Positions 1 through 23,050 of a DNA stretch of 23,050 nt are shown here, piece by piece. The DNA is from an archaeon. Its GTDB lineage: Archaea > Iainarchaeota > Iainarchaeia > Iainarchaeales > 1-14-0-10-31-34. A model generated the notes under the pieces. That model did no database searches, was not told the origin of the DNA, and saw only the letters and a list, made by a program, of their open reading frames with translations. The position numbers and the translations under genes are program-made. Each line of letters opens with the position of its first letter. The first letter of the stretch is position 1. The stretch spans positions 1-23,050 of the forward strand of contig JBDRIL010000011.1 in NCBI GenBank assembly GCA_043815885.1, given 5' to 3'.

Positions 1-293
1 ATTCCTCTTGCTTTTTCCACGTGTTTTTCTGTTGGCAGGCCATTATCATCAAAGCCAAAAGGATAGAATACATTCATTCCCTTCATTCTTTTATATGAGG
101 CAATGAAGTCTGCCTGGGAATAAGAAAAAATGTGGCCTACATGAATTATTCCTGAAACAGTCGGAGGAGGAGTATCAATTGCAAAGACTGGCTTCTTTGA
201 ATTGGGATTGAAATTGAATATTCCTTTCTGCTGCCAGTAGCTGCCCCATTTCTTTTCAGCTTCCTTCGGAGAATATCTCTTTAATTCCTGCAT
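1..293 (-). CDS. valS: Valyl-tRNA synthetase, archaeal type, N-terminal part (runs off the window edge)
   Basis: Manual translation from ATG at 293: MQELKRYSPKEAEKKWGSYWQQKGIF...FAIDTPPPTVSGIIHVGHIFSYSQADFIASYKRMKGMNVFYPFGFDDNGLPTE. It has a class I HIGH-type motif (HVGH) and the GFDDNGLPTE signature of archaeal ValRS. Confidence 0.93.
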   Translation of the reverse strand, partial: MQELKRYSPKEAEKKWGSYWQQKGIFNFNPNSKKPVFAIDTPPPTVSGIIHVGHIFSYSQADFIASYKRMKGMNVFYPFGFDDNGLPTEKHVEKARG

Positions 294-349
294 AAGCTTT
301 TCCCTCAAATTAATAGTTTTAATATAAAAAGGAATTAAAAGGATAGCAT

Positions 350-913
350 TTACGCTTTCAGAATTTCCTTTACCTTTTTGGCTATAGCTGAATTAGGGTT
401 CTTGTGGATAAAGGAATCCAGTTGAGTGAGGTTATGGACTCTTCTGTTAGTTGAAGCTTTCTCGAAATCAATTATTACCGGAAGGTTATTTCTCACTAGA
501 ATGTTTTTTCCCTTTCCTGCAAGCTGTCCGTGGTCTAAGCCAACTTCGTCTAATTTTTTTGCCTGAAGAAATAATTCTTTCAGGAATTCATTCAAGTTTT
601 TTTTGTCCGGAGGTGATTCAAACAACCATCCAGAAAAGGTTTTTCCCTCAATGAATTCAATTAAAACAATCTTTTTTTCTTTATCAAAGGAAATCAATTT
701 TGGGCCGACAGAAACAGAATTCGCGAGCCTTAAATTTTCTACTTCTTTTTCAACCATTTCCTTTCTTGGGGATTTTTCTTTTTCAATCTTTAAAGCGAAT
801 TTTTTTCCCTTGGAATTCTGCACCAGGAATACCTCTGAGGAATAACCTTTAGAGATTTTATTAATTAATTCAAGAGAGTTTTCTTTCAGGAATTCATTCA
901 GTCTTTCCTGCAT
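350..913 (-). CDS. Atypical Ser/Thr protein kinase (RIO/Bud32-like archaeal small kinase)
   Basis: Gly-rich loop ISKGYSSEVF, FALK lysine, helix-C Glu, catalytic-loop-like HGQL..KNIL and IIDFE. Confidence 0.8.
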   Translation of the reverse strand: MQERLNEFLKENSLELINKISKGYSSEVFLVQNSKGKKFALKIEKEKSPRKEMVEKEVENLRLANSVSVGPKLISFDKEKKIVLIEFIEGKTFSGWLFESPPDKKNLNEFLKELFLQAKKLDEVGLDHGQLAGKGKNILVRNNLPVIIDFEKASTNRRVHNLTQLDSFIHKNPNSAIAKKVKEILKA

Positions 914-953
914 AATAAGAAATCTCTGGATAAGGAATTATAAGAATTGGCAT

Positions 954-1781
954 TTAAGTGTAGGAAACCGGGCAACTGTCATTTACTGGGCAAGAGACTC
1001 CTTCTTTAAAGGTGTAACCCTGTTCTGTCATGAGGCAAAGGAAATCAGCGCTGCCCAATGAAGCGGGGTAGTCTGGATACCATTTCACGTCAAGGTGTGC
1101 GGCAGTAGAAAAACCAGTGCTTCCTGCCTTTCCAATCACCTGTCCTTTGCTTACTCCTTGTCCTGCTGTTACAAGTAGTTCTGAGAGATGACAGTATCTT
1201 ATTGCGCCTTGGTCATTTGAAAGAAGATAAAGGATTTTCTTTCCGCAGTCTCCTGCATTATTGCTTACTTCAATTACCCTGCCGTCAGCTATTGCATAAA
1301 CCGGAGTGCCTTCCCTTGCCCTTAAATCAACTGCATGCGTTGTACTACTTTTTACTCTTCCACTAATGTCTGTAAGTGTTCTTTTTTCTCCATAACAGGA
1401 AGTGACAGTGTGGTTGGGGTCATTAGTAGGCCAAGCAAATTCAGAGGCAACTGTTTCAGGAGGAATCTCTTCCCCTGAAGAACCAGGAGTTATTGCTATT
1501 TTTATGGATTCACCAAATAAATCCTCTAAAAACCTTGCATCAATCCTTGCAAGGCATTCATCCACTGAATTGCATTCTTCTTCCGTAGCTTGAAAATACA
1601 ATGGATCAATAGAATTTACTGGAAGAAGGTTATGGCTTTCAATTATTCTTTTTGGAATTTTTGAATCATTATTGTAATCAGCAGAATATTGGTCTTGCTG
1701 TTGGGGGATAAATGAATAAACCAAAAGAATGAATGCAATTGCAGTTACTGCAATACCAAAATCAATCCAGTTTTTTTTCAA
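954..1781 (-). CDS. Membrane-anchored M23 family metallopeptidase-like protein
   Basis: N-terminal hydrophobic anchor, then an M23 core: DLRAREGTPVYAIADGRV, RYCHL, V..GQ.VSKGQVIGKAGSTGFST..HL. TTG start preceded by GAGGT. Confidence 0.85.
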   Translation of the reverse strand: MKKNWIDFGIAVTAIAFILLVYSFIPQQQDQYSADYNNDSKIPKRIIESHNLLPVNSIDPLYFQATEEECNSVDECLARIDARFLEDLFGESIKIAITPGSSGEEIPPETVASEFAWPTNDPNHTVTSCYGEKRTLTDISGRVKSSTTHAVDLRAREGTPVYAIADGRVIEVSNNAGDCGKKILYLLSNDQGAIRYCHLSELLVTAGQGVSKGQVIGKAGSTGFSTAAHLDVKWYPDYPASLGSADFLCLMTEQGYTFKEGVSCPVNDSCPVSYT

Positions 1782-1885
1782 TTACCTCATCCCACTACAA
1801 AAACAATAAACGTTAAAGGAATATAAAAAATATACTGCAGGAATCAGTTAAATTTAATAAAAATTCCGAGTATTTTCAGTATTGT

Positions 1886-2350
1886 ATGCCCAGAATAACA
1901 TTAAGAAACAGAACAAACGCTAGAATTAAAAAAGAACGTAGAGAAGAAAGAAAACAAAAAAAAGGGGGAAGAGAAATTCCTTGGAAAAGTTTATCGTTAG
2001 AAGTATCAAAGGCAAAACCAAAACAACTTTATGAACAACTTGAAATATTTAGGGAATTATTATCAGAGCCAGAAAAAATAGATATCCAGACATTAAAGCA
2101 ATGGATTGCATTATCAAGAAAATTCAGAAATGCTTGCGAAAAAGCAATGAAGGTTGGGGAAGCAACTTTACAAGCAGAACTATACGAGAGAGCTGAAAGT
2201 AATGTAATTGAAGCAAAACAAAGTTCTTCGGGAAGCATTAAGAATATTAAAATTAAAGGAAAACGCTCTGAAAAAGAAATAATAGCCGGTCCCCGTATAC
2301 ATGCATATCCATCGAAAAAAAGGTTTATAAACATTTATATCCAGCAATAA
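1886..2350 (+). CDS. Hypothetical basic, helical protein (no family recognised)
   Basis: 154-codon ORF with ATG start, very AT-rich, Arg/Lys-rich N-terminus. Confidence 0.55.
   Translation: MPRITLRNRTNARIKKERREERKQKKGGREIPWKSLSLEVSKAKPKQLYEQLEIFRELLSEPEKIDIQTLKQWIALSRKFRNACEKAMKVGEATLQAELYERAESNVIEAKQSSSGSIKNIKIKGKRSEKEIIAGPRIHAYPSKKRFINIYIQQ
2313..2340 (+). promoter_or_regulatory. Putative BRE/TATA promoter of the thermosome gene
   Basis: Purine-rich CGAAAAAAAGG directly followed by TTTATAAA (2324-2331). A GGAGGA SD-like site at 2395-2400 precedes the ATG at 2411. Confidence 0.6.
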
Positions 2351-2410
2351 TTTATACTGTTTTTTTTACTTTTCAATAAAGTAAAGGAATTAAAGGAGGA
2401 TGATTTAATT

Positions 2411-4061
2411 ATGACACAAGCAGATCAAATGGCCCAACAGCAAGTGATATTTCTTACTGAAGGAAGCAAGAGAGTGAGGGGAAGAGACGCACAGAGAATC
2501 AATATTCTTATTGCAAAGGCAGTGGCTAATGCAGTGAAGAGTACTTTAGGCCCAAAAGGAATGGATAAAATGATTGTGGATGAATTGGGGGATGTAACGA
2601 TTTCAAATGACGGTGCGACAATTCTCAGTGAAATGAGCATTGACCATCCGGCAGGAAAAATGATGGTTGAAATTGCAAAAACCCAGGACCAGGAAGTGGG
2701 TGATGGAACAACTACTGCAGTTGTTTTGGCTGGAGGATTGCTGCATAAAGCAGAGAAATTGCTGGACGACGACATTCATCCAAGCATTATAATTAATGGT
2801 TACAGGATGGCGGCAAAGAAAGCAAAGGAATATTATGAGGAAACAGCTGATGCTGTTTCATTCAAGGATGTTAAAACCTTAAAGGACATTGCAATCACTT
2901 CAATGACAGGAAAGGCTGCAGAGGCATGCACTGAACTGGCTGATTTGGTTATTGATGCAGTGAAGGCAGTTGCAGAAGAAGAAAATGGAAAGACTGTAAT
3001 AGACATTGAACAGATTAAAGTGGAAAAGAAAGGCGGGACATCTCTTGCGGAAAGCCAGTTAATCAAGGGAGTTGTACTGGACAAGGAAATCGTTCACACA
3101 GGAATGCCAAGGAAAATAAATAATGCAAAGATTGCATTAATTGACTCAGCCTTGGAGATAAAGAGCCCTGAAACAGACGCAAAAATACAGATTACTTCTC
3201 CTGACCAATTACAGGGGTTTTTGGACCAGGAAGAGGGAATGCTGAGAAAGATGGTTGACAAGATAAAGAGCGCTGGAGCAAATGTTGTTGTATGCCAGAA
3301 AGGAATTGACGACATGGCACAGCATTTTTTGGCTAAAGAAAAAATAATGGCCGTAAGAAGGGCAAAGAAGTCAGACATGGATTTACTGGCGAAAGCAACT
3401 GGAGGAAAGGTTGTTTCAAGAATTGAAGACTTAAGCAAGGATGACTTGGGTTTCGCGCAGACTGTATACGAGAAAAAAATTGCGGATGAAGACATGACCT
3501 TCATTGAAGGATGCAAGAACCCCAAAGCAGTGACTATCCTGGTTAGAGGCGGTTCAGAGCACGTAATAGACGAAGCAGAGAGAGCCATTAGAGATGCAAT
3601 TGGTTCAGTTACTTCAGCCATAAAAAACGGAAAAATTGTTTCAGGCGGAGGAAGTTCAGAGGTCGAGGTTGCAATGAAGTTAAGGGAATTCAGCAAGACT
3701 GTTGGAGGCAGAGAACAATTGGCTATTGAAGCTTTCGCTGAAACACTTGAAATAATTCCAAGGACTCTGGCTGAAACAGCAGGAGTTGACCCAATAGACA
3801 TGCTGGTTGGATTGAGGGCAGCGCACAAGGGAAAGGAAGGAAAATACATGGGTGTTGACGTATACACAGGAAAAATCGGGAACATGCTGTCCAAAAAAGT
3901 CATTGAACCTTTGGGAGTGAAAACTCAGGCAATCAATTCAGCTGCAGAAGTGGCAGAAATGCTGTTAAGGATAGATGACATCATTGCAGGTTCTTCAAAG
4001 GCGCCAAGCATGCCCCCCAGGAGGAATGCCTCCAGGAATGGGCGGAATGGGAGAATATTAA
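2411..4061 (+). CDS. thsA: Thermosome subunit (group II chaperonin); true stop probably 4059-4061 after correcting a +1 C
   Basis: [21 protein letters not shown] and GDGTTTAVV motifs. Removing one C from the C6 run at 4013-4018 gives the typical tail [16 protein letters not shown]. Confidence 0.95.
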
Positions 4062-4765
4062 TTCTCTCCTTTTTCTTTTTTTTCTTTTTCAACTAATTTT
4101 AATTCTTTTATATTCATTTCCCCTCTAATGCCGTCCCATTTCTTTTCAGATTCAATTACTTCAAGCTTCTTCTTGAACAGCATGCAGTCCAATACAAATG
4201 TTTCTGCTTCCCCTCCCTCAAAGGCGAGATTGATTTTGTGTTTTTTCTCTAATTCAATTAATTCCTCTATTGCTTTTTTATCCAGTTCTCTTCCAAGCCA
4301 TTTTTCGTCCAATCCTTGGGCGTAAACTCCGACAATAATTACCTTGTATCCCTCGGTAACTAAATTTTTCAGGTATTCGACTGCGTCAATCCCCCATAAA
4401 GGGTCAAACAAGTGAAGGTCTAAATCCTTGCAGATTTTTTCAATCCTGGTTTTCTGGTACTTTGAGGCAATTGCCCCGACAACTAAACCACTGATTTCTC
4501 CTTCTGTTCTTAATTTTTTCAGTATTGCTTTTAGTTCCTCTAATTCTTTTTCTTTTTCCCCTGAAGTGGGAGCAATAATTATCGGAACATTCATTGCCTG
4601 GGCCTGGTATTCAGTGAGATGAATATTAGGAACATGAAACATATAGGAGTCCTTTTTTTTCGGAACCATTGTTACAAGGGTTTTCACTTTCAATCCTTTC
4701 TTTACTGCCCAGGCTAAAGCATAATTAGAGTCTTTTCCTCCGGAATAAAGCACTGCAACATCCAT
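4058..4765 (-). CDS. dph6: Diphthine--ammonia ligase (Dph6, PP-loop ATPase)
   Basis: [10 protein letters not shown]-loop, [19 protein letters not shown] and [12 protein letters not shown] motifs. Confidence 0.88.
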
Positions 4766-4880
4766 TTGAATCAATTAATACTAAAGAATGCAAATTTTTA
4801 AAAGGCTTGGCTGGGAACTGGGTTATGTATACGAATTTACTCCTTTTTAATAATTTTTTCTTCCTTATTTGAATTGAGTT

Positions 4881-5600
4881 ATGCAGAGTGAACTGGTTTT
4901 TCTAAAGGATTCTTATTTGAAGGAAATTGAAACAGTTGTTCTTGAAAAGGGAGAGAACTGGGTTAGTGTAGAGAAAACCATTTTTTATCCTGAAGGAGGG
5001 GGCCAGCCCTCTGATTCAGGAAAAATTGAATGGAATGGAAATTCTTCAATTGTAAAAGAAGTGAAAAAGGAAGGCGGAGTAATAAAACATTTTTTGGAAG
5101 GAGAAATTCCGAAAAAAAATAGTAAAGTGAAATTAATTCTGGATTGGGAGAAGAGATTCAGGCTGATGAGAATGCATTCCGCCCAGCACCTGCTTTCAGG
5201 AATTATTCTGGATAAGTTTGGGGCTTCTACTGTTGGAAACCAGATTCATGAGGATTACAGCAGAATGGATTTTCATCCAATTCGCTTTACGGAAGAAATG
5301 ATTAAGAAAGTGGAGGAAGAATTCAATAAAGCAGTGAAAGAAGAAAAAGAAATAAAGATTTATTTTACTTCAAGAGAGGGAGTATTGAAGGGAATAGATG
5401 AAAAGAGAAGAAGGCTGTTTGACTCACTTCCTGAATTCATTAAGGAAATAAGGGTAGTGGAAATAGTTGATTGGGACAAATGCCCTTGTGCGGGAACACA
5501 TGTAGGAAATACGAGGGAAATTGGTTTAATTAAGATAATCAAGCGTGAAACAAAGGGAAATGAAAGGGACAGAATTGTGTTTGAACTGGAAAATGAGTAA
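4881..5600 (+). CDS. alaX: Alanyl-tRNA editing protein AlaX-M
   Basis: TIFYPEGGGQPSDSG, the HxxxH motif (MHSAQH) and the CxxxH motif (CAGTH); 239 aa free-standing editing domain. Confidence 0.9.
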   Translation: MQSELVFLKDSYLKEIETVVLEKGENWVSVEKTIFYPEGGGQPSDSGKIEWNGNSSIVKEVKKEGGVIKHFLEGEIPKKNSKVKLILDWEKRFRLMRMHSAQHLLSGIILDKFGASTVGNQIHEDYSRMDFHPIRFTEEMIKKVEEEFNKAVKEEKEIKIYFTSREGVLKGIDEKRRRLFDSLPEFIKEIRVVEIVDWDKCPCAGTHVGNTREIGLIKIIKRETKGNERDRIVFELENE

Positions 5601-5632
5601 GTTTTTTATACATTTGGATAATTAATTTATAC

Positions 5633-6202
5633 ATGATAGAAAAGTTTATTGCCTCAAAGAGCAGGATAAAAATAATGCGTTTGTTCCTGCTTAAACCTGA
5701 AAAAGAATTTTATTTCAGGGAGATAGCAAGAGAAACAGACTCCAATACAAATTCTGTTAGACTAGAGCTTAGAGAACTGGAAAAAATCGATTTTATTTCG
5801 TCTAAAAGAAAAGGCAGGCAAAAATATTTTACAGTGAATAAAGACTTCTATATTTATGGGGAACTCAAAAGCATTTTTTTAAAGGAGTTTGGCATATTAA
5901 ATGCAATAAAGGAAACAATCCCCGGCTTAAAAAAAATGGATTTTGCTTTCATTTATGGTTCTGTTGCTGAAAATAGGGAAAGAAGTGACAGCGACATAGA
6001 TTTGATGATTATAGGAAAACCTGACTTAAATGAATTGAATTCAAGAATAAAAAGGATAGAAGAAGCATATGATAGAACAATAAATTACGTTATTTACTCT
6101 AAAGAAGAGTTGGTTGAAAGGAAAAAAAAGAAAACGCATTTCATTTTAAATGTGCTGAAATCAAAAAAAATAATGATTAAAGGCAGTGAATATGGACTTT
6201 GA
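5633..6202 (+). CDS. Winged-HTH fused minimal nucleotidyltransferase (MNT, antitoxin-like)
   Basis: N-terminal wHTH (YFREIARET..NSVRLELRELE) and FIYGSVA...SDIDLMIIG (GS..DxD). Confidence 0.85.
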   Translation: MIEKFIASKSRIKIMRLFLLKPEKEFYFREIARETDSNTNSVRLELRELEKIDFISSKRKGRQKYFTVNKDFYIYGELKSIFLKEFGILNAIKETIPGLKKMDFAFIYGSVAENRERSDSDIDLMIIGKPDLNELNSRIKRIEEAYDRTINYVIYSKEELVERKKKKTHFILNVLKSKKIMIKGSEYGL

Positions 6203-6629
6203 AGGACTCGAAAACTCAGGAATAATAAAAAAGGTTGGATTCAAGGAAGAGGCAGTGAAAGAATTAATTGATTTAGCTGAAAGAGACCTAAGACTCGCAA
6301 GGAAAATGCTAAAGCAAGACTTGGACTGGGCTTTCAATATAGCATACAATTCAATGCTTCAATCAAGCAGGGCTTTAATGTTTTTTCATGGCTTTAGACC
6401 TGTAGGCAGAGACCAGCATTTGACTGTGGAAAAGTTTGTTTCAATTGCTTTGGGAGAAAAATTCAAAGAAAAAGTAAATGCATTTGACAGGATAAGAAGA
6501 AAGAGGCATACAGCAACATATGACAGGGCAGGGATAATATCCAACTACGAAGCCAATTATTGCATATCAATAGCACAGGAATTCATGGAGGAAATCAAAA
6601 AAGCAATAAAAAGGAAAAATAAACGATAA
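6192..6629 (+). CDS. HEPN domain protein (partner of the upstream MNT)
   Basis: A..DL..A helix, AYNSMLQSSRAL, H in DQHL and the RKRHTATYD motif. Overlaps the 3' end of the MNT gene; alternative GTG start at 6186. Confidence 0.82.
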   Translation: MDFEGLENSGIIKKVGFKEEAVKELIDLAERDLRLARKMLKQDLDWAFNIAYNSMLQSSRALMFFHGFRPVGRDQHLTVEKFVSIALGEKFKEKVNAFDRIRRKRHTATYDRAGIISNYEANYCISIAQEFMEEIKKAIKRKNKR

Positions 6630-6675
6630 CAATTAAAATGTCTTTTAACCAACAAAGGATTTGGAGAGAAAGAAA

Positions 6676-8019
6676 ATGAATTTGCATGAATTAATGAAGA
6701 AATTCTCTGTAAAGGAAATGGATGAAGTAAAGGTTTATACTCTTGATGAGGAATTCACTGGAGTGGTAATGCACTCCAGAGGAAACAAAATATTTGTATT
6801 GAAGTTAAAGAATGGATACAATATAGGGATTCATGCAACAAGAGTAACAAAAATAGAGAAATTAGGGGAAGAAGGAAAGGAAGAAAGAAAGATTGAAGCA
6901 AAAAAAGTAGAGCATAAACCTGACTTGCCTTCAATTACAATTCTTCATAGTGGAGGAACAATTGCTTCAAGGATTGATTACAGGACTGGAGCAGTGAGCG
7001 CTTCAGTAAAGCAGGAAGAAATAGTTGAGCATGTCCCTGAATTAGAGAAGATTGCAAACATTAAATCAAAATCCATTCTTGACATGCTTTCAGGAAATAT
7101 GCGGTTCTATCACTTCAAGAAAATAGCTAAAGCAATAGAGGAAGAGGCAAAAGAAGGAGTGAAAGGAATCATTTTAGGGCATGGAACTGATACAATGCAT
7201 TACTCTTCTGCAGCCCTTTCTTTTATGCTTGAAGGAATTAATATTCCAGTAATAATGGTTGGCTCGCAGAGAAGCAGTGACCGAGGCTCTAGTGATTCTG
7301 CAATGAATTTAGTGTGTGCAGCAGAATTTATTACTAAAACTGATTTTAGTGGTGTAGGAATATGCATGCATGAAGGTCCTTCAGATGATAATTGTGTTAT
7401 TCTTCCTGGGACTAAAACAAGAAAAATGCATTCCTCCAGAAGAGATGCATTTAAAGCAATAAATGATATTCCAATTGCAAGAATCAATTACGAGACAAGA
7501 AAGATTGAGTTCCTGAAAAAAGATTATCCAAAGAGAGATGAAGGAAGGGAATTCAAGCTAAAGGATAAGATAGAGGAAAAGGTTGGATTGCTTAAAATTC
7601 ATCCGGACATGAAACCAGAAGAAATTGAATTCTTTGAAGAGAAAGGCTATAAGGGACTGGTATTGGAGGGAACTGGTTTAGGAAATGCTCCGGTAGTGGC
7701 AAAAGAAGAAGGCACAGAGATTAATGCAAAGATTCTTGAAGCAATAAGGAAATTAGTGGATAAAGGCTGTGTAGTGGTAATGACTTCCCAAACCATTTAC
7801 GGAAGAGTGCAAATGAATGTCTATTCCTATGGAAAGGACTGCCTTGAAGCAGGAGTTATTCCAGGAGAAGACATGACTCCGGAAACTGCTTTCATTAAAT
7901 TAGCCTGGTTATTGGGAAATTATTCCAAAGAAGAAGCAAAGGAACTTGTTGGAAAGAATTTAAGGGGAGAAATAACTCCCTGCAGTACAATTAAAGGATT
8001 CGATGTAGAATTTAAATAA
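6676..8019 (+). CDS. gatD: Glutamyl-tRNA(Gln) amidotransferase subunit D
   Basis: N-terminal LKLKNGYNIG domain plus asparaginase-like GGTIASRIDYRTGAV, HGTDTM, GSQRSSDRGSSD and RKMHSSRRDAF. Confidence 0.95.
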   Translation: MNLHELMKKFSVKEMDEVKVYTLDEEFTGVVMHSRGNKIFVLKLKNGYNIGIHATRVTKIEKLGEEGKEERKIEAKKVEHKPDLPSITILHSGGTIASRIDYRTGAVSASVKQEEIVEHVPELEKIANIKSKSILDMLSGNMRFYHFKKIAKAIEEEAKEGVKGIILGHGTDTMHYSSAALSFMLEGINIPVIMVGSQRSSDRGSSDSAMNLVCAAEFITKTDFSGVGICMHEGPSDDNCVILPGTKTRKMHSSRRDAFKAINDIPIARINYETRKIEFLKKDYPKRDEGREFKLKDKIEEKVGLLKIHPDMKPEEIEFFEEKGYKGLVLEGTGLGNAPVVAKEEGTEINAKILEAIRKLVDKGCVVVMTSQTIYGRVQMNVYSYGKDCLEAGVIPGEDMTPETAFIKLAWLLGNYSKEEAKELVGKNLRGEITPCSTIKGFDVEFK

Positions 8020-8887
8020 AATCCTGCACTACTATTTCATATAAAAGGGAAGCAGCGGTTGTTTGGGTTATTTTTTGCTCGTCAGGAGCGACTTCAACTA
8101 AATCCATTCCAACTAATTTTCCTTTCAGTGAGGAAATTAAATCAATAACTTCTACATAACTTAATCCTCCTGGTGCCGGTGTTCCTGTTCCGGGAACAAA
8201 TTTCATATCCAGCACGTCAATGTCTATTGAGAGATAGAATTTCTTTCCCTTAGTGAATTCACTTAATTCCTTTTTTACTTTTGATAAATTCTTCCTTGTT
8301 TCTTCTGCCGGATAGCTTTTTATTTTTTCTTTCTTTATGAATTCATATTCTTCTTTTGAAGAATTTCTTATTCCTAATTGGAAGACATTTTCCTTCGGAA
8401 TGAATTTCATTGCTTTTCTCAGCCACGTCCCGTGATGCAACCTCTCTCCTGAAAGCAGATCAGGATGGGCATCGAAGTGAATTATTAATGGCTTTTCTTT
8501 TTCAAATGCTTTTAAGGAACCATAAGTGATTGAGTGTTCGCCTCCCAAAACACACGGAATCTTTTTTCTTTCAAGTATTTTTCTGTTTAATTCTTCTATT
8601 CTTTTCATTGTTTCTTCTACGTCTCCGTGCTCTACTTTTACGTCTCCCAAATCATGGGTTTTTGTTTTGTCAAAGTAATTTATGCCTTTGCTTTGAACAA
8701 ATGAACCTAACCCAAAAGAAATCTCTCTTATTGCATTTGGTCCAAATCTTGCTCCAGGTTTTTCACAAGTAGTTGCATCCAATGGAACTCCATAGATAAT
8801 TACCTTTGCCTGTTCCTCCGGGAAATTCATTCCTCCAAAGACAAATTCTGGCCCAAGCAAGTGAAATGCTTCTTCTTTCAGACTCAT
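8012..8887 (-). CDS. speB: Agmatinase (ureohydrolase family)
   Basis: PGARFGPNAIR, GGEHSIT, HFDAHPDL and SIDIDVLD...PGTGTP motifs. Confidence 0.9.
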   Translation of the reverse strand: MSLKEEAFHLLGPEFVFGGMNFPEEQAKVIIYGVPLDATTCEKPGARFGPNAIREISFGLGSFVQSKGINYFDKTKTHDLGDVKVEHGDVEETMKRIEELNRKILERKKIPCVLGGEHSITYGSLKAFEKEKPLIIHFDAHPDLLSGERLHHGTWLRKAMKFIPKENVFQLGIRNSSKEEYEFIKKEKIKSYPAEETRKNLSKVKKELSEFTKGKKFYLSIDIDVLDMKFVPGTGTPAPGGLSYVEVIDLISSLKGKLVGMDLVEVAPDEQKITQTTAASLLYEIVVQDFI

Positions 8888-8939
8888 TTTATAATATTTT
8901 GAAGGAAAGTCTTTTTAATTAAAAGATTTCATTATTTAA

Positions 8940-9470
8940 GTGATTGAATTGGATGAAAAGAAGTTAACTAAAAACAAAGAGGTTGAACACTGCTCTGTTA
9001 ACTTTGAATTAAGTGTTCTTTTGAACGGCATAACGCTATTCATTGGACTTATCTTGCTTCTCAATGCAATTTACAAATTCTTTCCATTAAATGAGCTTTA
9101 TGAAATAATAAACCTTGTTTTTCCGATTGAATATATTTGGGTCCTTGGAGGGATATCTGTTTTTTTGGTTTTTTTTGTTGTGCCATTTATCCTAATCATC
9201 CAAGAAAAAGTAAAAAAAGTTCCGTCCAATTTAATTGAAGGAATACTGTGGTGGATTGTTCACAATATAAGGTATTTCTTTTTTCTATTGATTTCTATTC
9301 CTTTTCTGCTTTTTATTACATTTGTTTTTTCAATAAATCCAAGAGAGGTTCCATTAACCTACTTGATTTTATCTTGTTTCTTAATAATTGCTGGTATAAT
9401 GAATTTGAGAAGGCTATATTTGCACAATCCAAAATTTAGGGAAATGATTAAAATAAAAAAACAATCATAA
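8940..9470 (+). CDS. Hypothetical membrane protein (about 4 TM helices)
   Basis: 176-codon ORF with four hydrophobic stretches; low GC. Confidence 0.6.
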   Translation: MIELDEKKLTKNKEVEHCSVNFELSVLLNGITLFIGLILLLNAIYKFFPLNELYEIINLVFPIEYIWVLGGISVFLVFFVVPFILIIQEKVKKVPSNLIEGILWWIVHNIRYFFFLLISIPFLLFITFVFSINPREVPLTYLILSCFLIIAGIMNLRRLYLHNPKFREMIKIKKQS

Positions 9471-9491
9471 AATAATTTTTTGGTGTAAAAA

Positions 9492-10034
9492 ATGAAGATT
9501 CTTGCTGTTTGCGGTTCGCCGAGGAAGGGAAATACTGAGGCAATGCTGAAAAGGATACTGGATGGAGCAAAAGGGAATGGAACGGAAATTGAATTAGTGT
9601 TGCTTAGGGATAAAGACATTAAGCTCTGTGATGGTTTGGCTCAGTGTGAAAACACTCATTCCTGCGTGATTCAGGATGAAATGATTCCTCTTTACGGGAA
9701 AATATTTGCTGCTGATTTAATTGTTTTGGGTTCGCCTACTTACTTCAATAATGTTTCTGCCTTAATGAAGAACTTTATTGACAGAATGAATCCTTTCTGG
9801 GAGGATGAAAGGCTGAAGGGAAAAAGGGTTGTGTTGGTTTCTGTTGGCGGGCAGGGAGGGAGTTCAGTTAAAAAATGCGAGAATGCAATGAGGGAGTTCT
9901 GTGAAATCTGCAGAATGAAGGTAATTGATTCCCTCAGAGCAAAGGCTGATTCTCAGAATCAGGCTCAAAAGAACGAGAAATTAATGAAGAAATGCTTTGA
10001 GTTTGGGAAAAAGTTGGCAGAAAGAAAGAATTAA
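9492..10034 (+). CDS. Flavodoxin-like / NADPH-dependent FMN reductase (iron-sulfur flavoprotein-like)
   Basis: MKILAVCGSPRKGNTE, a Cys cluster CDGLAQCENTHSC and LGSPTYFNNVSALMKNFIDR. Confidence 0.88.
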   Translation: MKILAVCGSPRKGNTEAMLKRILDGAKGNGTEIELVLLRDKDIKLCDGLAQCENTHSCVIQDEMIPLYGKIFAADLIVLGSPTYFNNVSALMKNFIDRMNPFWEDERLKGKRVVLVSVGGQGGSSVKKCENAMREFCEICRMKVIDSLRAKADSQNQAQKNEKLMKKCFEFGKKLAERKN

Positions 10035-10060
10035 TTTAAAACAGTTTTCTTTTACTTTAA

Positions 10061-10150
10061 TATCAAAAGACATTAAAAAAGTTTTATAATTAATGTCTTT
10101 TGATAGTTATCAAAGGACAAAAATATGGAAACAAAATTTGTCCTTTGATA
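10061..10150. repeat. Double-hairpin element, copy 1
   Basis: TATCAAAAGACATTAA(10061-76), 13-nt loop, TTAATGTCTTTTGATA(10090-105), GT, TATCAAAGGACAAA(10108-21), 15-nt loop, TTTGTCCTTTGATA(10137-50). Confidence 0.92.
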
Positions 10151-10169
10151 TAATTTAGAGTGATGGGAA

Positions 10170-11235
10170 TTGATTGATTTAAACCTTCCAGCAATTTTTG
10201 GGATTCAGGGAGAAAAAATACTTATTGCATTAGTAATTGTTGTAGCTTCTTTTGTTGTTGGAAAAGTCCTTTACTATTTGTTTAAGGTTTGGGGCAGGAA
10301 AATTACTGCTAAAACCCAGAATCGGTTTGATGATGTATTCATTGATATTGTGGAAGAGCCAATTGTATTTATTCTGGTGATAATTGGAATTTTCATTGCA
10401 TTCAGTCAGCTTGGAATAACCAATACTGGAATAATTGATTTATTCAATAAAATTATTGCTACCTTGGTGATTCTTGCTGTTAGCTTCTTTTTGATTAAGC
10501 TTGCTGATGCATTGATTGAATTATTTTTGGTTCCGATTACTGCAAAGACAAAAAGCACTCTGGATGACCAGCTTCTCCCGCTTCTTTCAAAGGGAATTAA
10601 ATTAATTCTGGGAATCATTGCCCTGATCATTGTTCTGAGTAATTTTGGAATAAATGTTACTGCATTGATTGCTGGATTGGGTATTGGTGGCATTGCTATT
10701 GCTTTTGCTGCTCAGAAAACCATTGAAAACATTTTTGGAGGGGGTTTCTCTCCTTATGGATAAATCCTTCAGAGTAGGAGATAAAATTAAGCTTGAATCA
10801 GGATTGTTTGGAACTGTAAAGGATCTTGGAATCAGAAGCACTAAAATCCAGACTCCTGATAACGAAATAATTGTTATACCTAATTCAATTCTGGCTAATT
10901 CAATACTGCAGAATGCTGCTCTTCCTACCTCCAGAACAAGGGTAAATGTTGATTTCGGTGTAGTGTATGGAAGCAATGTAGAGCAAGTGAAGAAGATTGC
11001 AGTCCAGGCAATAAAGGGAATGAAGGATGTGTTGCCTGAACCTGCCCCGAATGTTGACTTTGTTGCTTTGGGGGATTTTTCACTGAATTTCACTTTAAGG
11101 TTCTGGGTGAAGAGATGGCAGGACGTATGGCCTAACAAATTAGAGGCAAGAAAGAGAGTCTATGAAGCATTGAATAAGGCAAAGATTAACTTTGCTTTCC
11201 CTACCCAGACAGTTCACCTGGAAAAAGGAAGCTAA
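10170..11235 (+). CDS. mscS: Small-conductance mechanosensitive channel MscS (split by a +1 G frameshift at ~10740-10744)
   Basis: First ORF ends ...AGLGIGGIAIAFAAQKTIENIFGG; second frame continues VSLLMDKSFRVGDKI...IGIRST-like...IPNS...FAFPTQTV. Removing one G joins them. Confidence 0.88.
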
Positions 11236-11238
11236 TTA

Positions 11239-11400
11239 GTGACATCCTCCTCACACTAAAGTATGAGGCTTCCGTGGTCGACAACTGAAACACTTTTAGG
11301 AATCTTTCTTTTCACTGCCACGGTTAAGGGCATTGCCACATTGCCCGCTTCACCAAACATATAGCTTGATGAAAAAGTTTTTGCGAGATTTATTGCTGCA
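11239..11400 (-). ncRNA. Putative TnpB omegaRNA (reRNA) scaffold overlapping the tnpB 3' end; 5' boundary approximate
   Basis: Stems GGGCA/TGCCC (11328-11346), CCGTGG/CCACGG (11318-11323 with 11272-11277) and the RE hairpin (11249-11268), ending at TCAC. This is the established position of omegaRNAs. Confidence 0.7.
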
Positions 11401-12494
11401 TTCAAATCAGCGTTCAACTCATAACCACAGTCCTTACACTTAAAAACTGAACCAATTCTATTGCTTTTACTTGTAAAACCACATTTATTGCAACGCTGAG
11501 AACTAAATCTTGGAGAAACGTATGCAACAGGAACGCCATTCCAAGCAGCCTTATATTCAATAAAAAACTGTAACTGCCTGAAACTCCAAGAATGAATCAA
11601 GCCATTAACCTTCTTACTTGACTTCACTCGATTCCTAATATGCTTTAAGTCCTCTAAAACAATTACAGGGTCTTTAACCTGCAGTGCTTGTCTTACGATG
11701 AGCGCACTAACTTTATGATTCAAGTCCTGCATAAAATGTTTCTCCTTATATTTACTCTTTTTTACTCTCCAAAGTTTCTTTAAACGCATTAACTGTCCTC
11801 TGAATTTACTGAAATGCTTTCTAACAGCAATAGCCTGCCTTCCAGAAAAAAACCTTACACTCAAAGGCTTGTCTTTCCAAATCACAGAAGTGGAAATATT
11901 ATTCAAGCCTAAATCAACGCCAACAGGAACACTATTTCTATCCGGTTCTTTTATGATCACCTCCTTTTTAACAACAACATAAAAGAAAAAATCTCTTCCA
12001 CGCTTAACCAAATCAACGCAAGCCATTCCAAGTTCTTTATTCAATAATTTCCTCAAATACCTATATTGATGCCTTTGTCCCAGCAAAGGAACAAATACTC
12101 TGCCAGAACAAGTTGAAATAGAAGCAAAAAACTCAAGCTTGTTATCAGTTTTAATTACTTTAAAAGTTCTAGCATCCAACCTAACAGGAACTCCGTCAGA
12201 AAAAACAGGCACAGAAACCTTTAGACCTTTCTTTTTTCTATTCAAATAAGACTTAAATGCTTCAAAAGCCTTATCCCTAGAAGACTGCAGCAAAGCAGAA
12301 GGCAAAGGAGAAGACTTCCTCAATTCACTATAAGTCAATTGATGCAAAGCATTCCTAGAAACAACTTTTCTCTCAGCCATTACCCTGACATAATAATTCA
12401 ATAACGTCTCATTCTCAGTAAGCAACTCCAAAAATGCTTTCTTAACCTTGGTTGGATTAAACACTTTAACCTTAACAGTTTTAAAAACTTGCAT
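11256..12494 (-). CDS. tnpB: RNA-guided endonuclease TnpB
   Basis: RuvC-I VGVDLG, RuvC-II IVLEDL, zinc finger CNKC..CKDC, RuvC-III NADLNAAIN and WSFRQLQFFIEYKA; catalytic D/E/D are all intact. Confidence 0.95.
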   Translation of the reverse strand: MQVFKTVKVKVFNPTKVKKAFLELLTENETLLNYYVRVMAERKVVSRNALHQLTYSELRKSSPLPSALLQSSRDKAFEAFKSYLNRKKKGLKVSVPVFSDGVPVRLDARTFKVIKTDNKLEFFASISTCSGRVFVPLLGQRHQYRYLRKLLNKELGMACVDLVKRGRDFFFYVVVKKEVIIKEPDRNSVPVGVDLGLNNISTSVIWKDKPLSVRFFSGRQAIAVRKHFSKFRGQLMRLKKLWRVKKSKYKEKHFMQDLNHKVSALIVRQALQVKDPVIVLEDLKHIRNRVKSSKKVNGLIHSWSFRQLQFFIEYKAAWNGVPVAYVSPRFSSQRCNKCGFTSKSNRIGSVFKCKDCGYELNADLNAAINLAKTFSSSYMFGEAGNVAMPLTVAVKRKIPKSVSVVDHGSLIL

Positions 12495-12516
12495 ACAATA
12501 AAAAGAGTGATTAGAG

Positions 12517-12533
12517 GATTATAAACCATTTCG
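12517..12533 (-). promoter_or_regulatory. Putative BRE/TATA promoter for leaderless tnpB
   Basis: Minus strand CGAAATGG-TTTATAA lies about 25 nt upstream of the tnpB ATG. Confidence 0.55.
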
Positions 12534-12684
12534 GGAGAGTAGATTGCCGATGAAATTTTTCTTTCACCAACAATTTTCCCTACAAAACCACGAAAAACCC
12601 TGTTGACTTATTCAACAACCAAAACTGTTGGTTTTTCACGGCTAATTAATAAATTCTTTAGCCCTCTAATTATTAGTGATTGGA

Positions 12685-14583
12685 ATGGAAATAGATTACA
12701 GGGAGACAGGATTGAAGGTAGGATTGGAGGTTCATCAGCAACTGGATACTGGAAAGCTTTTTTGCAGGTGCCCTTCCATTCTGAGAGATGATTCCCCTGA
12801 TACAGTGCTTAACAGAAGATTAAGGCCTGTTGCATCTGAATTGGGGAAGTATGACCCTGCTGCATTGGAAGCATTCAGGAAAGGCTTGAGCTACAAATAC
12901 GAATTTTTTGATGATTCAAATTGTTTGGTTGAAGCAGATGAAGAACCGCCAATGGAAATGGATTCTGAAGCCCTGGGAATTGTTCTCCAGATTGCTTTAA
13001 TGAGTGAATCAAGTATCCTGAATGAACTGCATGTAATGCGGAAACAGGTGATTGACGGTTCAAACACAAGTGGATTCCAGAGGACTGCAATGATTGCATT
13101 GGGAGGAAAATTAAAGCTGAAGAAAAAGGAAATAGGAGTTCAAACAATTGTATTGGAAGAGGATGCTGCCCGTCCAATGAGCAAGAGTGAAAAAGAGATT
13201 GTTTACAGATTGGATAGAATGGGGATTCCGTTAATTGAATTGGCAACTGAACCCGAAATATTTTCTCCAGAAGAAGCAAGGGAAGCAGCTTTGGCAATAG
13301 GAGAATTATTCAGGAGGACAGGAAAGGTAAAGAGGGGTTTAGGTTCAATAAGACAGGACGTAAATATTTCTATTGCAAAGGGAGCAAGGATAGAGGCAAA
13401 AGGAATACAGGAACTGGAATTAATCGGGGAATACGTTAAGGGGGAAGTGGAAAGGCAATTGAATTTACTGGAGGTAAAGAGGGAATTAACAGAGGAAAGA
13501 AATTTGAAGGAAGAAGAATTAAGCTCAAAGGCAATTGAATTAAATGAATTGCTTAAGGATTCAACTTCAAAATTAATTAAGGGAAATCTAAGCAAAGGAA
13601 ACAAAGTGTTGGGAGTGAAATTAAAATCATTTAATGGATTGCTGGGAAAGGAATTGCAGCCCAACAGAAGGCTTGGAACAGAGTTTGCTGATTATGTGAA
13701 GGCAAGAAGCGGACTGAAAGGAATAATTCATTCAGATGAGCTTCCTGCATACGGAATTACCGAAAAAGAGAAAAAAGAAATAAGTGAAAGGCTGGAGTGC
13801 GGGGAAGGAGATGCTTTTGCCTTTGTTTTGGGAGAAAGAGAAAAAGCAGAGAAAGCGATTTCAGTTGTGATTGAGAGAGCAATTTATTGCTTGAAGGGAG
13901 TGCCGGAAGAAACAAGGAATGCGATTGGAGAAGGAAATACCGAATACTCAAGGCCTTTGCCTGGGGCTGCAAGAATGTATCCGGAAACAGACATCAGATT
14001 AATCAGGGTGGATGAAAAGGAATTAGAGGAAATGAAGAAGAACCTTCCTCTGAGTATAGAGCAGAGATATTTATTGTATTTGAATAATTATAAATTGAAT
14101 TCTCAGTTGGCTGAAAAAATGAAGCTAAGCAATTACGCTCCGTTCTATGAGAAACTAGTTGGAAAAGGCCTTGATGCTACAAATTCTGCTGTACTGCTTC
14201 TGGAGGGATTAACGCAATTAAAGAGAGAGAGAATTGCCGTAGAAAAAATCTCCAATGAAATGATTGAAGAGGTTCTTCTTGCATTAAAGGAAGAAAAAAT
14301 TACGAAAGAAGTAATGCTGAAGGTTTTAAGTGAATGGATAAAGAAACCATCCAAAAAATTAAAGGAAGTAATTGATTCCCTTGAACTGGAAAAAATCAGC
14401 GAAAAGGAACTGAAGAAATTAATAAAGGAAGTAATTGAGAAAAATGAAGCTTTATTCAAGACTCCAAATGTAAACATCCAGTCAGCCTTAATGGGAGACG
14501 TAATGATTCAGGTAAAAGGCAGGGCCTCAGGGAAACTAGTGAACAAAATTTTAAGCGAAGAATTAGAGAAGATGGAAAAATGA
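12685..14583 (+). CDS. gatE: Glutamyl-tRNA(Gln) amidotransferase subunit E
   Basis: GLKVGLEVHQQLDTGKLFCRCP, IDGSNTSGFQRT, LEEDAAR, RGLGSIRQDVNISI and RPLPGAARMYPETD; alternative GTG start at 12676. Confidence 0.96.
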   Translation: MEIDYRETGLKVGLEVHQQLDTGKLFCRCPSILRDDSPDTVLNRRLRPVASELGKYDPAALEAFRKGLSYKYEFFDDSNCLVEADEEPPMEMDSEALGIVLQIALMSESSILNELHVMRKQVIDGSNTSGFQRTAMIALGGKLKLKKKEIGVQTIVLEEDAARPMSKSEKEIVYRLDRMGIPLIELATEPEIFSPEEAREAALAIGELFRRTGKVKRGLGSIRQDVNISIAKGARIEAKGIQELELIGEYVKGEVERQLNLLEVKRELTEERNLKEEELSSKAIELNELLKDSTSKLIKGNLSKGNKVLGVKLKSFNGLLGKELQPNRRLGTEFADYVKARSGLKGIIHSDELPAYGITEKEKKEISERLECGEGDAFAFVLGEREKAEKAISVVIERAIYCLKGVPEETRNAIGEGNTEYSRPLPGAARMYPETDIRLIRVDEKELEEMKKNLPLSIEQRYLLYLNNYKLNSQLAEKMKLSNYAPFYEKLVGKGLDATNSAVLLLEGLTQLKRERIAVEKISNEMIEEVLLALKEEKITKEVMLKVLSEWIKKPSKKLKEVIDSLELEKISEKELKKLIKEVIEKNEALFKTPNVNIQSALMGDVMIQVKGRASGKLVNKILSEELEKMEK

Positions 14584-14750
14584 TTAGTCATGCCCCAAAA
14601 AAACAACCATTTAAAAAAATTAATTTTTTGGATTTAGGGTTTGGTGATACTAAAAGATTAAGGGAAATGGCAAGAAGGAAAAGAAGTAAAAATAGAGGAT
14701 TAATGGGGGCAGAATTTGAAAAGCAGAAAGCAAATTGTTTCCTCAACTGA
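14580..14750 (+). pseudogene. Truncated class I SAM-dependent methyltransferase-like fragment (56 aa)
   Basis: ATG overlaps the gatE stop (ATGA). Translation MISHAPKKQPFKKINFLDLGFGDTKRLREMARRKRSKNRGLMGAEFEKQKANCFLN* has a motif-I-like FLDLGFG and a post-I-like LMGAE. Confidence 0.45.
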
Positions 14751-14846
14751 TAAAGGAATTCATTAACGACAAAAAAATCTAGGACGGCAACTTTTTCTAA
14801 TTCAGTATTTTTGTATTGGTGAAACAAAATACTTATAAATTATTTG

Positions 14847-14864
14847 GTATATACCTGTATATAC
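14847..14864 (+). promoter_or_regulatory. Tandem palindromic operator-like sites (GTATATAC x2) just upstream of the ATG at 14866
   Basis: GTATATAC at 14847-14854 and 14857-14864 (10-bp periodicity), downstream of a TATA-like CTTATAAA. Confidence 0.55.
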
Positions 14865-14865
14865 T

Positions 14866-15702
14866 ATGCTTAGGACGATTAATGTTGGGGAAGAGATTGA
14901 AAAAGAAGTTGTCAGGTTTGGGAATGGGAGCATTGTTTACACTCCAAAAAAATGGATCGGAAAGAAAGTTCTGGTTATTTTGGAGGAAAGGCCTTTAGAC
15001 GTAAAAGGAGAGGTAATGGAAATATTGAAGCCGCATCTTGAAAGCGTTAAAGGAGTTTTCCTGCATGGATCTTTTGCCAGAAACGAGCAGACAAGTGATT
15101 CAGATGTCGATGTACTGGTTGTCAGTGACAAGAAATTTAAGTTAGGAAAAGCAGAGAGGTTTGATTTCACTGTAATTGATGAAGAAACCTTGAGGAAGGA
15201 GTTAAAAGGAAGTGACCCTTTCTACATTTATTCTGTTCTCAAGGAAGCCAAACCTATCCTGAATGAAGAACTATTAAAGGAATTAAGGGAAATAAAAATC
15301 AATAAATACGACTTCAAGTGGTTGTTGGAGGAAAGCGAAAGCGCGTTAAAGATTGCTGAAGAATTCTTGAAGCTTGACAAATTACAGAAAAGAAAGAAAC
15401 TTGATTCAATTGCCATAATTTACACCATGATTTTAAGATTGAGGAGACTTTTCTTGGTTAAATGCCTTCTAAAAAACAAGGATTACTCAAACAAAGAATT
15501 CAGGGCATTCCTGAATAAAAAAGGCCTGTCGAAAGAATTGGTTGAAGATTTTTATGACATTTATAGGGCTGAGAGAGATGAACGAAAAACAATGAAAAGT
15601 GTTTCCATTGAAGAGAGTGAAAGATTATGCCAAATAACCAATAATGAAATAAATGAAATGAAAGGGAGTTGGAAAAAATGGCGTCAAAAAAGAAAGCATT
15701 AA
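14866..15702 (+). CDS. DUF2080/AbrB-like domain + MNT nucleotidyltransferase + helical (HEPN-like) C-terminal domain fusion
   Basis: N-terminal EKEVVRFGNGSIVYTPKKWIGKKVLVIL, central FLHGSFARNEQTSDSDVDVLVV and a helical C-terminus with YDIYRAERD. Confidence 0.75.
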   Translation: MLRTINVGEEIEKEVVRFGNGSIVYTPKKWIGKKVLVILEERPLDVKGEVMEILKPHLESVKGVFLHGSFARNEQTSDSDVDVLVVSDKKFKLGKAERFDFTVIDEETLRKELKGSDPFYIYSVLKEAKPILNEELLKELREIKINKYDFKWLLEESESALKIAEEFLKLDKLQKRKKLDSIAIIYTMILRLRRLFLVKCLLKNKDYSNKEFRAFLNKKGLSKELVEDFYDIYRAERDERKTMKSVSIEESERLCQITNNEINEMKGSWKKWRQKRKH

Positions 15703-15845
15703 AAGGGATAAAAAGCATTGAAAAGAGATTAGAAGAACACGAAGAAAAACTCGCTAAAGCAATACCGGAAGAAGGAATGCAGTACTTAACGCGAGACATT
15801 CACAGATTAAAGAAACAAAAAGAGAAAAAAGAAAGGCAATTGTAA
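15678..15845 (+). CDS. Small basic coiled-coil protein (55 aa, below the ORF track threshold)
   Basis: MASKKKALKGIKSIEKRLEEHEEKLAKAIPEEGMQYLTRDIHRLKKQKEKKERQL*. It overlaps the upstream gene end and has GGGAG about 8 nt before the ATG. Confidence 0.7.
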   Translation: MASKKKALKGIKSIEKRLEEHEEKLAKAIPEEGMQYLTRDIHRLKKQKEKKERQL

Positions 15846-15903
15846 AGGAAACCAATCAATTCTAATCCATTAAAAAAACTTTAGTGGCTCTTTATTAATT
15901 GAA

Positions 15904-16746
15904 ATGAATAATTGTTCTTTTGTTTCTTTTTCGGATGCAAGGAAATGCCTGAAGAAGAGGCTTCCTGATTTTCATAAGGGAGAAGCTGGAACAGTGCTTG
16001 TTGTTGGAGGGAGTAAGGACTATATTGGTTCTCCTGCATTGGCTGGATTGAGTGCATTGCGAAGTGGAGTGGATTTAGTGAAGGTTGCTGCCCCGGAGAA
16101 TGCTGCTTACTGCATTAATTGTCTTTCCCTTGATTTGGTTACGGCTAAATTTGACGGAGACTACTTCAATAAAAGCCATGTAAAAGAAATCACTTCTTTA
16201 AGCAAGGAATTTGATTCAGTTCTTTTGGGAAATGGAATCAGCTTGAATAAAGGGACAAGAGAATTCATGAGAAAATTGATTCCAAAAATAAAGAATAATT
16301 TAATTCTTGATGCAGATGCGATAAAGGCAGCAAAAGGATTGAAATTGAAAGGAGTTTTATTGACTCCGCATATGGTTGAATTCAAGGAAGTTTTTGGAGA
16401 AATTCCCCCACTAAAATTAAGTGAGAGAATTAAATTAGTAAAAGAAAAGGCAGGGAAGAGCAATTCAGTTATTTTGTTGAAGGGAAGGATTGACGTAATC
16501 GCTGAAAAGGAAAAAACAAAGCTTAATTCCACTGGCAATGCAAGGATGGCTGTAGCAGGGACAGGAGATGCATTGGCTGGATTAGCTGCAGGGTTTGCTG
16601 CCCAGTGCGGAGACTTATTTGATGCTGCGTGTGCTGCTGCATTTGTGAACGGAAAGGCAGGAGAACTTCTGGCAAGAGAAAAAGGCAATTCATTTATTGC
16701 TTCTGATTTAATTGAAGTTTATCCTAGAATATTAAAGAAAAAATAA
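15904..16746 (+). CDS. nnrD: ADP-dependent NAD(P)H-hydrate dehydratase
   Basis: HKGEAGTVLVVGGS..YIGSP.LAG..ALRSGVDLV, ILDADA, LTPH..EF and MAVAGTGDALAG. Confidence 0.92.
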   Translation: MNNCSFVSFSDARKCLKKRLPDFHKGEAGTVLVVGGSKDYIGSPALAGLSALRSGVDLVKVAAPENAAYCINCLSLDLVTAKFDGDYFNKSHVKEITSLSKEFDSVLLGNGISLNKGTREFMRKLIPKIKNNLILDADAIKAAKGLKLKGVLLTPHMVEFKEVFGEIPPLKLSERIKLVKEKAGKSNSVILLKGRIDVIAEKEKTKLNSTGNARMAVAGTGDALAGLAAGFAAQCGDLFDAACAAAFVNGKAGELLAREKGNSFIASDLIEVYPRILKKK

Positions 16747-16757
16747 AAAAAGGATTA

Positions 16758-16844
16758 TATCAAAAGACATTAATTATGGAACTTTAATGTCTTTTGATAG
16801 CTATCAAAGGACAGATTTTGTTTCTATATTTTTGTCCTTTGATA
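16758..16844. repeat. Double-hairpin element, copy 2
   Basis: TATCAAAAGACATTAA(16758-73), 10-nt loop, TTAATGTCTTTTGATA(16784-99), GC, TATCAAAGGACA(16802-13), 19-nt loop, TGTCCTTTGATA(16833-44). Confidence 0.92.
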
Positions 16845-18230
16845 TTAGTCTACTTGCTCAAATCGTGCCTGGAAGAACCTTAGGTCTTTTGGCTCGTGGA
16901 CCATGTTCAGGCCTTTTGCCTTGTCCCTGTTTTCATGGCATCTGATTGCCGAGTCTGCAACGAATTCCATGTGGGAGTTAGTGTAAACCCTTCTTGGAAT
17001 TGTCATTCTAACTAATTCCAGTTTTGGGTAAATGTTTTCTCCTGTTTCTGGATCTCGGCCCTTGCTTACTGCGCCTCTTTCCATGGTTCTTACTGCTGCA
17101 TCCTCGTAAACCAATGCAGTTAATGCCTGTGCAGGGAACTGCTCTCTGGGTAAGTGAGGCAGGAATTTCAGTGCATTCAGGTAAACTGCATGTCCTCCTG
17201 CTGGCCTTACAATCGGAACCTTTGCCTTATCCAGTAAATCCCATAAATACTGTATTTGTCCTATTCTGAATGAAAGATAAGTTGCATCTGCTCCTTCCAC
17301 TAAACCTCTTGCTAATGCTTCCATGTCTCTTCCGGCCATCCCTCCATAGGTATGCAATCCTTCATATACTACTACCCTGCTTCTGCATGACTCATATGCT
17401 TGCTTGTCGTGGCTTGCAATGAATCCGCCAATATTAACCAGACAGTCTTTTTTTGCACTATAGGTGCAGTAGGCAGAATAACTCATCATTTCTTTAAGGA
17501 TTTCAGGAATTGTTTTGTCTTTATAGCCTTTTTCTCTGCTCTTAATGAAATAAGAATTTTCTGAAGAACGGGTTGCATCAATATGGACCGGAATCTTGTA
17601 TTCATCGCATAATTCCTTTACCTTTCTGTAGTTTTCCATTGAGACTGGCTGGCCGCCGGCCATATTGCAGTCTGCTTCAACGCTCACAAAAGGAATTTTT
17701 TCAACACCATTTTCTTCAATCACTTTCTCTAACTTCTTTAAATCAATGTTTCCCTTGAAGGGGTGCTCTGATTCAGGGTCATGGGCTTCATCAATTATTA
17801 CGTCAACCATTTTTCCTCCAGGGATTTCTACATGCTGTTTGGAGGTAGTGAAGTACATGTTTCTTGGGACAATGCTTCCCTCTTTAGTCAGGCAACTGAA
17901 AAGTAAATGCTCTGCGCCTCTTCCCTGATGAGTTGGAACAGTGTACTCATAGCCAAGGATTTTTTCAATTGAATCCCATAAATGCCTGAAATTCTTGCTT
18001 CCAGCGTAAGCTTCATCCCCTAACATTAATCCAGCCCACTGATTTTCACTCATTGCATTGGTTCCAGAATCAGTCAGTAAATCAATATAAACATCCTCTG
18101 ATTGAAGCAGAAATGTATTGAATCCTGCCTCTCTTATTGCTTCCTTCCTTCTTTTAGGGGAAGGAAGATTTATTGGTTCAACCATCTTTATCTTGTATGG
18201 TTCAGCTAATACCCTTTTTTCAGTTGCCAT
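16845..18230 (-). CDS. tpl: Tyrosine phenol-lyase (PLP beta-eliminating lyase)
   Basis: AEPYKIK, GFNTFLL, YIDLLTDSGTNAMS, GDEAYAGS, NMYFTT, SAKKDCLVNIGG (PLP Lys), MERG and LRFF (tryptophanase has LRHF). ATG at 18230 follows a G-rich SD. Confidence 0.85.
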   Translation of the reverse strand: MATEKRVLAEPYKIKMVEPINLPSPKRRKEAIREAGFNTFLLQSEDVYIDLLTDSGTNAMSENQWAGLMLGDEAYAGSKNFRHLWDSIEKILGYEYTVPTHQGRGAEHLLFSCLTKEGSIVPRNMYFTTSKQHVEIPGGKMVDVIIDEAHDPESEHPFKGNIDLKKLEKVIEENGVEKIPFVSVEADCNMAGGQPVSMENYRKVKELCDEYKIPVHIDATRSSENSYFIKSREKGYKDKTIPEILKEMMSYSAYCTYSAKKDCLVNIGGFIASHDKQAYESCRSRVVVYEGLHTYGGMAGRDMEALARGLVEGADATYLSFRIGQIQYLWDLLDKAKVPIVRPAGGHAVYLNALKFLPHLPREQFPAQALTALVYEDAAVRTMERGAVSKGRDPETGENIYPKLELVRMTIPRRVYTNSHMEFVADSAIRCHENRDKAKGLNMVHEPKDLRFFQARFEQVD

Positions 18231-18339
18231 TAAATAACCCCCTCTCGCCCAATTATTTAACTGCTGCAAGGCTTTTTATTTCTTTTGCAGGCAAAAAAAC
18301 AAAAACTATTTATTTCTCTTCCTTCTTTATTTTAATCGC

Positions 18340-19305
18340 ATGGAGAAAATGATTGAAATAATTGAATTCTTTCCTGAACAATGTAAGGAAGGATTAAGGA
18401 TTGGAAAGAAGTTCAAGGCTCCAAAAAAGAAATTCAGTAATATTGTTGTCCAGGGAATGGGCGGTTCAGGGGTAACTGGGCTTATTTTGAGGGATGTGCT
18501 GAAAGAGGAATTAAAGATTCCTATCTTTATTAATTCAACTTATTCTGTTCCTGCATTCATTGATAAAAATACTTTATTTATTGCAGTGAGTTATTCCGGC
18601 AATACGGAGGAAACAATTAATGCAGCAAAAGAAGCATTGAAGAAAAAAGCAATAGTGATTGGAATTTCTTCAGGGGGAAAATTAAAGCAGTTACTGAAAA
18701 AGAATTGCATTTCCATTCCTTCTGGTTTTCCTCCAAGGGAAGCCACTGGATACCTTGTAGTTCCATTGCTTGTATTATTCAGTAAATTAAAATTGATTAA
18801 GCCAAAGGAAAAGGAAGTGAATGAATTCATTGAATTAATTAAGAAAAACAAGGAAGAAGTAAGTGATAAGGCCTGGAGGCTGGCTGAGAGAATGGATGGA
18901 AGGATTCCGGTATTTTATGCGACGGATTCCTTTCAATCGATTTCCTTTAAGTGGATGACTCAAATAAATGAAAACGCAAAGAATTTTGCTCATTCCTCTT
19001 TCTTTCCTGAAATGAATCATAATGAGCTTAACGCAAAGGATGGATTTGAGTATACTTACATTGTTTTCCTGAGAAAGGAAAAAGAACTTCCTGAAATAGA
19101 AAAGAGACTGAAGGTTACAGGGGAAATTTTAAGGAGTTATACTGATGTAGTTGAAGTAAAGGCAAGAGGAAACTCCCTTCTCGCACAAATGTTTTACTTG
19201 ATTTATTTTGGGAGTCTGACTTCACATCATTTGGCCATAATCCGCAATATTGATCCCCTGCCAGTACCAGCAATAGATTACTTAAAGAAGAGACTAAAGG
19301 GATGA
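18340..19305 (+). CDS. Bifunctional phosphoglucose/phosphomannose isomerase
   Basis: SIS motifs GMGGSG, SYSGNTEET, SSGGKL, PPR, QINENAK and PEMNHNE. Confidence 0.92.
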   Translation: MEKMIEIIEFFPEQCKEGLRIGKKFKAPKKKFSNIVVQGMGGSGVTGLILRDVLKEELKIPIFINSTYSVPAFIDKNTLFIAVSYSGNTEETINAAKEALKKKAIVIGISSGGKLKQLLKKNCISIPSGFPPREATGYLVVPLLVLFSKLKLIKPKEKEVNEFIELIKKNKEEVSDKAWRLAERMDGRIPVFYATDSFQSISFKWMTQINENAKNFAHSSFFPEMNHNELNAKDGFEYTYIVFLRKEKELPEIEKRLKVTGEILRSYTDVVEVKARGNSLLAQMFYLIYFGSLTSHHLAIIRNIDPLPVPAIDYLKKRLKG

Positions 19306-19314
19306 GGTGAGGCA

Positions 19315-20250
19315 ATGAAGCAGGCAATCGGAGTTGACATTGGGGGAGGCACTATCAGGAGTGCGTTAGTGAATGAAAAAGGAAAGGCAGTGAAATTCAG
19401 GATTGTTGAAACCGAGGCAGGAAAAGGAAAAAAAAGAATAATGAAGAATCTGATTCAAGCGATTTCTCTTGTCTTTCCTGAAAACAAAAAGATTGCTGGA
19501 ATTGGAATTGGTTTTGCCGGGGCAGTTAATCCAAAAAAAGGAATTGTAGTGCAGTCACCCCATATTTCTTCAATGAATAAAGTGAACATAGTGAAAGAGG
19601 TTGGAAAAAAATTCAGGCTTCCAGTTTTTTTGGAGAATGATGCAAATGTGTTTGCCTTGGGGGAAGCAGTTTATGGAGCGGGAAAAAAATACAATATAAT
19701 TGTCGGGCTTACGTTTGGGACAGGAATTGGAGGGGGGATGGTAATAGAGAAGAAAGTATATGAAGGTTCCTCCAATATCTTTGAAGTAGGCCATATGAGC
19801 ATTAATTTTTTAGGCCCGAAATGCCCTTGCGGGGGCAGCGGATGCTGGGAGGAATATGTTTCAATCAGGGCAATAATGCGGAGGACAGAAGCATTAATTG
19901 AGGGAAGGAATTCTCTCCTTCATAAAATGTGGCCGCTCTCCCCGAAAAAAATAGATGAAGCAGAAGCAAGAGGAGATAAAGTTGCAAGGGAAATTTTGAA
20001 GGAAACTGGATATTATTTTGGAGTGGGCTTGGCTAATTTAGTGAATGTATTGAATCCGGATGCAATTATAGTGGGCGGAGGAATTGGAAAAAGCAAGGTA
20101 ATTGTAAAAGAAGGAATAAATGTAATGAAAAAGCGTTCCTTCAAGCAGGCATGGAAAAAAGTAAAAGTAATTAAAAGTAAATTCAAGAATAGAGCGGGAG
20201 TTATTGGAGGGGCTGCATTGGTTTTCTCTAAAAGAGGCGCAAGAAAATGA
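19315..20250 (+). CDS. ROK family sugar kinase (glucokinase-like)
   Basis: GVDIGGG, LENDANVFALGE, GTGIGGG and the zinc motif EVGH...CPCGGSGCWE; no N-terminal HTH. Confidence 0.9.
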   Translation: MKQAIGVDIGGGTIRSALVNEKGKAVKFRIVETEAGKGKKRIMKNLIQAISLVFPENKKIAGIGIGFAGAVNPKKGIVVQSPHISSMNKVNIVKEVGKKFRLPVFLENDANVFALGEAVYGAGKKYNIIVGLTFGTGIGGGMVIEKKVYEGSSNIFEVGHMSINFLGPKCPCGGSGCWEEYVSIRAIMRRTEALIEGRNSLLHKMWPLSPKKIDEAEARGDKVAREILKETGYYFGVGLANLVNVLNPDAIIVGGGIGKSKVIVKEGINVMKKRSFKQAWKKVKVIKSKFKNRAGVIGGAALVFSKRGARK

Positions 20251-21074
20251 ATGAAATGGGTCAACCGTTAATTTCCCTTACAACGGATTTTTCTACCCGA
20301 AGCGAGGCAGTAGGGGTAATGAAGGCAGTAATACTGAAAATCTGCCCTGGGACAAGGATTGTTGATGTATGCCATCATGTAGAGAAATTCAATTTAAGGG
20401 AAGGCGCCTGGACTTTAGAGGCGGCATTAAGCTATCTCCCAAAAGGAATTCATGTAGGAGTAATTGACCCAGGAGTCGGGACAGAGAGAAGAGGAATAAT
20501 AATTGAGACAAAGAGAGGAGATTTTTTGGTTGGGCCTGACAACGGAATACTCATTCCTGCAGCAGAGAGATTAGAGGGGATAGTTAAGGCAGTGGAAATA
20601 AAGGAAGAAAAGTATTTGCAGAAACCTGTTTCTCCTTCATTTCATGGAAGGGATGTGTTTGCTTCAGTTGCAGCTTATCTTGCAAGAGGCATTGCCATTG
20701 AAAAATTTGGCCCAAAGCTGGATGGAAAAGAGTTGGTTGAAGCTCCATACAAAAAAGGTGAATTAAAGAAAGGTGCATTGGAAGGAGAAGTGGTGCATAT
20801 TGATGGATTCGGCAACTGCGCAACAAATATTTCAAGTGAATTGCTTAAATTAATTGATTTAAAGAAGGGAGACTTTGCATTAATTAAATTAAGCCGAAAA
20901 GAATTCAAGTTAAGGGTTCTGGATACCTTTGGAGAGACAATGATTGGAGAGGGAATGCTGATGGATGACACCTATGGAAGGATTGCTCTTTCCGTTAACC
21001 AGCAGAGTGCAGCAGAAAACTATTCAATTAAAATTGGTGATATTGTAAGAATTAATAAGGCGGAAAAGAAATGA
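20247..21074 (+). CDS. SAM hydroxide adenosyltransferase (DUF62, fluorinase/chlorinase superfamily)
   Basis: ISLTTDF, VIDPGVGTERR, VGPDNG, SFHGRDVFA and HIDGFGN; the Asp-Arg-His triad of the hydrolase branch is present. Confidence 0.88.
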   Translation: MNEMGQPLISLTTDFSTRSEAVGVMKAVILKICPGTRIVDVCHHVEKFNLREGAWTLEAALSYLPKGIHVGVIDPGVGTERRGIIIETKRGDFLVGPDNGILIPAAERLEGIVKAVEIKEEKYLQKPVSPSFHGRDVFASVAAYLARGIAIEKFGPKLDGKELVEAPYKKGELKKGALEGEVVHIDGFGNCATNISSELLKLIDLKKGDFALIKLSRKEFKLRVLDTFGETMIGEGMLMDDTYGRIALSVNQQSAAENYSIKIGDIVRINKAEKK

Positions 21075-21751
21075 GCAAAGAAAAACAAAAAGAGAACGCT
21101 GCAAGAGAAGCAATTAAATTTGTTAAGGATGGAATGATTGTTGGTTTAGGGACTGGATCAACTACTGATTATTTTGTTAAACTATTGGCTGAGAGAGTGA
21201 AAGAAGAAAAATTGCAGCTTACCTGTGTTTCCACTTCCAAGAAAACAAATGAATTAGCTGCGGGTTTAGGGCTGAAGGTAGTTGGAATTAATGAAGTGGA
21301 AAGAATTGATGTAGCTGTAGACGGCGCTGACCAGGTTGACAGGAAAAAGAGAATGCTTAAAGGATTGGGGGGATATGCTTTTCTCAGAGAAAAAGAAGTG
21401 GATTACAAGGCAGAAAAATTAATTATTATAATTGATGAAGGAAAACTAAGCAGGGAATTAGACAAGGAAGTCCTGATTGAGGTGGCCCCAGCCTTAACAG
21501 AAAAAGTCATAAGGGAACTAATAGAAAAATTCGATGAAGCAGAAATAGAGCAGATAACTGAAGGATGCGCGGCAAAAGAGACCGACAACAAGAATTACGT
21601 GGTTAAAATGAAGTTCCCGGAGCCAATAAAGAATCCTGAAAAAATCGAAAAAGAGATTGACTTAATCCGGGGAGTGAAAGCAAACGGAATATTCAACAAA
21701 AAATGCATTGTAATAATTGGAAAAGACGAAGGAGTAGAAGTTTTAAATTAG
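21071..21751 (+). CDS. rpiA: Ribose-5-phosphate isomerase A
   Basis: GLGTGST, DGADQVD, KGLGG.AFLREK and TDNKNYV motifs. Confidence 0.93.
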   Translation: MSKEKQKENAAREAIKFVKDGMIVGLGTGSTTDYFVKLLAERVKEEKLQLTCVSTSKKTNELAAGLGLKVVGINEVERIDVAVDGADQVDRKKRMLKGLGGYAFLREKEVDYKAEKLIIIIDEGKLSRELDKEVLIEVAPALTEKVIRELIEKFDEAEIEQITEGCAAKETDNKNYVVKMKFPEPIKNPEKIEKEIDLIRGVKANGIFNKKCIVIIGKDEGVEVLN

Positions 21752-21945
21752 AACATTCCCTTTGCCCCTTTGCGTGCTCTTCTAAAGCATTTGGCGTGCC
21801 AGTACTGTCCTGCCCATTTCTTGTCTGTTCCTGCCCCGCCGCATAAAGCGCATGGCTCTGAATACTTTCCTTCCGGAACTGTTTCCTTTCCGTGTTTTTT
21901 GTCTATTTCTTCTTTCTTTTTTTTCACGAAATCCATTAAACCCAT
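21748..21945 (-). CDS. Small putative zinc-binding protein (65 aa)
   Basis: CALC...WHAKC (CxxC/HxxC). GGTGA SD precedes the ATG, and the stop overlaps the rpiA stop. Confidence 0.7.
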   Translation of the reverse strand: MGLMDFVKKKKEEIDKKHGKETVPEGKYSEPCALCGGAGTDKKWAGQYWHAKCFRRARKGAKGMF

Positions 21946-21962
21946 TCAATTCACCAACACTA

Positions 21963-22736
21963 TTAATTATCATTAATTATTTTAATTAATCCCTCGTGAA
22001 GTAAACCATTTGAGGCCAATACATGGGAAGGGAATTCAGGTAAAGCTGTGCCGTCTGGCTGGGTTATTGTTCCCCCTGCCTCTTTTACTATTATTGAGGA
22101 AGCCGCAATATCCCATGGCCTTAAATTATACTCCCAATAGAAATCAAATCTTCCGCAGGAAACAAAACACATGTCCAGTGCAGCTGAACCCAGCCTCCTG
22201 AAAGACTTGGATTTAACTAAAAAGGTTTTAATTAATGAAAGCGTTTTTTCCATTAAAGGGCCCCTCTCATAGGCAAACCCTGTGGCAAAAAAACAGTCTC
22301 TTAAATCTGTTTTCCTTGAAACACTGATTCTCTTTCCATTCATAAAAGCGCCTTTTCCTTTCTCTGCAACAAACAATTCTTCATGGAATGGGTCAAGCAC
22401 TACTCCAAGAATTATTTCTTCTCCCTGCTTTAATCCAATTGCAGTGCAAAAGAATGGAAGCCCGTGGGCAAAGTTAGTTGTGCCGTCAATCGGATCAATA
22501 ATCCAGCAGTAATCAGAAGAAGTTTCTTCTTTTCCTTTTTCTTCTGAATAAATGCTGTGGTCTGGAAATGATTCCTTTATTGTTGAAATTATTTTTTTCT
22601 CTGCCTCTAAATCAGCCTTTGTAAGAATTTCTTTCTCTGATTTGTCACTCAGCCTTTCAGCTCTTCCGTACTGGCTCATTATTATTTTTCCTGCTTCTTT
22701 TGCTGCCTTAACTGCAGTTTTAGTGAATTCATTCAT
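21963..22736 (-). CDS. suhB: Inositol monophosphatase family (IMPase/FBPase)
   Basis: TKADLEAE, SEE, WIIDPIDGTTNFAHG, RRLGSAALD and WDIAA. Confidence 0.92.
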   Translation of the reverse strand: MNEFTKTAVKAAKEAGKIIMSQYGRAERLSDKSEKEILTKADLEAEKKIISTIKESFPDHSIYSEEKGKEETSSDYCWIIDPIDGTTNFAHGLPFFCTAIGLKQGEEIILGVVLDPFHEELFVAEKGKGAFMNGKRISVSRKTDLRDCFFATGFAYERGPLMEKTLSLIKTFLVKSKSFRRLGSAALDMCFVSCGRFDFYWEYNLRPWDIAASSIIVKEAGGTITQPDGTALPEFPSHVLASNGLLHEGLIKIINDN

Positions 22737-23050
22737 CTTTTTCTCTTCCCCCCCAACAACTCATCAAATTTTTTCTCCAATCCTAGAGGCATCAAAACCG
22801 ATTTTTTAAATTGATTTAAACTTCCCTCAAGAGTTCTGCGCTCGTCTTCTAGTTTTTTAATTTTCTTCGCTATTTCTTCGGCTTTTCTGGAATCAGTGTG
22901 GGCATCAACTCTAGCCATTAAGCTTTGTTCTGTTTCCTTTAATAAAACGATTCTGTAAAGATTCTGTCGTGCTTTACTCCAAAGATTTTCGCTTATCTTG
23001 TGCAGATTCCCGCTTTTCACTCTCGCCTCCCACAAAGACTTTGAATTTCT
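22733..23050 (-). CDS. Hypothetical coiled-coil protein, 3' part (open to the window edge)
   Basis: Frame is open from 23050 to a TGA overlapping the suhB ATG (ATGA), consistent with translational coupling. Confidence 0.6.
   Translation of the reverse strand, partial: RNSKSLWEARVKSGNLHKISENLWSKARQNLYRIVLLKETEQSLMARVDAHTDSRKAEEIAKKIKKLEDERRTLEGSLNQFKKSVLMPLGLEKKFDELLGGKRKR

Follow-up and report, generated by a model that had tools for sequence, protein, structure and literature searches.

A dispersed double-hairpin element with MITE-like anatomy in Iainarchaeota-type DPANN archaea

An element of about 90 bp, built of two adjoining hairpins and present twice in the 23,050-nt stretch of archaeal DNA analyzed here (the window), is MITE-like by its anatomy and circulates in Iainarchaeota-type DPANN archaea. 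It is almost certainly a mobile element that makes a 3-bp duplication. We consider it probable that the element is non-autonomous, that its duplication stems from a staggered cut, and that it is moved in trans by a conventional transposase, most plausibly of the DDE type. The reading as a MITE-like non-autonomous transposon follows from the duplication, an empty site, a symmetric target, and an unbiased placement confined to intergenic DNA. As in MITEs, there are terminal inverted repeats and a fixed-length duplication with an empty site, and the copies are small, non-coding, numerous, and dispersed; the 3-bp duplication at TWA/TNA is that of Tourist-like MITEs.

A sequence-only reading of the window had described two double-hairpin elements of about 90 bp, each with four boxes oriented > < > <, and the eight exact TATCAAARGACA boxes listed in Table 1 bear this out. 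The window holds no further exact TATCAAARGACA box; when up to 2 mismatches were allowed, 15 matches were found against a shuffle mean of 8.2, a count reached by none of 100 shuffles. Folding reproduced the stems read from the letters, namely 16 bp for hairpin A in both copies and 14 bp (copy 1) or 12 bp (copy 2) for hairpin B, with a 2-nt junction whose palindromic surroundings in copy 2 (TTTGATAGCTATCAAA) can be seen directly. Folded as single-stranded DNA, either strand yields the two hairpins, with free energies of -22 to -25 kcal/mol (z of -9.1 to -10.4) that were equaled in 0 of 200 shuffles. The plan of the element is TATCAAAAGACA-loop-TGTCTTTTGATA, 2 bp (mostly GC), TATCAAAGGACA-loop-TGTCCTTTGATA. 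Its outer boxes, TATCAAAAGACA and TGTCCTTTGATA, match as inverted repeats at 11 of 12 positions and are present in 67 of 67 distinct elements; these two boxes are the terminal inverted repeats, and the inner two repeat these sites, tip against tip across a 2-bp spacer, so that each end of the element is a perfect hairpin. The whole is, in effect, a tandem pair of two 43-45-bp mini-palindromes moving as one unit. In copy 1, the inter-box segment of hairpin A has the minority "f" orientation, and in copy 2, it falls 3 nt below the family consensus length; relative to copy 1, copy 2 has both loops inverted.

Table 1. Coordinates of the two double-hairpin elements in the window
Feature	Position	Strand	Basis or remark
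Copy 1, exact TATCAAARGACA boxes	10061-10072, 10094-10105, 10108-10119, 10139-10150	+, -, +, -	
Copy 1, left target-site duplication, TAA	10058-10060	.	sequence, flank table
Copy 1, hairpin A: TATCAAAAGACA + 21-nt inter-box segment + TGTCTTTTGATA	10061-10105	.	16 bp stem
Copy 1, junction, GT, 2 bp between abutted box tips	10106-10107	.	sequence
Copy 1, hairpin B: TATCAAAGGACA + 19-nt inter-box segment ("f") + TGTCCTTTGATA	10108-10150	.	14 bp stem
Copy 1, right target-site duplication, TAA	10151-10153	.	sequence
Copy 2, exact TATCAAARGACA boxes	16758-16769, 16788-16799, 16802-16813, 16833-16844	+, -, +, -	
Copy 2, left target-site duplication, TTA	16755-16757	.	sequence
Copy 2, hairpin A, inter-box segment in "r" (majority) orientation	16758-16799	.	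16 bp stem
Copy 2, junction, GC, 2 bp	16800-16801	.	sequence
Copy 2, hairpin B, loop in "r" orientation	16802-16844	.	12 bp stem
Copy 2, right target-site duplication, TTA	16845-16847	.	minus strand: also TAA stop of tpl-like gene

The suggestion that the two copies belong to a dispersed archaeal repeat family of alternating palindromic boxes was upheld by scans of the source genome and related genomes, which revealed many copies. The source genome, that of a small DPANN archaeon (91.7% complete, 62 contigs), contains 29 exact hairpins and 73 exact boxes, and with about 25 copies in this genome, the element is not a lone pair. Of these, 20 are full A+B units, 87-94 bp long, and 5 are degenerate or partial; together they are spread over 18 contigs. 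Every full unit consists of one A and one B hairpin, with no A-A or B-B unit among them. Among 196 genomes of the order (Iainarchaeota-type DPANN archaea), 21 carry exact hairpins; in the source family, they occur in none of the 8 other genomes, one of which holds a decayed copy. The exact junction was found at 27 genome-contig loci assigned to Ca. Iainarchaeum, Diapherotrites, or uncultured archaeon MAGs, and a hairpin A adjoined 29 of the 31 metagenome loci found via hairpin B. At the tpl-like and nnrD-like orthologues of 6 relatives, the element is absent.

Insertion takes place at T-W-A, rarely at TGA or TCA, in a symmetric AT-rich target, of which 3 bp are duplicated. The flanking T-N-A triplets were identical in 56 of 67 distinct copies and non-identical in 11 when counted by script, which gave 17 of 19 in the source genome with one copy left unparsed (18 of 20 by eye) and 39 of 48 elsewhere; by our own estimate from flanks of 76% A+T, chance identity would be about 3%. 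The matched flanks (n = 57) were TTA in 28, TAA in 25, TGA in 3, and TCA in 1, and their surroundings are two-fold symmetric, with T at -6 in 32 and A at -3 in 32, then TWA, followed on the right by T at +5 in 34 and A at +8 in 33. Comparison of filled and empty orthologous intergenic regions, a check already suggested from the sequence, uncovered a precise empty site: G082 reads ...GCTATTTAA[element]TAAGCCCGC, whereas the congeneric G084 reads ...GCTGTT-TAG-GCCCGC, with one triplet; over 800 bp, the identity of either flank is about 90%. G083, too, is without the element here. G082 versus G084 is the one strict filled/empty pair, a second candidate having run into a contig end. Congeneric genomes can differ in whether an otherwise conserved site holds the element.

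The gene neighborhoods read from the sequence were confirmed. Copy 1 lies between a co-oriented FMN reductase gene (9492-10034, +) and an mscS-like gene (from 10170, +), and copy 2 between convergent genes for NAD(P)H-hydrate dehydratase (15904-16746, +) and a beta-eliminating lyase (tpl-like; 16845-18269, -), adjoining the stop codon of the latter's 476-codon open frame at a distance of 0. The stop codon of this tpl-like gene was recreated from the duplication. Between the two window copies lies a TnpB gene of the IS200/IS605 type (11256-12494; Cas12f1-like_TNB at 9e-24), of which there is a second copy with 90% identity. All 25 source-genome copies lie in intergenic DNA, and a crude ORF-based gene call puts the coding share of this genome at 91.7%. 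Under that same call, their gap classes (tandem 12, divergent 10, convergent 3) are roughly proportional to intergenic length (background shares of 53.5/31.4/15.1%), consistent with the earlier remark that a single promoter or terminator role does not explain the copies, and no bias toward gene starts or ends was found among them. About 25 intergenic insertions therefore point to selfish DNA rather than to a gene-control site. Copies persist between genes only, and the overall behavior of the family is that of selfish DNA; individual copies may influence adjacent genes.

A site maintained by the host and spread secondarily, such as an operator array, a terminator or mRNA-stabilizing hairpin, or a chromosome-organization site recognized by a cellular protein, would fit a box that is near-invariant over families of the order, a 12-2-12 junction resembling a dimer-binding site, the duplication supplying the stop codon of a long gene in 4 of 20 source-genome copies, and the position of many copies 19-57 bp ahead of a start codon. 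We nevertheless regard this explanation as highly improbable, given the patchy occurrence in the order and in the source family, the relatives without the element at the tpl-like and nnrD-like genes, the lack of gap-class or orientation bias, the congeneric empty site, and the degenerate copies left to decay. Rfam likewise gave 0 matches in the window at gathering score, and the long (nested) forms returned chance-level miRNA matches only (E of 0.17 or worse). Because the family is patchy and one insertion is missing at the matching congeneric site, the earlier proposal of a fixed multi-box protein-binding array for chromosome organization is unlikely.

The same reading had offered a REP/BIME-like family spread by HUH (RAYT) enzymes, of which the palindromic extragenic doublets stand, while the mode of spread conflicts with the duplication, the empty site, and a source genome without Y1. 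In its wider form, this alternative holds that a REP/REPIN/BIME-like or PATE-like element moves as single-stranded DNA through an HUH Y1 transposase (RAYT or IS200/IS605 TnpA). Transposition of the IS200/IS605 type is not known to make a target duplication, and here a variable 3-bp duplication is matched on both sides and the empty site carries one triplet. The likeness is nonetheless close: in REPINs and BIMEs, as here, extragenic inverted doublets form hairpins, the doublet rather than the single unit replicates, conservation of the units is strong, and units can be nested or arranged at a higher order (PMC3116915, in part). Co-varying stem arms, the IS200/IS605-type TnpB genes of the source genome, and the lack of an autonomous copy with the same ends, as with single-copy RAYTs, also speak for it. 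Against it, the 12-bp box of the present element is not itself a palindrome, and the Y1_Tnp profile (PF01797) had no match in the source genome, the genome searched for it, with a positive control in 6 of 14 reference genomes; the co-occurring HUH/Y1 transposase envisaged earlier was thus not found there. The resident TnpB element (repeat boundaries 11239-12556), considered as a source, has no box within 2 mismatches. An origin as a PATE or IS200/IS605 derivative was also rejected, as the element has terminal inverted repeats and a duplication. We judge movement by Y1 very unlikely; since REP elements make no duplication and no Y1/RAYT gene was found in the source genome, the element is better described as MITE-like.

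For the MITE-like element, a dimeric transposase supplied in trans would bind the boxes and make a 3-nt staggered cut in the target. IS5-family and PIF/Harbinger groups prefer TNA/TWA targets, and from duplication length and target, the best guess would be a DDE enzyme of this kind. Tourist-like and IS5-family MITEs (IS1031/ISL2/IS427; PIF/Harbinger in eukaryotes) are likewise short, non-coding, multi-copy, and intergenic; they too end in inverted repeats and duplicate 3 bp at T-W-A/T-N-A within a symmetric AT-rich target. Canonical Harbinger elements make 3-bp duplications and Harbinger/ISL2EU/IS5 relatives 0, 2, or 3 bp (PMC12730594, in part). The present element differs from such MITEs in its second, inner pair of terminal boxes abutted over 2 bp, and in that the carriers searched yielded no IS5/Harbinger-type transposase with matching ends. 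Indeed, no gene is flanked by boxes in the source genome, and none lies between hairpins at 44 hairpin-A loci (2.5-kb flanks) or 31 metagenome loci (3-kb flanks). The source genome has no match to the eight Pfam families searched (DDE_Tnp_1, DDE_Tnp_4, Y1_Tnp, Mrr_cat, DDE_Tnp_1_2, rve, Resolvase, and DDE_3), including the IS5/Harbinger-type profiles PF01609, PF13359, and PF13586. Across the carriers searched with members of this set of transposase/nuclease families, no transposase had matching ends. Two candidate partners were set aside: the DDE_Tnp_1 (PF01609) insertion sequences of G041 and G042 have unrelated ends (GGCGGTGTAGAAATG) and 9-bp duplications, and the ends of a DDE_3 element in one carrier do not match. 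As no autonomous partner was found, it is the duplication and the target that point to an IS5/Harbinger-like enzyme, a specific assignment that we offer tentatively, at less than even chances.

The abutted inner boxes invite two further comparisons. Circle and tandem-dimer intermediates of IS30, IS3, and IS21 contain IR-IR junctions with tips abutted 2-3 bp apart, much like the present inner junction (...TTTGATA-GC-TATCAAA...); in the present element, however, the junction is permanent and internal, and an rve-type transposase was found in 1 of 5 carriers. The 12-2-12 layout also resembles a hix-like serine-recombinase crossover site, a candidate that was rejected because PF00239 gave 0 matches in 5 carriers, with a positive control in 12 of 14 reference genomes.

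The 12-bp boxes are nearly invariant over families of the order, and the loops drift. In 48 elements from other genomes, boxes were 98% identical to the consensus and loops 75-79%, and in the two sets of hairpins whose sequence the search pattern left free, 377 of 396 and 290 of 300 stem-pair positions were at consensus. Inner boxes are conserved as strongly as terminal ones, a single purine invariably distinguishes the two hairpins of an element, and of 67 distinct elements, 55 have a GC junction and 3 a GT junction. Stem arms co-vary: the same free hairpin sets contained 11 compensated pairs (positions 1, 4, 5, 10, and 12) versus 12 mismatches and 6 wobbles. Loops flip between paralogous copies, A and B independently (ff 3, fr 2, rf 3, and rr 11 in the source genome; rr 39, fr 5, ff 2, and rf 2 in other genomes), and oppositely oriented loops can be exact reverse complements. 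Since stem-arm changes are often matched and loop inversion in A is independent of that in B, the hairpins may at some stage exist as folded DNA; both arm matching and loop inversion would result from template switching or recombination between arms, as with the "small inversions" at plastid hairpins. Loop inversions of this kind, bounded by hairpins, have been described from plastomes (PMC6824564, in part, citing Kelchner & Wendel 1996), where loops between perfect inverted repeats likewise occur in both orientations, recurrently and independently; those lie at fixed loci between species, whereas the present flips separate paralogous copies of a mobile element. That neither conserved inner boxes nor arm co-variation is required by a plain two-end DDE model counts as a weakness of that model.

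These features, together with a second box family, bear on a further alternative, a new class of modular double-hairpin mobile elements in which an enzyme outside the transposase families searched would recognize folded hairpin or cruciform DNA rather than a duplex end, and in which this mechanism would dictate the common plan of the box families. The second family, in G118 (25 exact hairpins) and G119 (17), has the same plan, TAGCAGACCA-loop-TGGTCTGCTA, 2 bp, TAGCAAACCA-loop-TGGTTTGCTA, with the box TAGCARACCA, hairpins that also differ by one purine, and TA flanks. It is nested exactly in the junction of a TATCAAARGACA element, where one TA is turned into two, and a third, GC-rich double hairpin is nested inside it. 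Small dispersed repeats and nested mini-palindromes of cyanobacteria are likewise tiny mobile palindromes that become inserted into each other, but in hosts of another domain and with unrelated sequences; such cyanobacterial repeats are named in PMC3116915 (in part). The co-varying arms, the flipping loops, the inner boxes conserved like the outer ones, and the lack of a known transposase family common to the carriers searched would suit a new class. However, a 3-bp staggered duplication in a symmetric target is an ordinary DDE transposase outcome, 2-bp TA and 3-bp duplications both fall within the Harbinger/ISL2EU/IS5 group (PMC12730594, in part), and any perfect inverted repeat can passively acquire co-varying arms and flipped loops (PMC6824564, in part). 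Moreover, the carriers are represented by incomplete MAGs or SAGs, and assemblies of this kind often miss insertion sequences; the transposase search covered eight Pfam families. Overall, we consider a new class unlikely.

Taken as MITE-like, the element is unusual in its four-box build, its conserved inner boxes, the constant one-purine difference between its hairpins, its co-varying stem arms and independently flipping loops, the nested second box family of the same plan, and the lack of a transposase with matching ends in the carriers searched. There is a small chance that the order carries an unrecognized double-hairpin class with at least two unrelated box families of the form [X-loop-X'] + 2 bp + [Y-loop-Y']; in this improbable case, X and Y would differ by one purine, TATCAAARGACA would go with a TNA duplication and TAGCARACCA with TA, and the families would insert into one another's junctions, with matched stem arms and flipping loops. 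If true, this would mean a folded-DNA stage in transposition and, because none of the families searched is common to the carriers, an enzyme outside the recognized transposase families.

The TATCAAARGACA element is mobile and duplicates 3 bp of its target. Both window copies are bracketed by 3-bp direct repeats (TAA...TAA at copy 1; TTA...TTA at copy 2, where the repeat doubles as the stop codon of the lyase gene), a feature missed in the sequence-only reading. A script found identical triplets on both sides of 56 of 67 distinct full elements (17/19 parsed in the window's own genome, 39/48 elsewhere), and inspection by eye gave 18/20 for the own genome. Among the 57 elements whose flanks match, the triplet always began with T and ended with A, with a middle base of T (28), A (25), G (3), or C (1). 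Because this middle base varies between copies and is the same within a copy, the target, rather than the element, is the source of the triplet. The comparison of filled and empty sites proposed in the sequence-only reading yielded one strict pair: genome G082 reads ...GCTATTTAA-element-TAAGCCCGC, and the congeneric genome G084 reads ...GCTGTT-TAG-GCCCGC with a single triplet, both flanks being 88-90% identical over 800 bp each. Genome G083 likewise lacks the element at this site, and a second G082 locus reached the contig end in G084. Orthologues of the tpl-like and nnrD-like genes flanking copy 2 had no element downstream in six relatives, though their neighbor genes differ and these are therefore not strict empty sites; the comparison at copy 1 likewise gave orthologues with no element and other neighbors. 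The reconstructed targets are two-fold symmetric, with T(-6), A(-3), TWA, T(+5), and A(+8) each present in 32-34 of 57 sites, as expected if an enzyme of matching symmetry cut the target with a 3-nt stagger. A preference for hairpin-forming targets was rejected, since flank pairing (3.88 of 12) was no better than that of shuffled partners (3.84).

The structure drawn from sequence inspection held up in each of its parts. All eight perfect TATCAAARGACA boxes in the window fall within the two elements, four in each, in the order > < > <; with two mismatches allowed, 15 matches were found against a shuffle mean of 8.2, and no shuffle reached 15. Folding of single-stranded DNA returned two adjacent hairpins from either strand of either copy, with the 16-bp stem A and 12-14-bp stem B originally described, at -22 to -25 kcal/mol and z scores of -9 to -10. 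The gene neighbors were also correctly named: an FMN reductase gene and an mscS-like gene, both on one strand, flank copy 1, and copy 2 occupies the gap where an NAD(P)H-hydrate dehydratase gene converges with a beta-eliminating lyase (tpl-like) gene. In the window, the mscS-like gene is divided between two frames that overlap; a single continuous frame in relatives, together with one base missing at 10740 in one contig of run X1, suggests that the frameshift may reflect an assembly error or a strain difference instead of a pseudogene. Every full unit in the own genome consists of an A hairpin (box ...AAAAGACA), 2 bp, and a B hairpin (box ...AAAGGACA). The box tips at the inner junction (...GATA / TATC...) abut across these 2 bp, so that the element can be read as a tandem pair of 43-45-bp mini-palindromes; the spacer was GC in 55 of 67 elements, TA in 4, AC in 4, GT in 3, and TT in 1.

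Our genome-wide scan, which the sequence-only reading had proposed as a check, bore out the idea of a dispersed archaeal repeat family of alternating palindromic boxes. The own genome (1.16 Mb in 62 contigs, 36.8% G+C, 91.7% complete) contains 29 exact hairpins and 73 exact boxes, making up 20 full units of 87-94 bp. The remaining copies are two full units in a degenerate state, a B hairpin standing alone between TAA/TAA flanks of its own, a lone and degenerate A hairpin, and one partial copy; solo units are rare. Four copies cluster on one 22.5-kb contig of this genome. Of the 196 genomes in the order, 21, spread over 10 families, had exact hairpins. The other 8 members of the window's own family had none, and one of these 8 has a decayed copy, again with TAA/TAA flanks. 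The exact inner junction occurs at 27 loci of public archaeal assemblies titled Ca. Iainarchaeum, Diapherotrites, or "uncultured archaeon." Among metagenome contigs, 31 carry the exact B hairpin, with an A hairpin two bases away in 29; the viral contig set gave 0 matches to hairpin A or hairpin B, and a 14-base pattern searched against the genome contig set gave only chance matches in unrelated bacteria. Three public runs containing parts of the window are labeled as groundwater metagenomes.

Relative to genes, the family shows no positional rule. With a crude ORF-based gene call (1224 genes, 91.7% of the genome covered), all 25 own-genome copies were intergenic, located in tandem (12), divergent (10), and convergent (3) gaps, where the background shares of intergenic length are 53.5, 31.4, and 15.1%, respectively. 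This spread agrees with the original argument that no single promoter or terminator role explains the copies. The duplication forms the stop codon of a long gene in 4 of 20 full copies, and many copies lie 19-57 bp upstream of a start codon, so individual copies may matter locally. At the gathering score, Rfam gave no match in the window, and longer forms of the element gave only chance miRNA matches.

To avoid circularity, conservation was scored solely in hairpins left free by the search pattern. B hairpins beside pattern-matched A hairpins agreed with the consensus at 377/396 stem-pair positions, and A hairpins beside pattern-matched B hairpins at 290/300. In 48 elements of other genomes, boxes were 98% identical to the consensus and loops, taken in their better orientation, 75-79% identical to the own-genome loop consensus. 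The stem counts and box identity indicate that the inner boxes are as strongly conserved as the terminal ones. Deviations in the unbiased stems comprised 11 changes compensated on the opposite arm (positions 1, 4, 5, 10, and 12), 12 mismatches, and 6 wobbles. The two hairpin types differ by A/G, and this difference, too, is a compensated pair, present in every element; no A-A or B-B units were seen among the elements examined. One hybrid hairpin, found in genome G052, combines a left arm of type B with a right arm of type A, as would result if deletion or recombination joined the two hairpins of a single element.

Loop orientation varies between copies. Both loops of copy 2 are reverse complements of those of copy 1 with the A-then-B order unchanged, another feature missed at first. 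Scored as forward (f) or reversed (r) for the A loop and then the B loop, with calls less certain for the most diverged loops, the states were ff 3, fr 2, rf 3, and rr 11 in the own genome (A-first orientation) and rr 39, fr 5, ff 2, and rf 2 in other genomes. Oppositely oriented loops of different copies can be exact reverse complements, indicating that the flips are recent and recurrent and that A and B flip independently. Inversion of a loop bounded by a perfect stem is the phenomenon known as homoplastic "small inversions" in plastid DNA (PMC6824564), and the element's flips appear to be the same. Arm-to-arm templating could be a common source of the loop flips and the compensated arm changes. 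The hairpins also recall parvovirus flip/flop hairpins and Hin/hix half-sites; the former likeness was rejected because flip frequencies outside the own genome are far from 50:50, and the latter because the Resolvase profile search found no serine recombinase in the five carriers covered.

The most unusual result is that a second, unrelated box family follows the same plan, with a pair of hairpins separated by 2 bp and distinguished from each other by one purine. Longer forms of the TATCAAARGACA element, in the Ca. Iainarchaeum andersonii genome containing locus L026 and in a congener, carry inserts exactly at the inner junction, and the insert is a double hairpin of the second family: TAGCAGACCA-loop-TGGTCTGCTA, 2 bp, TAGCAAACCA-loop-TGGTTTGCTA. 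Exact hairpins of these TAGCARACCA boxes number 25 and 17 in the congeneric genomes G118 and G119 (loci L314-L323), and there are none in three other carriers searched. The family also stands alone with TA flanks, and at nested sites (L166, L169, L204) the single TA of the host junction is doubled. A GC-rich third double hairpin, with small hairpins CCTTGTCCCC..GGGGACGAGG and CCTAATGCCC..GGGCATAAGG, lies inside the TAGCARACCA insert, giving a long form of ~235 bp (L166, L169, L170, L171); the whole string has a fold z of -6.9 and no Rfam match. In G082, the B> box of one element is interrupted by a palindromic unit (ttgttgaata...tattcaacaa), pointing to a further family of small insertions. 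We consider it rather unlikely that the plan common to the two box families reflects a mechanism of its own.

Our search for the enzyme covered box-flanked genes and eight Pfam families. No box-flanked gene was present in the own genome, and no gene lay between the hairpins, as in an autonomous form, at 75 flanked loci (44 from genome contigs, 31 from metagenomes). Profile searches of the own genome found no DDE_Tnp_1 (PF01609), DDE_Tnp_4 (PF13359), Y1_Tnp (PF01797), Mrr_cat (PF04471), DDE_Tnp_1_2 (PF13586), rve (PF00665), Resolvase (PF00239), or DDE_3 (PF13358), and each search detected its family in control genomes. Because all genomes are incomplete and eight families were searched, the absence of an enzyme is weak evidence. 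Transposase and nuclease matches present in carriers were rejected as movers of the element because their ends are unrelated: DDE_Tnp_1 insertion sequences in two other carriers have GGCGGTGTAGAAATG ends and 9-bp duplications, and in one carrier the ends of a DDE_3 element do not match the boxes. A G082 gene between two inverted elements reads by eye as an Lrp/AsnC-type regulator, and its position was taken as coincidence. Apart from TnpB genes, which do not encode transposases, no transposon-type gene was seen in the own genome; one TnpB gene lies between the window copies, in an element with a second copy elsewhere (90% nucleotide identity) and no box in a window search allowing two mismatches.

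Coordinates of elements, genes, and repeats (window positions unless a contig or locus is named)
Feature	Position	Strand	Remarks
TATCAAARGACA element, copy 1	10061-10150		
TATCAAARGACA element, copy 2	16758-16844		
mscS-like gene, first frame	10170-10763	+	overlaps second frame
mscS-like gene, second frame	10669-11235	+	
TnpB-type gene	11256-12494	-	412 aa; Cas12f1-like_TNB 9e-24, weak OrfB_IS605 match
TnpB element, repeat boundaries	~11239-12556		
TnpB element, second copy	C38 (17321-18638)		own-genome contig
NTP_transf_2/Polbeta nucleotidyltransferase-domain protein	14866-15702	+	weak N-terminal DUF2080 "putative transposon-encoded protein," E 1e-4
Duplicated 1.39-kb pair	C37:15308-16694 / C40:12108-13494		own genome; 84%
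Clustered element copies	C50: 7039, 15650, 19059, 21885		own genome (G000)
Hybrid B>...<A hairpin	G052:C9:46264-46306		
Gene between inverted elements	L201:2501-3325		G082; 184-codon frame
Interrupted B> box	L228:2480-2680		G082
Long form	L166:148-380		

With its inverted ends, fixed-length duplication, empty site, small size, lack of coding sequence, and multiple copies, the TATCAAARGACA element is by structure a MITE. The alternative first put forward, a REP/BIME-like repeat spread by HUH (RAYT) enzymes, accounts for the alternating palindromes; it fails on the 3-bp duplication, the empty site, and the suggested look-up of an HUH/Y1 transposase, as Y1_Tnp had no match in the own genome and was matched in the control genomes. 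The REP/REPIN/RAYT and PATE definitions (PMC3116915) likewise do not fit, given the duplication and the lack of a Y1 match in the own genome. Enzymes of the IS5 / ISL2 / PIF-Harbinger group make duplications of 0, 2, or 3 bp (PMC12730594) and would be the best-fitting known enzymes by duplication length, which is 3 bp in the TATCAAARGACA family and 2 bp in the second family. The element works like a Tourist/IS5-type MITE, with family membership unproven because no matching transposase was found. The full-text literature searched holds no description of the TATCAAARGACA family, and a listing in the supplement of a MITE census (PMC11602168) is possible.

For annotation, these results remove a tempting false lead: the family does not serve adjoining genes as operators, terminators, or REP sites, whether in the window or elsewhere in Iainarchaeota. 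Perfect palindromes are likely spots for assembly breaks and, through loop flips, for spurious "divergence," and the filled and empty sites are usable as a typing marker for closely related DPANN populations. The element is active in ~1-Mb genomes in which the searched transposase families with matching ends were not found, raising the testable question of which enzyme moves it and whether folded DNA is the substrate. For the biology of mobile DNA, it represents a very small element, ~90 bp built from two 43-45-bp palindromes, whose inner sites are constrained like its ends and whose architecture is repeated by a second, unrelated box family.
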